A stretch of 64,000 nucleotides of DNA, taken from Candidatus Nealsonbacteria bacterium (GTDB lineage: Bacteria > Patescibacteriota > Minisyncoccia > Minisyncoccales > RBG-13-42-11). A model generated the notes under the pieces. That model saw only the letters and a list, made by a program, of their open reading frames with translations. It was not told where the DNA came from and ran no database searches. Shown here piece after piece: positions 1-64,000 of the stretch. Position numbers and translations under genes: made by a program. Within the stretch, counting starts at the first letter, position 1; each line of letters opens with the position of its first letter. The stretch spans positions 8,939 through 72,938 of the forward strand of contig JAHXGN010000001.1 in NCBI GenBank assembly GCA_019923625.1. The letters are read 5' to 3'.

Positions 1-1719
1 TCCCAAAAAACCAATTTCTTCTCCGTTGATTTTAATTTCGGCGCATTTTTCCTTGCTCCAAAGGGAAATTTCCGAATCTTCTGGTGTTGGACTGAAATGA
101 GACGAGGGTTCAGTGAACCAAATATTACTTATTGCCAATTTATTTAATAACAACTTTATGACTCCTTTTGCTTCATAAAAAGCGTCCTCGGCCATTATCG
201 CTCCGGCCAACATCTTTTTTTCCCGGCATTGTTTTTTACTTCCCCTTTCTTGTTTTTTGAAAAATATTTTTCCCAACTCAAAAATTTTAATTTCCTTGAA
301 ATGGGCTTGGTTGGTTTGAACGTTCTTCAACAGGTTGGCGATTAAGCTTGGTCTTAAATACTTATATTCATTGCTGGTCGGGTTCTCTATTTCAATTATT
401 TTTGAAAATTGGTAATTAAAAATTGAAAGGTCTTTTTGGCTGATAAATGAATAATTATAGGTTTCAACAAAGCCGGTTTCTTTTAGAATATTTTTTACCA
501 TCTCTTCCCAAAAAATATCAAGATTTTTTTGGGGCGGAATTAAAACCGAAACCGGAAGAAGGGAAGGAATTTTTTCATAGCCATAGATTCGGCCGATTTC
601 CTCAATCAAATCCTCGGGAATTGAAACATCAAGTCTCAATGTCGGCACCACAACTTCAATGTAACGAGGCCTTGCTTCGTTACATTTGAAATTCAAACTA
701 TTTAAAATATTTTTTATCTCTTTTTCCGGAATTTTAACTCCAAGCAAACTTTCAAGATAATCTAAATTTAATCCAATTGTTTTTGGCAAAATCTTCTTTG
801 GATAGAAATCAACTAAACCCTGAGCCACTTTGCCTTTGGCAATTTTTTGAATTAAATAAGCCGCTCTATTTATGGCAAACTCTGTTAAATTAGGATCTAT
901 TCCATGCTCAAACCTTAAAGAGGCGTCGGTTTTGAGATTTAATTTTTTAGAACCCCTTCTTATAATTTGGGAGTTAAAATTAGCTGACTCCAAAACCACT
1001 GTTTTTGTTTTCTTGTCAATTTCGGCTTTTTTACCACCTTTAATTCCGGCAATAGCTAAGGGTTCCTTAATATCTGCGATGACCAGAATATCTTCATCTA
1101 AATCGTATTTCTTATTGTCTAAAGTAATAATTTTCTCACCTTTTTTAGCTTTCCGGACAATTATTTTTTTAATTTGGGTTTTTGCCACAGCCCTTATTAA
1201 TGGGCTATGGTTGGATTTCGGATTTACGTCTTTGAGTTTTTCGAGATCGAAAGCGTGCAAGGGTTGTCCGGTTTCTAACATCACATAGTTTGCAATATCA
1301 ACTATATTATTTATTGGCCGAAGACCGCAAACTTTTAATCTATCTTTTAGCCATTTTGGCGAAGAACCGATTTTAACATCATTAATCACCCTAACAGTAT
1401 ATCTTGGACAGGCAGTTTTATTTTTAACTTCTAAGTTAACAAAATCCTTTGCTTTAAGTTTCTTATCTTCCTTAATTACAGAGAACGGTTCTCTGTAACT
1501 TAAGCCGGTGATGGCTGATATCTCACGAGCAATGCCTAAGTGAGAAAAACAATCTCCTGCCCTATTCGGCCTAATATCAATGGTCAAAATAAAATCTTTA
1601 GCCACTCCCTTTATTTCCTCTATCTCAAAAGAATGCATTGTCAAAAGCTCAGCCAATTCTTCTGGCTGGGGGAGTTTTTTCTTGAAAAAAGATTGTAGCC
1701 AATTATAAGAGAATTTCAT
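1..1719 (-). CDS. pheT: Phenylalanine--tRNA ligase beta subunit, partial (runs off the window start)
   Basis: Minus-strand frame opens with ATG at 1719-1717 directly after the pheS stop. The reverse-complement translation MKFSYNWLQSFFKK... is a typical PheT N-terminus. The frame stays open to position 1, so it is absent from the ORF track. Confidence 0.7.
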   Translation of the reverse strand, partial: MKFSYNWLQSFFKKKLPQPEELAELLTMHSFEIEEIKGVAKDFILTIDIRPNRAGDCFSHLGIAREISAITGLSYREPFSVIKEDKKLKAKDFVNLEVKNKTACPRYTVRVINDVKIGSSPKWLKDRLKVCGLRPINNIVDIANYVMLETGQPLHAFDLEKLKDVNPKSNHSPLIRAVAKTQIKKIIVRKAKKGEKIITLDNKKYDLDEDILVIADIKEPLAIAGIKGGKKAEIDKKTKTVVLESANFNSQIIRRGSKKLNLKTDASLRFEHGIDPNLTEFAINRAAYLIQKIAKGKVAQGLVDFYPKKILPKTIGLNLDYLESLLGVKIPEKEIKNILNSLNFKCNEARPRYIEVVVPTLRLDVSIPEDLIEEIGRIYGYEKIPSLLPVSVLIPPQKNLDIFWEEMVKNILKETGFVETYNYSFISQKDLSIFNYQFSKIIEIENPTSNEYKYLRPSLIANLLKNVQTNQAHFKEIKIFELGKIFFKKQERGSKKQCREKKMLAGAIMAEDAFYEAKGVIKLLLNKLAISNIWFTEPSSHFSPTPEDSEISLWSKEKCAEIKINGEEIGFLG

Positions 1720-1720
1720 A

Positions 1721-2515
1721 TTAAAATTGTTGTAGAAATCTCATGTCGCCCGAACGGAACAACCTAATATCATTAATTTTATACTTAAGCATGGTTAATC
1801 TTTCCAAGCCAAAACCGAATGCCCAGCCCTGCCAGTCCCTGGGGATTAATTTTGAGTTTTTAAAAACATTGGGGTGAACCATGCCGGCTCCGGCCACTTC
1901 AAGCCAACCGCTTTTTTTACAAACCAAACATCCTTTACCTTTGCATATAACACAACTTATGCCAACATCAAAACCAGGCTCAACAAATGGAAAATAATCC
2001 GGTTTTAACCTGAATTTAACATCTTTCTCAAAAAATCTGCGGAAAAACTCTCTGACAATGGCTTTTAAATTAGCCACCGAGATTTTTTTATCAACCATTA
2101 ATCCTTCGATTTGAAAGGGCTGAAATTCGTGAGAAGCATCGGTTGCTTCATGTCTGTAAATATTTCCAGGAACAATTATTCTTAAAGGAGGATTATTTTT
2201 TTCCATATAGCGAACCTGAACTGGTGAAGTATGAGTTCGTAAAAGGAGCTTAGCTCCTTTGTCTTTGAGCCACAAGGTATCCCATAGATCTCTTGCCGGA
2301 TGGTCTTTTGGTATATTCAAAGCGTCAAAATTATACCATTCTGTTTCTATGTCCGGGCCTTCAATTATTGAAAAACCCATTGACTGAAAAATTTCCTCGC
2401 ATTTTCTTTTGGTAATGGTAAGGGGATGTAAATGGCCTATCTTAATTTTTTTTCCCGGAACCGTAATGTCAAAGCGGTCCTGATTTTCAAAAAATTTTAA
2501 ATTTATTTTTGCCAT
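1721..2515 (-). CDS. pheS: Phenylalanine--tRNA ligase alpha subunit (short form)
   Basis: 264-aa ORF with PheS class II aaRS core motifs (FDALNIPKDHPARD, GLERL). Confidence 0.85.
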   Translation of the reverse strand: MAKINLKFFENQDRFDITVPGKKIKIGHLHPLTITKRKCEEIFQSMGFSIIEGPDIETEWYNFDALNIPKDHPARDLWDTLWLKDKGAKLLLRTHTSPVQVRYMEKNNPPLRIIVPGNIYRHEATDASHEFQPFQIEGLMVDKKISVANLKAIVREFFRRFFEKDVKFRLKPDYFPFVEPGFDVGISCVICKGKGCLVCKKSGWLEVAGAGMVHPNVFKNSKLIPRDWQGWAFGFGLERLTMLKYKINDIRLFRSGDMRFLQQF

Positions 2516-2613
2516 ACTTCTACAGGGTATATTTTATCTTACCTTAATTTTTCTTTAAAATCAAGGGGTTAATAATTAACAGAAAAATGGCTACCTCATT
2601 TTTACACAGGGCC

Positions 2614-2641
2614 TTGCTTTTGCCAACACCTTTGGTATAAT
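2614..2641 (+). promoter_or_regulatory. Candidate sigma70-like promoter (TTGCTT, 16-nt spacer, TATAAT) upstream of the membrane-protein/secG genes
   Basis: Read directly from the sequence in the divergent intergenic region between pheS and ORF 2686. Confidence 0.35.
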
Positions 2642-2685
2642 TATTTTAATGGTTTAGAGTTAAATAGCAGGAGCCCTTTTGTTCA

Positions 2686-3021
2686 ATGAAAAAACTTTTT
2701 CTCCAAATTATAGTTGGAATTTTGGGAATTTTTCTGGCTAAGGTTTTTATTCCCGGAGTGGAGCTTATTGGGGGAATTCAAATTTTAATTTTTAGCGGAG
2801 TTATTTTGGGTTTAATTAATTTTTTTATTAAACCGATTTTAAAAATAATCACCTTTCCTTTAAAAATTTTAACTTTCGGTTTTTTCAGTTTGATTTTAAA
2901 TATAGCCATAATTTGGTTTGTTGATTTTATCGTTCCGGGTTTAAAAATTATCGGATTTTTGCCCCTTTTGGGAACAACGTTTATTATTTGGGCATTAAAT
3001 CTAATTTTCTTAAAATTTTAA
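2686..3021 (+). CDS. Small polytopic membrane protein (DUF360/holin-like, about 4 transmembrane segments)
   Basis: 111-aa, very hydrophobic ORF. Confidence 0.5.
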   Translation: MKKLFLQIIVGILGIFLAKVFIPGVELIGGIQILIFSGVILGLINFFIKPILKIITFPLKILTFGFFSLILNIAIIWFVDFIVPGLKIIGFLPLLGTTFIIWALNLIFLKF

Positions 3022-3030
3022 AACTTTTCA

Positions 3031-3100
3031 ATGTTCAATGAGTTTTCAACTCATTTCACCTTTCAATGTTCAATGAGTTTTCAACTCATTTCACCTTTCA
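3031..3100 (+). repeat. Exact 35-bp tandem duplication (tcaatgttcaatgagttttcaactcatttcacctt x2), each copy containing an AT-rich hairpin (aatgagtt ttc aactcatt)
   Basis: Seen in the sequence; it lies immediately upstream of, and overlaps, the secG start. Confidence 0.8.
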
Positions 3101-3316
3101 ATGAAAGATTTATTACCTTTTTTCCAAATCGGAGTAGCTGTTTTTTTAATTATTTTTATTCTTTTGCAGCAAAGGGGAAGCGGCTTGGGCTCGGTTTTTG
3201 GAGGCGGCGGTGGGTCTTATTCCACCAAAAGAGGAATTCAGAAAAAAATTTTCTGGGCAACAATAATTTTAGGGGGGTTGTTTATTATCTTAGCCCTTCT
3301 CAATCTCATTCTTTAG
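3101..3316 (+). CDS. secG: Preprotein translocase subunit SecG
   Basis: 71 aa, two transmembrane segments with a Gly-rich loop (LLQQRGSGLGSVFGGGGGS), typical of SecG. Overlapping ORF 3031..3330 is spurious. Confidence 0.75.
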   Translation: MKDLLPFFQIGVAVFLIIFILLQQRGSGLGSVFGGGGGSYSTKRGIQKKIFWATIILGGLFIILALLNLIL

Positions 3317-3340
3317 GTCTTTACTCTTAAATTACAATAA

Positions 3341-5356
3341 ATGTCTTTTATTTTAAAAACAAAAAATTTTTTTATTTCCTTTTTGTTTAAAAAATGGCCT
3401 TCCATTTCCCAGTGGCTTCAATTGCCAGAAACGTTCAAAAAAGAAGAGAAAATCGTTTTTTCCTTTTTTTTGATTTTATTTTCAAGCTCCTTGATTTTTT
3501 TGGGAATCAATTTTTATTTTAAAAATACTCTGATTAAACCGGCTGAGGGCGGTTTTTTTACCGAAGGAGTTGTCGGTCAACCAAGGTTCATTAATCCGCT
3601 TTATGGAATTTCTGATATTGACAGGGACTTAATTGAATTGATTTTCTCCGGCCTTATGAAACATACTCTTGAGGGGAAAATCGTTCCGGATTTAGCTAAA
3701 AAAGAACCAAAAATAAAGGAAGACGGAAAAATTTTTGAATTTTACTTAAAAGAAAATCTTTTTTGGTCCGATGGCCACCCCCTGACCGCAGATGATGTTG
3801 TTTTTACCATTGAAACAATCCAAAATCCGGACCTAAAAAGCCCTTTAAGGCCGGCTTGGCTGGGAGTGGAGGTGGAAAAAATATCTGAGACAGCTATTCG
3901 TTTTAGATTGAGAAGACCTTATTTTCCCTTTTTGGAAAATGCCACTCTTAAAATAATCCCAAAGCATATCTGGCAAGCTCTTCCAATTCAAAATTTTCAT
4001 CTGGCAATCTACAATTTAAAACCGATTGGCTCCGGACCTTATAAATTAAAAAGGTTGGGACAAGACCAATTGGGAATCATTCGCTCTTTAACTTTAACGA
4101 GAAATGAGAGGTATCATGGTCAAAAACCAAATATAAAAAAAATAAATTTCATTTTTTTTGAAGAAGAAAATGACTTAATAAAAAAAGTGGAAGAAAATCG
4201 GATTGATTCTTTTTCATTGGCTCATCCTAAATATTTCAAAAACATAGATAATTCATTGCTGGTTTATCGTTTTTCTCTGCCAAGATATTTTGCCGTCTTT
4301 TTTAATCCGGAAAAATCAGAAATTTTAGCTCAAAAACAAATTAGAAGGGCTCTGAATTACGCCACTAATAAAAAAGAAATTGCTAAAAAGGTCTTTATTG
4401 AAAACACTCGGGTTGTTGATTCTCCTATTTTGCCCGATATTTACGCCATTTCTCCCCCTGATTTCACCTATCAATTTAATTTGAAAAAAGCTGAAGAAAT
4501 TTTAGATGAAATCGGCTTTTTAAAAAGAGATGATGGTAAAAGAGAAAAAATAATAAAAAAAGAACCGGCTTTTCAGTTCAAATCCAACCTCTCATTAAAT
4601 TCGCGGGGAATAGAAGTTAGAAAACTTCAAGAATGTTTAGCCGGGCTTCCGAAAATTTATCCCGAGGGTGAAATTACCGGTCATTTTGGACAAAAGACAA
4701 GGAAGGCGGTAATAAAGTTTCAGGAAAAATACCCTGAGGAAATTTTAAAACCTTTTGGGTTGAAAAAAGGAACCGGCCGGGTTTTAGAAGCGACCAGGTT
4801 AAAATTAAATGAAATTTGTTTTCCTTCAAAAGAAGAAAAAATTCCTCTTAAATTCAGCTTGGTTACGGTTAATCAACCGATTCTCAAAGAAATCTCTTTT
4901 CTTTTAAAAAATCAATGGCAGTTGGCCGGATTTGAATTAGAACTAATTTTTGTTGAAATTTCTGATTTAGAAAAAGATTTTATTAGGCCGAGGGAATACG
5001 AAGCCATTCTTTTTGGCCAGGCCATGGGGATTTTACCAGACCCTTTTCCCTTCTGGCATTCTTTACAAAAAGAAAATCCGGGTTTAAATTTAGCCCTTTA
5101 CCATAATAGAGAAGTTGATAGATTATTAGAAAGAATTAGGGAGAATCAAAATGAAGAAGCGAGAAAAAAAGAATTGGAAGAATTTCAAAATATTTTAATT
5201 GAAGAGGCGCCAGCCGTATTTTTAGTTAATCCTGATTATCTTTATTTTGTTTCCCCGAAAATTAAAGGTATAAAAGAGGGAATAATCGTTAATCCCTCAA
5301 AAAGATTTATTGAAATTGAAAATTGGTATCTTAAAACTAAAAGAGTCTGGAAATAA
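3341..5356 (+). CDS. ABC transporter substrate-binding protein (family 5, oligopeptide-type) with an N-terminal membrane anchor and an internal peptidoglycan-binding-like module
   Basis: SBP_bac_5-like sequence. The segment GIEVRKLQECLAGL...GHFGQKTRKAVIKFQEKY resembles a PG_binding_1 domain. Confidence 0.6.
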   Translation: MSFILKTKNFFISFLFKKWPSISQWLQLPETFKKEEKIVFSFFLILFSSSLIFLGINFYFKNTLIKPAEGGFFTEGVVGQPRFINPLYGISDIDRDLIELIFSGLMKHTLEGKIVPDLAKKEPKIKEDGKIFEFYLKENLFWSDGHPLTADDVVFTIETIQNPDLKSPLRPAWLGVEVEKISETAIRFRLRRPYFPFLENATLKIIPKHIWQALPIQNFHLAIYNLKPIGSGPYKLKRLGQDQLGIIRSLTLTRNERYHGQKPNIKKINFIFFEEENDLIKKVEENRIDSFSLAHPKYFKNIDNSLLVYRFSLPRYFAVFFNPEKSEILAQKQIRRALNYATNKKEIAKKVFIENTRVVDSPILPDIYAISPPDFTYQFNLKKAEEILDEIGFLKRDDGKREKIIKKEPAFQFKSNLSLNSRGIEVRKLQECLAGLPKIYPEGEITGHFGQKTRKAVIKFQEKYPEEILKPFGLKKGTGRVLEATRLKLNEICFPSKEEKIPLKFSLVTVNQPILKEISFLLKNQWQLAGFELELIFVEISDLEKDFIRPREYEAILFGQAMGILPDPFPFWHSLQKENPGLNLALYHNREVDRLLERIRENQNEEARKKELEEFQNILIEEAPAVFLVNPDYLYFVSPKIKGIKEGIIVNPSKRFIEIENWYLKTKRVWK

Positions 5357-5357
5357 A

Positions 5358-6233
5358 ATGAAAATTAAAAAAGCAGTCATTCCAGCGGCTGGCTGGGGAA
5401 CAAGATTTTTGCCCCAGACAAAAGCCATTCCAAAAGAAATGCTGCCTATTGTGGACAAACCGGTGATTCAATATGTGGTTGAGGAAGTGGCAAGTTCCGG
5501 AATTAAAGATATTATTATCATTACCGGTTGGCAAAAAAGGGCAATTGAGGACCATTTTGACAATTCTTTTGAATTGACCAAATTTTTGGAGACAAAAGGC
5601 AAAGAAAAGGAAATATCCGAAATTAAAAAAATTTCTCAATTGGCCAATTTTATTTATCTTCGTCAAAAAAGCGAGTATTATGGAAATGCCATTCCGGTTT
5701 TAACCGCCGAACCGGTTATCGGCCAAGAACCGTTTGTGGTCATTTGGGGTGATGAATTTATTTTGTCTCAACCGCCAAGATTATGGCAAATGCTGAATGT
5801 CTATGAAAAAAGAAAGGGTATAATAATTTCCGGCGTCAGAATTAAAAATAAACAAGAACTCTCTCGATATGGTATTGCTGAAATAAAGCCCCTGAAAGAT
5901 AATATTTTTAAAATTAAAAAAATAGTGGAAAAGCCGTCTCCAAAAGAAGCTCCCTCTAATTTGGCAACTCACGGAGCTTATATTCTTCCGCCTGAGATTT
6001 TTAAGATAATTAAAAATATGAAGCCCGGCCAGGGAGGTGAATTTTGGTTGGTGGAGGCTATTAATCAATTGATTAAAGATGGTTTTCCGGCTTTTGCCTG
6101 CGAAATAAAAAATGGAAAATATTATGATACCGGCAATAAACTTGAATATTTAAAAACAGTGGTTGAATTTGCCCTCTCTCATCCCGAACTTTCAAAAGAA
6201 TTTAAAGAGTTTTTAAAAAATTTAAAATTTTAA
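5358..6233 (+). CDS. galU: UTP--glucose-1-phosphate uridylyltransferase
   Basis: N-terminal KAVIPAAGWGTRFLP nucleotidyltransferase motif. Start placed at the internal ATG 5358 (MKIKKAVIPAAG), not the overlapping upstream ATG. Confidence 0.8.
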   Translation: MKIKKAVIPAAGWGTRFLPQTKAIPKEMLPIVDKPVIQYVVEEVASSGIKDIIIITGWQKRAIEDHFDNSFELTKFLETKGKEKEISEIKKISQLANFIYLRQKSEYYGNAIPVLTAEPVIGQEPFVVIWGDEFILSQPPRLWQMLNVYEKRKGIIISGVRIKNKQELSRYGIAEIKPLKDNIFKIKKIVEKPSPKEAPSNLATHGAYILPPEIFKIIKNMKPGQGGEFWLVEAINQLIKDGFPAFACEIKNGKYYDTGNKLEYLKTVVEFALSHPELSKEFKEFLKNLKF

Positions 6234-6253
6234 AAATAAAATTTCTAAAATAA

Positions 6254-6337
6254 GCCGAGGTGATGAAACTGGAAAACATGCACGGTTCAGAGCCGTGTGC
6301 CCTAAGGGCTTGTGGGTTCAAGTCCCACCCTCGGCAC
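6254..6337 (+). tRNA. tRNA-Leu (anticodon CAG), class II with long variable arm
   Basis: Acceptor stem GCCGAGG/CCTCGGC, anticodon loop tTCAGAg, T-loop GGTTCAAGTCC, extra arm gccctaagggc. No CCA encoded. Confidence 0.75.
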
Positions 6338-6338
6338 T

Positions 6339-8018
6339 ATGACAATACAACCTAATCTTCGTTTAATTCCATTGGGTGGACTAGGAGAAGTGGGAAGGAA
6401 TATGATGCTTTTGGAATGGCAGAATAAAATCTTAATTATTGATGCCGGTCTTCGTATGCCGGAAGAGGGAATGCCGGGGATAGATTATATTATTCCCAAT
6501 ATCTCTTATCTGCAAGGAAAAGAGAAAAATGTTTTAGGAATAATTTTTACCCATGGCCACTATGACCATTTGGGCGGCCTTCCTTATTTGCTTTATCGTT
6601 TTCCTTTTCAAAATTATCCTATGTTTGCTTCGGGCTTAACTCAGGCCATTATTTTAAAAAGGCAAGGTGATTTTCCTTTTCAACCAAAATTAGAAATTGA
6701 AAGGGTAAAAGACGGTTCAAAAATTCAAATAGGGCCTTTTAAAATTGAATTTTTCAAACAGAATCACAATATTGCCGATAATTTGGGTCTTTTTATTGAA
6801 ACGCCCCTCGGCAATATTCTACATACTTCTGATTTTAAGTTTGATGAAAATCCGGTAAATGATTTACCAACCGATTTCAGAAAATTGAGAGAGTTTGGCA
6901 AAAGGGGTGTTTTGCTTTTAATGTCGGATTCAACCGGAGCCGAAGAAAGCGGTCATTCTTTTTCGGAAAAAGAAATTTTTGAAAACTTAGATAAAATTTT
7001 TAAATCAGCCAATGGCAGAATTATTGCCGCCACCTTCGGTTCTCTAATTAATAGAATTCAACAAATTATCACTCTGGCTGAAAAACATCAAAGAAAAGTG
7101 GCTCTTGATGGTTATACGATGAAAAGCAATGTTGAAATTTGCCGACAATTCGGCTATTTAAAAATAAAAAAAGATACTTTAATTAAGCCGAAGGAGATTA
7201 AAAATTATCCCGACCAAAAAATAACTCTTCTTTGTACCGGCGCTCAAGGAGAACCAGAAGCGGTTTTGATGAGAATTATCAACAAAGAATATAAATTCTG
7301 GCGTCTTAAAAAAGAAGATGTTGTTATTTTTTCTTCTTCGGTTATCCCGGGAAACGAAAGAACGGTTCAAATAGTCAAAGATGAGATTTTACGTCAGGGC
7401 GCTCAGATTTTCCATTATAAAATGATGGATATTCACGCCGGCGGCCATGCTCAACAGGAAGAACTGAAAGAAATGCTCAAAATAATGAAGCCGAAATTCT
7501 TTTTGCCAATTCACGGTCAATACTCAATGTTGGTCGCTCACAAACAATTAGGTAAAAATGTCGGGTTGTTAGAAAAAAATATTTTGGTGGCAGAAAATGG
7601 TCAAATTATTAATTTAAACCAAAAAAGAATTTTTATTGAAAAGGAAACCGCGCCCTCAAATTATATAATGGTTGATGGTTTAGGGGTTAATGATGTTGGT
7701 GAGGTTGTTTTAAGGGATCGTCAGATATTGGCTGAGGATGGAATGTTTGTTATTATAACCATAGTAGATAGACAAACCGGAAAAGTAAAAGGTTCACCGG
7801 ATATTATTTCCCGGGGATTTGTTTATTTAAGAGAGTCAAAGGAATTATTAAGAATAACCAGAAAAAGAATAATTGAAATTATTGATAAAGCCACTTTAGC
7901 CGGCGGTCCGGTAAATATAATTTATCTTAAAGATGAAATTAGAAATAAAATCGGCGATTTCTTATTCTCTAAGACCGAAAGAAGACCGATGATTCTGCCG
8001 GTAGTTATTGTCGTATAA
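6339..8018 (+). CDS. rnj: Ribonuclease J (metallo-beta-lactamase/beta-CASP RNase)
   Basis: HGHYDHLGG motif and beta-CASP region. Start placed at ATG 6339 (MTIQPNLRL) so it does not overlap the tRNA. Confidence 0.8.
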   Translation: MTIQPNLRLIPLGGLGEVGRNMMLLEWQNKILIIDAGLRMPEEGMPGIDYIIPNISYLQGKEKNVLGIIFTHGHYDHLGGLPYLLYRFPFQNYPMFASGLTQAIILKRQGDFPFQPKLEIERVKDGSKIQIGPFKIEFFKQNHNIADNLGLFIETPLGNILHTSDFKFDENPVNDLPTDFRKLREFGKRGVLLLMSDSTGAEESGHSFSEKEIFENLDKIFKSANGRIIAATFGSLINRIQQIITLAEKHQRKVALDGYTMKSNVEICRQFGYLKIKKDTLIKPKEIKNYPDQKITLLCTGAQGEPEAVLMRIINKEYKFWRLKKEDVVIFSSSVIPGNERTVQIVKDEILRQGAQIFHYKMMDIHAGGHAQQEELKEMLKIMKPKFFLPIHGQYSMLVAHKQLGKNVGLLEKNILVAENGQIINLNQKRIFIEKETAPSNYIMVDGLGVNDVGEVVLRDRQILAEDGMFVIITIVDRQTGKVKGSPDIISRGFVYLRESKELLRITRKRIIEIIDKATLAGGPVNIIYLKDEIRNKIGDFLFSKTERRPMILPVVIVV

Positions 8019-8027
8019 AATTTAGTT

Positions 8028-9005
8028 ATGAGAGTATTTAGCGGCATTAGGCCAACAGGAAAATTACATATTGGAAATTACTTGGGAGCGATAAAACAAT
8101 GGATTGAACTCCAAGAAAAAAATGAGTGTTTTTTTTGTATTGTTGATTGGCACGCCATTACCACTCCTTTTCAGCCGGAATTGTTGCAAAAAAACATTTC
8201 AGAACTGGCAATTTCTTATTTGGCCGTCGGCTTAAATCCGGAAAAATCTGCTCTCTTTGTCCAATCTCAAATTAAAGAGCATTCGGAATTGGCTTGGATT
8301 TTGGGAACAATTACGTCTGTCGGCGAATTAAAAAGAATGACCCAATTTAAGGAAAAATCAAAAAGACACAAAGAATATATCAATGCCGGACTTTTTAATT
8401 ATCCCCTTTTGATGGCAGCCGATATTCTGCTTTATCAAACGGAAATTGTGCCGGTTGGTAAAGACCAGCAACAACATGTTGAATTAGCCAGAACAATTGC
8501 CCGAAAATTCAATCAAAAATTCGGTCAAACTTTTAAAGAACCGAAAGTTTTACTTCAAAAAATTGGGGCGAAAATCATGTCTTTGGAGAACCCTAAAAAA
8601 AAGATGGGGAAAACCGATGACCCCGGGGGTTGTATCGGTTTGTTTGACGAACCAAAAATTATTGAAAAAAAGATAATGACCGCAGTCACTGACCCGGGAA
8701 AAGAAATTAAATATGACCTGAAAAGAAAGTCCGGCATTTCAAATCTGCTGACCATTTATTCTCTGTTTTCCGGAAAATCAATCAAGGAATTGGAAAAAAA
8801 ATTTAAAGGAAAAGGATATGCCGAGTTTAAAAAATCTTTATCAGGCCTTTTAATTGATTCTTTGGAACCTTTCCGGCGAAAAAAGAAAGAACTTCTGGCC
8901 AGAGAGGTCTATGTTAAGGAAATTTTAGAGCAGGGCAGAAAACGAGCCCAAATCATCGCCCAATCCACCATGCAAGAAGTCAAAAAGAAAATGGGTCTAA
9001 TTTAG
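8028..9005 (+). CDS. trpS: Tryptophan--tRNA ligase
   Basis: Class I aaRS with HIGN (HIGH-like) and KMGKT (KMSKS-like) motifs; TrpRS-like overall. Confidence 0.85.
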   Translation: MRVFSGIRPTGKLHIGNYLGAIKQWIELQEKNECFFCIVDWHAITTPFQPELLQKNISELAISYLAVGLNPEKSALFVQSQIKEHSELAWILGTITSVGELKRMTQFKEKSKRHKEYINAGLFNYPLLMAADILLYQTEIVPVGKDQQQHVELARTIARKFNQKFGQTFKEPKVLLQKIGAKIMSLENPKKKMGKTDDPGGCIGLFDEPKIIEKKIMTAVTDPGKEIKYDLKRKSGISNLLTIYSLFSGKSIKELEKKFKGKGYAEFKKSLSGLLIDSLEPFRRKKKELLAREVYVKEILEQGRKRAQIIAQSTMQEVKKKMGLI

Positions 9006-9087
9006 TTCCTGCTAATTCCTATTTTTAATAACTTCTACTAATTTTCTTTTTCCACTACTTCTAATTTTTTCCTAGACCTCCATTATA

Positions 9088-9118
9088 CCACTTAAGAAGC
9101 CATGGCTTGTTAAGTGGT
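9088..9118. repeat. 31-nt palindromic hairpin (ccacttaagaagcc atg gcttgttaagtgg); its inverted partner is at 9802-9832
   Basis: Seen in the sequence. Together the two copies form inverted repeats around ORF 9176..9760. Confidence 0.8.
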
Positions 9119-9175
9119 TTAATTAAAGTTTAAACAAAATTTATTTATAAGATATTTTATCCAAAATATTCTATA

Positions 9176-9760
9176 TTAAGAAATCTTAAAATATTCTCTT
9201 AACCCCTTATCCCCTCCAATATCTTCGCAAACAATCAATCTCATTTCTCTTTTGCTTAAACCAAAGAAACTTCTTAAAAGCTCAATCTCATCGCGGCAAT
9301 CAAAAGGATAAAGCCAAACACTTTTTTGTAATGGGTAAAAACCTAATTCTTTTAATTTACCTCGAAAGACCTCTCGATAAAATTTTTTCACTTGAGAAAT
9401 ATCAAAAATTACTAATCTCCATTTTCCATCCCACCTTTTGGGTCTTTTAATTCTTAAAGCATCTATTTGCATCCAACCCGCTAATTTCTTTCCCTCCTTA
9501 GTCAGATGGATATAGATTTGATTTTTTACTATTTCTATATCAAGACAACCCTGTTTCTGTAATCTTTTAAATGCGTCGGTTATTTTTCTTTTTTTATACT
9601 TTTTATACTTTTTCCAACGTTTTATTTCTCGGATTATATTTATCCCAAAATACGGAGAAGTAGCCGCGACGCAAATCATACCGGTTGTAGCTAACGTCAA
9701 AAGCACATCTTTAATAATTTCTGATTTTGGTTTTCTAAGATAATACTTGTATTTTGTCAT
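9176..9760 (-). CDS. PaaX C-terminal-domain-like protein with an N-terminal transmembrane segment
   Basis: KRWDGKWRLVIFDIS...FRGKLKELGFYPLQKSVWLYP matches the PaaX_C signature. Confidence 0.45.
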   Translation of the reverse strand: MTKYKYYLRKPKSEIIKDVLLTLATTGMICVAATSPYFGINIIREIKRWKKYKKYKKRKITDAFKRLQKQGCLDIEIVKNQIYIHLTKEGKKLAGWMQIDALRIKRPKRWDGKWRLVIFDISQVKKFYREVFRGKLKELGFYPLQKSVWLYPFDCRDEIELLRSFFGLSKREMRLIVCEDIGGDKGLREYFKIS

Positions 9761-9801
9761 AACCTAAATATCTCCCGCTCTCTTTTTTTTCCTTTACCTT
9801 A

Positions 9802-9832
9802 CCACTTAACAAGCCATGGCAGATTAAGTGGT
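9802..9832. repeat. Inverted copy of the 9088-9118 hairpin (ccacttaacaagcc atg gcagattaagtgg)
   Basis: Seen in the sequence. Confidence 0.8.
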
Positions 9833-9870
9833 AGTGGTGATAAGGGGAGATAAGGGGAATTGGAGCTTTT

Positions 9871-11301
9871 CTATTGCTGGAGGTCTAATGAGTCGAGGTT
9901 TACGTTTATTTTTGAATTCCAATCTATTTCTTCGTAACGATGGAGGAGTTCTTTAATATAATTCTTCAGGAAATTGTAGCAGTCTTTCGTTTTCGCTTCA
10001 AATTTGATTGTTAGATAGGGGCCGTTTTGGGAATAACGGATGACAAACATACCGTCTTTTAATTCAAGCCGCACTCCGTCCCCCGCCCGTTCATCATCAA
10101 TCACTCGGGCATCAGGAAAATCTTTTTTAAGTACCGGCCCAATTTTTGCCATCAAAACAACTTTTTTATCGTCGGCACAGAAAATTTTTATTTCCGGACT
10201 GGAAATGTATTTTGGCAAACCGGCAATTGCTTCTGATAATGTTTTTTTAGACCGAGAGAGATAGTTCAGAAGCGCCAATGTTGAATAACAGCCGTCATCG
10301 TGAGGATAAAATTTGTCTAAAAAATAAAAGTGGCCGGATAACTCTCCGGCAAAAGCCGCTTTTTCTTTTTGGGCTTTGGCTTTAATAAAAGAGTGGCCAG
10401 TCCGCCACATAAGAGGTTCACCCCTTTTAGCCAAAATTACGTCCTCAACCATTTTGGAACAAAGGGTATTGAAGACAATTTTGGCTCCCGGATTTCTATC
10501 CAGGACATCCATGGCAAAAAGAGCCACCAACACATCATTCCATAATATATTTCCTCTCCCGTCAACCACGCCAATCCGGTCACCGTCAGAATCGTAAGAA
10601 AAACCCAAGTCAGCTTTTTCTTCCAATATCTTTTCTGATAATCTTTCAGCCACTTTTTTTTCAGTCGGGTCAGGAGTGCCTATCGGGAAACTGCCGTCTA
10701 TTTGACAATGGCTGCGCACAACCTGACAACCGGCTTTTTCCAGAAGTTCGGGCGCAAAAGCGCCGGCCGTAGAATGGCTGGGGTCAATGACCACTTTAAA
10801 TTTAAAAGGCAGATGGAATCTTTTGATTAAATCTCTGAGATATGCTTCTTTGATGTCTTGTTTTTTTAGTTTGCCCTTTCCCTGAACGAACTGACCATTT
10901 TGGGCTATCTGGCGCAGTTCTTCAATTTCTTCTGTGACCATGGTGCTGGAAAAACCGGTGCCGAATTTGAAACCATTGTAATTTACCGGATTGTGAGAGC
11001 CGGAAACGGAAACGCATCCTGGCGCTTTAAAATAATATTGGGCCCAATAAATGTTGCCGACCAGCGCCAAGCCGATGTCAATAACGTCAATGCCGGAAAA
11101 AAGCAGTCCTTTTATTATTGCCTGACTGTAAGACGGACTGGTCAGCCGGCAATCATAACCGACCACTGCTTTTTTAATTCCTCTCTTTCTTAGAAAAGTG
11201 CCGTAAGCCCTTCCTAAATGTTCAACGATTTCTGGATTTAAATCTTTATCCGCTTCGCCCCGCACATCATAACCCCGAAATATAAAAGGGTTGATTTTCA
11301 T
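9871..11301 (-). CDS. Phosphoglucomutase/phosphomannomutase family protein
   Basis: Alpha-D-phosphohexomutase motifs, including the active-site Ser loop SGSHNP. Confidence 0.8.
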   Translation of the reverse strand: MKINPFIFRGYDVRGEADKDLNPEIVEHLGRAYGTFLRKRGIKKAVVGYDCRLTSPSYSQAIIKGLLFSGIDVIDIGLALVGNIYWAQYYFKAPGCVSVSGSHNPVNYNGFKFGTGFSSTMVTEEIEELRQIAQNGQFVQGKGKLKKQDIKEAYLRDLIKRFHLPFKFKVVIDPSHSTAGAFAPELLEKAGCQVVRSHCQIDGSFPIGTPDPTEKKVAERLSEKILEEKADLGFSYDSDGDRIGVVDGRGNILWNDVLVALFAMDVLDRNPGAKIVFNTLCSKMVEDVILAKRGEPLMWRTGHSFIKAKAQKEKAAFAGELSGHFYFLDKFYPHDDGCYSTLALLNYLSRSKKTLSEAIAGLPKYISSPEIKIFCADDKKVVLMAKIGPVLKKDFPDARVIDDERAGDGVRLELKDGMFVIRYSQNGPYLTIKFEAKTKDCYNFLKNYIKELLHRYEEIDWNSKINVNLDSLDLQQ

Positions 11302-11310
11302 ATTTAATTA

Positions 11311-12372
11311 TTGTATCATATTAATATGTCTTTTTCAGTAGGTATAGTTGGTTTGCCCAATGTTGGCAAATCAACCCTATTTAAAGCGCTAACCAAAAAC
11401 AAGGTTGATATTGCCTCTTACCCTTTTACCACCATTCATCCCAATGTAGGGGTGGTTCCTGTTCCTGATGAAAGATTGGAAAAAATAGCTGAAATTATCA
11501 AGCCGGAGAAAATTACTCCGACTATTATTGAATTTATTGATATTGCTGGTTTAGTTAGGGGCGCTCATAAAGGAGAAGGATTGGGTAACCAATTCCTATC
11601 TCAGATTAGAAATTGTGACGCTATTTTGGAAGTAGTCAGGGTTTTTGAAGCGCCAGGGGTTGAAAATGTTTTGGGTGAGATTAACCCTGAGGAAGAAATT
11701 GAAATTATCAAAACAGAATTATTAATGAAGGACTTAGAAACCTTAGAAGGATTACTTCAGAAAATAGAAAAAGAAGTAAAAAAGAATAAAAAATTCTTGA
11801 AAAAATTCGAATTTTTAAAAAAGATAAAAGGGAGTGTCTCTCGGGGAAAAATGATTGGCGATACAAATTTAGACGATAAAGAAAAATTAGAAATCAGAAA
11901 GTATCAGTTTTTAACGGCTAAACCGATTTTCTACCTGTTAAATCTTGACGAAAAAAGCGGTTATTCAAAAAATGGTGTTGAATCTTTAATTAAACATTTG
12001 GCGATGAACTTAAAAGAGGAAGAAGAAATCTCGGAACTTTCAGAAATTGAGAAAAAAGAATTGCAATTAGAGTCAAAACTTGACCAATTAATTCTAAATT
12101 GCTATAATCTTCTTGATTTAATCACTTTTTTCACTGTTGCCGGCTTAAAAGAAACTCGCGCCTGGACTTTAAAAAAGGGGTTGAAAGCAGTTGATGCCAG
12201 TAAACTGGTTCATACCGATTTTAAGGAAAAATTCATTAAAGCAGAAGTCCTTAATTGGCAAAAATTAATTGAAGCCGGTAATTGGCATAAAGCAAGAGAA
12301 ATGGGTTGGCTTAAAACCGTTGGCCGAGATTATATTGTTCAAGACGGCCAGATAATAGAATTTAAAATATAA
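11311..12372 (+). CDS. ychF: Ribosome-binding ATPase YchF
   Basis: GLPNVGKST Walker A plus a TGS-like C-terminus. The true start may be ATG 11326 (MSFSVGIVG). Confidence 0.8.
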   Translation: MYHINMSFSVGIVGLPNVGKSTLFKALTKNKVDIASYPFTTIHPNVGVVPVPDERLEKIAEIIKPEKITPTIIEFIDIAGLVRGAHKGEGLGNQFLSQIRNCDAILEVVRVFEAPGVENVLGEINPEEEIEIIKTELLMKDLETLEGLLQKIEKEVKKNKKFLKKFEFLKKIKGSVSRGKMIGDTNLDDKEKLEIRKYQFLTAKPIFYLLNLDEKSGYSKNGVESLIKHLAMNLKEEEEISELSEIEKKELQLESKLDQLILNCYNLLDLITFFTVAGLKETRAWTLKKGLKAVDASKLVHTDFKEKFIKAEVLNWQKLIEAGNWHKAREMGWLKTVGRDYIVQDGQIIEFKI

Positions 12373-12374
12373 TT

Positions 12375-12779
12375 ATGAAACATTACGAATTAGCTTATCT
12401 TATTTCAGCCAATCTTTCGCCAGAAGAAATAAGGGTTTTACAACAAAAAATAAGTTCTTTTATTCAGAAAAAGAGGGAGGGCTCAGAAGATTCAAATGAA
12501 ATTAAGGCTCCAATTAAAAAAATTTTGGCCTATCCCATTAAAAAAGAAAAAGAATGTTGGTTCGCGGTTTTAAATTTTAATTTAAATCCAGAAAAATTAA
12601 TTGATTTGGAAAAAAATCTAAAAAACGAAAAAGCAATTCTTCGTTATTTAATATTAGCCAAACCACCTTCTAAAGAAGTTAAATATATTAAATCGCCTCG
12701 TTTAATAAAATCTAAACCAAAAAAGGTTGAACTAAAAGAAATTGAAAAAAAATTAGAAGAGATTTTGGCTGAGACCTAA
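12375..12779 (+). CDS. rpsF: 30S ribosomal protein S6 (with Lys-rich C-terminal tail)
   Basis: MKHYELAYLISANLSPEE N-terminus, and conserved rpsF-ssb-rpsR gene order. Confidence 0.7.
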   Translation: MKHYELAYLISANLSPEEIRVLQQKISSFIQKKREGSEDSNEIKAPIKKILAYPIKKEKECWFAVLNFNLNPEKLIDLEKNLKNEKAILRYLILAKPPSKEVKYIKSPRLIKSKPKKVELKEIEKKLEEILAET

Positions 12780-12838
12780 ATCTCTTGGCTATTGCTCAAA
12801 AAGTCGAATAAAATTCAATAAAATAATTTGAAAAAACC

Positions 12839-13402
12839 GTGAATTTAAATAAAATTTTTCTTATCGGAAGACTAACTCGAGACCCCCAGATTAAATCTCT
12901 TCCTTCGGGCCAGCAAGTTTCTACTTTTGGCTTGGCTACCGATCGATTTTTTAATGATAAATCCGGTCAAAAACAACAGAAAGTTGAGTTTCATAACATT
13001 GTTTTGTTTGGCAGATTAGCCGAGATTGCCTCTCAATATTTAACCAAAGGTGGGTTGGTTTTTATTGAAGGAAGAATTCAAACCAGAAGCTGGCAGGATA
13101 GTTCCGGTAATCAAAGAACAAGAACTGAAGTTGTGGCTGAAAGAATTCAACTTGGACCAAGAACAGCTTTGAAACAAATGCCGGAAAAAGAAATAGTTGA
13201 TGAAGATAAATCTTCTTCTCCACCCCTGGCTACGGCTCAGGAGGTCGAAGAGGATAAATCCTCTTCTCCACCCTTGGCTAAGGCTCAGGTAGTCGATGAA
13301 GATAAATCTTCTTCTCCGCCCTTCGCTGCGGCTCAGGTAAAAGAGGAAGAAATTCCGATTATTGAAGAGGACGAAATTGACGTAAAAGATATCCCGTTCT
13401 AA
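12839..13402 (+). CDS. ssb: Single-stranded DNA-binding protein with three tandem 16-aa repeats in the C-terminal tail
   Basis: OB-fold core (LTRDP...FHNIVLFGRLAE) and a GTG start. Confidence 0.85.
   Translation: MNLNKIFLIGRLTRDPQIKSLPSGQQVSTFGLATDRFFNDKSGQKQQKVEFHNIVLFGRLAEIASQYLTKGGLVFIEGRIQTRSWQDSSGNQRTRTEVVAERIQLGPRTALKQMPEKEIVDEDKSSSPPLATAQEVEEDKSSSPPLAKAQVVDEDKSSSPPFAAAQVKEEEIPIIEEDEIDVKDIPF
13198..13341 (+). repeat. 3 x 48-nt in-frame tandem repeat (gatgaagataaatcttcttctccaccc...) encoding DEDKSSSPPLA.AQ.., a member of repeat family A
   Basis: Seen in the sequence. The same motif recurs in ftsK, rplV, the tpiA-map intergenic region and the FtsA-like gene. Confidence 0.85.
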
Positions 13403-13520
13403 AAATTTCTAATTTCTAATTTCTAATCAAATCCCAATGACTAATGACAAAATGACTAAAAAAATAATTAGGCATTGGGCATTGATTAGACATTAGGTCA
13501 ATTAGGTTAATTAGTCATTT
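13400..13520. repeat. Family-B AT-rich palindromic intergenic element (ttctaatttctaat...aatgactaatgac...gtcattag...)
   Basis: About 95% identical to the copy at 20838-20954, and related to 41103-41226 and 41683-41799. Confidence 0.85.
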
Positions 13521-13525
13521 TAGCT

Positions 13526-13723
13526 ATGTTTTGCTATTTTTGTCAAAAAAATATTCAAGAAATTGATTTCAAAGATGAAGAGCTTCTTTCCCGATTTCTT
13601 TCCGGTTCGGCTAAAATCAAGCCCAGAAAAAAAACCGGTATTTGCGCCGGTCATCAAAGAAAATTTTCTCAAGCAATAAAAAGAGCCAGATATTTAGGAT
13701 TGTTGCCCTATACTTTAAAATAA
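13526..13723 (+). CDS. rpsR: 30S ribosomal protein S18
   Basis: 65 aa containing YFCQ and the RARYLGLLPY motif. Confidence 0.85.
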   Translation: MFCYFCQKNIQEIDFKDEELLSRFLSGSAKIKPRKKTGICAGHQRKFSQAIKRARYLGLLPYTLK

Positions 13724-13735
13724 AATTTCGGGTTT

Positions 13736-14731
13736 TTAAATATTCTTGGTTATTGCTTCTCTTATCTTTTCAAGGGTTTCTGGATTTTCTCTCAAAAAAG
13801 TCCTACTGGCTTCCATTCCCTGACCAAGTTTTGTATTTTCATATTGCAACCAGGAACCGGATTTCTTAATAACTCCGTATTTTAAGCCGGTATTTATAAT
13901 ATCGCTATATTGGGAAATTCCCTCATTGTAATAAATATCAAATTCGGTGACTTTAAAAGGGGCGGCCACTTTATTTTTGACGATTTTGGCTTTGATTCGG
14001 CTGCCGATAATTTCATCTCCGTGCTTTATTTGACCTATTCTTCTTAATTCTATTCTGAGCGAAGAATAAAACTTTAAAGCCAAACCACCGGACGTAGTTT
14101 CCGGATTGCCGAACATCACTCCTATTTTCATTCGGGTCTGGTTCAAAAAAATAACCACTGTTTTTGTCTTGGAAATTATACCGGAAAGCTTTCTTAATGC
14201 TTGACTCATTAAGCGGGCTTGAAGCCCGATTTGAAACTCGCCAATCTCTCCTTCAATTTCCGTTTTTGGAGTTAAGGCGGCCACCGAATCAACAACAATA
14301 ACATCAATTTCTCCGGACTTGACCAATGTTTCCACAATTTGAAGAGCTTCTTCGCCCGAATCGGGTTGAGAAATTAAAAGGTCATCTATATTAACTCCGA
14401 TTTTCTTTGCCCAATCCGGGTCTAAGGCATGTTCGGCATCAACAAAAGCCACTGCTCCCCCTTTCTTTTGAGCTTCTGCTAAAATATGAAGGGCCAAGCT
14501 TGTCTTGCCGCTGCCTTCCTGACCATAAATTTCAATTACTCTCCCCCTCGGCACCCCGCCCACCCCTAAAGCCAAGTCCAAAGAAATTGAACCGGTGGGA
14601 ATGACATCAACATCAACCGCCCTTACTTCGTTCAATTTCATTATTGCTCCTTCGCCAAATCTTTGTTTTATCTCTTCAATTGTTTCTTGAAGGTCTCCTT
14701 TTTCAGTTTGAGATTTTTTTTGTTTTACCAT
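13736..14731 (-). CDS. recA: Recombinase RecA
   Basis: [12 protein letters not shown] Walker A and RecA L1/L2 regions. Confidence 0.9.
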
Positions 14732-14910
14732 CTTTTTTAAAGATATAATTTTAAATGATAATTGTCAAAATGAAAACGTTGAATGATTACCTTTTTTAAG
14801 AAATTTATCACCGGTTTGACCCCCGCTAATCTTATAGATAGAGGACGGGCCTCTATCCAGCTCTTGGGAATAGAGAATTATTCAACACTCTCAAAATATT
14901 AAATTAGTCA

Positions 14911-17181
14911 TTAAACTTTTTGCCATCCATCTTCCCCTTCTTGATCCCCTTCTTGAGGGTCAATAGGGGGGAATGAAGATTTATCTTCATCTAACGACTC
15001 AAAATAAACCTCTCTTGGTTTGGCGCCGTCAGCCGGCCCAACAAGTCCTTTTTTTTCTAAAATATCAAGGAGTCGAGCCGCCCGGGCATAACCAATTCTT
15101 AATCTTCTTTGCAATAAAGAAGCAGAGGCCTTTCTAGCTTCAATTATTATTTTTTTTGCTTCCTCATAAAGAGGGTCATTTTCCCAAAAGTCATCCTTTT
15201 CATTTCCTGAAAATTGTAAGTCCCGACCCAAATCCTTAGTCAATTCATTTTCTAAAATTTTTTCCTCAAATTTAAATTCATCTCCCCTGCTTTTTAATTT
15301 TAACCAATTAACCACTTTTTTTACCTCTTTTTCCGAAACATAAGAGGCCTGTATTCTTTTGGGTTTGGCGGTTTCAGCCGAAGCATAAAGTAAATCACCG
15401 GCTCCTAAAAGTTTTTCCGCTCCGGCCATATCCAAAACCGTCCGGGAATCAACCTGAGAAGCAACTTGAAAAGTAATTCTGGAAGTAATATTGGCTTTAA
15501 TCAAACCGGTGATGACTTCCACCGAAGGTCTTTGGGTGGCAACCACTAAATGAATGCCAACTGCTCTGGACATCTGGGCCAGCCGGATAATACCGGCTTC
15601 TACTTCCCTGCCTTTGGCCGCCATCAAATCCGCTAATTCGTCAACAATTACGACAATATAAGGAAGAACCGGAATTTCTTCTTTAAAAGCTATTTCATTG
15701 TAACCCCTGATATTTTTGGTTTTAGATTGAGACAAAATTTCAAACCTTCTTTCCATTTCGGAAACCAGCCAGGAAAAAGCATTTACTGTTTTTTGGGCAT
15801 TGTAAATTACCGGAGATAAAAGATGGGGAATATCGTTGTAGACCGGAAACTCCACTCTTTTTGGGTCAATTAAAATAAATCTTAAAATTTCCGGCTGTCC
15901 CCCAAAATGATTGAAATTGGTTGGCGGCCGAAAAAGCAAACTTAAAATCAAAGAGTTTAGAAAAATTGTTTTGCCCGTGCCCGTACTGCCTGCCACCAGA
16001 AGATGGGGCATTTTGGCCAAATCGGCATAAACTGGATTTCCGGAAACATCTCGACCCAAAACAATCATTAAATTAGATAGTCCTTCCTGAAAAATCCTGT
16101 TTTCAATTAAATTTCTCAATTTGACTTGGGCCCTTTGTTTATTGGGTATTTCAATCCCGACTACCGATCTTCCGGGAATAGGAGCTTCAATTCTAATTGG
16201 ATGACTGGCTAAAGCCAAAGCCAAATCATTGGAGAGGGTGGTTATTTTTGAAAGTTTTATTCCTTCGGCCGGTTTTAAAGTATATTGAGTAACGGTCGGA
16301 CCGATATTAACTTCTGACATTTCAACCGGAATATCAAAATTTTGTAATGTTTTTTTAATAATGGCTGAATTTAATCCGATATCGCCGCTATTAGGAATTT
16401 CGGTTTCAGGCTCTAATAAATCTAAGGAAGGAGCCTGATATTCGGAGGTCTTTAATTGGATTAATGGTTTTGTTTTCAGCTCAACCGGTTTTAATTCAAC
16501 TCCAGTCCTTACCTCCTCTCTGGGTTGGGCTAGCGGTAGAATTTCTTTTATTTTAAACTTCGGTTCTGGCTGCTTGATTATTTTTTTGACTAATTTATTA
16601 ATCAAACTTTGCTTTTTTTCAATCTTTCCTTTTTCCAACTTATCTTTTTCCAACAAGGGCGGAAAAAATAAATACCAAAAAATCAAAACAGCTATAAAGA
16701 AAAAACCGGTTAAAACCAATTGGGTTACCCAAAAACCGAAAATTTTAAGAAAAGGACGGCTAAAATAACCGATATATCCGCCGATCCGATATCCTGGTCT
16801 TAAACATTCCAAAGTTCCTGAAATAGAAAAAATAAAAAAAAGAATGGCTAAAAGAAACAGCCCCCAAAATTTTTTTTCTTTACTATAAAAAAACAACAAT
16901 CCGCCTATGGCTAAAAACAAGGGAAAAATGAAAATCGTTCCTCCAATCAAAAAATAAATATTTTTAACTAAAAACTCTCCACCCGGACCAGCCAAATTGA
17001 AAAAAGAAAGGATTAAAATTAGAGCCAGCAAAAACATCAAAATCACTACCATCCATTTTTTAATGTTTTGGGGTAAAATAAAAAGAGAAAATCTTTTTTC
17101 TTTTGAATTTTTGAGAAGTATTTTTTTTGGCTTTTTATTTTTATTGGGCATTATTGAACATTTGATTTTATAATACCACAT
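14911..17181 (-). CDS. ftsK: DNA translocase FtsK/SpoIIIE (N-terminal transmembrane segments, motor domain, gamma domain). The C-terminal tail carries a family-A repeat fragment
   Basis: GSTGTGKT Walker A and gamma-domain winged helix. The tail DEDKSSFPP is encoded by gatgaagataaatcttcat. Confidence 0.85.
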   Translation of the reverse strand: MWYYKIKCSIMPNKNKKPKKILLKNSKEKRFSLFILPQNIKKWMVVILMFLLALILILSFFNLAGPGGEFLVKNIYFLIGGTIFIFPLFLAIGGLLFFYSKEKKFWGLFLLAILFFIFSISGTLECLRPGYRIGGYIGYFSRPFLKIFGFWVTQLVLTGFFFIAVLIFWYLFFPPLLEKDKLEKGKIEKKQSLINKLVKKIIKQPEPKFKIKEILPLAQPREEVRTGVELKPVELKTKPLIQLKTSEYQAPSLDLLEPETEIPNSGDIGLNSAIIKKTLQNFDIPVEMSEVNIGPTVTQYTLKPAEGIKLSKITTLSNDLALALASHPIRIEAPIPGRSVVGIEIPNKQRAQVKLRNLIENRIFQEGLSNLMIVLGRDVSGNPVYADLAKMPHLLVAGSTGTGKTIFLNSLILSLLFRPPTNFNHFGGQPEILRFILIDPKRVEFPVYNDIPHLLSPVIYNAQKTVNAFSWLVSEMERRFEILSQSKTKNIRGYNEIAFKEEIPVLPYIVVIVDELADLMAAKGREVEAGIIRLAQMSRAVGIHLVVATQRPSVEVITGLIKANITSRITFQVASQVDSRTVLDMAGAEKLLGAGDLLYASAETAKPKRIQASYVSEKEVKKVVNWLKLKSRGDEFKFEEKILENELTKDLGRDLQFSGNEKDDFWENDPLYEEAKKIIIEARKASASLLQRRLRIGYARAARLLDILEKKGLVGPADGAKPREVYFESLDEDKSSFPPIDPQEGDQEGEDGWQKV

Positions 17182-17214
17182 TTTAAAGGGTAAAGTTCGA
17201 TTTCCCGGACCGAT

Positions 17215-17400
17215 TTCAGAAGTGAGGCAATAAGTTTCAAGGCAGCTTTCGCAGGCTTGTTGGCATGGTTCCCGAACAAAGTGAGGGACAACAAGCCGAG
17301 AACGCAGGCTGTAAAATCTCGCTGGGATTTTAACAGCCGGTGACTTGAAACTTGATTGCTGAGCTTCTGATGCTTTAAGCTAAATTACGAACAAATAGGT
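17215..17400. ncRNA. Family-C structured intergenic element, copy E3, between ftsK and rpoC
   Basis: Shares the GTGAGGCAATAAGTTTCA 5' end, a GCATGG core, CGAGAA...TCTCGCTGGGATTT, and nested stems showing compensatory changes relative to the 29040-29210 and 45222-45370 copies. Confidence 0.5.
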
Positions 17401-17427
17401 CCGTTTTTCAGACTTTACCCTTTTAAA

Positions 17428-19242
17428 TTATTTTCTAAAGCCGGTTCCGGCCGGGATAAGACGACCAATGATGACATTTTCTTTCATTCCTAAGAGTTTA
17501 TCTTCTTTTCCCTCTAAAGCCGCTTTGATTAAGACCCGCGATGTCTCTTGAAAAGAAGCAGCTGATAAAAAACTATCAGTAGTTAAAGCCACCTGGGTAA
17601 TTCCCAATAAAAGGGGAATGCCAACAGCTATTTTTTTGTTTTCTTTTTTAAGGACATTGTTTATTTCCTTGAATTTGCTTTTTTCTAAAATTTCACCGGA
17701 GATGAAATTACTATCGCCCGGATTTTTAATCTTGATTCGGGAAAACATTTGTCTGGCTATTATTTCCAAGTGTTTATCGTGAATAGCGACGCCCTGAGAA
17801 ACGTAAATTTTTTGAATTTCTTTTATAATATAATTCTGAGTTTTTTCTTTATTGGTCAGTTTAAATAATTCTTTTAAGTCCAAACTGCCTTCGCAAAGTT
17901 GTTGACCCTTTTCAATATTTTCACCTTGTTTCACCCAGATAGAGAAATTAATTGGAGTTTTGTATTCAATAATTTCCGACTTTAGAGTTTTATTTTTTAT
18001 TTTTATTATTCCCTCTTGAAGAACTTCCAAAACTTTTCCGTCCTCTTTGGATATCTCCGCTTTTCCTTTCGGGATTCTTAGTTCAAAAATTTCCTGAACC
18101 CGAGGCAAACCGGAAGTAATATCCACCCCTCCGGCCACTCCGCCGATATGAAAGGTTTTCATTGTTAATTGGGTTCCCGGCTCCCCGATCGATTGAGCGG
18201 CTAAAACTCCGACGGCTGTTCCCAATTTAACCATTTGATTTGAACCCAAATCCCAGCCATAACATTTTCGGCAAATACCCCTGATTGTTTTACAAGTTAA
18301 AGGAGAACGAACCCTTACTTTTTCCGTTCCTTTTTTAATAATTTCCTCGCCTTTCTCTAAATCAATAATTTCTCCCTTTTTTATAATTCCCCTTATCTCG
18401 TCTAAAATTACCCGACCAATGATTTTTTGAAGAAAATTTTGGCCGATTTCCTCTGCCTCTTTTTTAAAAATCTCAATTCCTTGTTTGTCTCCGCAACTCT
18501 CTTCGCTTACCATTACTTCATGACTAACATCAACCAATCGTCTGGTTAAATAACCGGCTGTTGAGGTCTTTAGGGCCGTATCGGCCACTCCCTTTCTGGC
18601 GCCATGAGTGGAAATAAAATATTCCAAAACACTCAAACCCTCTTTGTAAGAATTTTTAACCGGCAACTCAATGGTTTGACTCATTGGATTAATCACCAAT
18701 CCTTTCATTCCGGTCATTTGAGTTAATTGGGTCAGGGAACCCCTGGCCCCGGCTTCAATAATAGATAAAACAGAACTGTCCCCTGACAGGGTTTGAGGGA
18801 CTAATTTTTCAATTTCTGATTTTGTTCTTTGCCAAACTTCAATCGTCCTGTCTTTCTTTTCTTCCTTGGTCAAAAAACCATCCTTAAAATATGATTCAAT
18901 TTTTTCAATTTCTTTTTCGGCTTCTTCAATGATTTTTGGTTTTTGGGTCGGAATAATTAAATCGTCCATGCCAAAAGAAACTCCTGAAAGCGTTGAATAT
19001 TCAAACCCCAAATCTTTAATTTTATCTAAGGTTTTTTCAACTTTTTCCAAGGGATAATCTTTAATAATTCCCGAAACTATTCTTTCCAAATCTTTGGTTT
19101 TTATGGTCGTATTTTGGAAAGGAAAACCCTCGGGCAGAATCTGATTAAAAATAATCCGGCCGACGCTTGTCTCAAGAAAGTTAGTAGTCATTCTGATTTT
19201 AATTTTGGCTCTTAAATCAATTTGACCATGTTCATAAGCCAA
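17428..19242 (-). CDS. rpoC: RNA polymerase beta' subunit, C-terminal part (downstream frame of an interrupted rpoC)
   Basis: Beta' conserved regions (NADFDGDQM is in the upstream part; here [13 protein letters not shown] and others). The ORF-track start codon is TTG and the segment continues in frame from upstream. Confidence 0.8.
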
Positions 19243-20834
19243 TAGGGCTTCTTCGAAATTTCCAAAAAATTTTTCGGAGGGCGAAGAGACTTCGGACCGG
19301 TCGCCGGTTTCAGTAAATTCAAACTTGATGACATAATTTTTCTGGATTCTTCTTGGGCTTCTTCGGAAAGAGGAAGGTAAACCGCCATCTGATCACCGTC
19401 AAAATCGGCATTATAAGCCTTACAAAACAAAGGATGAAGTTTTATTGCTTGGCCTTCAATTAAACGCGGTTCAAAGGACTGAATCCCCAATCGATGAAGG
19501 GTGGGAGCCCTATTTAATAAAACAAGTTTGTCTTTTACCACCTCTTCCAACGATTGCCAAACCACCTCTTGTTCTTCTTCAATTAACTTGGTAGCCGCCC
19601 TAACATTAAAAGCCAGTTCTTTTTCCAGAAGTTTTCTGATAATAAAGGGTTTAAATAACTCTAAAGCCATTTTTTTAGGAATGCCGCATTCATGAAGTTT
19701 TAACTCCGGACCGACAACAATAACGCTTCGACCGGAATAATCAACCCTTTTTCCCAAAAGATTTTGTCTGAATCTGCCCTGTTTTCCTTTAAGCATATCG
19801 GCTAAAGATTTTAAAGGCCGTTTTCCGCCGGTTGTCGCCTGAGTAGTCACTCTTTTTCTCATCGGATTGTCAATTAAAGAATCAACTGCTTCTTGAAGCA
19901 TTCTTTTTTCATTTCGAACTATTACTTCGGGAGCCCCTATTTCTAAAAGATATTTTAAGCGATTGTTTCGATTAATAACCCTTCGGTAAAGGTCGTTCAG
20001 GTCAGAAGAAGCATATCGACCGCCGTCTAACTGAACCATCGGTCTTAAATCCGGAGGTAAAACCGGCAAAACAGTTAAAAACATCCATTCCGGACTAATT
20101 CCTTTTTCCTCCATTCCTTTAAAAAATCTTAATCTTATTAAAATTTTTCTTTTTGTTTCCGGTGTTTTTGTTTCTTCCAGAACTTTTTTTAATTTTTCAA
20201 TTTCTTTTTTAAGATTAATATTTTCAAAAATTTTCCTTAGGGTCTCCGAGCCAGTACCGGCTTCAAAAACTTCGCCGTATTTTAAAGATAAGTCTTGATA
20301 CTCCATCTCAGATAAAACCTTCAGGGGTTTAATTGACAACACCTCCTCGAACGCCCTATCCCTCGCCGACTTTAATTCTCCCAGCTTTGGTTTTTTAAGT
20401 TTTAAGTTTTTAGTTTTAGTTTTGCGCTTTGAGCTTTGCTCTTTGAGCTTTAATTTGTATTCTTTCTCAATTTTTTCCAAAATTTTCTTTTTCGCCTCCC
20501 CAGAGACCCTGGTAATAATGTAAGCCGTAAAATAAATTACTCTGGCTAATTTGATATGACCCATTCTTTCCCGCCTAACTTGAGATTTCGTTACTTCCAC
20601 CCCGCAACGGTCACAAACCACTCCTTTATAGCGGATTCTTTTGTATTTACCGCAATAACACTCGTAATCCTTTTCCGGTCCAAAAATTTTTTCACAAAAA
20701 AGACCGTCTTTCTCGGATTTCTGGGTTCTATAATTTATTGTTTCTGATTTTGTCACCTCACCGCGGCTCCAGCTTAAAATATCTTCTGGTGAAGCTAATT
20801 TTATTCTTATGGTTTTTAAATCTTCTACTCTCAT
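19212..20834 (-). CDS. rpoC: RNA polymerase beta' subunit, N-terminal part (upstream frame). Ends 31 nt inside the downstream part after a -1 frame break
   Basis: Zn-finger CxxC...Cxx[12 protein letters not shown] and [11 protein letters not shown] motifs. Frames join at ccgAAAAATTTTTTgg, around 19228-19243. Confidence 0.8.
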
Positions 20835-20837
20835 AAA

Positions 20838-20954
20838 TGAAAATTTCTAATTTCTAATTTCTAATCAAATCCTAATGACTAATGACAAAATGACTAAAAA
20901 AATAATTAGGCATTGGACATTGATTAGACATTAGGTCAATTAGGAATTAGACAT
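20838..20954. repeat. Family-B palindromic intergenic element between rpoC and rpoB
   Basis: Near-identical to 13400-13520. Confidence 0.85.
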
Positions 20955-23900
20955 TTAAGAGCTTTGCTCTTTTGGTTTCTCTTTGACTTCTACATTCAAT
21001 CCCAGTGATTTTAATTCTGAAACCAATAAATTAAAAGAGGAAGGAACATTGGGGGTTTTTATTTTTTCTCCTTTTAGAATTGCTTCATAAGTTGCCGCCC
21101 GGCCCAAAACATCATCTGATTTGATGGTTAACATTTCTTGTAGGGTATGAGCTGCGCCATAACCCTCTAAAGCCCAGACCTCCATTTCACCGAAACGTTG
21201 ACCGCCAAATTGAGCCTTACCTCCCAAGGGCTGCTGAGTAATTAAAGAATAGGGACCAATTGACCTCATATGAATTTTGTCATCAACCATATGAATAAGT
21301 TTCATTAAAAACATATAGCCAACCGTTACCTTTTCCGAAAAGGGAAGACCTGTCCAGCCATCATATAAAGTAACTTTACCGTTTTGGGGCAAACCGGCTC
21401 GAATAAGCTCTTTTTTAATATCGGATTCTTCTGCCCCATTAAGGCTAGGGGAAATGGCAATATAATCCATTTTTTTGGCTGCCCAACCCAAATGGGTTTC
21501 TAAAATTTGACCGATGTTCATTCTGGAAATAACGCCCATTGGATTTAAAATAATATCAACCGGAGTGCCATCTTCTAAAAAAGGCATTTCTTCTTCTGGT
21601 AGAATTTTAGAAATAACCCCTTTGTTGCCATGCCGACCGATTAATTTATCTCCTGCTTTAATTTTTCTGATTTCAGCCACCTCCACCTCTATTTTTTTTA
21701 TTATGCCGGGTTCTAATTTATGACCGAGTTCCCGGGAAAAAATTTTTACTCCGACCACTCTCCCCTTTTTCCCATGTTCCATTTTTAAAGAAGTGTCTTT
21801 TACTTCCCTGGTTTTTTCGCCAAAAATAGCCCGAAGTAATCTTTCTTCGGATGTTAAGTCGCTTTCTCCTTTGGGAGAAATTTTACCAGCCAAAATATCA
21901 TTATCTTTAACTTCCGCTCCAATTCTGATAATTCCTTCTTCGTCTAAGTCCTTTAATTTTTCTTCGGAAACATTGGGAATATCGGCTGTGGTAATTTCTG
22001 GTCCCAATTTTGTTTCTCTGATATCACAGGTAAAATTTTCAATATGAATTGAAGTGAAAACATCTTCTTTAACCAATTTTTCAGAAATTAAAATTGCATC
22101 TTCAAAACCGCCTCCCCGCCAGGGCATAAAAGCGACTAAAATGTTTTTGCCCAAAGCCAATTTCCCGTTTTTAATAGCCGCTCCATCGGTTAAAATATCG
22201 CCTTTTTTGATTTTTTGACCTTTTTCAACTATGGGCTTCTGGTGAAAACAAGTATATTGATTGGTTTTGATAAAGGTCTTTAAATTATAGGTTTTTGGTT
22301 TTTGGTTTTTGATTTCTGATTTTACAACAATATGAGCGGCATCAACTTCTTGAACCAAACCATCTTCCTCGGCAATTATTATTTGACCCGAATCTCTCGC
22401 TATTGTTTCTTCCACTCCGGTAGCCACTAAAGGTTCCTCCGGTTTGATTAAAGGAATGGCCTGTCTTTGAGTATTGGAACCCACTAGGGCTCTATTAGCA
22501 TTATTGTTTTGTAAAAAAGGAATAAGGGAAGTAGAAATAGAAATGGATTGCTCAGAAGAGACATCAATAAAATCAATTTTATTTTTTTCAATCAAACCCG
22601 GCTCCCCTTTTATTCTGGCCTCAACTTTATCGGCAATTATATTTCCTTTTTCGTCGGTCAATACTCCACCAGAAGCAATATTGTATTTTTCTTCTTCATA
22701 AGCGTTAAAATAATGAACTTCTTGAGTAACCCGGCCATCTTTAACTTTAAAATAAGGTGTTTCAATAAAACCGTAAGGATTAACCTTGGCAAAAGAAGCC
22801 AAATAGCCAACTAAACCAATATTCGGGCCCTCCGGAGTTTGAATGGGACAAATTCGGCCATAGTGAGACGGCTGGACGTCCCTTACTTCAAATCCAGCTC
22901 TTTCTCTGACTAAACCTCCTGGTCCAGTAGATGATAACCTTCTTTTATGTTCTAATTCAGCCAAAGGGTTTTCATTGTCCATAAATTGGGCAACTTGAGA
23001 AGAAGTGAAAAACCCTTTAATTATCATCATAATCGGCCGAGGGTTGAATAATTGGGATGGAGTTAAGTTTAAAATATCAAGGGTTGACATTCTGTCTTTG
23101 ACAGCTCTTTCTATTCTCATAAAACCAACCCTTAATCTGTTTATTAATAATTCATTTAAAAGTCGGACTCGGCGATTTCCCAAATGGTCAATCTGGTCCG
23201 GCTTCCCCTCAGGGTCATTGTTTAATTTAATAATTTGGCGCATTACCGCCACAATATCTTCTGGCTTCAAAACCCTATCTTTCGTTGTGATTTCTTCGTC
23301 GTTATTTTTGATTTTTGCCTGGCCTGTTGGACCGGCCCTCAACTTAAGAGTGGGATCCTTTGAGGATTTTTGACCCCGCACCAGCCCCACTCCTTTGGAA
23401 AAGGGCGAGGTAATACCGGGCAAGTTTTTGATTTCAACGTCAAGACGTTGTCCCATCCGCCACCTCCCTACTTTTGACAAATCATATCTGTTAAAATTAA
23501 AAAACATATTTTCAATTAATTCTCGGGCCGTATCAGGTGTAGCCAAGTCCCCGGGCCTTAGTCGGTCGTAAATTTCAATCAGGGCTTCTGATTGATTGTG
23601 GGTAATATCGCGGGAAAACGTTTCTTCAAGATATTTTATTTCCGGGTCAATATCAACATCCTGAAAAATTTCTTTCATTGATTTTTCTTCTATTCCAAAA
23701 GCCCGTAAAAGAGTGGTGGCTGGAATTTTTCTTTTTCTGTCAATTTTAACTCCGATAAAGCCCGAGCCATCGGTTTCAAATTCCAGCCAGGCGCCCCGAT
23801 TGGGAATTATTTTTGCTCCGAAATAATTTTTTCCCAAAACATTTTCAGCCGTAAAAAAAACGCCCGGAGAGCGAATTAGTTGAGAAAATACCACTCTTTC

Positions 23901-24263
23901 CACTCCATTAACAATAAAAGTTCCCCTTTCAGTCATTAAGGGGAAATCGGTAAAAAAAACTTCTTGTTCTTTAATTTCTTTAGTTTTCAGATTAATTAAT
24001 CTGGTTTTTACCCTCAGGTTAACCTCATAAGAGTCGCTGTTTTGTTTTGCCTCCAAATCGGTTTTATATTTTGGCTCGTCTAATTTATAATCTAAAAACC
24101 AGAGTTCCAATTCTTTTCCGCTATAATCTCTAATTGGCGAGATTTCCGAAAAAAGTTCTTTTAAATCCTCTTGCCAAAATTTCTGCCAGCATTCTTTTTG
24201 AAGAATTAACAAATGAGAAAGGGGAAAAGAAATTTTTGACTTGCTGAAGTTTTTAATTTTCAT
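20955..24263 (-). CDS. rpoB: RNA polymerase beta subunit
   Basis: 1102 aa with conserved beta regions throughout. Confidence 0.9.
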   Translation of the reverse strand: MKIKNFSKSKISFPLSHLLILQKECWQKFWQEDLKELFSEISPIRDYSGKELELWFLDYKLDEPKYKTDLEAKQNSDSYEVNLRVKTRLINLKTKEIKEQEVFFTDFPLMTERGTFIVNGVERVVFSQLIRSPGVFFTAENVLGKNYFGAKIIPNRGAWLEFETDGSGFIGVKIDRKRKIPATTLLRAFGIEEKSMKEIFQDVDIDPEIKYLEETFSRDITHNQSEALIEIYDRLRPGDLATPDTARELIENMFFNFNRYDLSKVGRWRMGQRLDVEIKNLPGITSPFSKGVGLVRGQKSSKDPTLKLRAGPTGQAKIKNNDEEITTKDRVLKPEDIVAVMRQIIKLNNDPEGKPDQIDHLGNRRVRLLNELLINRLRVGFMRIERAVKDRMSTLDILNLTPSQLFNPRPIMMIIKGFFTSSQVAQFMDNENPLAELEHKRRLSSTGPGGLVRERAGFEVRDVQPSHYGRICPIQTPEGPNIGLVGYLASFAKVNPYGFIETPYFKVKDGRVTQEVHYFNAYEEEKYNIASGGVLTDEKGNIIADKVEARIKGEPGLIEKNKIDFIDVSSEQSISISTSLIPFLQNNNANRALVGSNTQRQAIPLIKPEEPLVATGVEETIARDSGQIIIAEEDGLVQEVDAAHIVVKSEIKNQKPKTYNLKTFIKTNQYTCFHQKPIVEKGQKIKKGDILTDGAAIKNGKLALGKNILVAFMPWRGGGFEDAILISEKLVKEDVFTSIHIENFTCDIRETKLGPEITTADIPNVSEEKLKDLDEEGIIRIGAEVKDNDILAGKISPKGESDLTSEERLLRAIFGEKTREVKDTSLKMEHGKKGRVVGVKIFSRELGHKLEPGIIKKIEVEVAEIRKIKAGDKLIGRHGNKGVISKILPEEEMPFLEDGTPVDIILNPMGVISRMNIGQILETHLGWAAKKMDYIAISPSLNGAEESDIKKELIRAGLPQNGKVTLYDGWTGLPFSEKVTVGYMFLMKLIHMVDDKIHMRSIGPYSLITQQPLGGKAQFGGQRFGEMEVWALEGYGAAHTLQEMLTIKSDDVLGRAATYEAILKGEKIKTPNVPSSFNLLVSELKSLGLNVEVKEKPKEQSS

Positions 24264-25159
24264 AAAACTACAAAAAACCCTAAATTGAGCAGTTTTTAGG
24301 GCACAAATCCGATTATTAATTTTAAAAAAGGGTTATTCTCAAGACAAAATTTCTAATGGGGTGAATTTGTTAGTTTTTTGGAGTTGTCCCGGATCTCGTT
24401 TTAAGGTGATAAGATCAACACCCTAAGGTTAGTTTGAGAATTCTCGCAAACCAACAATAATCCACGGACAGGTTCCCCTACCCGTGCCTTGTTCATGTTT
24501 TTCCCTATATCGCTATAGAGCATGGACTATATCATCATCCTCTGAATGTTCCATCGTGTAATGCTCCAAGAAGATAAGATTTAATTCGAAGAGAATTTTG
24601 TTCTCTTCTCAATACTTTGTTTTTACTTCGTAATTTTCTTTTAGGATTACTCCTAAAAGGTCGCAACAAGTAGTTTACATCTACGACTTACGCCTTCTCA
24701 CTGAGCTCAGCTTAACCCCGCCCTCTAAACTCTATAACTTCATTTAATAAATAAAGCGCAGAGGGCGAGGTTTCGGCTATTCTCCACCGTGACGTGGCTG
24801 ATTCACGGTTACTAGCGATTCCGGCTTCATGAGGTCAGGTTGCAGACCTCAATCCGAACTAAGGTAGCTTTTGATGAGATTAGCTCCGGCTTACGCCTTG
24901 GCAACTCTTTGTAACTACCATTGTATCATGTGTGCAGCCCAGGGCATCAAAGGGTCACGCTGATCTGGCGTCATCCCCACCTTCCTCCCCGCCCTCTAGG
25001 CTCTATAACTTCAATTTAAAATAAATACATAAAGCATAGAGGGCGAGGCAGTCTCCCGCGACACTTGTAACGCGGGATAGGGGTTGCGCAGGTTTCCCCA
25101 TTTAAGGAAGCACCTCAAGGCACCTGCTGACGACCATATTTCTCCATAATTACTTATGG

Positions 25160-26095
25160 TATGGACTATACCATTTCCCGTATTTAGTACGGGACCAGCG
25201 TTTAATGATGGGTTGTACCATCATTTAACTCTCTTAACCCTAGCAAGAGTTAAGTCTCTACGGGGTACGAGTACTAATTTTTGTAACTTCACTGAATAGG
25301 GTAAAATACTTTCCAAAAATTTTTTCACCTCATAACGAGAAATATAAAGACAAAATGTTTTCGCAGTTTTGTAGTAATAAACTCTTACATTACTAATGCC
25401 AATTCTTTTAAGAAGCTCTTTATCTTTCTCAGCTTCACCTTCTCTCCCATAAACAATCCGACAATCATTCCGTAAGTTTTTATCAATTGAACCATCTCCA
25501 TCGAATCTGCCAGCGAAATAGGCTTTTATTATATTCTCTTTCTCTTTCTTTAAACTTTCTAAATTAGCTTTAGCTCTTCTAAATTCTCTCAATAATGGAC
25601 GACTATTTACGAATAAATGGTTCCGGTTAAACTTTATTCTGTTTTTTGGAAAAATTCTTTTCAAAAATTTTCTAAACATTTCAATTAAATCAGGGTTGGT
25701 ATTACTTAATCCTACTGAACTTGCCCACCAATAACTGTCAGCGCACCAAAGACCGAGAATATAAGCGTCTTTCTCGTTTGAGAAGAAATTACAAAAATTA
25801 GTACTCGCACTTCCCACGGTGTTGCCCACCCCGCCCCCTAAGCTGTTTTTCAAGTTTTTTATTTCCATAATATATTCTTCTATTTTATCAAGAATATAAC
25901 CAATATTAAACAGCACAGGGGGCGGGGCTCGGGTTTCACCGTTATGAGCTGGTTTTTCATCGTGGATTACTCCACGAGGGGTCGTATCCCGCCCTCTAAG
26001 CCCGTCGAATTTTTATTTAGCGAATAATAAGATTTAATTTCTAATTGATTTCGCTTACTATTATTCTACGAGCATAGAGGGCGGGACCAACCATG
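25160..26095 (-). mobile_element. About 0.93-kb insertion (intron-like) in 16S after GGTGCTGCATGG (E. coli position ~1052), encoding a double-motif LAGLIDADG endonuclease (boundaries approximate)
   Basis: The 16S exon sequence resumes at GTCGTCAGCAGGTGCC. The insertion begins with the family-D hairpin tcccgccctcta...tagagggcggga. Confidence 0.6.
25221..25916 (-). CDS. LAGLIDADG homing endonuclease (two motifs: LGLWCADSYW and YFAGRFDGDGSI)
   Basis: Motifs read directly from the ORF translation. The ORF lies inside the 16S insertion. Confidence 0.75.
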   Translation of the reverse strand: MLFNIGYILDKIEEYIMEIKNLKNSLGGGVGNTVGSASTNFCNFFSNEKDAYILGLWCADSYWWASSVGLSNTNPDLIEMFRKFLKRIFPKNRIKFNRNHLFVNSRPLLREFRRAKANLESLKKEKENIIKAYFAGRFDGDGSIDKNLRNDCRIVYGREGEAEKDKELLKRIGISNVRVYYYKTAKTFCLYISRYEVKKFLESILPYSVKLQKLVLVPRRDLTLARVKRVK

Positions 26096-26230
26096 CAGCA
26101 CCTGTTCCACTATCCTTGTGGGTAGTTCCATTTTTCAACGGAATTTTAGTGGAATGTCAAGCCCTGGTAAGGTTCCTCGCTTGTTATCGAATTAAGCCAC
26201 ATGATCCACCGCTTGTGTGAGTCCCCGTCT

Positions 26231-26262
<32 letters not shown>

Positions 26263-26374
26263 TCCCAGGCGGGACACTTAACGCGTTAGCTTCGCCACTT
26301 GAAGGGTCGACACTTCAAATAGCTAGTGTCCATCGTTTACAGCGTGGACTACAAAGGTATCTCACTTTTGTTAC

Positions 26375-26925
26375 TTTCCTCCGTAAGCGGAGGAGGGATA
26401 GAGCATTTCTGTCTATCTCTCTACGTCGCCGTAGAGGTCGGACTATATCTTTATCTCAATTGAATTGACAACTGCTCTATAAAATCCATCTGTAATTATG
26501 CCAATTCTTATCCGTTCTTTATCCAGTCCAAATATATTCACCATACAATCTCGAAATAGTTGAATGAGAATTTCTGACGAGTTCGAAAAATAAATCCTCC
26601 AACTATTTTTCTTTTTAGGAGAAACACACCCATCAGTAAATAATATTGCCAATAGAGAAGCAAGGTCTTTACTTATCTGTTTTGAGATATCTGGCATATA
26701 GTCTCTGAGGATCCCGAACACATGATGCTTTATGTGCTGCGGTTTCCTGCTGATTGTCTGCACTAGTAGCTTTGTCACTTAAAGAGATAATTAATATAAT
26801 AATTATAACATATAAGTAGCTCTAGATACACAGGTTTTCCAGCATATAGCCAGATTATTTCTTCCTCCAAGACAAGGAAGGGATCCAAAAACTTCGAGAA
26901 TCAAACCGCGGTATGCGATGTCTTT
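26375..26925 (-). mobile_element. About 0.55-kb insertion in 16S near the GGATTAGATAC|CC region (position ~790), encoding a short single-motif LAGLIDADG protein (boundaries approximate)
   Basis: 16S sequence GAAAGCGTGGGGAGTAAAAAGGATTCAAGAGGATAC is interrupted here and resumes at GATACCTTTGTAGTCCACGCTGTAAACGATG. Confidence 0.55.
26443..26778 (-). CDS. LAGLIDADG-family protein (single motif LLAILFTDGCVS), possibly degenerate
   Basis: Motif in the translation. The ORF lies inside the 16S insertion. Confidence 0.55.
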   Translation of the reverse strand: MTKLLVQTISRKPQHIKHHVFGILRDYMPDISKQISKDLASLLAILFTDGCVSPKKKNSWRIYFSNSSEILIQLFRDCMVNIFGLDKERIRIGIITDGFYRAVVNSIEIKI

Positions 26926-28381
26926 TATTCTCGAGTATCCTCTTGAATCCTTTTTACTCCCCACGCTTTCGTCTCTCAGCGTCAGATCCGTTCCAGCTGA
27001 TTGCCTTCGCTTTTGGGGTTCCAGTCGATATCAACGGATTTCACCCCTACACCGACCATTCCATCAGCCCCTAACGGCCTCTAGTTAAGTAGTTTCTAGG
27101 GCACTCTTCAGGTTAAGCCCGAAGTTTTTAACCCTAGACTTACCAAACCGCCTACAGACTCTTTACGCCCAATAAATCCGGATAACGCTTGGGGGCTCTG
27201 TATTACCGCTGCTGCTGGCACAGAGTTAGCACCCCCTTATTCCTGGAATAATGTCACCCCGCCCCCTAGGCTCATCACCAAAGCTATCTAATTCACCACG
27301 TTAAAAAAAGATAATGAAACTAGATAAACTTAGTCACGAGCATAGGGGGCAGGGTTCTTCCTCCAGAAAAGCTCTTTACACCCCGAAGGGTTTCTTCAAG
27401 CACGCGGCGTCGCTGGTTCAGGCTTTCGCCCATTGACCAATATTCTCGGCTGCTGCCTCCCGTAGGAGTGGGGCCCGTGCGGTCATGTTCTCACACCGCC
27501 TACCCGTCATCGCCTTGGTGAGCCATTACCTCACCAACTAGCTGATAAGCCGCAGACCCATCCCTAAGCAGTTCTTGCGAACCTTTTACCAGGAACCGAT
27601 TTATATCTGTAAGAACTGCTCGGAATTTCCATACTTACAAACACAAATCGGTTCCCGGATCATTGGGTATTAGCTTGTCTTTCGACAAATTATTCCCATC
27701 TCAGGGGTTGGTTATCTACGTGTTACTAACCCGTTCGCCATTAGCCAATGCTCCGCATTGGCACGCTGATTTACGCGGATTAGGGCTCGCTTCGCTCGCA
27801 ACGCGGATTTACGCGGAAAAATTATCCGCGTTTATCCGCGTCCGGTTGCAAAGCAACCGCCAATCTACGTTTATCCGCGTGTCAGTGCGAAGCACTGACT
27901 CATACGACTTGCATGCCTTATCCACGCCGCCAGCGTTCATCCTGGACCAGGATCAAATCCTCAATAATACGCTGAAGTTGCGCTGAAAAAAGATTTCCGC
28001 TGAATTTTAATCAACGTACTCATCAGCGTCATATCAGCGGTGTCCCCGTAAGGGGACATTCGGGACAACTCAAAAAAACTAAATGAACGATAGTGAATTT
28101 ACCATTCACTCCGTTCCGATTCAATTTTCAAGGTTCTTTCCTTTTTATGTTTTTCTTCCCCGGTATTACTACCCGAAAAAGAAAATAATCAACAACTGCA
28201 ACACTTTTTCTTTTTTGTTTTCTTTGCCATGTTTTCTTTATTCTTTTACTTGTCTTTAAATTTTACTTTTTAAAAAAACTTTTGTCAAGTCCAGTCTTGT
28301 ACAACAAGATGAGCCCCAAATGAAAGCCATTTCTAACGCAAAACGACCCTGAAATTTGTGTTGAAAACAGCGGAGAAGAGA

Positions 28382-29010
28382 CTATATTTCTTCAATTTTC
28401 TTTTTAAAATCTTCCCATTTAATATTTTTTCCGCCGGCCAACTTACAAATTTCAAAAAATTCGCAATATTGACATTGCCAGCCCGTTGGAAAGACCGATA
28501 ATCTTTCGGGAAGAATATTTGCTTTAATTTTTGATTTTAATTCTTCAAAATTAATCAAAAGTTTATTGACTAATTTTTAATTCCAAAATAATGGAGATAG
28601 AGCTGAATTTGATAAGAATCTTCTATTTTCGGTTCTGTCATTTTTTCCAAATTCATTCGGCCGCTGATACTTTTAATATCTAAAACATAGGGTTCTCCTT
28701 CAAGGCTGATAATAGCATCGGCCCGGCCGGAAACTATTTCCTGAGGAGGAATATCAATCTCAGTTGCCCTTATTAACCTTAAACTGATAAGGGGTCTTAA
28801 AATTAATTGATGAATATAGTTTCCGTACTCAAATAATCTTAATTTTTCAGCTTCAATTTCTTTGGCCGGAGCTTTCTTAAATCTAAAAAAAATACTTCTC
28901 GGACATTTTCCAGCTTCACTAATATAAAATTTGGCTCTTTCTTTGTTCCTTCTTTCATTTTTTTCTCTTTCTTTATCCAAATAAAGTTTATCAATAAGTT
29001 CCTTTAACAT
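28382..29010 (-). pseudogene. Cas4-family (RecB-like PD-(D/E)xK, DUF83) nuclease gene split by a -1 frame break
   Basis: The 146-aa ORF (28570..29010) carries the Cas4 N-terminal Cys motif (EAGKCPRS) and the motifs EYGNYIHQ, GRADAI, EGEPYVLDIKS and the QxxxY motif (YQIQLY). After its TAG stop, a -1 frame continues ...WQCQYCEFFEIC..., supplying the Cas4 C-terminal C-x2-C-x5-C Fe-S cysteines, down to TAG at 28382-28384. The frames overlap at the run ggaattAAAAAttag. Confidence 0.65.
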
Positions 29011-29039
29011 ATAAAATAATTACGCGCTTGCCGAGCGGA

Positions 29040-29210
29040 TTTATTCTTATAACAGGAGCGAGGCAATAAGTTTCAGAGTAAATTTCGCAGGTCTGTTGGC
29101 ATGGCTCCCGACAAAGTCGGGACAACAGACCGAGAATTTAGATAGTCAAATTTCGCTGGAAATTTGAACTATCGGTACTCTGAAACTTCGTTGCCGAGCG
29201 GATTTACCGT
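29040..29210. ncRNA. Family-C structured intergenic element, copy E1, downstream of rpsI; flanked by direct repeats TTGCCGAGCGGATTTA at 29027 and 29193
   Basis: GAGCGAGGCAATAAGTTTCAGAG ... CTCTGAAACTTCGTTGCCGAGCGG, with nested stems ggtctgttg/caacagacc and tcccgac/gtcggga. Confidence 0.5.
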
Positions 29211-29884
29211 TTTTGCCACTGCGGCGCGCGGCGGGCGCGCTTTAAGCCGAATTTTTTTCTCTCTTTTTTACGGGGATCGCGTTTTAAATAACCGGCCTTT
29301 TTTAATCTTTTTCTGAAATCGGGGTTAAATAAAATTAAAGCCCGGGCAATCCCGTGTCTGATAGCTTCGGCTTGAGAATGAATTCCTCCACCTTTAACCT
29401 TAATCAAAATCCGGAATTTATCAAAACACTTCATTTTTTCCAAAGAAGCAGTAGTAATTTGCTGAAGTTCAAGGGTTGGAAAATAAAGATTATAAGGTTT
29501 TTCATTAACCAAAAAAACCCTTTCTCCCTGGGTAAAAATCCTGATTCTGGCTATGGCTGTTTTTCTCCGACCGATTGCTTCAAGATACTTTTCTGGTTTA
29601 GGTGGAAGTTTTGGTTTCTTATCCTCTTTCGGAGGCAGTTTTTCCTTAGGGGGGGTCTTTTCTATTTTTTTTATTTTCGGTTTTTTCTCAATTTCCCGAG
29701 CGCTAGCGAGGGAGTTCGAAGAGAACTCTGTTCTCTTCTCACGCCCCACCTTCCTATCGTCGGGTTCAACGTTCGAAGAGAACTCTGTTCTCTTCTCACG
29801 CCTCACCTTCCTATCGTCAGGTTCAGCGCAAGAAGAAGCAATAGTTTCATTGAGCTTTGTTTTTTTATTTTTTTCTATCGGCAT
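29204..29884 (-). CDS. rpsI: 30S ribosomal protein S9 with an about 95-aa N-terminal extension containing two tandem family-A repeat units
   Basis: S9 core KYLEAIGRRKTAIARIRI...ARRAPQWQKR. The extension contains [19 protein letters not shown] twice. Confidence 0.85.
   Translation of the reverse strand: MPIEKNKKTKLNETIASSCAEPDDRKVRREKRTEFSSNVEPDDRKVGREKRTEFSSNSLASAREIEKKPKIKKIEKTPPKEKLPPKEDKKPKLPPKPEKYLEAIGRRKTAIARIRIFTQGERVFLVNEKPYNLYFPTLELQQITTASLEKMKCFDKFRILIKVKGGGIHSQAEAIRHGIARALILFNPDFRKRLKKAGYLKRDPRKKERKKFGLKRARRAPQWQKR
29695..29828. repeat. Family-A element, tandem 1.7 copies inside rpsI (cccgagcgctagcgagggagTTCGAAGAGAACtctGTTCTCTTCtcacgcc..caccttcctatcgtc.ggttca.cg), containing a 9-bp-stem hairpin
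   Basis: Near-identical copies at 42525-42601 (rplR) and 47458-47570 (rplV). Confidence 0.9.
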
Positions 29885-29886
29885 TT

Positions 29887-30234
29887 TTATTCTATTTTTA
29901 ATTTTTTAATTATTTTCTCTCTTAATTTGTTTTTCGGCAACATGCCGTAAATGGCCATTTTCAAAACCTTGGCTGGATTTTTCTTAAAAATTATTTTTAA
30001 TGGAGTTTCTTTAAGACTGCCTAAATAACCCGAGTGATGGTAGTATTTTTTTTTCTCCATTTTTTTACCGGTTAATTTAATTTTTTCTACATTTTTAACC
30101 AGCACGAAATCACCCACATCTTTATATGGCACGAAATCTGGCTTGTGCTTACCCCGCAATAATATGGCAATTTCGCTTGCCAATCTGCCTAAAACCTTGT
30201 CAGTGGCATCAATGGTGTGGGTCTTACGTTCCAT
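29887..30234 (-). CDS. rplM: 50S ribosomal protein L13
   Basis: L13 sequence similarity (ATDKVLGRLASEIA...) and the rplM-rpsI gene order. Confidence 0.85.
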   Translation of the reverse strand: MERKTHTIDATDKVLGRLASEIAILLRGKHKPDFVPYKDVGDFVLVKNVEKIKLTGKKMEKKKYYHHSGYLGSLKETPLKIIFKKNPAKVLKMAIYGMLPKNKLREKIIKKLKIE

Positions 30235-30258
30235 AATTTAAAAATTTGAAATTTAAAA

Positions 30259-30609
30259 TTATTTTATTAATTCAATAATGGCCATTTTGGCGCCGTTTGA
30301 TTTTCTCGGCCCCAACTTAATAATCCGGGTATAGCCGCCCTTTTTTTCTTTATATCTAAGGGCAATTTCTTCTATTATTTTTTTTACTACCTTTGGTGAA
30401 AATTTTTGAAGCAATAATCTTCGCGAGGTCAAATTGTTTTTTTGGGCCCTGGTAATTGTTTTTTCAAGAAATGGTCGCACCTCTTTGGCTTTTGCCTCGG
30501 TTGTTTTAATTTTTTCTTTCAAAAAAAGAGAGCTTGCCAAGCTTCTCAACAAGGCCTTTCTTTGGTCTCTTTTTCTATTTAGTTTTCTTCCCTTTTTTCT
30601 TTTTTTCAT
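30259..30609 (-). CDS. rplQ: 50S ribosomal protein L17
   Basis: RKLNRKRDQRKALLRSL... GGYTRIIKLG signature. Confidence 0.85.
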   Translation of the reverse strand: MKKRKKGRKLNRKRDQRKALLRSLASSLFLKEKIKTTEAKAKEVRPFLEKTITRAQKNNLTSRRLLLQKFSPKVVKKIIEEIALRYKEKKGGYTRIIKLGPRKSNGAKMAIIELIK

Positions 30610-31381
30610 CTTTTTTAGAAAGAACCTGTTTTTTTAACCGACTTTTTTTCTTTTGTCTCTGGGTTTTTTCCCGAATTTTGGGAATTTTAACCAAAGAGGG
30701 AGCAAAGGTCTCGGAAATTAAAGAAAAATGTTTAATCAAAATATCTGAGGCCTGAAAAAGAGCTTCTTCTGGTTTTAAAGTGCCATCGGTTTCAATTTCT
30801 AAATTAAGTTTATCAAAATCAGTTCTTTCTCCAACCCTCATATTCTCAACCTTAAAGGCCACTTTTCTTACCGGGCTATAAATGGCGTCAAGGGGAATTA
30901 CCCCTATTTCTAATTTTTCTCTTTTTTTTAATTCTTTCGGTTGATAACCTATTCCTTTTTCAATTAATATTTCCATTTCTAATTCTGCCTTTTTTTCGGT
31001 TAAGGTGGCGATATGAACATCTTTATTTATTAATTCAACATGGCTGGGTAATTCAAAATCAGAACCATTTATTTTTTTCTCACCCTTTATTTTTAAAATC
31101 GCTTTTTGGGGTTCATCGCTAAAAATTTTAAATCTCATCTGTTTCAAATTAAGCATAATAGAAATTACATCTTCTAAAACCCCGGGGATAGTAGAAAATT
31201 CATGAGAGACCCCTTTAATTTTCATTTGAGTAACAGCTGCTCCTGGTAGAGAAGAAAATAAAACCCTTCTTAAGGAGTTGCCGATTGTCACTCCATAACC
31301 GGGATAAAGGGCTTCAATTTCAAATGTTGCTTTGTTTCCTTTTTTTTCAATAATTTTTGGTTTAAGAAAAAGAGGTATCAT
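30575..31381 (-). CDS. rpoA: RNA polymerase alpha subunit, N-terminal domain only, ending in a Lys-rich tail (no alpha-CTD)
   Basis: Alpha-NTD motifs (GYGVTIGNSLRRVLFSSLPGAAV). The C-terminus is KKKSRLKKQVLSKKDEKKKKGKKTK and overlaps the rplQ start by 35 nt. Confidence 0.75.
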   Translation of the reverse strand: MIPLFLKPKIIEKKGNKATFEIEALYPGYGVTIGNSLRRVLFSSLPGAAVTQMKIKGVSHEFSTIPGVLEDVISIMLNLKQMRFKIFSDEPQKAILKIKGEKKINGSDFELPSHVELINKDVHIATLTEKKAELEMEILIEKGIGYQPKELKKREKLEIGVIPLDAIYSPVRKVAFKVENMRVGERTDFDKLNLEIETDGTLKPEEALFQASDILIKHFSLISETFAPSLVKIPKIREKTQRQKKKSRLKKQVLSKKDEKKKKGKKTK

Positions 31382-31456
31382 AATAAAGTGATACTAATAT
31401 ACGAATTTATACCAATAATATGAATAATTGGTATATCGATATATTAGTGTTGATAT

Positions 31457-32086
31457 TTAACGTGAATAAAATTCAAAAATAGATGATAATTCGGCCGGAG
31501 GTATTACTTCATCCAAAGCGGGAACTCTTAACACCTTTCCTTCCAATTTTTCAAGATTTAATTCTAACCAAACAGGAAGACGTTGTTTTTTCAATAAAGT
31601 TGGCAGGTTTTTGAATATATTTTTTTTCTGCGATTGAAGTGAAATATTAATTCTATCTCCTTTCTTTACTTGATAAGAAGGGATATTGACTTTTTTACCA
31701 TTAACTAAAAATTGACCGTGGCTTATTAATTGTCTGGCTTGAAGACGAGAAGGAGTAAATCCTAATTGAAAAATAACATTATCTAATCTTGTTTCCAGTG
31801 CCACAATCAAAAGAAGGTCAAGATCTTCAACCCTACCTCTTTTTTTTAAAACTCCTTTGACATATTTTTTGAACTGACGTTCTCTTAAATGATACCAATT
31901 TTTTAATTTTTGCTTCTCTTTTAATTCTTTTCCGTATTCGGAAAGAGTTCTTTTCCTTCTTTTTCCGGTTAGACCGGGGGGATAAGGTCGTTTAATCATT
32001 GGACATTTTTGAGAAAAACATCTTTCTCCTTTTAAAAAAAGTTTTATTGCCAATCTCCGACAAATTTTACATTTTGAATTTTCCAT
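31457..32086 (-). CDS. rpsD: 30S ribosomal protein S4
   Basis: N-terminal Cys4 zinc finger plus an S4 domain. Confidence 0.85.
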   Translation of the reverse strand: MENSKCKICRRLAIKLFLKGERCFSQKCPMIKRPYPPGLTGKRRKRTLSEYGKELKEKQKLKNWYHLRERQFKKYVKGVLKKRGRVEDLDLLLIVALETRLDNVIFQLGFTPSRLQARQLISHGQFLVNGKKVNIPSYQVKKGDRINISLQSQKKNIFKNLPTLLKKQRLPVWLELNLEKLEGKVLRVPALDEVIPPAELSSIFEFYSR

Positions 32087-32160
32087 AAATCAATACCTGA
32101 TAAACATCGCCCTCCCGAGCGAAGCGAGGGGGAAGAAGAGACGAAGTCTCTTCGCCCCGC
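32087..32160. repeat. Family-A fragment in the rpsD-rpsK intergenic region (cccgagcgaagcgaggggg aagaagagac gaa gtctcttc)
   Basis: Seen in the sequence. Confidence 0.6.
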
Positions 32161-32161
32161 C

Positions 32162-32614
32162 TTACAACCTTCTTACTTTCGGTGGACGGCAGCCATTATG
32201 GGGAATTGGCGTAACGTCTCTGATTGAAGTAATTTCCAGGTCTCGAGCAGCGATTGAACGAAGGGCTGAATCCCGACCAGCTCCAACCCCTTTTATTAAA
32301 ATTTCAATTTTTTTGATTCCCATTTTCTGGGCGGTTTGAATTATCTGTTCCCCGGTTTTAGAAGCGGCAAAGGGGGTGCCTTTTTTTGTTCCCTTAAAGC
32401 CGATATTGCCGGCGCTCGTCCAATATAAAACATTTCCCTTTTTATCCGTTAAGCTCATTAACGTATTATTATATGAAGAAAAAATATAAATTTTCCCCTC
32501 TTGGGTTTTAGAGGGAATGGCGATTTTTGTTTCTTTTTGAATCTTTGTTTCTATTTTTTCTCTTTCCTTAAGAAGTTCTTGTTCGGTTTTAGCAACAATA
32601 CGTTTTTTCCCCAT
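32162..32614 (-). CDS. rpsK: 30S ribosomal protein S11
   Basis: S11 signature (TSIRDVTPIPHNGCRPPK). Confidence 0.85.
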   Translation of the reverse strand: MGKKRIVAKTEQELLKEREKIETKIQKETKIAIPSKTQEGKIYIFSSYNNTLMSLTDKKGNVLYWTSAGNIGFKGTKKGTPFAASKTGEQIIQTAQKMGIKKIEILIKGVGAGRDSALRSIAARDLEITSIRDVTPIPHNGCRPPKVRRL

Positions 32615-32625
32615 ATTAAGTTGAT

Positions 32626-33015
32626 TTAGGTTGGTGTTGGGGCTGGTTTTTTGCCCGAGCCAACGGATTTCCTAATATTTCCTCTTATTGTTCTGGTATT
32701 TTTCTTTGTTTTTTGACCCCTAACCGGCAAACCTTTTAGGTGACGAATCCCTCGCCAACAACCAATATCTTTTAATCTTTTAATGCTCATCATTATTTCT
32801 CTTTTCAGGTCGCTCTCAACTTTATATTTTTTTTCAATAATTTCTCTTAAACGATTGGTTTCTTCCGACGTTAAATCCTTTGCTCTAACCGAAAATGATA
32901 TTTTCGCTTCATTTAAAATTTTCTTGGCTAAAGATAAGCCAATCCCATAAATATAGGTTAAGGCAATCTCTATTTGTTTTTTTTCGGGGATATTCACCCC
33001 GGCAATACGTGGCAT
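32626..33015 (-). CDS. rpsM: 30S ribosomal protein S13
   Basis: [10 protein letters not shown]... S13 signature. Confidence 0.85.
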
Positions 33016-33120
33016 AAATAATCAACGAATTACGAATTGAAATGAATCCCGCCCTTGAGAGCTGCTTCTTCGTCCCTTCGTCCCCTCGAACCACCTTATT
33101 CCTATTTTAATTTTCTTTTT

Positions 33121-33390
33121 TTATTTGTAAGCACTGCCGCGCCAATCGATGACTTCAACATAAACTCTTTTCCTTTCAAAATTAAATTCGGCAATAATTC
33201 TTAATTTGCCGATTTTGATTCTATGAAACCCGAGCCATTTGCCTTTAATCTTAACGATATCAATATTTACATCCTCTCCTTGAAATTTTTTGAGAGTTTT
33301 CTTTATGATTTCGATAATCTCATTTTGAGAAATTTTATTCACTTCCAGAAACCTTAGCGCCCGGCTATGAAGGTCTATCTGCCAATTCAT
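33121..33390 (-). CDS. Type II toxin, RelE/ParE superfamily
   Basis: 89 aa. C-terminal IKGKWLGFHRIKIGKLRIIAEF..RKRVYVEVIDWRGSAY matches the RelE/ParE core. Overlaps the upstream ORF by 4 nt. Confidence 0.6.
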   Translation of the reverse strand: MNWQIDLHSRALRFLEVNKISQNEIIEIIKKTLKKFQGEDVNIDIVKIKGKWLGFHRIKIGKLRIIAEFNFERKRVYVEVIDWRGSAYK

Positions 33391-33584
33391 ATCTTGAATT
33401 TGACGCTTTTAGCAACTTTGCGTGTTGGCTTTCTGTATAATCTTTCAATTTCTTTCTGTTCTTTTTCAGAAACAAACGGAAATAAATCCGCCTTCAATTT
33501 CATAAATTCCGAAGTTAACACTTCTTTCAGGGTTTCTCTAAACAAATTTTTTAATTTTGTCTCAGTAATAGTGATATTAGCCAT
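33387..33584 (-). CDS. Putative cognate antitoxin (65 aa)
   Basis: Small ORF immediately upstream of the toxin with an ATGA overlap, the classic antitoxin-then-toxin arrangement. Confidence 0.45.
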   Translation of the reverse strand: MANITITETKLKNLFRETLKEVLTSEFMKLKADLFPFVSEKEQKEIERLYRKPTRKVAKSVKFKI

Positions 33585-33786
33585 GATAATTCTATTTTAT
33601 CCAGTTTTTTAACCTTTGTCAATCAAAAATTACTATTCCCAATCCCCAATCCTTGTAAAGGGGTCAAGTAAGGCTTAGCTTTGACGAATTTCCAGTTTTG
33701 AATTTTACGTTGTGGTTTTTCATTTTTCGCTTCACGCTTTTCGCTAACATTAGTTAGCGTAAAATAGAGTTGACCCCATTTTCCCC

Positions 33787-33900
33787 TTACCCTTGTCTTT
33801 GTTTATGTTTTGGGTTTTCACAAATTACATAAAGTCGTCCTTTTCGACGAACGATTTTACATTTTTGGCAAATTTTTTTAATTGATGACTGTACCTTCAT
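33787..33900 (-). CDS. rpmJ: 50S ribosomal protein L36
   Basis: Reverse-complement translation [37 protein letters not shown] (37 aa). Not in the ORF track because it is shorter than 60 aa. Confidence 0.85.
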
Positions 33901-34004
33901 TTTTTCACTTCGTGAAAAATTAGTCGGTCGCCTTCGGCGACCTCTTCCGCTGATTTAAGCTGATATATTTTCAACGTCTATTCAGCCTAGTTATCAACGT
34001 TATT

Positions 34005-34229
34005 TCAGCGGCCACGATATACTATTCTTCCTCTTTTTGTATCAGAGGGATTTATTTCTACCGTCACTCTGTCTCCGGGCAAAATTTTAATTTTATAAAT
34101 TTTTAATTTTCCGGCTAAATGGCAAAGGGATTCCTGTCCATCGTCAAACCTGACTCTAAAATTGACATTGGGTAAGGTCTCAAAAACCATTCCGCTCTTT
34201 CTTATTATATTTTTTTTATTTTGATTCAT
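34005..34229 (-). CDS. infA: Translation initiation factor IF-1
   Basis: S1-like OB fold (GMVFETLPNVNFRVRFDDGQESLCHLAGKLK). Confidence 0.85.
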   Translation of the reverse strand: MNQNKKNIIRKSGMVFETLPNVNFRVRFDDGQESLCHLAGKLKIYKIKILPGDRVTVEINPSDTKRGRIVYRGR

Positions 34230-34261
34230 CTATCTGTTAATAAAATAACAAATATCTCAAA

Positions 34262-34388
34262 ATTAGTCAACCCAGTTAAATAAAATCTGAAAGATTTTAG
34301 ACCAAAGGGTCTATTTAACGGGGTCAACCCAGTTAAATAAAATCTGAAAGATTTTAGACCAAAGGGTCTATTTAACGGGGTCAAACTT
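34262..34388. repeat. Exact tandem duplication (2 x about 67 bp: gtcaacccagttaaataaaatctgaaagattttagaccaaagggtctatttaacgggg) containing the palindrome tagaccaaagggtcta
   Basis: Seen in the sequence, between infA and the downstream hypothetical gene. Confidence 0.85.
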
Positions 34389-35610
34389 TAGACTAATTTT
34401 AATTCGTTCAAAATCGGCCGGGATTCTTTGAAGCCAAAAAGGGAATGTTTTAATTTCAATTTTGTTAATTTCCGGTTGTTCTTTCAAAAACAATTTCATG
34501 TCTTGGATTGATTTGCCGATTGATTCTTTTTTAATAAAATTCTTGTCAATTACCGGAAAAATTTTGCCCCCAACCTCCAAACTTAAAATCATTTCGTTTT
34601 CAACAAAATTAACCGATTTGAGAGTAGAATTAAAATTTAAACTTTCTTTAAGAAAAAGTTTATCGGCTGGTAAATTTTCTTCAATATGTTTTTGAATGAA
34701 TTTTTCAAGTTCCGCTTTTTGAAAAGCCAATCCCTTGGTTTTAATTTTGACTTCAGAAGTAAAGGACTCTGCTTCCTGGCCGGCTTTTTTTGAAAAAGAA
34801 CTGCTAATAATCTCTTGGGAAATTGCCTGATTGAGTAAAGATAAACCCGAAGGGATTTCTAATTTGAGGGATTCTTTACTTTTTTGTTTTGATTTTTCCG
34901 TTAAGATATTTTCCGCCTCCTTTAAATCTTGACTAGTTACTTGAGCCACTTTTTTCCTAAAACCACCCTCCATTGGCTGGAAAGATTGGCCATGAAGAGC
35001 AAAAAATAGCGGGGTACCGGCCAGTCCTGGAATAGAAAAATTAGACGGACCAATATTATATTCTTGACCAGCCTCAGCGGCTATTACTTCAATATCAATA
35101 AATCCGGCAACTAATCTTCCCCCTTCCCATTTTTGACCCGGAATTCTTTCTCTTTTAATTGAGCGGAATAACTTTCCATCACCGGAAACAAAACGAGTGT
35201 TAGCCACTAAAACCTGAGGAGAGGTTGAGTGGTTATTGTAGACCCGAATAAAACCCTTAGCCCTTCCTTCTTTCAAAACCCTGCCAGTAGAAGAAAACTC
35301 CTGGCTAAAAGTGTCTTCTCTTTCTAAAATTTTGGCTGGAATAATTTTTTCTTTAAGGGGGCTTGGAACCGATATTTCTTCTTCGACCACCCTAACTTCT
35401 TTTTTAAAATTCAATCTTTCTGTTTCCGGCCAAATTATAATTTCGGCTTTGGAAAAAATAAAATGAAGGGAAAAAGCAGTAATTATTAAAAAAACAAAAA
35501 CCGAGCCAAAAATTTTAACCCATTTTTTATTTTTTTTCTCAAATCTGATGAAGCCGTTGTTTCATTTTCCTCAAAAAAAGGTGTTTTGGGTGGAAAAATA
35601 TCAATAATTT
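34368..35610 (-). CDS. Hypothetical secreted/membrane protein. The ATG at 35610 and the main body (34368..35414 and upstream) are joined only through a -1 shift in an A-rich run
   Basis: ATG-initiated frame MRKKPKKIIDIF... stops after 60 codons. The -1 frame continues KKNKKWVKIFGSVFVFLIITAFSLHFIF (a transmembrane segment) into the 348-aa ORF, which otherwise starts at TTG. Confidence 0.4.
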
Positions 35611-35612
35611 TT

Positions 35613-36977
35613 TTAGGTTTTTTTCTCATAATCAAGAAGGAATAAAAAATTGGGGGTATATTGAGGATTATTAAAATCTTTTTTGTTTATTTTCTCAATG
35701 TTTTTAAAATTTTCCGAATAGTCGAAGAAGATTCCTTCTTCTCCGCCCCTCGCTGCGCTCGGGTAGTCGCTGAGGGCCTCGCCCTCATCTCCACCCTTTG
35801 CTGCTCTCGGGTAGTCGCTGAGGGCTTCGCCTTCATCTCCACCCTTCGCTGCGCTCGGGTAGTCGCTGAGGGCTTCGCCTTCATCTCCACCCTTCGCTGC
35901 GCTCGGGTAAATGAATTTTACCTTAGGTCCATCTATGAAAAAAAATTCTTGCCAATCGCCATTTTCTAAAATTTCTTTGATTTCTTCAAGTAGACTTCCT
36001 CCGCCAAAAATAAAAATGGTTGAGGGAAAAATTTTTATTTGGGTCATTTCTGCCAATTTTATTTTAAGATTTTTAAACCATTCATTTTTTTCAAAAGAAA
36101 AAAACTCTTTAATTTTGTTGGTTGTTTCTAAACTTAAAAGTTTTTTTGAATATTTTTCTTTTAAAATTCTGGCTTCCTTTAACCTCATTGCCAATTTTTG
36201 AGAAAGCTTTTCGTCAAAAAAATTCGCCCCGACTGGAAATTCATCAAGCGCTTCTATTTTTTTGTTTTTAAAAATAAAAATTTTGGTTAGTTTGGCGCCG
36301 ATATCAAGATAAATGCCGTCTGACCTTTCATTGTTTTCAACAAAAGAAATTAATCCCTGGGTTTGGCTCAAATAAGATAAACCTTCTTCTCCGCGAAAAT
36401 TTAATTCTTTGAAAATTTTTTGATGGTTTTCAAAACAGACCTTGGGTAAAAAGGCGGCTAAAATTTTAAACTCCAAATTTTTTCCTTGATATCCTTCCAA
36501 AACTGGTATTTCATAGCCATTAATTTTTATTTCTAAAACTCTTAAAGAAAGAAAATGGAAATCTTCCGGTAAAATTCCAAAATCCCCGGCTAATTTTTGA
36601 GAAACTTGTTTTTTGGTTCTTTGAAAAATTTTTTGATAAATTTCATTTTTTTCTTTTTCTTTAATAATCTCTGTTTCGCTTTCTCTGATTAAAAACTGAT
36701 GATAAATTTTCTCTTTTAAAGCATGAGGGGGTAAACCAATAATTAAGGATTTTATTTTTCCTTTCTCTTCTTTTATCCAAGCCGCGGCAAAAGAAAGATT
36801 TTTTTTAATAATCTCTATTTCTAAATCCTCATCTTTTTCAAAATATTCCAAAAAGCTTTTTAAAATAAAAAATTTCTCTTTTTCTTTTTTAAAAATTAGA
36901 GATTTTATCGCCTGACTGCCAATATCCAAACTGACAAAAAATTCTTTTTCTTTTTTCCTTGGGAAAAACCATTTCAT
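35613..36977 (-). CDS. Actin-fold ATPase of the FtsA/PilM family with 3.5 C-terminal 16-aa tandem repeats
   Basis: N-terminal VSLDIGSQAIKSLIF phosphate-1 motif. The C-terminus repeats DYPSAAKGGDEGEALS. Confidence 0.45.
   Translation of the reverse strand: MKWFFPRKKEKEFFVSLDIGSQAIKSLIFKKEKEKFFILKSFLEYFEKDEDLEIEIIKKNLSFAAAWIKEEKGKIKSLIIGLPPHALKEKIYHQFLIRESETEIIKEKEKNEIYQKIFQRTKKQVSQKLAGDFGILPEDFHFLSLRVLEIKINGYEIPVLEGYQGKNLEFKILAAFLPKVCFENHQKIFKELNFRGEEGLSYLSQTQGLISFVENNERSDGIYLDIGAKLTKIFIFKNKKIEALDEFPVGANFFDEKLSQKLAMRLKEARILKEKYSKKLLSLETTNKIKEFFSFEKNEWFKNLKIKLAEMTQIKIFPSTIFIFGGGSLLEEIKEILENGDWQEFFFIDGPKVKFIYPSAAKGGDEGEALSDYPSAAKGGDEGEALSDYPRAAKGGDEGEALSDYPSAARGGEEGIFFDYSENFKNIEKINKKDFNNPQYTPNFLFLLDYEKKT
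35715..35905. repeat. 3.5 x 48-nt in-frame tandem repeat (..cccgagcgcagcgaagggtggagatgaaggcgaagccctcagcgacta..), related to family A
   Basis: Shares agcgaaggg(g/t)(c/g)ggagatgaag with the 38295-38345 intergenic copy, and cccgagcg...agcga with the S9/L18/L22 copies. Confidence 0.8.
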
Positions 36978-36999
36978 TATTTAATTATAAATAAAATGT

Positions 37000-37509
37000 T
37001 TATGAGAAACGGTCGGCTACTGTGGCAGCGGCAAATGCCTCGGGTTTAATTTTTGGTTCAAAACCGCTACCTTTAATCAGTCCCGTTATTTCTTTTATCA
37101 TTTCCCGGGTTAAACCATTTTTGCCAATATCGGCATGAATGTAGCGAAATTGATAATCTATTGGTTCAGAAATGGTTTTTAATTTTTTTGACAAATTTTC
37201 TTTCAAATAGAGGGCTAATTCACATGATAATAAAACTTCTTCTAAAACCCTTGTTTTCCAATTATAAAACCTTCGATTTTTATAATTAATTTTTTTAAGA
37301 AAAAAACGTCCGCCCTCCCCTTTTCTTAAAATCACCACTGCTAAAGGAAAATTGGGTTCTTGACCAGAAGAAGAATCACAACCAACAATAATATCGTAAA
37401 ATTTTTCCGGTTTTTCATTAATATAATTTAAAATTTCCCCAATCATCTGATTGAATCTTAAATTCCCTTGACTGGGATTATAAAAAAAACCTTCTGAAAA
37501 ATTATTCAT
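37000..37509 (-). CDS. Hypothetical protein (possibly an RNase H-like/EndoV-like DUF99-type fold; motif IVGCDSS)
   Basis: Weak motif resemblance only. Confidence 0.3.
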   Translation of the reverse strand: MNNFSEGFFYNPSQGNLRFNQMIGEILNYINEKPEKFYDIIVGCDSSSGQEPNFPLAVVILRKGEGGRFFLKKINYKNRRFYNWKTRVLEEVLLSCELALYLKENLSKKLKTISEPIDYQFRYIHADIGKNGLTREMIKEITGLIKGSGFEPKIKPEAFAAATVADRFS

Positions 37510-37540
37510 AAATAATAAATAACAAATTTTTCCTGAAAAG

Positions 37541-38287
37541 TCAAACTAGGTTAAGATTTTTCAGGGTTTGAAAAAATTCTTGAATATTAAGAGAGGCGCC
37601 CCCGAGTAAAAGACCGGAAAAACCGGCTTCTCGGATATAACCGACAGTATTTTCAGAATTAACGCTTCCGCCGTAAAGAATGGGGATATTTTTATTTAAT
37701 TTTTCCTCAATAGTAATTCTTATTTTTTTTGCCTTATCAATACTGCAGGGCTTGTTGGTTCCAATAGCAGAAATTGGTTCGTAAGCAATAATTAAACTTG
37801 ATAATTCTTTTTCAGTAAGACCGCTAAAATCGCCTCGTTTTTTTAAGAATTTCGGTATTTGAGAAACGTTCTCAATGCATAATATTGGTTTTAATCCCTG
37901 TTTAAGGGCGGCCTTTAGTTTTTTATTAATCATTTCATCGGTCTCTTTCTGATATTTTCTTCTTTCGGAATGACCGATTATTACGTAGTCCACTCCTAAA
38001 TTTTTAAGCATTGCTGGAGAAATTTCCCCGGTAAAGGCGCCTTTTTCTTGCCAAAAACAATCCTGAGCGCCCAATTTGACCAATGGCTGATGACTGATGA
38101 CTGATGACAAAATCGGTAAATAAACAAATGGTGGGCAAATAACAACTTCTACATTTTTTATGCCCTTAATCCCCTTCTTTGTTGAATTAAAAAGGAGCTT
38201 AGCTCCTTTTAGAGTTGCCGGATTACATTTCCAATTGGCAACAACTAATATCTTTTTCATTGATTGTTTGATACAAATTTCCTTCAA
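37541..38287 (-). CDS. tpiA: Triosephosphate isomerase
   Basis: ANWKCN, the catalytic His loop (IGHSERR) and YGGS motifs. Confidence 0.85.
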   Translation of the reverse strand: MKEICIKQSMKKILVVANWKCNPATLKGAKLLFNSTKKGIKGIKNVEVVICPPFVYLPILSSVISHQPLVKLGAQDCFWQEKGAFTGEISPAMLKNLGVDYVIIGHSERRKYQKETDEMINKKLKAALKQGLKPILCIENVSQIPKFLKKRGDFSGLTEKELSSLIIAYEPISAIGTNKPCSIDKAKKIRITIEEKLNKNIPILYGGSVNSENTVGYIREAGFSGLLLGGASLNIQEFFQTLKNLNLV

Positions 38288-38294
38288 CTACCCA

Positions 38295-38345
38295 AGCGTC
38301 ACAGCGAAGGGGCGGAGATGAAGATTTATCTTCATCGACTATTGA
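38295..38345. repeat. Intergenic family-A fragment (cagcgaaggggcggagATGAAGATTTATCTTCATcgac), a palindrome
   Basis: Seen in the sequence between tpiA and map. Confidence 0.7.
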
Positions 38346-38384
38346 GCCGGCCAAGACGAGGCGAGAATGGAAATTTAATTTTCT

Positions 38385-39128
38385 TCATATAGTTAAAATT
38401 TTGGCTCCATTTCTGGTGACAGTAATTGTATGTTCAAAATGGGCCGAGAGAGACCCGTCTTGGGTTTCAAAACCAAAACCGTCTTTTGATTTTTTGATTT
38501 TCCAGCCGCCCATCGTAATCATTGGTTCTAAACAAAAAACCATGCCTTCGACAAGCTCGGGCCCGGTCCTTCTTTTACCGTAGTTAAGTATTTTTGGGTC
38601 TTCGTGGATTTCTCTGCCAATTCCGTGACCGCAAAGGTCTCTGACAATATTAAAACCCTGATTCTCAACATATCTTTGGATGGTGTTTCCAATATCGCCA
38701 AAAGTATTGCCGGGCCGAATTTTTTTAATGCCGCGCTTTAAGGCCTTTTTTGTCACCCTGATAAACCGTTGAACTTCGGGAACAACTTTTCCAACCGGAA
38801 TGGTAATTGCCATATCGGTGTGAAAACCCTTATAGAAAATCCCCAAATCAAGAGAAATAATATCGCCTTCTTTCAGTTGACGAGCCGAGGGCGCGACATG
38901 AACAATCTCCTGGTTAATTGAAGTACAAAGGCAAGTTGGAAATCCTTGATATCCCTCAAACGAACATTTTCCTCCATATTTAAAAATCAGATTCTTGGCA
39001 AAATTGTCTAATTCTTTTGTTTTAATTCCCGGCCTTACTTGTCTTTCCAATTCTTTCATAATTTTTGCCAGAATTCTGCCGCCCTCTGTCATTACCTCAA
39101 TTTCCTCTTTTGTTTTTATTGGAACCAT
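38385..39128 (-). CDS. map: Methionine aminopeptidase type I
   Basis: Conserved metal ligands in the motifs DLGIFYKGFHTD...HGIGR...FCLEPM...FEHT. Confidence 0.85.
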   Translation of the reverse strand: MVPIKTKEEIEVMTEGGRILAKIMKELERQVRPGIKTKELDNFAKNLIFKYGGKCSFEGYQGFPTCLCTSINQEIVHVAPSARQLKEGDIISLDLGIFYKGFHTDMAITIPVGKVVPEVQRFIRVTKKALKRGIKKIRPGNTFGDIGNTIQRYVENQGFNIVRDLCGHGIGREIHEDPKILNYGKRRTGPELVEGMVFCLEPMITMGGWKIKKSKDGFGFETQDGSLSAHFEHTITVTRNGAKILTI

Positions 39129-39142
39129 TCTTCTCTTCTCCC

Positions 39143-39841
39143 TTATAGAGATTTTAAGATATCTTTAAAAACATTTTCAATGCTTTGCTGACCATTTATT
39201 TCAATTAACCTTCCTTGTTTCCTGTAATATTTTATTGCCCGTATTGTTTTTTTCTTATACTCTTGCAATCTTTCTTTTATAGATTCAATTTTATCATCGG
39301 GTCTAATAATAAATTCTCCCCCGCATTTGTCACATTTTTTAAGTTTTTTAAATTCTCCAATCCAAGGAATAGGTCTACCACATTTTTTACATTGCCTTCT
39401 TTTAGTTAATCGATTAAAACATTCTTTTCTTGAAATATTAATAAGAATAACTTTCACGTTTTTACCCCATTCATACCAATTCAAAGCTTCATCTGCCAGG
39501 ATAGCTTCAATAAGTATTCTGGTCCAGCCATCCAAAACAAACCCATTAATTTTTGGACGTTTTTTTAATTTTTCTAATTCGTCTCCCAAAATTTTAGAAA
39601 CGGCAAAACTGGGAACCAATTCTCCTTTTCCCATAACTTTAATGAGTTTTTTCCCGGTGAAATCACTTATCTTTTGCCGGGCACGAAGAACATCACCGCT
39701 TCCGATATATTCTAATCTAAATTTTTCAGCAAGTAGTTTAGCCTGCGTTCCCTTACCCGAACCCGGCGGACCTAAAATAATAAGCACCTTTAGATTTTGA
39801 TTTTTAGAAAGTTTCATATTCGTGCATTTGAAGCTGGGCAT
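39143..39841 (-). CDS. adk: Adenylate kinase with Zn-ribbon LID
   Basis: GPPGSGKGTQ P-loop and CKKCGR...CDKCGG motifs. Confidence 0.85.
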   Translation of the reverse strand: MPSFKCTNMKLSKNQNLKVLIILGPPGSGKGTQAKLLAEKFRLEYIGSGDVLRARQKISDFTGKKLIKVMGKGELVPSFAVSKILGDELEKLKKRPKINGFVLDGWTRILIEAILADEALNWYEWGKNVKVILINISRKECFNRLTKRRQCKKCGRPIPWIGEFKKLKKCDKCGGEFIIRPDDKIESIKERLQEYKKKTIRAIKYYRKQGRLIEINGQQSIENVFKDILKSL

Positions 39842-41102
39842 TAATCTGACGCATTGTTTCTAAAACAACCGAAACAATAATTAAAACAGCTGTTCCGCCG
39901 ATTAAAAATTGGAAAACCATAACTCCTGTTATTTCACCAACAATTGAGGGCAAAATAGCAATTGTTCCTAAAAAAATAGCCCCAATCAACAAAACCCGAT
40001 TTAAAACATAATATAAAAAACTGGCGGTTGAACTTCCCGGCCTGATACCGGGAATAAAACCACCCATTTTTTGAAGATTTTTGGCAATGTTTTTAGGGTC
40101 AAAGGTAACGGCCGTATAAAAATAAGTGAAAACAAAAACTAATAAAAAATAAAAAATTGCCTGACCCCATGGATTTATTTGAGGATCAAAAAAATTTCCT
40201 ATACTTGCCGCAAGGGTTCCGACAAGACCTTCTTTTTCTCTTAAAAAACCAGTAATCATCATTGGAAAAGTTAAAACCGATAAAGCAAAAATTATAGGCA
40301 TTACGCCGGCCGGATTAACATTTAGGGGTAAATAAGTGGAAACCCCGCCGTAAAGACGATTTCCTCTTACTCTTTTGGCATAAGAAACCGGAATATTTCT
40401 TTTGGCTTCGTTAATTAAAACCACGCCGGCAATAATAGACAAAACCATGGCAAAAAAGAAAAAATATGTGGGGATTTTAGCCGCCTCCCAGCCAAGATAG
40501 ATTTGACCAACATTAGCCGGAAAAATAGAGATAATACCGGCAAAAATTAAAATAGAAATACCGTTTCCTATTCCTTTTTCCGAAATTAACTCACCCAACC
40601 ACATTAAAAACAAAGTGCCAGCCGTAATTGTTAGAAGAGAGGTTAAAAGCAAAAAAGGTGAAAGATGTTCAATTACTGGATTGGCTCCGGCTTGCAGTAA
40701 AGAAAGCATTCCATATCCCTGTAAAAAAGATAAGGGCACGGCTAACAATCTTCCGTATTGATTAAATTTTTGACGACCGGCCTCTCCTTCTTCTTTGTAA
40801 AGACGTTCAAGTTGAGGAAAAATCATGGTCAGAAGTTGTAAAATAATAACAGCCGTAATATATGGTCCCAATCCCAACATTATGACTGAAAGACGGTCAA
40901 GGGTTCCGCCAATAAACAGATTAGCCAAGCCCAAAAATTGAAACTGACCGGCTCCAAAAAATGCCCTTAAGTTTTCAATATTTATTCCCGGTATGGGGAT
41001 ATTTGCCATTATCCTAAAAATTACCAAAATTCCTAAGGTAAAAAGGATTTTATTTCTTAAGCTCGGTATTTTAAAAATTTGAATGAGTTTTTGATACCAC
41101 AT
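39804..41102 (-). CDS. secY: Preprotein translocase SecY
   Basis: 10-transmembrane SecY-like ORF in the conserved position after rplO. Confidence 0.9.
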   Translation of the reverse strand: MWYQKLIQIFKIPSLRNKILFTLGILVIFRIMANIPIPGINIENLRAFFGAGQFQFLGLANLFIGGTLDRLSVIMLGLGPYITAVIILQLLTMIFPQLERLYKEEGEAGRQKFNQYGRLLAVPLSFLQGYGMLSLLQAGANPVIEHLSPFLLLTSLLTITAGTLFLMWLGELISEKGIGNGISILIFAGIISIFPANVGQIYLGWEAAKIPTYFFFFAMVLSIIAGVVLINEAKRNIPVSYAKRVRGNRLYGGVSTYLPLNVNPAGVMPIIFALSVLTFPMMITGFLREKEGLVGTLAASIGNFFDPQINPWGQAIFYFLLVFVFTYFYTAVTFDPKNIAKNLQKMGGFIPGIRPGSSTASFLYYVLNRVLLIGAIFLGTIAILPSIVGEITGVMVFQFLIGGTAVLIIVSVVLETMRQINAQLQMHEYETF

Positions 41103-41226
41103 ACCTTAAAATGACTAATGTCTAATTTCTAATGTCTAATCAATTCCTAATGACTAATGACAAAATGACAAAAAAATAATTAGGCATTAGACATTTCGGC
41201 ATTAGACATTGATTAGAAATTAGACA
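41103..41226. repeat. Family-B palindromic element between secY and rplO
   Basis: aatgactaatgtctaatttctaat...aatgactaatgacaaaatgac...gacattgattagaaattagacatt. Confidence 0.8.
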
Positions 41227-41682
41227 TTAGAAATTAGACATTTTCACTATGCCGCCGGTTTTTTCAATCTTCTCTTTGGCCGATTTAGATATTTCGCAAC
41301 CCTCAATAATTAATTTTTTAGTTATTTCTCCTTTCCCTAAAATTTTAACTTTTGGCATCTTTCCTTTTATTTCAGCAATAATTTTCTTTTCTGTCAATAT
41401 TTTTGGATTAATTTTTTCTCCGGAATTAAATTTTTTCTCCAAGGTTTCTAAATTCAAAATCACAATTTTTGATTTTTGATTTTTGATTTTTGATTTAAAT
41501 TTGTATCCTCTTAATTTTGGATATCTTTTTATTAATTCCCGAATTATCGGCTTTAATTTCCGGCCGGCCCGAGCTCTTTGACCTTTTATGCCGTGACCGG
41601 AGTAGGTGCCCTTCTTGCCTCCCCGACCTACTCTTTTCGGTTTTTTCATTTTATGGATTGGATGTAAATTATGTAGCTGCAT
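41227..41682 (-). CDS. rplO: 50S ribosomal protein L15
   Basis: L15 motif KKPKRVGRGGKKGTYSGHGIKGQ. Confidence 0.85.
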   Translation of the reverse strand: MQLHNLHPIHKMKKPKRVGRGGKKGTYSGHGIKGQRARAGRKLKPIIRELIKRYPKLRGYKFKSKIKNQKSKIVILNLETLEKKFNSGEKINPKILTEKKIIAEIKGKMPKVKILGKGEITKKLIIEGCEISKSAKEKIEKTGGIVKMSNF

Positions 41683-41799
41683 AATGGTGAATGACTAATG
41701 ACTAATTTCTAATTTCTAATCAATTCCCAATGACTAATGACCAAATGACTAAAATATAGGCATTAGACATTTTAGCATTAGACATTGATTAGACATTAG
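41683..41799. repeat. Family-B palindromic element between rplO and rpsE, with about 30-bp perfect terminal inverted repeats (ttctaatcaattcccaatgactaatgac / gacattagtcattgggaattagaa)
   Basis: Seen in the sequence. Confidence 0.85.
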
Positions 41800-42285
41800 T
41801 CATTGGGAATTAGAAATTTTCAGCATTTTTAGGGCTTTAATGGTTGCTTGGGCATTATTTAATTTATTTCTGGTTCTTCCTAAGACCTTTGAAGAAATAT
41901 TTTTTATTCCGGCCAAGGCACAAACTACCCTTATTGTTCCTCCGGCTGCCAACCCCCCTCCCTTTCTCTGAGGTTTGAGCAAGACCTTTGCCGCGCCAAA
42001 TTTAGCTTCAACTTGATGAGAAATAGTATCTTTAATAATTTGAATTTCAATTAAATGTTTTTTTGCCAAGCGAGTTGCTTTTTCCACGGCCTGAGCAACA
42101 TCGGCTGCTTTGGCCACTCCTAATCCAATTTTACCAGCTTTATTTCCGACTACTACGACGGCCCGAAATCGAAGCCGTTTTCCTCCGGTCGTTGAGCGGG
42201 AAACTCTGGCTAAATCCAATAGCTTGGACTCATATTCGTCTTTAGGTTTTTCTTCTTTAACTCTTTGAAATTTTTCTCTCATCAT
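41800..42285 (-). CDS. rpsE: 30S ribosomal protein S5
   Basis: S5 dsRBD and C-terminal domains. Confidence 0.85.
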   Translation of the reverse strand: MMREKFQRVKEEKPKDEYESKLLDLARVSRSTTGGKRLRFRAVVVVGNKAGKIGLGVAKAADVAQAVEKATRLAKKHLIEIQIIKDTISHQVEAKFGAAKVLLKPQRKGGGLAAGGTIRVVCALAGIKNISSKVLGRTRNKLNNAQATIKALKMLKISNSQ

Positions 42286-42315
42286 TTTAGAAATTAGAAA
42301 TTAGAAATTAGAAAT
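42286..42315. repeat. Short (ttagaaa)n microsatellite / family-B arm fragment between rpsE and rplR
   Basis: ttagaaattagaaattagaaattagaaattt. Confidence 0.6.
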
Positions 42316-42816
42316 TTAAAAACGGAGGCCTGCTTCTCTCGCTCCCTCGGCCAAGGACTTAACCCTGCCGTGATATTTATATCCCGCCCTGTCAAATACT
42401 ACTTTATCAATTTTTTTTAATAAGGCCTTTTGGGCAATTAATTGACCGACCTCAAGGGCCTTGGCAATTTTTCCGGCTTTAATCATTTCTACTTTTCCTC
42501 CCCCTTTCCCCCTTTTTTCTTTCTCCCGAGCGCTAGCGAGGGAATTCGAAGAGAACTCTGTTCTCTTCTCACGCCCCACCTTCCTATCGTCAGGTTCAGC
42601 GGAAGAAGAAGGCTTGCTTTCTTTGCCCTTTGTTGTTTTTTGTTTAAGTTCTAAATCGCTGCTTGAAACTAAAATTTTTCCTTTTTCATCATCAATTAAT
42701 TGGGCATAGATATGTTTTAATGAGCGAAAAACACAAAGTCGTGGAATTTTATTTGTTCCTGAAATTTGAACTCTTATTTTTTTGTGAATTTTTGTTCGTT
42801 TTTTTTCTTTTTTCAA
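42316..42816 (-). CDS. rplR: 50S ribosomal protein L18 carrying an in-frame family-A insertion (..[29 protein letters not shown]..)
   Basis: L18 N- and C-terminal conserved blocks surround the insert at 42525-42601. Confidence 0.85.
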
Positions 42817-42840
42817 GATAATAATGTTTTTACTTGTTTT

Positions 42841-43383
42841 TTATTTGGACTGGACTGCTTTTTTACCCATTTTTTTTCTTACTATCTCTCCCAAATATCT
42901 GATTCCCTTTCCTTTATAGGGTTCGGGGGGCCGAACTTTTCTGATTTTGGCAGCCATTTGACCGACTAATTCTTTGTCTATGCCAGAAACAGTAATGATA
43001 TTTTTTTCAACTGAAAATTTAATTCCTTCTGGTGATTCTATTTTAACCGGATGGGTAAAACCAATTTGCAAAATTAAGTTTTCACCCTCCGGTCCTGCCC
43101 GATAACCCAAACCCTCTATTTGCAATTTTTTTTCATAACCATCGCTAACTCCTTTAATCGCATTAAAAAGAAGCGCCCGGGTTAAACCCCAAAAAGGGTT
43201 GGTTCTTTTGGTTTCAATTTTAGGTGTAACGAAAATTTTATTATTTTTGATTTCAATTTTAATTTCTTGGGGAATTTTTTTAGAAAGCTCGCCTTTTGGG
43301 CCCTTAATAATGACTTTCTGGTCTTCAATTTTTATTTGAAGCCCTTTTAATATTGGTATTGGTTTTTTTCCTATTCTTGACAT
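42841..43383 (-). CDS. rplF: 50S ribosomal protein L6
   Basis: L6 two-domain signature. Confidence 0.85.
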   Translation of the reverse strand: MSRIGKKPIPILKGLQIKIEDQKVIIKGPKGELSKKIPQEIKIEIKNNKIFVTPKIETKRTNPFWGLTRALLFNAIKGVSDGYEKKLQIEGLGYRAGPEGENLILQIGFTHPVKIESPEGIKFSVEKNIITVSGIDKELVGQMAAKIRKVRPPEPYKGKGIRYLGEIVRKKMGKKAVQSK

Positions 43384-43600
43384 AAAAATTTAAGCGAGTT
43401 AAGCGAGGCAGGGATATTCACAACCGAGCCCCGAAAAGATTTAAGCGAGGCAGGGATATGAGGGTGACACTTCGCAGCCGAGCCCCGGAAAGATTTGAAA
43501 TTTTTTTAAGACTGGTGAGGCTCGGCGAGAAATAGCAGCAGCGGGAATAACTTTCTCTTACTATTAAAGCTGACTGCGTGTCACCCGAATCAGCCCTGCC
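43384..43600. repeat. Family-C-related intergenic element(s) between rplF and rpsH (AAGCGAGGCAGGGAT... x2 ... CAGCCCTGCCGAGCG)
   Basis: Shares the conserved ends of family C. Confidence 0.6.
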
Positions 43601-43608
43601 GAGCGACT

Positions 43609-43998
43609 TTACCATATTTCACAAAGCACCTCTCCTCCTAATTTTTGTTTTTTTGCTTCTTTGTTAGTTATTAATCCTCCTTTTGAGGTAGAAATTATTT
43701 TTATTCCGTACCTTTTTTTTGCTGGTTTTATCTCTTTATGGGTCTGGTAGATTCTTTGACCTGGTTTGGAAATTCTTTTTAAATTAGAAATAATTGACGT
43801 TTTATCTTTATATTTTAAGGTAATTTGAATTGTTTTTTTTTCTTTTTTTCCCTTTCTTTCTATTTTTTCAACCAATTTTTCTCTTTTTAAAATTTTAGCG
43901 ATTTCATATTTTAAATTGGAAAATGGAATCTCAACCGTTGGATGTTTAACGATTAAGCCGTTTCTTATTGAAGTTAACATGTCTGAAATTGGATCCAT
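43609..43998 (-). CDS. rpsH: 30S ribosomal protein S8
   Basis: MDPISDMLTSIRNG S8 N-terminus. Confidence 0.85.
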   Translation of the reverse strand: MDPISDMLTSIRNGLIVKHPTVEIPFSNLKYEIAKILKREKLVEKIERKGKKEKKTIQITLKYKDKTSIISNLKRISKPGQRIYQTHKEIKPAKKRYGIKIISTSKGGLITNKEAKKQKLGGEVLCEIW

Positions 43999-44053
43999 AA
44001 AAATAATTGGTATTAAAAATTATTTAAAAATTGGGGGTTAAAAGTTGAAAATT

Positions 44054-44239
44054 TCACCATGACGATTTTTTAACTCCCGGTATTAGACCTTGGTTTGCCA
44101 TCTCCCGAAAACAAATCCTGCATAATCCAAAATGACGAAAGTATCCTCTTTTTCTACCGCACTTAAAACATCTCCGAACAATTCGGGTTGAAAATTTTGG
44201 TTTTTTAAGAGATTTTGCTATTTGAGATTTAGTTGCCAT
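44054..44239 (-). CDS. rpsN: 30S ribosomal protein S14 type Z (zinc-binding, 61 aa)
   Basis: C-x2-C...C-x2-C motif and the S14 signature. Confidence 0.85.
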
Positions 44240-44311
44240 TTGTCGTTTATTTTTTTACCCTGTTAAATCCCGCTTTGCGGCAATCCAGCCTTTTTCGCAA
44301 AAAGGGCTGGA

Positions 44312-44875
44312 TTATTTAACAGGGTGAATTGGAAATCCTAATAATTTTAACAACTCTATTCCTTCTTCTTTTGTCTTGGCGGTAGTTTTGATTGTTATTT
44401 CAAAACCAAAAATATTTTTTACTTTTTCCGGTGAAATCTCGGAAAAATAAATATGTTCTTTAATACCGATTGTTAAATTTCCTTTTGAATCAAAGGACTC
44501 AATTCCTATTCCCCGAAAATCACGCGAGCGAGGAAGAGAGATGTTGATTAACCTTTCTAAAAAATCATTCATTTTCTTTTTTCTAAGAGTACATTTGGCG
44601 CCAAGGGCTAAACCTTTTCTTGTTTTAAATCCGGCAATCGATTTTTTAGCCATTGTTAAAACCGGTCCTTGACCGGAAATGAGAGCTAAATCATTTAAAA
44701 TTGCCTTCTGAATCTTTTTTTGCTCTTCATTTGTTTTACCTAAAATCAATTTTCCAAAACTGGTATTGATTATTACCTTTTCAATTTTAGGAACAGCCAT
44801 TGGATTTTTATATCCAAATTCTTTCATCATAACTGGCACTACTTCTTTTTTATATTTTTCTTGTAATTTTAACAT
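44312..44875 (-). CDS. rplE: 50S ribosomal protein L5
   Basis: L5 signature. Start placed at the internal Met (MLKLQEKYKKEVVP), so it does not run through rplX. Confidence 0.8.
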   Translation of the reverse strand: MLKLQEKYKKEVVPVMMKEFGYKNPMAVPKIEKVIINTSFGKLILGKTNEEQKKIQKAILNDLALISGQGPVLTMAKKSIAGFKTRKGLALGAKCTLRKKKMNDFLERLINISLPRSRDFRGIGIESFDSKGNLTIGIKEHIYFSEISPEKVKNIFGFEITIKTTAKTKEEGIELLKLLGFPIHPVK

Positions 44876-44876
44876 A

Positions 44877-45182
44877 TTAGGTTTCTCGCCCACATTTTTT
44901 GCAAATTCTATTTTTTTTCTTTTCAATAATTTTATAACCTATCCTGCTTGGCTTTCCGCATTTTGAACAAATTAACTTGGCGTTAGAAATATGAATCGGA
45001 GCGGCTATTTGAACAATTCGGCCTTTCTCTCCGCCCTTTTTGGGACGAATGTGTTTTTTTTTAATATTAATTCCTTCAACTATCAAACTTTCCTTTTCAG
45101 GAATAATTTTTAAGACCTTGCCTTTTCTTCCTCTGTCTTTGCCTAAAATTATTAAAACCGTATCGCCTTTTTTTATTTTCAT
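44877..45182 (-). CDS. rplX: 50S ribosomal protein L24 with C-terminal zinc ribbon
   Basis: KOW motif (MKIKKGDTVLIILGKDRGRKGKV) and CSKCG...CKKCG. Start placed at the internal Met. Confidence 0.8.
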   Translation of the reverse strand: MKIKKGDTVLIILGKDRGRKGKVLKIIPEKESLIVEGINIKKKHIRPKKGGEKGRIVQIAAPIHISNAKLICSKCGKPSRIGYKIIEKKKNRICKKCGRET

Positions 45183-45221
45183 AATCCTACGAATTACGAA
45201 TAAGTACGAATATACGAATAA

Positions 45222-45370
45222 TAAGCGAGGCAACAAAGTTTTCATGGTAACTTTCGCAGTCCCGCCAGCATGGTGCCGCCGAAGGCGGCTGGCGGGACGA
45301 GAATGTAGATAGTCAAATCTCGCTGGGATTTGAACTATCGGTACCTGAAAACTTTAGTTGCCGAGCGTTA
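45222..45370. ncRNA. Family-C structured intergenic element, copy E2, between rplX and rplN
   Basis: AAGCGAGGCAACAAAGTTTTCA ... GCATGG ... CGAGAATGTAGATAGTCAAATCTCGCTGGGATTTGAACTATCGGTAC...TTGCCGAGCG. The stems gtcccgccag/ctggcgggac and tgccgcc/ggcggc co-vary with E1 and E3. Confidence 0.55.
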
Positions 45371-45739
45371 TACCAGTTCCTCGGCCAATGCAGCAATCTT
45401 ATCAAAACCCTTCTCTTTCAATTCTCGGGCAACTGGACCCAAAATTCTTCCGCCTTTTGGCTCTTTGGTTTTTCCTTCTAAAATCAAACAAGCATTATCG
45501 TCAAACCGAATATATGATCCATCCGACCTTTTAAATTCTTTTTTTTGCCTAATAACCACTGCCCTGACCACTTCATGTGTTTTAACTATCCTTCTTGGTT
45601 CGGCTTCTTTTATCGTTCCAACAATAATATCGGAAATTTGAGCATATCTACGTCTTGAACCACCCAGGACTAAAATACATTGTAAGGTCTTGGCTCCGGT
45701 ATTATCGGCAACTTTTAATATTGTACGCAGCTGAATCAT
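45368..45739 (-). CDS. rplN: 50S ribosomal protein L14
   Basis: MIQLRTILKVADNTGAK signature. Confidence 0.9.
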   Translation of the reverse strand: MIQLRTILKVADNTGAKTLQCILVLGGSRRRYAQISDIIVGTIKEAEPRRIVKTHEVVRAVVIRQKKEFKRSDGSYIRFDDNACLILEGKTKEPKGGRILGPVARELKEKGFDKIAALAEELV

Positions 45740-45975
45740 AAACCAAGTTTTTTAATTACTCTCCACTTTTTTTCTTTACTTATTGGTCTGCACTCCTCGA
45801 TGACAACCTTATCCCCAACATGATATTCTCCTTTTTCATCGTGGGCTTTATATTTTTTGGAAACCCTAAATCTCCTTTTATATTTCGGATGTTCTTTAAT
45901 TCGTTCGGTTTCAACGACAATCGTTTTTTGCATTTTATTTGAAATGACTGTTCCGGTTAGTTGACGCTTTGGCAT
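45736..45975 (-). CDS. rpsQ: 30S ribosomal protein S17
   Basis: OB-fold S17 signature. Confidence 0.85.
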   Translation of the reverse strand: MPKRQLTGTVISNKMQKTIVVETERIKEHPKYKRRFRVSKKYKAHDEKGEYHVGDKVVIEECRPISKEKKWRVIKKLGL

Positions 45976-45985
45976 AAATTTATTA

Positions 45986-46159
45986 CTTTAGCAAAGTAAG
46001 TATTCTGGCAATGTCTTTTTTAATTTTTCTAATCTCTCTGACATTCTTTACTTTAGCTAAGACCAAATCAAAACGCAACTGCTTTAAACTTTCTCTTGAA
46101 GTTTGAAGCAATTTTTGTAATTCTGGTTTTGATTTTTGTCGCAATTCTTTTGTCTTCAT
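45986..46159 (-). CDS. rpmC: 50S ribosomal protein L29
   Basis: Reverse-complement translation MKTKELRQKSKPELQKLLQTSRESLKQLRFDLVLAKVKN... (57 aa), in the expected slot between L16 and S17. Not in the ORF track because it is shorter than 60 aa. Confidence 0.8.
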
Positions 46160-46211
46160 TAATATCCGTTGAATTAACTGCTATACGTCGAATTGACGCT
46201 AAATCAGCGGT

Positions 46212-46619
46212 TTATCCGCGCTTAACAAATTTAGTTTTCACAGGCAATTTATCGGCTGCTTTTTTCAGGGCATCTCTAGCTGCTTCTTCTTTTATTCCTT
46301 CTATCTCAAAAATAATTCGACCGGGCCTTATTGGAAAAACATAATGGTCAACACTCCCTTTTCCTCCACCCATTGGCACTTCGGTTCCTTTTCTGGTTAT
46401 TGGTTTTTGGGGGAAAATTCTAATCCAGAGTTTACCTCCTTTTTTCAAGTATCTCAAAATGGCTCTTCTAGCCGCTTCAATTTGACGGGAACTAATCCAA
46501 TGGGTTGCTAATGATTTTAAGCCGAAAGAACCGAAAGTTATTTCCGTTCCACGATTTTCAGCGCCCTTTGACCTTCCTTTTCGCCATTTTCGATGTTTAA
46601 CTTTGCGAGGCATTAACAT
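46212..46619 (-). CDS. rplP: 50S ribosomal protein L16
   Basis: L16 signature. Confidence 0.9.
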
Positions 46620-46623
46620 AATA

Positions 46624-47268
46624 TTAGGCGAAACGTTCGCCCTTATATATCCAAACCTTTATTCCTATTATTCCGTAGGTGCAGTAGGCCCGTTCTTGGG
46701 CATAATCAATATCTGCTCTTATGGTTTGACGGGGTAATTTTCCCTTTTTTAACCATTCTCTTCTGGCAATCTCAGCTCCGTTGAGCCGACCAGATACCTC
46801 CACTCTTGCTCCCTTAATTTCTTTATTTGTTATAATTTTATCTAATCCTCGCTTTAATACCTTTCTAAAAGGAATTCTTTTTTCTATTTGTTGGGCAATC
46901 CACTGAGCTGAAAGTGAAGCAGAGGTCCAGGGATTTTTTATCTCTCTAATTTCAATCCTTAAATCCTTTTTGTCTTGTTTTAACGGGAATAAAATCTTGT
47001 CTAATTCTTTTTTAATCCGTTCAACGCCCTCTCCTCCCCGACCAATAATTAATCCCGGCCTGGCAGTGTGAATAATAATATTTATTTTGCCCGGAAATCT
47101 TTCAATTTCAATTTTTTCAATACCCATTTTCTCTAATTTTTTATTTAAAAATTCTCTAATTTTAAAATCTTCGGCCAAATAAAAAGCCGGTTTTTTATAA
47201 AATCCCTGGGAATTCCAATCGGCTATGTTTCTAATTCTAAATATTTTTGGATGAACTTTATGAGTCAT
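46624..47268 (-). CDS. rpsC: 30S ribosomal protein S3
   Basis: KH and S3-C domains. Confidence 0.9.
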
Positions 47269-47291
47269 ATATCTTAAACAGCAGTGAAATT

Positions 47292-47894
47292 TTAAAACGC
47301 TTTACGTTTGAATATTTTTTTAATTCCTCTTTCAATTTTTGGTTTTTTAATCTCTGATTCCGGCCTTTGAAGTTTGGGCTTTTTAATTTTAGGGGTTTTT
47401 TCTATTTTTTCTTTAACTTCTTTGGTTTTTTTAATTTTTAAAGGTTTCTTCTTAATCTCCCGAGCGATAGCGAAGGGGTTCGAAGAGAACTTTGTTCTCT
47501 TCTCACGCCTCACCTTCCTATCGTCAGGTTCAGCGTGAGAAGAAGATTTATCTTCTTCGAACTTCTTCTCAATTGTATCCAAAACCAAAGTAATATGAGA
47601 GGTTTTTTTTTGAATTGCCGCAGCTCTACCTCTTGCCCGAGCCCTCCATCTTTTTAATTTTTTGCCTTCATCAACCGTAATTTTGGAAATAAAAAAATTT
47701 GATTTTTCTAAGCCAAAATTATATTTGGCATTGTTGTGGGCTGAATTTAAAAGTTTTAACAATGGCTGGCATGCTTTTTTGATGGTCAAATTTAAAATCG
47801 TTTGAGCTTCCTCAACCCTTTTTCCCCTAATTAAATCGGCAACCAATCTAACTTTTCTGGGAGCTATTCTTAAATTTCGAAGTTTTGCAATCAT
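47292..47894 (-). CDS. rplV: 50S ribosomal protein L22 with an about 90-aa C-terminal extension containing a full family-A element
   Basis: L22 core, then [34 protein letters not shown] and a Lys-rich tail. Confidence 0.85.
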   Translation of the reverse strand: MIAKLRNLRIAPRKVRLVADLIRGKRVEEAQTILNLTIKKACQPLLKLLNSAHNNAKYNFGLEKSNFFISKITVDEGKKLKRWRARARGRAAAIQKKTSHITLVLDTIEKKFEEDKSSSHAEPDDRKVRREKRTKFSSNPFAIAREIKKKPLKIKKTKEVKEKIEKTPKIKKPKLQRPESEIKKPKIERGIKKIFKRKAF

Positions 47895-47936
47895 TAAAAT
47901 AAATTGAAAATTTATTGTTAAGTCAAATAAGTATTA

Positions 47937-48257
47937 TTATTTTTTATTTTCAGGACCTGCCAAGCCGGTAGAAGTTGCTTTTGTTTTCAATTCTCTTTGC
48001 ATTTTTCCACCATGTTTGAAAAATTTTGTTGTTGGCGAAAATTCGCCTAATTTGTGACCAACCATATCCTCGGTTATTTTGACTGAAATAAATTCTTTTC
48101 CGTTGTGAACGCCAAAAGTAAATCCAATCATCTCAGGCGCAATGGTACAACTTCTGGACCAGGTCTTAATAATGGCACTGGTTTCGGGTTTAAAATTTCT
48201 AACCTTATTTAATAATTTTTCATCCACTTGGGGACCTTTTTTCAGTGAGCGTGTCAT
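47937..48257 (-). CDS. rpsS: 30S ribosomal protein S19
   Basis: S19 signature. Start placed at the internal Met ([12 protein letters not shown]) to avoid overlap with rplB. Confidence 0.85.
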
Positions 48258-48270
48258 ATTATTTTTATAA

Positions 48271-49086
48271 TTATTTCTTCTTTTTCTTCGGTTTGCGTCT
48301 TTGAATAATATATTTATTGGTCCATTTCTTTTTTTTCCTCGTCTTTTTTCCAAGAGCTGGTTTTCCCCAGGGAGTTTTGGGATGTTTTAAACCAATTGGT
48401 GTTTTCCCCTCTCCGCCACCATGGGGATGGTCAACCGGGTTCATTGCCGTCCCCCTGACGGTGGGCCGCCAACCCTTTAATCTCCTTCTTCCGGCTTTTC
48501 CGATAATTTCAAAACGATGCTCGGGATAAGAAACCACTCCGACCGTAGCATAACATTCTTGTAAAATTTTTCTAACCTCACCTGAGAACATTTCTAAATG
48601 AGTGTATTTACCTTCCCGGGCTAAAATTTTGGCCGAAGCGCCGGCGCTCCTTATTAATTTTCCACCCTGACTAGGATTCAATTCTATATTGTAGACCAAT
48701 GTTCCGACCGGAATATTTTTTAATTTCATTCTGTTGCCGATTTTAACTTCAGTTTTTTCAGCGCAAATAATTTCATCGCCGATTTTCATATCTTTGGCTG
48801 CCAAAAGATATCCTTTTTTCCCATTTTGGTATTCTATTAAAGCAATAAAAGCCGTCCGATAAGGGTCATATTCAAAAGCCAGAATTTTGCCGGCAAGGCC
48901 CTTTTTTTCCTGACCAAAATCTAAAATCCGGTATAATTTTTTTACTCCCCCGCCCCGGTGACGAATGGTTATCCTGCCAGAACACGCTCGACCGGCTCTT
49001 TTTTTTAAAGAGATAAGCAATTTTTTTTCTGGCTCTTTTTTTGTAAGTAATAAATGCTTTTTCATAAAAATGTTTAAGCCAGGCAA
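48271..49086 (-). CDS. rplB: 50S ribosomal protein L2
   Basis: L2 signature ([16 protein letters not shown]). Confidence 0.9.
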
Positions 49087-49320
49087 GTGGTTTCAGTGAG
49101 CTAGCCTCGCTGGGGCGAGCGAACGACCCTGAAACCAGCTTGCCGAGCGATTATCCAGCTAACCAGAAAAAATAAAAGCGAGGGAAGTAATTTTTAGGAG
49201 CATCCGCAGCCGAGCGGGCAAGGTCTCGCACTCAGCGAGGAGCGAGGCGAGGACATGAGCGAACGAACACGCTGGGTGAGTGAGCGTATCCTAAAAATTA
49301 GCCTGCCGAGCGATTATCGT
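49081..49320. repeat. Two family-C-like elements in the rplB-rplW spacer, each with ...GCGAGG/GCCAGGCAA + stem ... stem + (C/T)TGCCGAGCGATTATC ends
   Basis: Arm pairs gtggtttcag/ctgaaaccag and gaagtaatttttaggag/ctcctaaaaattagcc. Confidence 0.6.
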
Positions 49321-49598
49321 GGTAATACTTCTATCTTCTGCCCCTTTTTTATTTTAATAATTGCTTTTTTATATCCCGCCCTCCAACCTGAAATTTTTCC
49401 CAATTTTCTTTTTTTGGGCTGAAGATTAATGATTTTAACATCTAAAACATCTACCTTATAAAAATTTTCAACCGCTTTTTTAATTTCCGTTTTATTTGTT
49501 TTGGAAAAGACCTTAAATACATATTGGTTCTCTTTGGTTAAATCGGTCGCTTTTTCAGTAATATGGGGAGATTTTAAAATTTGATAAAGGTTTGTCAT
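49314..49598 (-). CDS. rplW: 50S ribosomal protein L23
   Basis: L23 signature. Confidence 0.85.
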   Translation of the reverse strand: MTNLYQILKSPHITEKATDLTKENQYVFKVFSKTNKTEIKKAVENFYKVDVLDVKIINLQPKKRKLGKISGWRAGYKKAIIKIKKGQKIEVLPR

Positions 49599-50245
49599 TT
49601 TGATTTTAAAAATGTGGTTTTTATTATTTTAATTGATTCTTTTGGCATGATTAAATACTTAAAAGAAAGCAGGTCTAAACAATTTAAATCTTTTACCTGA
49701 ATGGTTTTTACTTGTGGAAGATTTCTAGCCGCTAAAATTATCTTTTTGTTCATTTCCGGTAAAGCAATCAAAGTGTTTCCTTTTTTGAAATTTTCAATTT
49801 TTGAACTTAAAACATTAATAATTTCGGCCATTGATTTTGTTTTTGCTTTTTCTAATTTCAATTGATTGACAAAAATTAATAAATTACTTTTCGCCTTAGC
49901 GGTCAAAACCATCAAAAGAGCTTTTCTTTTTATTTTCTTGGGAATCATTTTTTTGAAAACTTTTTCTTTTCTCGGTCCAAAAGTTATTCCCCCGCCCCGC
50001 CAAAGAGGAGAACGAATTGAACCGTGTCTAGCCCTACCCGTTCCTTTTTGCCGCCAGGGTTTTTTTCCTCCGCCCCTTACCTCTCCCCTGGTTTTTGTTT
50101 GAGCCAGAATTTTTCTCCGGTTTGCCATCTGAGAAACAACAACTTGATGAATCAAATCGTGATTTATTTTAACATCAAAAATTTCTTTTGGCAGCGAAAT
50201 TTTTTCTATTTCCTTACCTTCTTGATTGTAAACTGTTATTTCCAT
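49595..50245 (-). CDS. rplD: 50S ribosomal protein L4
   Basis: L4 signature. Confidence 0.85.
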   Translation of the reverse strand: MEITVYNQEGKEIEKISLPKEIFDVKINHDLIHQVVVSQMANRRKILAQTKTRGEVRGGGKKPWRQKGTGRARHGSIRSPLWRGGGITFGPRKEKVFKKMIPKKIKRKALLMVLTAKAKSNLLIFVNQLKLEKAKTKSMAEIINVLSSKIENFKKGNTLIALPEMNKKIILAARNLPQVKTIQVKDLNCLDLLSFKYLIMPKESIKIIKTTFLKSK

Positions 50246-50265
50246 ATAAAAATTAAGCGAGGCAA

Positions 50266-50919
50266 CTATCCCCTAATTTCCAATAAAGTTCCTTTTGGCC
50301 CGGGTATAGCCCCTTTTATCGCCAAAAGATTATTTTCTTTATCAATTTTAACTATTTTTAAATTTTTGATTGTTACTCTTTGGTTTCCCATACGACCTGC
50401 CATTTTTTTCCCTTTTATTACTCTTTCGGGAAAAGAACTGCCAATTGAGCCGGCTTTTCTTGATTCATGTTTTACTCCATGAGTGGCATTTCTACCCGAA
50501 AATCCCCATCTTTTGACTACTCCGGCAAAACCTTTTCCCTTAGAAATTCCGGAAACTTCAACAACATCTCCTTCCCGAAAAATTGAAACATTGATTTCAT
50601 CTCCGACTTTATATTTTGAAACATCTATATTGTCTCTATTGTTTCCCCTAAACTCCCGCAAATATCTAAATGGTTTTTGTTTTTGCGGTTTTTTTATTTT
50701 CTTGTCTTTTAATTTTATAAAACCAATCTGTGAAGCGTCATAATTATCTTTTTTATCTTTCTTGTCCCCTGGCTGGCTGGCAGTAATGGCGCGGGACTCT
50801 TTGGTTTTTACTTGAGTAATTTGACAGGGGCCGGCTTCAATTAAAGTTATCGGAATTACTTTTCCGTTTTTGTCAAAAATTTGAGACATACCAAGTTTTA
50901 AACCTAAAATAAATTTCAT
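50266..50919 (-). CDS. rplC: 50S ribosomal protein L3
   Basis: L3 signature. Confidence 0.9.
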   Translation of the reverse strand: MKFILGLKLGMSQIFDKNGKVIPITLIEAGPCQITQVKTKESRAITASQPGDKKDKKDNYDASQIGFIKLKDKKIKKPQKQKPFRYLREFRGNNRDNIDVSKYKVGDEINVSIFREGDVVEVSGISKGKGFAGVVKRWGFSGRNATHGVKHESRKAGSIGSSFPERVIKGKKMAGRMGNQRVTIKNLKIVKIDKENNLLAIKGAIPGPKGTLLEIRG

Positions 50920-50924
50920 GATTA

Positions 50925-51060
50925 ATAGCAGATTTAAAATAACGGAGGACAGTCCTCCGTATCTAAGATATGTAAGAATCCCGAGTGTTGTTTACACTTT
51001 TTTGAGCGAGGCAATAAAGTTAAAATAACGGAGGACAGTCCTCCGTATCTTAGATCTGTG
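50925..51060. repeat. Two direct copies of a 40-bp unit (aaataacggaggacagtcctccgtatct.agat) containing the palindrome ggaggac/gtcctcc, separated by a family-C 5' end motif (GAGCGAGGCAATAAAG)
   Basis: Seen in the rplC-rpsJ spacer. Confidence 0.7.
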
Positions 51061-51062
51061 CC

Positions 51063-51404
51063 TTACATTTTAATTTCAATATCAACTCCGGCCGGTAAAG
51101 TAAGTCGCGTTAGAGCATCAATTATTTTTGGATTGGGATTTAAAATATCAATTAGTCTTTTATGAATTCTCATTTCAAACTGCTCCCTGGCGTCTTTATG
51201 AACAAAAGAGGACCGATTAACAGTATATTTGTGAATTTCGGTTGGAATGGGCACCGGGCCCAAAACCTCCACCCCGCAACGCAAAGCTATTTCAATAATT
51301 TGTTTTGTTGAATTATCAATAACTTTGTGGTCGTAAGACCGCAGTTTAATCCGAATCTTGGTTTTTATTTCTTCAACTTCAGCAACTGTTTTTTTGGCTG
51401 GCAT
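51063..51404 (-). CDS. rpsJ: 30S ribosomal protein S10
   Basis: S10 signature. Confidence 0.9.
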
Positions 51405-51452
51405 CTTAAAAGAACAATAAAAATTGCTAATTATTCCGTTATAACTTATTAA

Positions 51453-52652
51453 CTATTTTATTATTTTCGTCGTTACTCCTGCTCCTACTGTTTTTCCTCC
51501 TTCCCGAATTGCAAACCTTTGTTTTTCTTCCAAAGCAATAGGAACAATTAATTTTATTTTTAAATTAACGGTGTCGCCAGGCATGACCATTTCCGTTCCC
51601 TCGGCTAAAACCACATCTCCGGTCACATCAGTAGTTCTGAAATAAAGTTGGGGTTTATAGCCGGAAAAAAATGGGGTATGACGACCACCTTCTTCTTTGG
51701 TTAAAATATAAACTTCGGCTTCAAATTCAGTATGAGGAGTAATCGTTCCCGGTTTAGCTAAAACCTGACCCCTTTGCGCGTCTTCTTTTTTAAGGCCCCT
51801 AATCAAGACCCCGACATTGTCGCCAGCTCTTCCTTCGTCAAGAATTTTCTGAAACATTTCAACACTAACCGCAGTGGTCTTAACTGTTGGTTTAATACCA
51901 ACTATCTCTATTTCGTCATTATTTTGAACCACTCCTCTTTCAACTCTTCCGGTTACAACCGTTCCTCGGCCGGAAATGGAAAAAACATCTTCAATAGCCA
52001 TTAAAAATGGTTTATCTATTTCTCTAACCGGTTCGGGAATATGTTCATCTACCGCTTTCATTAATTCCAAAATTTTCTTTGCCCATTCATCATCAATAGA
52101 TTTTGCTTCCAGGGCTTTTGCGGCCGAACCCTTAATTATTGGAATAGTATCACCGGGAAAACCATATTTTTTCAAAATTTCTCGGACTTCACTCTCAACT
52201 AAATCAATAATTTCCGGGTCATCAACCAAATCGCATTTATTTAAAAAGACAACTATTGAAGGCAGACCGACTTGACGAGCCAATAAAATATGCTCTCTGG
52301 TTTGAGGCATTGGTCCATCAGGAGCTGAAACCACTAAAATTGCGCCGTCCATTTGAGCTGCTCCGGTAATCATATTTTTGATATAATCAGCGTGGCCCGG
52401 ACAATCAATATGGGCATAATGTCTTTTTTCGGTTTCATATTCAAGATGAGAAATACTAATGGTCAATCCCCTGGCTTTTTCTTCAGGAGCGGCATCAATT
52501 TGATCAACCGATTTTTTAACTATTTTGGGGTTGCTCAAGCCCAAAACATGTAAAATAGATGCCACTAATGTGGTTTTTCCATGGTCAACATGACCAATAG
52601 TGCCGACATTAATATGGGGTTTTTCCCTGATAAATTTTTCTTTTTCTGCCAT
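51453..52652 (-). CDS. tuf: Elongation factor Tu
   Basis: [15 protein letters not shown] and NKCD motifs. Start placed at MAEKEKF. Confidence 0.95.
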
Positions 52653-52922
52653 AAAATTATAATGCGAACCTACCAATAATATACGAGCGCCGCGAATAAT
52701 TTATTTATTCGCAACATTCGGATAAAAATTCGCAGCATTCGGATTATTCTTATTATATTATTATTCTACTTAATCTTTAAAGTTTGTCAATATAAGTTGT
52801 CTGAACGTCAGTCAAGGTTTAACGTCAACAGGATTTATTGTTCGCTGTTTATTACAAAAAGTCAATGGGGTGAATTGAATACCCGTACCCGGTTTACCCG
52901 CTTGCCATCGCCTAAGCCTAAG

Positions 52923-52995
52923 AGCCTGAGGCCGGATTTGAACCGAGCGACCTACTGTTTACAAAACAGTTGCTCTGCCGCTGAGCTACTCAGGC
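52923..52995 (-). tRNA. tRNA-Thr (anticodon UGU)
   Basis: Reverse complement is GCCTGAG TA GCTCAGCGGCAGAGC A ACTGT TTTGTAA ACAGT ... GGTTCAAATCC ... CTCAGGC. Sits upstream of tuf, as in many bacteria. Confidence 0.7.
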
Positions 52996-53093
52996 TTAGG
53001 CGATGGCAGGCAGGCAAAACCATTGCTTTGCCACCAAGGCAAGCGAGTCGGCAAGTTCTATATCCTGGCCAAGACAGCTGTTTTCCTCTTGAA

Positions 53094-53471
53094 TTATTCT
53101 GACTCATTTTTGGTTGAGTTTTTTATTTCTTGCCAATAATTATCATCCTCTTTAATTTTCTTTTTTTTGGTTTTTTCTCTTATTTTCTGAAGTAAATTGG
53201 CGGTTTTGTTTTCCATTTTCAAACTCAAGACCCTGATTTTTGAAAGAATGTTTTGAAAAAATATATCTGGGTTGACTTTTTTAAAGTATCTCCAGTTTTT
53301 AACCCTGTCTTTTATTAAAATAATTTTTCTCTTTAAAAAATAAGTTTGGAAACATTTGTCTTTTTGGGGCTTTTCCGGCAATTGGGCTAAAATTGATATT
53401 TTTTTAAATGCGATTGAAATAATTCCCAAAAAACTTCCGATTAAAATAATGGTGGCGATTAATTCTGGCAT
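53094..53471 (-). CDS. Hypothetical small membrane protein
   Basis: N-terminal transmembrane segment and a Lys-rich tail. Confidence 0.4.
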   Translation of the reverse strand: MPELIATIILIGSFLGIISIAFKKISILAQLPEKPQKDKCFQTYFLKRKIILIKDRVKNWRYFKKVNPDIFFQNILSKIRVLSLKMENKTANLLQKIREKTKKKKIKEDDNYWQEIKNSTKNESE

Positions 53472-53474
53472 TTT

Positions 53475-53933
53475 TTAAATTTCGTAACGAATAAATCTTT
53501 TAAGGACAACATTTTCTCCCAATTTTACTATATATTCATCAATTAAGTCCTTGATTTTTTTACTTTCATCCCTTATCCAGGATTGTTCTAAAATGGGTGA
53601 ATTTCCTTCAAAACCGGCGATTTGCAAACATAACTCGTGAGCTAAGTTTTGAAAATCTTTGGACTTGGCAACAAAGTCAGTTTCACAATTTAGTTCCAGC
53701 AAGACCCCGATTTTTTTATTGGAATGGATATAACTGTCTATAATTCCCTGTTTAACTTCTCGTTTAATTTTTTTCTCAACCAATACCTTGCCCCATTTTT
53801 TTAGAATTTCTTTTGCCTTATCAATATCGCCTCCGGATTTTTCCAAGGCCTTTTTGCATTCGGTTATTGAAATATCGGTTTCCTCTCTTAATTGTTTGAT
53901 TTGGCTAATATTTATCATAAGCTCAAAAGTCAA
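53475..53933 (-). CDS. tsf: Elongation factor Ts (short form)
   Basis: N-terminal UBA-like IKQLREETDISITECKKALEKSGGDIDKA. Confidence 0.8.
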   Translation of the reverse strand: MTFELMINISQIKQLREETDISITECKKALEKSGGDIDKAKEILKKWGKVLVEKKIKREVKQGIIDSYIHSNKKIGVLLELNCETDFVAKSKDFQNLAHELCLQIAGFEGNSPILEQSWIRDESKKIKDLIDEYIVKLGENVVLKRFIRYEI

Positions 53934-53973
53934 AAATCAAAGCGCAAAGCTACAACTAAAAACTTAAAATTAT

Positions 53974-54714
53974 TTAGCTTTGAGTTTTAGGCTGTGGTTT
54001 TTCGTTTTTCGCTTTAAGTTTTGCATTTAAAATCACCTCTCTTACTTTCTCCAGAATATATTTTACAGAACTGATTGCATCATCATTGGCCGGTATTGGG
54101 TAATCGGCTAAATTCGGGTCAACATTGGTATCGGAAATGCCAATTACTTTTATTCCCTTTTCCCGGGCTTCTTTTATGGATAGCGCATCTTTTTTCATAT
54201 CTAAAACGAAAATTGCCTCGGGTAATTTTTCCAAATTTTTTATTCCGCCGAATTTTTTATCCAAAACTATTAACTCTTTTTCAATTTCAGCCCTTTCTTT
54301 TTTGGTGTATTTTTCAAATTCCTCTTTGGTTTTTTTCTTTTCTAAATCTTTAAAATATTCAATTCTTTTTTTTATTATTTCAAAATTAGTAAAAGTTCCT
54401 CCTAACCAACGTTCATTAACATAAGGAAAACCGCACTCTAAGGCAATATTTTTCAACAATTCTTTTATTTGAATTTTTGTTCCAACAAAAACTAAAGTTT
54501 TCCCTTCTAAAACTAATTGCCGAATAAATTGAAGGGCTTTTTCCAATTTATCTTTCGTTTTTTCCAAATCAATAAGATGAACCGTATTTTTTTTTCCAAA
54601 TAAATAGGGCTCCATTTTGGGATGGGTTTTTGAAGTTCGGTGACCGAAATGAATTCCCAGTTGAGCCATCTCCTCAACATCAATTTTAAATTCGTCTTTT
54701 TTTATTTCCTCCAT
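53974..54714 (-). CDS. rpsB: 30S ribosomal protein S2
   Basis: S2 signature, including the N-terminal GIHFGH motif. Confidence 0.9.
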   Translation of the reverse strand: MEEIKKDEFKIDVEEMAQLGIHFGHRTSKTHPKMEPYLFGKKNTVHLIDLEKTKDKLEKALQFIRQLVLEGKTLVFVGTKIQIKELLKNIALECGFPYVNERWLGGTFTNFEIIKKRIEYFKDLEKKKTKEEFEKYTKKERAEIEKELIVLDKKFGGIKNLEKLPEAIFVLDMKKDALSIKEAREKGIKVIGISDTNVDPNLADYPIPANDDAISSVKYILEKVREVILNAKLKAKNEKPQPKTQS

Positions 54715-54776
54715 ATAATCAGATTTTACAATATCCTTCTTGATTTTTCAATAGCAATGGGTTATTATAAAAATCA

Positions 54777-55007
54777 ATGAAGACAAACATTCATCCAAAA
54801 TATTACGAGAAGGCAACAGTTCGCTGCGCCTGCGGGAATGTATTTACTGTTGGTTCAACCAAGGAAATTATTGAAGTTGAGGTTTGCTCAAAATGCCATC
54901 CCTTTTATACCGGAAAAGAAAAAATCGTTGATGTTCTGGGCCGGGTAGAAAAATTCAGAAAGAAATTGGCAAGAAAGGAAGAAATGAAAAAAGGGCGAAA
55001 AAAATAA
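54777..55007 (+). CDS. rpmE: 50S ribosomal protein L31 (Zn-binding, C-x2-C...C-x2-H)
   Basis: MKTNIHPKY... L31 signature. Confidence 0.85.
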
Positions 55008-55008
55008 T

Positions 55009-55764
55009 ATGATAAATGAATCACAATCAGTAATTGTTGAAATCAGGGCAGGAGCCGGCGGAGAAGAAGCGTCTCTTTTTGTTGCCGATTTATTAAAAAT
55101 GTATTCAAGATACGCTTTTTTTAATCATTGGCAACAAAAAATTTTGGATTCTCGTCCAACTTCTTTAAATGGCTTTAAAGAAATTATTTTTGAAATTTCG
55201 GGTAACGGAGTTTTTTCAACAATGAAAAATGAGGCCGGGGTTCATCGCGTCCAGAGAATCCCGACCACCGAGAAATCGGGCAGGATTCACACCTCTACGA
55301 CCTCGGTGGCAGTACTGCTGAAACCCCAGAAAGGAAAAATTACCATAAATCCCAATGACTTAAAAATTGACACCTACAAATCATCGGGTCCTGGCGGTCA
55401 ATATGTCAACAAAAGAATGACTGCTGTCAGAATCACCCACTTGCCCAGCGGATTGGTAGTTACCTCGCAAACCGAAAGAAACCTGCAGCAAAACAGAGAA
55501 AATGCTCTGAGTATCCTGGCAGCCAGGCTTTTAGAAAAAAAAGAGGTGGAGGAGAGGACGAAAGTGGGAGAAGAAAGACGTTTGCAAATCGGCAAGGCCC
55601 AGAGAGCGGAAAAAATCAGAACTTATAATTTCCCTCAAAACAGGATTACCGACCACCGCCTGAAAAAATCATGGCATAACCTGGAAAAAATATTAAATGG
55701 AGAATTAGGTATAATAATTAAATCTTTCGAAAAAGAAAAAAACGAAGCGACTAATCTTCAATAG
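55009..55764 (+). CDS. prfA: Class I peptide chain release factor, RF1-like (PTT tripeptide motif, GGQ), lacking the N-terminal domain 1
   Basis: 251 aa. Begins at the position equivalent to RF1 residue ~110 (VEIRAGAGGEEASLF). Contains QRIPTTEKSGRIHTS and SGPGGQYVNK. Confidence 0.65.
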   Translation: MINESQSVIVEIRAGAGGEEASLFVADLLKMYSRYAFFNHWQQKILDSRPTSLNGFKEIIFEISGNGVFSTMKNEAGVHRVQRIPTTEKSGRIHTSTTSVAVLLKPQKGKITINPNDLKIDTYKSSGPGGQYVNKRMTAVRITHLPSGLVVTSQTERNLQQNRENALSILAARLLEKKEVEERTKVGEERRLQIGKAQRAEKIRTYNFPQNRITDHRLKKSWHNLEKILNGELGIIIKSFEKEKNEATNLQ

Positions 55765-55774
55765 ACGTAAAAAT

Positions 55775-55810
55775 ACACGGGTGAAACCCGTGTATTTATA
55801 AAAAATTGGC
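55775..55810. terminator. Palindromic hairpin (aaaaatacacggg tgaa acccgtgtattt) between the convergent prfA-like and lytic transglycosylase genes, likely a bidirectional terminator
   Basis: Seen in the sequence, with A/T tracts on both sides. Confidence 0.5.
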
Positions 55811-55845
55811 ACAATTTAGAAGAAACTATGGCCGGAAAATTGGAA

Positions 55846-57234
55846 TCAATTATGAGCGCCCTTGATAAAAACCTTAAAGAAAGCCAATGATTTTGGCAAT
55901 TGGGCCAATCTTTCTAAATCCCTTATATCTCCTTCAAGGCCCCTGGCAATTCTCATTACCGAGTCCCCATAAAACCTAAATCTAAGGTTAACGGTTCCGG
56001 CAAAATAAATCATTGCCGCCCGCCATTCGGCCTCAGGGGTTCTTCTATTCGCCCCATTATTGGCTAAATGCAAGCCAGCGGCCACAAAAGAATCTTTGAT
56101 ATTCCATGGGTCGGCGCTGCCGGTAATTGCCCTGACCCTTTCTTTATACCTTATCCAGGTTGAAGGAATAAATTGAGCCGGCCCCATTGCCCCTCCCCAG
56201 CCAAATTCCATCGGACAAGAAACCGGAGTATTAAAAGGGTCTCTGCCCGCTCTCTCGGTGATTTGAAGAAAAATAGGCGCGTCTCTTCGGGGATGCATCA
56301 CTCTTTGGATAGTTCTTCCGTTTCTAATCCCAACTCCTTCTCCGGTTCTCGGATTTCTTAAAAAACACTGACCAACATTCCGGCCGATATTGGACTCTTG
56401 TTTTAAAATCGCCAATAAAAAGGCCGGCCTCACTCCGGTAATTCCTTCTACATATTTTGCCAAATCATAGGCCTCGCCAAAGGTAGGAACATCGGCTACT
56501 CCGATTAATTGAAAAATCCTTGCTCTGATTTCAACTGCTCTTCGTTTTATTTCTTCTTTTCCTCTAAGATACTGCTGATATTGGGCTTGGGTCAATCTTA
56601 AAAGACTGTCTCTTTCTCTTCTTAATTTGACGTTTTCTTCTTTTTGTAAAAGTTGGACTTTGCGCGTCCTGGCCAGGTCCTCTTTTTCTTGGTCTAAAGA
56701 TTTCTTCTGGGATTCAAGGCGAATTTTTAAATTTTTAATGTTTTCTAAAAGTTCGCTGTTTTTATTATGAAGATTTTCAAGGGTCATTAAATTACTGAAA
56801 AAATTAGAGAGGCGTCTTTCAAAAAATAAAATTTCAATGAAGCTCCTTTGCTCTTCTTTGTAAATTGCCCGCAAGATATTGATTATTCTTTTTTTTGAGT
56901 CGTTAATTTTTAATGCCGTTCTGTCAATTGAACCCTCAGTATCTTTAATCTGAATGGCAATGTCTTTAATCATAATGTTGCTTTGACGAGCCTGAAGGTC
57001 TAATTTTTCAATCCTCCTTCTTAAAAGAGCAATATCGTTTCTAAGGGTTCTTTTTTCTCTTTCGGTTTTTTGAATATCTTTTTCATACTCAATAATTCTT
57101 TCTTCCACTTCCCTTAATTCCCTTTCTAAAGCCTGGCGCTCCTCCCGAGGGGTCGTCTGAGCAAAACTGAAGAAATTTGGCAAAACAAAAGCCAGAAACA
57201 AAACAAGTATTAAAATTTTTGAAAATTTAGACAT
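55846..57234 (-). CDS. Secreted coiled-coil protein with a C-terminal lytic transglycosylase (SLT-like) domain
   Basis: Signal/transmembrane N-terminus, a long heptad-repeat region, then the catalytic LKQESN and AMGPAQFIPSTW motifs. Confidence 0.6.
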   Translation of the reverse strand: MSKFSKILILVLFLAFVLPNFFSFAQTTPREERQALERELREVEERIIEYEKDIQKTEREKRTLRNDIALLRRRIEKLDLQARQSNIMIKDIAIQIKDTEGSIDRTALKINDSKKRIINILRAIYKEEQRSFIEILFFERRLSNFFSNLMTLENLHNKNSELLENIKNLKIRLESQKKSLDQEKEDLARTRKVQLLQKEENVKLRRERDSLLRLTQAQYQQYLRGKEEIKRRAVEIRARIFQLIGVADVPTFGEAYDLAKYVEGITGVRPAFLLAILKQESNIGRNVGQCFLRNPRTGEGVGIRNGRTIQRVMHPRRDAPIFLQITERAGRDPFNTPVSCPMEFGWGGAMGPAQFIPSTWIRYKERVRAITGSADPWNIKDSFVAAGLHLANNGANRRTPEAEWRAAMIYFAGTVNLRFRFYGDSVMRIARGLEGDIRDLERLAQLPKSLAFFKVFIKGAHN

Positions 57235-57312
57235 TAAAAATTATTTGCATAAATTATTATAACAGGATTGAGGGCACATATCAACCGGCCAGCAGTAAAA
57301 CTGATTTTATTA

Positions 57313-57376
57313 CAAATTGAAAATTGAAGGGCGAAGAGGAATACCTCTTCTTTCCCTTCGCCCGCCAACTGGCGGG
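57313..57376 (-). terminator. Rho-independent terminator candidate for rplY (nested GC hairpins gggcgaag..cttcgccc and cccgcc aact ggcggg, followed on the minus strand by a T-rich tract)
   Basis: Seen in the sequence. Confidence 0.5.
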
Positions 57377-57392
57377 CTCGGAAATTGAAAAT

Positions 57393-58037
57393 TTATTTCT
57401 CCTCTTCTGCCTCTTCTTTTTTCTTTTCCTCAACTTTCTCCACTTTCTCCACTTTCTCTTCAATTGGTTTTTCTAATTCCTCTTCTATTTTTTCCGGCTC
57501 TGAAACAAAAGCAACCATTTCGTCGGGCGCTTTGAGAATTTTTACTTCTTTTGAAACAATTAAATCTTTAATTAAAATATTATCCTCAAATGCTTTTAGC
57601 TTGCTTATATCCACTTTAATTTCGTGAGGAAGGTTTTGGGGCAGGGCTTTTACTTCCAACTCATAAATATTTTTAACCAAAGTTCCTCCTAATTCCTTTA
57701 CCACCGGTGCCATTCCTTCAAAAATCAAAGGAACGGTTGCCGTAATCTCTTCGTCTAATTTCGGCTGATAAAAATCAATATGAATGGGTTTTTGAGAAAT
57801 GGCGTCAATTTCAACACTATGAATCAAAACCAAAAATTTCTTACCATCTACTTGAAGCTGAATCAAAGAGCTTTCTCCGGCTCCTTGATAAACTTTTTCA
57901 AATTCTTTGAAATCAACTTTTAAGGGAATATTTTTTATTTTTGGTCCGTATAATATTGCCGGCAGAAGACCGGTTTTTCTCGGGGATTTTGTTTTTTTTC
58001 CGAGAATTTCGCGAATTTTAACATCTAAAGTCAACAT
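57393..58037 (-). CDS. rplY: 50S ribosomal protein L25 / general stress protein Ctc, with an acidic EKVEKV repeat tail
   Basis: L25 beta-barrel N-terminal domain. Confidence 0.8.
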   Translation of the reverse strand: MLTLDVKIREILGKKTKSPRKTGLLPAILYGPKIKNIPLKVDFKEFEKVYQGAGESSLIQLQVDGKKFLVLIHSVEIDAISQKPIHIDFYQPKLDEEITATVPLIFEGMAPVVKELGGTLVKNIYELEVKALPQNLPHEIKVDISKLKAFEDNILIKDLIVSKEVKILKAPDEMVAFVSEPEKIEEELEKPIEEKVEKVEKVEEKKKEEAEEEK

Positions 58038-58196
58038 ATTAATAACTTCAAATATAGTGTTTTTTTAATTTTTGATAATTTTTTATTTTGATTGAACAGC
58101 CGCAAGACAGGCCTGAGTTTCCTCTTTCTTCTATTGGTCGATGAATCTTTAGATTCATCTTCACCTTTCGCTAACGCTCAGGTAGGTGAAGAAAGT

Positions 58197-59042
58197 CTAT
58201 TTTCTTCTACTGCTGCCAAATAATAAAATCTTTTCTTTGGCCGCTTTTTCAATTGCCTGAATTACTGGTAAAAGATACTGGTAAGGTCTTAATTCTTTCC
58301 GGTTTTCCAAAATTGATTTTTTTAGGGTCTGTTTGTAAGCCATTCTTAATTCCGTATTGATATTTATTTTAACAATCCCCAAATTTATTGCCTTTTTTAA
58401 ATCTTCTTTTTTGGTACCCGAGCCGCCGTGTAATACCAAAAAGACCTTATTTTTTAATTTTTCTCTTATTTCTTTTAATTTTTCCAAATTCAAATCGGGA
58501 TTTAAGCCGGAAAATTCAATTCCGTGAACATTGCCAATTGAAATGGCTAAACCATCTATTCCTGTTTCTTTGACAAATTTTAGGGCTAAACAAGGGTCGG
58601 TCAAAATTCCTTTTTCTCCAACCCTGGCTATTTTTTCCAATTCTCCCTCAAAAAATACATTTTTTTTTCGGGCATATTCTCTAATTTCTCGGCTGATTTT
58701 TATATTTTCTCTAATTGGCAATTCCGAACCGTCAAAATGAACGGAGTCATAGCCGGCTTTTATCGCTTCTTTAGTATAACTTAAAGATTTTCCATGGTCA
58801 AGGTTTAAAAAAACAGGAAGTTTCAATTTTTTTTGATAAATTTTAACCAAATTTACTGCTTCCTCTAATCCGAAAAAACGGCTTTCTTTTTCCGATGTTC
58901 CCAAAATTAAGGGGGATTTTAATTTTTGAGCCGCTTTTAAAATTCCTTTTAATTGTTCAAGGGTTGAAAAATTAAATTGGCCGATTGCCCATTTTTCTTT
59001 TTCCGCTTTTTTAAAATAATGTTTTAAATTTTTTATTTTCAT
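58197..59042 (-). CDS. fba: Class II fructose-/tagatose-bisphosphate aldolase
   Basis: LNLDHG and LVLHGGSG motifs. Confidence 0.8.
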   Translation of the reverse strand: MKIKNLKHYFKKAEKEKWAIGQFNFSTLEQLKGILKAAQKLKSPLILGTSEKESRFFGLEEAVNLVKIYQKKLKLPVFLNLDHGKSLSYTKEAIKAGYDSVHFDGSELPIRENIKISREIREYARKKNVFFEGELEKIARVGEKGILTDPCLALKFVKETGIDGLAISIGNVHGIEFSGLNPDLNLEKLKEIREKLKNKVFLVLHGGSGTKKEDLKKAINLGIVKININTELRMAYKQTLKKSILENRKELRPYQYLLPVIQAIEKAAKEKILLFGSSRRK

Positions 59043-59067
59043 TTTTGGGGTTCTTTTTAGAACTTTT

Positions 59068-60129
59068 TTAGAGCCTCTTTTTTAAAATTTTGATTTTTGG
59101 ATACCTTGCCCCCTTTTTTAAAAGGCCTTTTTGGGCTCCCCATTGGCTAACGCAGAAACCTGAATTTGCCATGGCTTTTTGAATGGCAAAAATTATATTA
59201 TTTTTCTCAATCATTCCGGCAACAAAACCGGAACCAAAGGCGTCGCCAGCGCCAGTAGCATCAACAAATTTTAATCTCAAAGACGGCGCCTGGTAAAGCT
59301 CTTTTCCGTCAGAAACAACTACGCCATCCCTGCCTTTTGTCATTATGGCAATGCCTTTTGTCATTTCATCGATTTTTCGGAAAATTTCTTTTTCCCTGCC
59401 TGGGCCAAGGATTCGACAGCCAAGCCCGCCTGAGCCAATCTGCCTGCCAGCAAAACAGGGGTCTCGGCGAGCAGGTTTTTGAAAAGGAATTTTGGTCAAT
59501 AACGAGGCCTCTTCCTGATTTAAAATCAAAATGTCAATTTTTTTCAAAATTCTTTCCAAAACCGGCTTTGAAAATTTCAATTGGTCATATCCTGGATTCC
59601 AGGCAACCTTAATCTTAAATTTTTGGGCAAAATTAATCAGGTCCTCGGTTAAATTGGCTAACTTTCCGGAGAACGGAGCTAAATAAAACCAACTGGTTTT
59701 TTTAATTTTCTGCCAGGGAATGTCTTTTTTCTCCAAATCATCAGAAGCCCCCCGGTAAACCAAAATTGTCCGGTCTTTGCCAGGATAAGTTAAAAAAACC
59801 GAAATATTGGTAAGTTTATTTTTTGTTTTTAGAATAAATGATGGGCTGATTTTTAATTTTTTCAGCTCGGCGATTATTAAATTGCCAAAACAGTCCTCGC
59901 CAACCTGACCGCACCAGGCAACTTTCAACCCTTGATTGGCAAAGGTCGCGGCCGTATTTGTTCCGCCGCCGCCAGAACTCAAAAAAATATCTTCCACCTC
60001 AATTTTTGAACCCAAATCTAAGCAAATGCCCTGTTTTGCGGTAAGGGTTTTATTAAAAACCGGTAAAAATTTTTTTGATTTCAGATAAATGTCCTGAGCC
60101 GCCGACCCGAAGGTAATTACATCAAACAT
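59068..60129 (-). CDS. PfkB-family carbohydrate kinase
   Basis: GGGGTN and DATGAGDAF motifs. Confidence 0.75.
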   Translation of the reverse strand: MFDVITFGSAAQDIYLKSKKFLPVFNKTLTAKQGICLDLGSKIEVEDIFLSSGGGGTNTAATFANQGLKVAWCGQVGEDCFGNLIIAELKKLKISPSFILKTKNKLTNISVFLTYPGKDRTILVYRGASDDLEKKDIPWQKIKKTSWFYLAPFSGKLANLTEDLINFAQKFKIKVAWNPGYDQLKFSKPVLERILKKIDILILNQEEASLLTKIPFQKPARRDPCFAGRQIGSGGLGCRILGPGREKEIFRKIDEMTKGIAIMTKGRDGVVVSDGKELYQAPSLRLKFVDATGAGDAFGSGFVAGMIEKNNIIFAIQKAMANSGFCVSQWGAQKGLLKKGARYPKIKILKKRL

Positions 60130-60138
60130 TGAAATAAA

Positions 60139-62637
60139 TTATTTTGCTAAACTTAAAATTGTTTTAATAACAGTGTCCGGGTTTAAAGAAATTGATTCTA
60201 TCCCCTCTTTGACTAAAAATTCGGCAAACTCCGGAAAATCACTCGGCGCCTGACCGCAAATACCGGCATATTTTTTCTTTTGGCGACAGAGTTTAATCAC
60301 TTTTTTAATCATTTCTTTTACCGCCTCATTCCTTTCATCGCCGATATAAGCAATTTTTGCGTTGTCTCTGTCTACTCCCAAAATTAATTGAGTTAAATCA
60401 TTTGAACCAATTGATATACCATCAAAAATCTTCAAAAACTCTTCTGCTAAAATAACATTGGAAGGAACTTCACACATAACATAAGTTTTTAATTCTTTTT
60501 TGACAAGGCCGAATTTTTCCATTAATTCTAACACTTTTTCTCCTTCTTCCACCGTCCGGCAAAAAGGCACCATTACTGAAATATTTTTCAATCCGAAAAC
60601 CTCTCTAACTCTTTTTATTGCCTGGCATTCCATTTCAAAAGCCGGCTGAAACTCTTTGTCTAAATAACGGCAAGCCCCTCGGAAACCCAACATCGGATTT
60701 TCTTCTTCTTTTTCAAATAATTGGCCGCCAACCAGGTTTTCATATTCGTTTGATTTAAAATCGGAAAATCTGACGATTACTTCTTTGGGCCAAAAGGCAG
60801 CGGCAATTTTAGCAATGCCTTCGGCCAACTCTTTGATAAAATGCTCTTTTTTGTCTTTGTGTTCAACTGTAATTTCTTCAATTCTTTTAACAATCTTTTT
60901 TACTTGCCCCGTAGTGAACCGAGCTTTGCCAGGTTCTACTGCTGTTCTCTTTGCCCGGATTTTTAATTTTTTATAATGATAAAGGGCCAAGGGATGAATT
61001 CTTATTTTTTCAGCCAAAATAAACTCAACCCTGGCCAACCCCACGCCGTCATTTGGCAAAAATGATGTTTTAAAAGCAATGTCAGGAGAACCGATATTTA
61101 TCATTATTTTGGTAGTCAATTCTGGGATTTTTTTCAAATCGTATTTTTTTATTTTAAAGGAAATTTTCCCACCGAGAATTTTTCCATTTAATCCCTGGGT
61201 GCAATCAACCGTAACTTCTTGACCGTTTTTTAAAATTTCGGTTGCTTTCTGAGTCCCGACAATGCAGGGAATTCCAAGCTCCCGGCTTACTATGGCCGCA
61301 TGGGCTGTTTTTCCGCCCTCATTAGTGACAATGGCTGAGGCAATTCTCATTGCCGGCAGCCAATCCGGGTCGGTCATTTTTGTTACCAAAACCTCTCCTT
61401 TTTGAAATTGGTCTATTTTAGAAACATCGCCAATGATTCTTACTTTTCCCTGGCCGATTTTATTTCCAACGGCAATTCCGGTTAAAATTGGCGGTTTTTT
61501 TGTTTTTAATTGATACTCTTCATAAAACTTAATTTCTTGGGGTGTATGGACCGTCTCAGGCCTTGATTGAACAATAAAAAGCTCGCCTGTTTTTCCATCT
61601 TTTGCCCACTCAATGTCCTGGGGAATTTTGTAATGGCTTTCTATTTGACAAGCCCATTTAGCCAAAGTTAAAATTTCTTCATCAGTTAGGGAAAATCTTA
61701 ATTGGTCTTTTTTAGAAACAGCTACTTCTACAATTCCTTGATTTTTGGCATTCACCCTGTTAAATTGTTCGCTTTTAGCGAACACCTCGCTTCGCGAGGA
61801 TTTAACAGGGTAAATATATTTTTTTGTCTTTCTTCCCAAATTTTTAAGAATTATTGATTTAAAGCCTTGTTTCAGGGTTGGCTTGAAAACATAAAATTCA
61901 TCAGGCGTAACCATTCCTTTGACAATCATTTCCCCCACTCCAAAAATTGAATTGATTAAAACAACATTTTTAAATCCTGTCTCAGTATCTATGGTAAAGA
62001 GCACGCCCGAAGACGCCAAATCCGACCTGACCATTTTTTGAACGCAGATTGATAAAGCAAATTCCAAATGAGAAATTTTTTTCTCTTCCCGATAAGCAAT
62101 GACTCTATCGTTAAAAGAAGAAGCCAAGCATTTTCTAATGGCTCTTAATAAATTTTCTTTTCCTGAAACATTTAAAAAGGTTTCAAACTGACCGGCAAAA
62201 GAATCTTTGGGACTGTCCTCGGCCACGCCTGAAGAACGAACAGCTACATTGATATTTCTTTGGCCGTATTTTTCTGATAATTTCTGATAGGCCCTAAATA
62301 TCTCCCTTTTTAGGTCCCCGGAAAATTTTCCATTTAAAATTAAATTTCGAGCTGCCTTGCCAGTTTCTTGCAAGTTTTTGATGCTTTCGGGGTCAAATTT
62401 TTTGAAAATTTCTTTTAATTTCTCATCAATTGTGTTTTCCCTTAAAAAATGCCAATAGGTTTCTGTAGTTAAAGCAAAACCATCAGGGATATTAATCGGA
62501 TTTATTTTTCGCTTTTCGCTTTTCGCTTTTAGCTTGCCAAACATTTCGCCCAAAGAAGCATTTTTCCCTCCGACCATAGGCACGTCTTTTGCCGAGATTT
62601 CCTTAAACCATAAAATAAACTTTTGTTTTTTATTCAT
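60139..62637 (-). CDS. ppsA: Phosphoenolpyruvate synthase (pyruvate, water dikinase)
   Basis: ATP-grasp N-terminus, phosphohistidine domain GGKTAHAAIVSRELGIPCIVG, and PEP-utilising C-terminal domain. Confidence 0.85.
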   Translation of the reverse strand: MNKKQKFILWFKEISAKDVPMVGGKNASLGEMFGKLKAKSEKRKINPINIPDGFALTTETYWHFLRENTIDEKLKEIFKKFDPESIKNLQETGKAARNLILNGKFSGDLKREIFRAYQKLSEKYGQRNINVAVRSSGVAEDSPKDSFAGQFETFLNVSGKENLLRAIRKCLASSFNDRVIAYREEKKISHLEFALSICVQKMVRSDLASSGVLFTIDTETGFKNVVLINSIFGVGEMIVKGMVTPDEFYVFKPTLKQGFKSIILKNLGRKTKKYIYPVKSSRSEVFAKSEQFNRVNAKNQGIVEVAVSKKDQLRFSLTDEEILTLAKWACQIESHYKIPQDIEWAKDGKTGELFIVQSRPETVHTPQEIKFYEEYQLKTKKPPILTGIAVGNKIGQGKVRIIGDVSKIDQFQKGEVLVTKMTDPDWLPAMRIASAIVTNEGGKTAHAAIVSRELGIPCIVGTQKATEILKNGQEVTVDCTQGLNGKILGGKISFKIKKYDLKKIPELTTKIMINIGSPDIAFKTSFLPNDGVGLARVEFILAEKIRIHPLALYHYKKLKIRAKRTAVEPGKARFTTGQVKKIVKRIEEITVEHKDKKEHFIKELAEGIAKIAAAFWPKEVIVRFSDFKSNEYENLVGGQLFEKEEENPMLGFRGACRYLDKEFQPAFEMECQAIKRVREVFGLKNISVMVPFCRTVEEGEKVLELMEKFGLVKKELKTYVMCEVPSNVILAEEFLKIFDGISIGSNDLTQLILGVDRDNAKIAYIGDERNEAVKEMIKKVIKLCRQKKKYAGICGQAPSDFPEFAEFLVKEGIESISLNPDTVIKTILSLAK

Positions 62638-64000
62638 AATTTAATTACCTCTCTTATTTTCTCAACGCTTTCTGGGTTTGCTAATGTGCTTAAATCTCCA
62701 AGTTCTTCGCCAGTAAATAGCTTTCTTAAGATTCGTCTCATAATTTTCCCGCTGCGGGTTTTAGGCAAATCTTCAACCAAGTAAACTTCTTTTGGCGAGG
62801 CAATGGGCCCGATTTCTTTCCTTACTTGTTTAATAATCTCCTCTTTAAGTTGCAGAGGACGGGCCTCTGTAAACTTTTTGGGAGCAACGAAAGCCACAGG
62901 CACCTCTCCCTTTATTTCATCTGGAATGCCAATTACTGCGCATTCGGTAATATCGGGATGCAAATTAATAACTGCTTCTAACTCTCCGGTAGACAATCTG
63001 TGACCCGCCACCTTAATTACATCATCTACCCTGCCGATAATTCGGATTAAACCATTTTTATCTTTGAAAGCCGCATCACTGGTGAAGTAGACCTCTTTAC
63101 TATATTGACTCCAATAGGTTTCTAAATATTTTTTAGGGTCTTTGTAAATTCCTCGGAACATACCGGGGCTAAAAGGCGGAAGTATGACTAAGTTTCCTGT
63201 TTTACCTACCGGACAAGATTTTCCCTTTTCATCAAATATATCAAACTTTGTTCCCGGAAATGGTAATCCAGTAAAGGCCGGTTTGAAAGGTCCGATTCCC
63301 GGCAAAGAAGTAATTAAAATTCCGCCGGTTTCCGTCTGCCACCAGGTATCAACTATCGGACACTTTTCTTTTCCGACCTCTTTGAAATACCAGAGCCAGG
63401 CTGATTCATCGATTGGTTCACCAACCGACCCCAATAGCCGTAATTTTTCAAATTTATATGCTTTCAAGGAGCTTAGCTCCTTTTCAAACATTCGGATTGC
63501 GGTTGGCGCAGTATAGAAAACTGTTACTTTGTGCTTTTCAATAATTTGCGCCCACCTGTCAGGTGTCGGCCAATCTGGCGCTCCCTCAAACATCAAAAAG
63601 GTTATTCCATTAAGTAAGGGCGAGTAGCAACCGTATGTATGCGAAGTGATCCAACCTATGTCGGCAGTGCACCAAAAAATATCGTTTGCATGAAAATCAA
63701 AAATCCATTTTCCTGTCCAATAGGCCTGAACTGTATAGCCACCGCAGGTGTGGATGATTTGTTTTGGTCGGCCGGTGGAACCGCTGGTCGCCAATAAAAA
63801 TAAAAGGTCTTCTGAATCCATAATTTCGGATTGGCACTGATTACTTTCATTTTTGATTAACTCCTGCCACCATAAATCTCTTTGAGGGTCCCACGGAATT
63901 TCATTTTCTGCTCTTTTTACCACAATAACTTTCTCCACTTTTGTTTCTTTTATTCCCTCGTCAGCATTTTGTTTTAAATTGACAATTTTTCCTCTTCTGT
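62634..64000 (-). CDS. acs: Acetyl-CoA synthetase / AMP-forming acyl-CoA ligase, partial (N-terminus lies beyond the window end)
   Basis: TSGSTGRPK, WQTETGG, and the linker/C-terminal domain. The reading frame is open to the window edge, and aligns with the Acs region upstream of RDLWW. Confidence 0.8.
   Translation of the reverse strand, partial: RRGKIVNLKQNADEGIKETKVEKVIVVKRAENEIPWDPQRDLWWQELIKNESNQCQSEIMDSEDLLFLLATSGSTGRPKQIIHTCGGYTVQAYWTGKWIFDFHANDIFWCTADIGWITSHTYGCYSPLLNGITFLMFEGAPDWPTPDRWAQIIEKHKVTVFYTAPTAIRMFEKELSSLKAYKFEKLRLLGSVGEPIDESAWLWYFKEVGKEKCPIVDTWWQTETGGILITSLPGIGPFKPAFTGLPFPGTKFDIFDEKGKSCPVGKTGNLVILPPFSPGMFRGIYKDPKKYLETYWSQYSKEVYFTSDAAFKDKNGLIRIIGRVDDVIKVAGHRLSTGELEAVINLHPDITECAVIGIPDEIKGEVPVAFVAPKKFTEARPLQLKEEIIKQVRKEIGPIASPKEVYLVEDLPKTRSGKIMRRILRKLFTGEELGDLSTLANPESVEKIREVIKL

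Follow-up and report, generated by a model that had tools for sequence, protein, structure and literature searches.

Cas4 SSO0001 of Saccharolobus solfataricus (4ic1) is a 5′-to-3′ exonuclease that acts on single-stranded DNA and carries a 4Fe-4S cluster. Members of this family also occur away from cas loci: solo Cas4 has been described in CPR genomes, Parcubacteria and others, where it is over-represented in small genomes that have no CRISPR, is inherited mainly vertically under ordinary purifying selection, and has an uncharacterised function (Hudaiberdiev et al, 2017; BMC Evol Biol 17:232, PMC5704561). A solo Cas4 of Methanosarcina mazei Go1 has been studied biochemically, and that report describes solo forms as expressed, functional enzymes (PMC12501428).

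The gene considered here fits the description of solo Cas4 in the CPR exactly, being a Cas4-like nuclease gene outside CRISPR-cas loci in a small-genome CPR bacterium, and its homologues are named Parcubacteria, Patescibacteria and Nealsonbacteria. A stand-alone Cas4-type gene in such a bacterium is a kind of gene that has already been published. Two things set this locus apart from the published description: the ribosomal protein gene rpsI lies directly upstream in 76 of 80 related loci, and the copy studied here carries a 70-nt gap that we attribute to assembly. The word 'ribosomal' is absent from the text of PMC5704561, and a literature search for Cas4 together with rpsI or S9 returned nothing relevant. 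With the M. mazei protein, which is archaeal, the gene product shares its stand-alone status. With SSO0001 it shares the sequence motifs CPR, GRADAII, (D/E)IK, QxQxYL, KGILxY and WxCxYCxFxxIC, all of which align; SSO0001 is archaeal, and the CPR protein, which is known from sequence and a structural model, is extended by an additional N-terminal helix (~25 aa) and by a C-terminal tail (~20 aa). CRISPR-associated Cas4 (TIGR00372/PF01930; type I-C Cas4-Cas1-Cas2, 8d3l) has the same fold and motifs, but the protein described here scores below the equivalog level, has no cas1, cas2 or array in the surrounding DNA analysed, and has ribosomal protein genes as its conserved neighbours.

In the window, the 64,000-nucleotide stretch of a Candidatus Nealsonbacteria contig that was analysed, the gene is divided between two reading frames of the minus strand. 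Its 5′ part (28570..29010) is an ORF of 146 aa, as the first-pass annotation had proposed, and three-frame translation found within it all of the nuclease motifs that had been claimed (GKCPRS, EYGNYIHQ, GRADAI, EGEPYVLDIK and QIQLY). This ORF holds the N-terminal Fe-S cysteine C36, D98 (in GRADAI), D111-x-K113 and Q134xxxY138. The 3′ part (28382..28573, minus strand) is in the -1 frame and encodes residues 170-232 of the intact protein together with the stop codon; within it lies a second ORF of 58 aa (28382..28558). Here too the earlier claim was borne out by three-frame translation, as the three C-terminal Fe-S cysteines (C203, C206 and C212 in WQCQYCEFFEIC) are encoded in the -1 frame by this second ORF. 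The 146-aa and 58-aa products are MBZ1345050.1 and MBZ1345049.1 of a Candidatus Nealsonbacteria MAG, showing that the lesion was already in the deposited assembly of this CPR/Patescibacteria genome. In the cluster table each truncated product occurs on a single contig, that of the window's own MAG, and an exact look-up of the 146-aa product in the gene-position index returned no record.

The two frames overlap at a run of adenines, and the first-pass annotation had linked them through the length of that homopolymer (A5 or A6). Comparison with intact alleles gave a different answer. Alignment of the DNA to five contigs of nearly the same sequence, which come from three other metagenome assemblies (L001, L002, L003, L004 and L085) revealed that exactly 70 nt are absent from the window between 28574 and 28573, rather than a slip of one base. 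The junction (28573..28574, minus strand) lacks the third base of codon K146 and codons 147-169 (GILLYLNKDTHVIKEFSVNYDDN), and residues 1-145 of the 232-aa protein are followed in the window by an asparagine created by the gap and a TAG codon. L001 and the window are 100% identical over 486 nt upstream of the gap and 99.7% identical over 763 nt downstream, and the 629 nt of the gene that are retained match the L001 allele at 100% apart from the gap itself. The 70-nt segment is also present in L004 and L085, which represent strains 99-100% identical to the window, and in L002 and L003, which are 95% identical. The intact proteins encoded on these contigs are 232 or 233 aa long (P0001, P0123 and P0124); P0001 (232 aa), encoded on L001 from another metagenome assembly, is the closest. 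The missing stretch is a hotspot of strain variation, with L001 differing from L004/L085 at 7 of its 70 positions while the flanks are nearly identical. No microhomology was found at this junction or at the other gap junctions described below, leaving slippage between direct repeats unsupported.

What the gap removes is a conserved part of the protein. A search with the fused 210-aa sequence returned 1,353 relatives, and among the matches listed almost all are 226-259 aa long, exceeding the fused sequence by ~22 residues. A block of the form KGILLYLNKDT...Y.. is found in every aligned homologue and is missing from the window. The lost residues 147-169 include 7 of the 36 positions that are invariant in the family (G147, L150, Y151, K154, D155, F162 and Y166), are modelled by AlphaFold as two consecutive strands, E146-153 and E159-165 (pLDDT 88, pTM 0.81 for the intact protein), and align with KGILVYITPD of Cas4 SSO0001.

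These observations bear directly on how the broken frame should be explained. An A5-versus-A6 error, or programmed -1 frameshifting at the A run, would join the two ORFs into a functional protein, and this idea draws on the -1 frame of the second ORF, on the position of the junction directly after the A5 run, and on the open frame of 210 aa that one added A creates. However, that 210-aa product still lacks residues 147-169, which every homologue has and which comprise seven invariant positions and two core beta-strands; the intact alleles have A6 plus 69 more bases and not A6 alone; and the fused protein scores below the intact homologue on every HMM. The single-base correction suggested by the first-pass annotation would accordingly yield an open frame but not the 23 conserved residues, and its proposed recoding event fails in the same way, since the two frames together do not contain the complete conserved protein and the 23 codons are found in no frame. 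Because one extra A cannot bring these residues back, both an A5 frameshift and recoding are excluded; the alignments already refute a reading of this kind, and we consider it extremely improbable. The other possibility that had been raised, a decaying remnant, was not upheld either. The single 70-nt gap is the only lesion in the 629 nt compared with the intact L001 allele, and since the retained flanks are 100% identical to that allele there is no sign of decay.

A different kind of evidence came from the remainder of the contig. Sibling scaffolds were retrieved by exact look-up of the window's RpoB. Identity to the window is 99.4% for L085 (BBPE01002831) and 99.1% for L086 (BBPD01001135); L004 (BBPD01005618) is a further sibling scaffold. 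In a three-way alignment covering 17 kb, there were 17 places at which the window lacks a segment of at least 5 nt that a sibling scaffold has, and no insertion of at least 5 nt in the window relative to L085/L086. Not all of these extra segments can be taken as deletions from the window, as about half of them are runs of N in the sibling scaffolds; these were dropped, and nine segments of real sequence were kept as evidence. The nine gaps comprise 70 nt in the Cas4-like gene, 18 and 48 nt in the 16S rRNA gene, 159 nt in a group I intron, 29 nt, and 84, 26, 27 and 109 nt in rpoC. The N-runs of the sibling scaffolds (26-216 nt) fall in the same size range as the gaps of the window, which itself contains no N. 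Mismatches between the window and L085 crowd near the gaps, with 61 of 103 lying in 7% of the aligned columns. The sibling assemblies have defects of their own: L004 has no called S4 gene, L085 has a short recA, the rpoC and ftsK of L086 are likewise short, and no available assembly of this population is clean.

Several of these gaps fall in sequences that a cell needs. In the window rpoC (17428-20834, minus strand, next to rpoB) is split into ORFs of 540 and 604 aa and lacks 84 nt at ~20544 and 109 nt at ~19293; in L085 the gene is unbroken and its product is 1217 aa long. The missing 84-nt and 109-nt segments encode a stretch of 28 residues and one that begins LPVVTLYQDIGFGCYWLT, and the protein they specify aligns to conserved parts of solved RNA polymerases. 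The splits of rpoC at these two positions are assembly gaps, not biology. In the 16S gene, the missing 48-nt segment (3′ domain, near 24785) includes TTGTACTCACCGCCCGTCA of the 1400 decoding region. Further gaps are those of 18 nt at 27479, also in 16S, and of 29 nt at 24463, and 159 nt are missing from a third group I intron (24503-24686), whose Rfam score is 33.4 bits in the window as against 79.6 bits in L085. No cell could live with such lesions in its single-copy rpoC and in its 16S gene, and the contig is therefore a faulty consensus. That rpoC and the 16S decoding centre have gaps of the same kind in turn argues that the gap in the Cas4-like gene is most probably an assembly artefact, and neither a pseudogene, a homopolymer error nor recoding. 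Most likely, the assembly broke off where the strains vary, and the pieces on either side were then joined with the bases in between left out. Two points speak against an artefact: the intact alleles were obtained from different samples with a different assembler, and the junction has neither N nor duplicated ends.

A real 70-bp deletion would make this a freshly inactivated Cas4-like gene, either a very recent pseudogene or a loss-of-function allele segregating in the population. The junction is clean, the two fragments have entries of their own in the deposited MAG (MBZ1345049.1 and MBZ1345050.1), the 70-nt region varies between strains, and a Cas4-like gene is in principle non-essential, all of which would be compatible with such an event. 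We nevertheless judge it unlikely: no further decay accompanies the gap, the truncated products are confined to one contig, the gene is intact in all 80 related species, and the like gaps in rpoC (two) and in the 16S decoding region would be impossible in a viable cell. Our preferred reading is that a normal chromosomal solo Cas4-type nuclease gene together with a 70-nt gap of this assembly is the whole explanation, and we give this a probability of roughly 0.8. What appeared to be a frame-disrupted solo Cas4 thus reduces to a known type of gene plus an assembly gap. More broadly, the contig holds many silent gaps of 18-159 nt, rpoC and 16S rRNA included, and apparent frameshifts, pseudogenes and candidates for recoding on it are not to be trusted without reads.

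The assignment of the gene to the Cas4 family in the first-pass annotation held in part. The product is a PD-(D/E)xK nuclease with four Fe-S cysteines, but the curated Cas4 cut-offs are not reached: the intact protein P0001 matches both TIGR00372 cas4 (49.8 bits, cut-off 65) and PF01930 Cas_Cas4 (20.2 bits, cut-off 22.7) over the full length, below threshold in each case, and only the generic model PF12705 PDDEXK_1 (cut-off 22) is passed, at 30.9 bits. The fused window sequence scores 23.8 bits with PF12705 and the 146-aa ORF alone 17.7 bits; the broken version in the window scores 12.3 bits with PF01930 and 35 bits with TIGR00372. A homologue, P0033, reaches 25.2 bits with PF01930. Six PADLOC Cas4 models match the intact protein (E 5e-4 down to 9e-14), and for the fused window sequence there are matches to two PHROG families of Cas4-like exonucleases (E 1e-13 to 1e-17).

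A profile built from 57 family members reached exactly one solved protein, Cas4 SSO0001 (4ic1; E 2e-13, nearly full length), in an alignment that matched the catalytic motifs and all four cysteines. D98, K113, Q134 and Y138 are invariant in the 57 homologues and align with the SSO0001 motifs of a RecB-type PD-(D/E)xK enzyme; also invariant are C36, C203, C206 and C212 (CxxCx5C plus the N-terminal cysteine), which form a predicted 4Fe-4S site. The AlphaFold model has the Cas4 fold, and its top Foldseek match is again 4ic1 (E 6e-11, TM 0.60-0.67, 24% identity), with further matches to type I-C Cas4 (8d3l, E 3e-6), Pcal_0546 (4r5q), MGME1, Exo5, enzymes of the lambda-exonuclease type and the nuclease domains of AdnAB. 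In a library of representatives at 50% identity, the family profile found 6,911 proteins at E ≤ 1e-3 and 2,080 at E ≤ 1e-10. Because the profile and Foldseek matches to SSO0001 coincide with invariant motif residues and cysteines, we conclude that the protein is, as judged by sequence and model, a Cas4-like RecB-type nuclease with a predicted 4Fe-4S site, and that its membership of Cas4 is borderline by curated thresholds.

One could hold instead that the enzyme is a generic PD-(D/E)xK nuclease (PDDEXK_1, resembling the nuclease domains of AddB and RecB) for which the Cas4 label is misleading. PF12705 is the sole model above its curated cut-off while PF01930 and TIGR00372 fall short, and Hudaiberdiev et al (2017; PMC5704561) treated pfam12705 branches as not CRISPR-associated. 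This seems quite unlikely given that SSO0001 is the only solved protein reached by the profile, with all motifs and four cysteines, and is the top structural match as well, and that the PADLOC and PHROG models of Cas4 and Cas4-like exonucleases match. The two Pfam families are moreover related, so that the choice between Cas4 and PDDEXK_1 is largely a question of naming.

The stand-alone status of the Cas4-like gene within the window was confirmed. No CRISPR-like repeat array occurs anywhere in the 64 kb when tandem and spaced direct repeats are searched, the search returning only in-frame coding repeats of 48 or 57 nt and short chance pairs, and a scan of 20 larger ORFs lying outside the ribosomal cluster found no Cas domains. 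The gene does not sit in an adaptation module: its neighbours are rpsI and 16S, and the window has no cas1, cas2 or array. A 194-aa protein encoded at 9176-9760 (minus strand) matches PaaX_M, the 'PaaX central Cas2-like domain', with E 7e-18; it is a PaaX-type regulator domain and not a CRISPR Cas2, and the solo status of the Cas4-like gene is unchanged.

As the first-pass annotation had described, the gene is set among core genes, with rpsI and rplM (29204..30234) on one side and the 5′ end of 16S (~27967) on the other. All of the upstream genes lie on the minus strand: rpoA (30575..31381) and rplQ (30259..30609) precede rplM (L13; 29887..30234), which is part of the conserved operon, and the neighbour that is conserved upstream of the nuclease gene is rpsI (29204..29884), which encodes S9 with repeats in an N-terminal extension. 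The generality of this arrangement was assessed at 80 loci from a species-representative genome collection, at 45-67% protein identity. The Cas4-like gene is a single uninterrupted ORF at every one of them, with a length of 224-259 aa in 79 and of 193 aa, under the start codon chosen here, in the remaining one. The four loci at which rpsI is not found upstream on the same strand include two with <320 nt of upstream sequence. The order is rpoA-rplQ-rplM-rpsI-Cas4-like gene, with a median distance of 66 nt between rpsI and the nuclease gene and ten distances of 1 nt. In this clade the Cas4-like gene comes last in the rpoA-rplQ-rplM-rpsI cluster and is probably co-transcribed with it.

The downstream side is variable, with murA and/or mreB at 1-6 kb in most of the 80 loci. 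A downstream 16S gene was considered as a conserved feature and rejected, as it was found at none of these loci, which usually have murA and mreB on that side; adjacency to 16S is therefore specific to the lineage of the window. In the close relative L002, rpsI and the nuclease gene are separated by a PDDEXK_3 gene, and the nuclease gene is followed directly by murA and mreB. Nor does linkage to rpsI extend to the family as a whole: the next cluster at 50% identity, P0125, is not beside rpsI and has mreB nearby, and the contig of P0129 is too short to show the linkage either way. Linkage to rpsI is a trait of the clade, not of the family.

The modest new biology of this locus is that, in this clade, a solo Cas4-like gene is conserved, with its reading frame intact, at the end of a ribosomal-protein/rpoA cluster. 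Membership of the cluster offers a handle, through operon membership and constitutive expression, on the function of solo Cas4 in small genomes that have no CRISPR. The intact 232-aa product combines a RecB-like PD-(D/E)xK core (D98, D111-x-K113, Q134xxxY138) with a predicted four-cysteine 4Fe-4S site, and by analogy with the Cas4 enzymes SSO0001 and Pcal_0546 it would be expected to act as a Mg/Mn-dependent 5′-to-3′ exo/endonuclease on single-stranded DNA, with a fold stabilised by the 4Fe-4S cluster. Since cas1 and cas2 are absent from the window, the Cas4-like protein could not act in spacer acquisition. Most likely, again by analogy, its role would be in the processing of DNA ends (recombination or RecA-dependent repair) or in the salvage and recycling of DNA, not in CRISPR adaptation, and its expression may be coupled to growth via the ribosomal-protein cluster. 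A stronger proposal is that a solo Cas4-like nuclease, fixed in the rpoA-rplQ-rplM-rpsI unit across a large clade of Paceibacteria/Parcubacteria, has a growth-coupled housekeeping role connected with the translation or transcription apparatus or with nucleic-acid recycling, for example the processing of imported or host-derived DNA, or the turnover of RNA or rRNA introns. We regard this as rather doubtful; what is observed is the adjacency, and if the proposal were true it would give a Cas4-family protein a function outside both CRISPR and defence.

The sequences flanking the gene have features of their own. The spacer between rpsI and the Cas4-like gene (29028..29205, minus strand) contains a very stable, imperfectly paired hairpin ~148 nt long (-71.6 kcal/mol, z -6.8) with an exact 15-nt direct repeat (AAATCCGCTCGGCAA) on each side, one copy of which overlaps the rpsI stop codon. 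The spacer matches no Rfam family at the gathering threshold, and there is no second copy of the hairpin within the window. The hairpin probably represents the insertion of a small element, with duplication of the target, and does not belong to the gene. In Firmicutes, mobile elements are known to integrate at the 3′ end of rpsI. On the other side, 3′ of the Cas4-like stop codon and 5′ of 16S, a promoter-like site (TTGACA-17-TAAAAT; 28260..28288, minus strand) agrees with the consensus at 11 of 12 positions and, on this consensus match, is probably the rRNA promoter. Its position suggests that the nuclease gene and 16S are separate transcription units.

The 5′ two-thirds of the 16S rRNA gene (26194..27967, minus strand) contains a group I intron that carries a LAGLIDADG ORF. 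The gene as a whole is split by several group I introns (24503-26914, minus strand), two of which carry ORFs for LAGLIDADG homing endonucleases (26443..26778 and 25221..25916). Group I introns with such ORFs in 16S are typical of CPR bacteria.

Two further features of the window were noted. Near-perfect tandem repeats of 48 or 57 nt occur at 29714-29827 (the N-terminal extension of rpsI), 13194-13339 (the 3′ end of an SSB ORF), 35734-35909 and 34266-34384; their copy number varies between sibling assemblies, and a related peptide motif, AAAKGGEE, is encoded in an rpoC segment missing from the window. A release-factor ORF with PCRF and RF-1 domains (55009-55764, plus strand) starts at position 97 of the PCRF profile, and its N-terminal part either lies in another frame, as in the classical programmed +1 frameshift of prfB, or was lost in an assembly gap.

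Follow-up and report, generated by a model that had tools for sequence, protein, structure and literature searches.

Family C, a branched structured interspersed repeat at gene ends in Candidatus Nealsonbacteria and other Patescibacteria

Introduction

The genomes of the CPR/Patescibacteria are tiny and streamlined, and little is known of their non-coding DNA or mobile elements. A 64,000-nt stretch of a Candidatus Nealsonbacteria (Patescibacteria/CPR) genome, hereafter the window, harbors between its L14 and L24 genes an element which raises the question of what is being maintained there: a structured RNA, a module serving the surrounding operon, or a mobile sequence. An initial annotation, made from the sequence alone, assigned the element to a family of intergenic repeats, Family C, with conserved ends and with internal stems that differ in sequence but remain complementary, and proposed a mobile small structured RNA, an RNA-processing or regulatory module, or a MITE with a structured transcript as candidate roles. 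Here, the copies in the window are delimited and compared with relatives from other genomes and metagenomes in terms of fold, strand, genomic position and flanking sequence. Family C is a structured interspersed repeat which belongs with neither the classical MITEs nor the REP elements.

Results and Discussion

Copies and fragments of Family C in the window

Two covariance models, one built from the three full copies (R1) and one from 35 diverse relatives (R2), recovered the same six plus-strand copies, and none besides, from the whole window (Table 1). Three are full copies (E-values: 1e-33 to 1e-42) and three are diverged (E-values: 1e-12 to 2e-3), and together with several fragments they are packed into 35 kb. 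The intergenic location between minus-strand genes that had been reported for the copies is borne out, the flanking pairs being rpoC/ftsK, S9/unknown ORF, S8/L6, L14/L24 and L23/L2. The elements have a G+C content of 46-51%, relative to 35-37% for the genome, and the motif that marks their 5′ end occurs three times in the window, against 0.13 occurrences expected by chance. Folding energies of the full copies are -76, -70 and -51 kcal/mol (z = -9.6, -9.6 and -4.5), with that of the L14/L24 copy amounting to -76.1 kcal/mol (z: -9.6).

All of the sequences described in the initial annotation are present, and both models support its count of at least three full copies; on the model and coordinate checks, the description was correct apart from swapped labels and the reading of a 16-bp repeat. 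The stem sequences are real, but the labels E1 to E3 had been mismatched to the coordinates, in that ggtctgttg belongs to the 29-kb, gtcccgccag to the 45-kb and ggcttgttg to the 17-kb copy. The shared ends hold as a consensus, (A/G)AGCGAGGCAA...TTGCCGAGCGA, from which the 17-kb copy differs (GTGAGG...GCTGAGC). Among the proposed degenerate relatives, those at 43 and 49 kb are indeed diverged copies, while the one placed at 50990-51010 is only an 18-nt fragment of the 5′ end. The 16-bp direct repeat, which had been likened to a target-site duplication (TSD) around the 17-kb copy, does exist, but it brackets the 29-kb copy (29028-29043/29191-29206), and its right member is the element's own conserved 3′ arm, while the left is a solo 3′ end.

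Table 1. Positions of Family C copies, fragments and structural parts in the window; paired scores are bit scores of models R1 and R2.
Feature	Position	Strand	Score or remark
Flagged full copy	45223-45370	+	149.5 / 142.6 bits
Site of flagged copy	between L14 stop codon (45368-45370, minus strand) and L24 start		Pfam for flanking genes
P1, 5′ arm	45225-45249	+	pairs with 45342-45366, 22 bp; tandem G.A beside GGCAA/UUGCC
Conserved junction UUUCGCAG	45252-45259	+	its UUC pairs with GAA of CGAGAA (45298-45303)
P2 hairpin	45259-45298	+	P2a 45259-45269/45288-45298; 5′ bulge GCAUGGU 45268-45274; P2b 45274-45277/45284-45287
P3 hairpin	45308-45339	+	14 bp; conserved bulged A on 3′ side; conserved U.G beside loop CGCUGG (45321-45326)
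Conserved junction CGGU(AC) after P3	45339-45344	+	alignments
P1, 3′ arm	45342-45366	+	fold and covariation
Full copy	29056-29203	+	159.1 / 143.7 bits; abuts S9 stop codon (29204-29206)
Solo 3′-end remnant TTGCCGAGCGGATTTA	29028-29043	+	left member of 16-bp direct repeat
Full copy	17220-17368	+	core inside MITE
233-bp MITE carrying Family C core	17188-17420	+	terminal inverted repeats GGGTAAAGT.../...ACTTTACCC
7-bp TSD TTTTAAA of MITE	17181-17187 and 17421-17427		
Diverged copy	49176-49315	+	49.3 / 47.9 bits; GCAAGG replaces GCAUGG; abuts L23 stop codon
Mini copy	49076-49152	+	P1 and P3-like hairpin; P2 deleted
Diverged copy	43443-43608	+	31.2 / 38.8 bits; abuts S8 stop codon
Two stacked partial 5′ fragments	43392-43400, 43401-43442	+	precede the 43443 copy; read directly
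5′-end fragment GCGAGGCAATAAAGTTAA only	51006-51023	+	18 nt; 5′-end motif

Occurrence beyond the window

MAGs of Patescibacteria and metagenomes from groundwater supplied at least ~170 further copies. When one genome for each GTDB species was scanned with an exact pattern, 76 stretches were returned, and the covariance model confirmed 49 matches. The confirmed matches belong nearly all to Patescibacteria MAGs, including Nealsonbacteria, Staskawiczbacteria, Saccharibacteria, Beckwithbacteria, Minisyncoccia and the 'Parcubacteria group', and several genomes carry multiple copies. A few carrier contigs are labelled Gammaproteobacteria, Nanoarchaeota or Psychracetigena; their G+C content is 36-53%, the genes on them are those of ordinary bacteria, and they are possibly mis-binned. 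In metagenomes, at least 120 stretches were found, largely from groundwater and sediment, and almost all were confirmed by the model. Matches to two patterns in viral contigs were not members of the family, and blastn searches of plasmids and phages gave no match to the element.

Comparison of the whole window against Rfam 15 at the gathering threshold returned nothing other than rRNA, tRNA and a group I intron, and the three full copies at E ≤ 10 gave no more than chance matches (best Bitscore: 19.9, relative to a cut-off of 71). There was likewise no Rfam match to hammerhead, twister, hairpin, hatchet, pistol, HDV, HEARO, IS605-orfB, 6S or riboswitch families. The Rfam search suggested at the outset thus leaves Family C without a match at either threshold, and no prior description was found in the literature on the CPR, Saccharibacteria or Parcubacteria. 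Family C appears to be undescribed so far and is absent from Rfam.

A three-way junction maintained by compensatory change

The Family C unit of ~145 nt folds into a three-way junction, or Y, in which a closing stem (P1) carries the hairpins P2 and P3. P1 forms terminal inverted repeats of ~22 bp in all copies, and homology among the copies ends at its base. The junction UUUCGCAG is invariant across the alignments, but as it belonged to the search pattern this invariance in the fetched copies is partly a matter of ascertainment. It enters a 3-bp UUC/GAA helix followed by a GCA/GA internal loop and then by P2, which across the full copies comprises 9-11 bp, the conserved 7-nt 5′ bulge GCAUGGU and a variable apical hairpin. 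The motifs of P3 and of the junction after it are more than 90% conserved although they lay outside the search pattern, with a variant P3 loop, CGCAGG, in some lineages.

For the covariation analysis, MAFFT was used to align 35 copies with pairwise identities below 80%, so that the alignment was not fitted to the structure. De novo folding of this alignment with RNAalifold, one of the checks originally proposed, returns the same Y. Double compensatory changes are observed in 47 of the 51 pairs and 94.5% of the cells pair, a level which none of 500 shuffles equalled, while partners slid by one to three columns pair at 28-46%. In the alignment fitted to the covariance model, 51/53 pairs show double changes. 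Every pair of P1 covaries, the strongest covariation among the stems is that of P2, and pairs of P3, P2 and P1 also rank top by mutual information calculated blind to structure from 130 copies. The helices of Family C are under selection for complementarity. The compensatory stems first noticed between the copies in the window are thus real, and with ~170 copies from other genomes added the covariation is overwhelming; neither of the results that would have spoken against a structured family, a lack of covariation or an Rfam match, was obtained.

Beyond subfamily linkage, the mutual information scan of the 130 copies revealed no non-nested covariation of the kind expected if the GCAUGGU bulge or the loop CGCUGG took part in a pseudoknot or in tertiary pairing. 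Mini-ORFs of 9 codons on the minus and 12-22 codons on the plus strand can be read in the element, but were rejected as coding sequences since they are due to the conserved CAUG/UGAAAC spacing, diverged copies lack the AUG and the encoded peptides show no conservation.

Strand and orientation

Of 111 copies, 104 fold more stably on the model (plus) strand than on the complementary one under RNA parameters, the mean difference being 7.9 kcal/mol, and 109 do so under DNA parameters. Non-Watson-Crick cells in the helices are G.A or A.G in 75 cases and C.U in four, with in addition one conserved U.G. The better folding of the model strand and the asymmetry between G.A and C.U indicate that one strand is what is selected. 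With the MITE-borne subfamily left out of the count, this strand is antisense to the neighboring ORFs in 133 of 146 cases and sense in 13 (p = 3e-26).

Selection on structure, as proposed in the initial annotation, stands, but its attribution to RNA specifically finds no clear support, given the antisense bias, the lack of a promoter signal and the scarcity of G-U pairs. Hexamers resembling a -10 box show no positional enrichment upstream on either side, and no terminator-like U tract follows P1. G-U pairs number 57, with a further 26 at the one conserved position, which is barely above the 45 A-C cells; they make up 3.5% of cells with the conserved position included, while ~10% or more is expected in a typical structured RNA. 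Within the window, GC skew does not separate the direction of replication from that of transcription. Folded single-stranded DNA fits these data at least as well as RNA, and neither a normal sRNA gene nor an mRNA structure regulating in cis has such a profile.

Position at stop codons and recurrence at the same gene ends

Antisense copies frequently abut the gene on their 3′ side: for 63 of 116, the distance between that gene's stop codon and the model end is in the range of -4 to +2 nt, while none of 15 sense copies abuts a stop codon. The base of P1 is mostly found 0-4 nt past the stop codon, at a variable distance and without a fixed junction, and a typical abutment reads TAA-TC-GCTCGGCAA on the sense strand. 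On its 5′ side the element keeps a spacer, with a median of 46 nt for antisense and 61 nt for sense copies, and no conserved 5′ flank was observed, even among copies at the same locus. This one-sided abutment is not fully explained by simple selection for the least harmful site.

The same gene ends are occupied across genomes, with rpsI carrying a copy in eight genomes and rpsG in five, and rplW being likewise a recurrent site. The position after rpsI that holds the 29-kb copy of the window is occupied in seven other genomes, and the gene downstream is also common to three of the loci. Post-rpsI copies of five genomes share 66-88% identity, while the S9 coding DNA shares 63-74% and the adjacent spacer 43-57%. 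The pattern points either to purifying selection acting on this locus or to its homogenisation by other copies in concerted evolution.

Gain, loss and mosaicism

The element is patchily present among close relatives. In a relative with 78% identity in L2, the S10-spc operon is the same, its intergenic regions measure 5-12 nt and it holds no element; the 87% relative gives no match to the covariance model, and in the 76% relative copies are confined to S7/fusA and L23/L2. At L23/L2, the mini copy of the window (49076-49152) is in the same position as a 151-nt copy of a relative (L007 9839-9989), relative to which it has lost P2. P2 is furthermore swapped as a module among copies that are otherwise near-identical. 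Decay and mosaicism are also evident in copies that are truncated, stacked or nested, in solo ends, and in extra end motifs flanking the copies, which are in the same orientation in 19/158 cases and in the opposite orientation in three. Near-identical copies at different loci (at least 93% identity) form only five clusters among 162 copies, so that recent activity is low. Family C is old and slow.

Four distinct loci in 171 copies, ~3% of copies, are intragenic, with the element in frame and free of stop codons inside conserved genes, two in each orientation, namely those for UvrD, CarB, a GT4 glycosyltransferase and MiaA. The UvrD copy, of 144 nt, makes a clean insertion of 48 amino acids exactly between helicase motifs II and III. 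As all intragenic copies are stop-free, translation through the element, as with the RPEs of Rickettsia, is indicated rather than its removal or cleavage at the RNA level.

Target duplications and the search for a mobilising gene

The only TSD in the window is that around the 17-kb copy, the core of which is carried by a MITE (Table 1). This subfamily comprises at least seven near-identical copies in contigs of Nealsonbacteria Unc1, with differing 7-bp AT-rich TSDs and in both orientations. For the core family, the two flanks of one copy share a longest direct repeat of 3.29 on average, relative to 3.23 ± 0.08 for re-paired flanks, which gives no TSD. The core family is therefore not a classical MITE, and its mobilising mechanism is wholly inferred. 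A TA/TAA duplication was considered because TAA-like triplets border both ends, but was rejected as own flanks share no more direct repeat than re-paired ones; a conserved flanking dinucleotide, TA included, was not found. Insertion into pre-existing palindromes or hairpin loops was also rejected, the complementarity of the flanks (4.30, relative to 4.07 ± 0.11) being in only marginal excess.

In 45 loci, no transposase and no non-housekeeping gene recurs as a neighbor, the clustered flanking ORFs being housekeeping only. Loci of 8-20 kb yielded no convincing pairs of ends enclosing an ORF, as a longer 'autonomous' form would have, and no Y1 transposase was found among the scanned ORFs of the window. 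A retron ncRNA, which is likewise a Y with an a1/a2 closing stem, was dismissed because no reverse transcriptase is adjacent, the element is multi-copy and an AGC branch context is lacking. A TnpB/IscB omega-RNA or PATE was judged to fit poorly, since TnpB is absent from the neighborhood and lagging-strand targeting would predict the opposite orientation.

Comparison with known repeats and folded elements

REPIN/REP-BIME elements (RAYT, HUH Y1 transposase) resemble Family C in being extragenic, multi-copy and located at gene 3′ ends, with a long imperfect hairpin as the unit, no TSD, long persistence, low activity and conservation of one strand's structure. Family C, however, lacks a GTAG-type motif, is a 145-nt three-way junction with conserved junctions rather than a doublet of 20-40-nt palindromes, and is hosted by Patescibacteria. 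Classical MITEs are similarly short and multi-copy with terminal inverted repeats (P1 in Family C) and no ORF, and the 17-kb subfamily sits literally in a MITE. The core family differs from these in having no TSD, no cognate IS in the loci of 8-20 kb, a non-random orientation and an interior kept by compensatory change. IS200/IS605-derived PATEs have neither terminal inverted repeats nor a TSD, and are marked by distinct subterminal LE/RE hairpins, a fixed target of 4-5 nt 5′ of LE and a strand bias. Family C shares the lack of a TSD and the strand bias, but its long terminal inverted repeat (P1) contradicts such an origin, and its distance from the stop codon is variable (0-4 nt).

Integron attC sites are located directly past the stop codons of ORFs, have a folded strand antisense to the ORF, conserve structure rather than sequence and bear extrahelical bases, all of which is also true of Family C. 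The latter, in contrast, lacks the invariant AAC/GTT core, cassette arrays and intI, and is found in ribosomal-protein and other core operons. The RPEs of Rickettsia reportedly sit in frame in ORFs, and Family C resembles them in being palindromic and in its ability to sit in frame and stop-free in conserved genes, but only ~3% of its copies do so, and host lineage and sequence are unrelated. To our knowledge, the ERIC sequence bears no similarity to Family C by eye. RPEs are listed as repeats of 105-146 bp (PMC3184786). ERIC/IRU and Correia (NEMIS) repeats share with Family C the form of an imperfect palindrome (100-160 bp), the location in transcribed intergenic regions and conservation across genera, and their effect on the mRNA depends on orientation (PMC3184786). 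MITE, ERIC and Correia repeats are furthermore found at gene 3′ ends, where they are co-transcribed (PMC3184786). ERIC and Correia repeats have TA target duplications, whereas Family C has none, has a 10:1 orientation bias and has a branched fold.

What Family C may be

We suggest, at a probability of about 0.45, that Family C represents a REPIN/ERIC/RPE-like non-autonomous interspersed repeat of the Patescibacteria (CPR) with a new, branched architecture, of which a folded single strand is preserved. Its behaviour is more like that of long-lived selfish DNA than that of an ordinary RNA gene, and the early proposal of a mobile structured element, or MITE with structure, comes close to this reading. 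Copies are rarely duplicated, undergo recombination among themselves, nest and decay, and are long-lived, surviving almost only between genes, usually 0-4 nt past a stop codon, and occasionally in frame in proteins. The fold would be kept through a putative trans-acting enzyme, which would recognise the folded single strand, most likely as DNA, while copying, moving or homogenising the element. The antisense bias of 10:1 could derive either from strand-specific insertion or from the purging of copies whose strong-folding strand would end up in the mRNA of the operon. The weaker, complementary Y would be borne by the mRNA in the usual orientation, and its ~22-bp stem could be a target for a double-strand RNase or a protector of mRNA 3′ ends.

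The lack of a TSD and of a recurrent neighboring gene, and the low recent activity, weigh against this reading. The abutment of stop codons and the conservation of same-locus copies at the level of S9 are not well accounted for by a selfish repeat, and keep more novel readings alive. The Y could be the working form of a new CPR-specific structured nucleic acid, either an antisense multi-copy small RNA, possibly catalytic or acting as scaffold or guide, or the folded single-stranded DNA substrate of an undescribed strand-specific recombination or copying system that places it at stop codons, in which case the conservation at the same locus would reflect function; this we consider unlikely. The same two features, together with the recurrence of gene ends (rpsI, rpsG, rplW) and the frequency of copies in ribosomal-protein operons, would also suit a host-selected cis element that punctuates operon mRNAs, the Y past the stop codon serving as an RNase III-type processing site or a 3′-end protecting hairpin that tunes the relative expression of neighboring cistrons, for which REP, ERIC and Correia repeats are described examples. 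Repeats that are co-transcribed at gene 3′ ends and affect mRNA stability provide a precedent (PMC3184786). The strand in the mRNA is, however, the one that folds worse, by ~8 kcal/mol in 104/111 copies, and the conserved non-Watson-Crick positions read C.A and C.U/U.C on it. Copies also decay and lose P2, and they occur in frame within proteins in both orientations. As close relatives keep the same operons with empty intergenic regions of 5-12 nt, the RNA-processing or regulatory module of the initial annotation is unlikely to be needed by the host, and we hold punctuation of the mRNA in general to be unlikely.

An independently transcribed plus-strand small RNA, serving either as a multi-copy scaffold for protein binding or as a cis-antisense RNA transcribed convergently to the upstream gene, would place the function on the strand that carries the tandem G.A, the conserved U.G, the bulged A and the conserved junctions and loops. 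Its unpaired junction and loop nucleotides are highly conserved, as in functional RNAs, which also weighs against the selfish repeat, its G+C content stands out from that of the genome, and the 5′ spacer would leave room for a promoter while the 3′ end abuts the neighboring gene. Such a transcript is nevertheless quite unlikely, considering that neither a positioned -10 signal nor a conserved 5′ flank, even at the same locus, nor a U-tract terminator accompanies the element, that G-U pairs are unusually rare, and that truncated and in-frame intragenic copies exist. The Watson-Crick-dominated stems, the strong strand bias and the lack of a TSD would suit a folded single-stranded DNA recombination site, attC- or Xer/HUH-like, where a recombinase, reading the Y opposite the coding strand, would insert or swap DNA at the ends of genes; by analogy, the post-stop position, the extrahelical bases, the precedence of structure over sequence and the antisense folding strand may be regarded as attC-like anatomy. 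Against this, the P1 pair that would correspond to AAC/GTT is not invariant (CG 15, UA 13, AU 6), the copies lie in housekeeping operons rather than cassette arrays with no integrase nearby, and the gene content around them is ordinary conserved synteny, making a site of this kind improbable. A small self-cleaving ribozyme or retroelement-derived RNA would explain the depletion of sense-oriented copies if it were harmful in that orientation, and has the three-way junction with invariant junction nucleotides in its favor. We regard it as highly improbable, since even at E = 10 Rfam gave no match, no reverse transcriptase is found in the flanks, translation runs through the sense in-frame copies of UvrD and MiaA, no intragenic copy contains a stop codon, and the junction strands differ by eye from hammerhead and hairpin cores; k-turn cores, compared in the same way, do not fit either.

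In terms of significance, Family C combines ~50 covarying pairs with a range from Saccharibacteria to Nealsonbacteria and many groundwater metagenomes, and it is located in the cell's most conserved operons. If selfish, as in the interspersed repeat favored here, it would be a long-lived 'replicator' of new architecture, the enzyme of which is yet to be found, and if functional, a new class of RNA or single-stranded DNA. The covariance model is immediately usable for the annotation of CPR genomes, and also marks insertions of 48 residues in proteins, UvrD and CarB among them. Contigs of the same species show N-gaps at element sites, which makes the element a practical problem in assembly.

Family C copies within protein genes and within older copies

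In four protein-coding genes of other genomes, encoding UvrD, CarB, a GT4 glycosyltransferase and MiaA, respectively, a copy of the Family C repeat lies in the reading frame and is free of stop codons, with a gain of ~48-64 residues in the protein product. Full copies are furthermore enclosed by older ones at the loci L066/L123, L100 and L150 (4471-4619), where the old 5′ part is located upstream of the full copy and the old 3′ arm downstream. This nested arrangement suggests that resident elements have repeatedly been the target of insertion or of internal replacement. A contig of the same species from a public metagenome assembly (L001; 99.6% identity to the window) carries a run of N (12274-12539) exactly at the position of the S8/L6 element, the Family C copy between these two genes; these repeats are thus a cause of breaks or gaps in assemblies.

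Locations of Family C copies in protein genes and of the other features described
Feature	Sequence	Positions	Strand	Remark
Family C in UvrD gene	L080	2798-2941		in frame, stop-free
Family C in CarB gene	L042	5386-5529		in frame, stop-free
Family C in GT4 gene	L045	1123-1273		in frame, stop-free
Family C in MiaA gene	L018 (= L130)	4125-4314 (= 5182-5371)		in frame, stop-free
S7/fusA intergenic	L003	865-1503		638 nt
fusA/tuf intergenic	L003	3194-3661		467 nt
L4/L23 intergenic	L003	6781-7129		348 nt
146-aa ORF	window	28570-29010	-	
rpoC, first ORF	window	17428-19242	-	604 aa
rpoC, second ORF	window	19212-20834	-	540 aa
16S rRNA gene	window	26268-27960	-	
Group I intron	window	26419-26914	-	
LAGLIDADG ORF	window	25221-25916	-	homing endonuclease
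Second repeat type	window	50942-50960; 51028-51046	-	S10/L3 intergenic
TATTCGTA-like tandem	window	45196-45222	minus-strand sense	4 units

The closest other species

The closest other species (L003), which derives from the same metagenomes and has an L2 protein 87% identical, has three unusually long intergenic regions. The Family C covariance model found no matches in these three regions, and end-motif matches at 5975-6220 (-) are the sole trace of the family seen. The long regions may contain other repeat families or very diverged Family C copies.

Other genes and repeats in the window

The 146-aa ORF had no match in a Pfam scan; its sequence (GRADAI ... LDIKS, with an N-terminal Cys) looks like that of a PD-(D/E)xK nuclease. 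In L104 and L127, S9 is followed by a Family C element and then by the same gene start. The rpoC gene appears as two overlapping ORFs, the first carrying Rpb1 domains 3-5; the gene could be split or frameshifted, or the assembly could be wrong at this point.

The 16S rRNA gene, matched in this stretch at model positions 9-873 only, contains the group I intron along with several long insertions, with the homing-endonuclease ORF just downstream, a layout typical for CPR rRNA genes.

The second repeat type, distinct from Family C, has a unit of ~35 nt with a terminator-like hairpin, laid out as ACGGAGGACTGTCCTCCGT then TATTTTAA, and its two copies flank a Family C 5′ fragment. The TATTCGTA-like tandem separates the 45-kb copy from the Shine-Dalgarno sequence and start codon of L24, and the 17-kb MITE has a similar string, ATTACGAA, in its 3′ wing.
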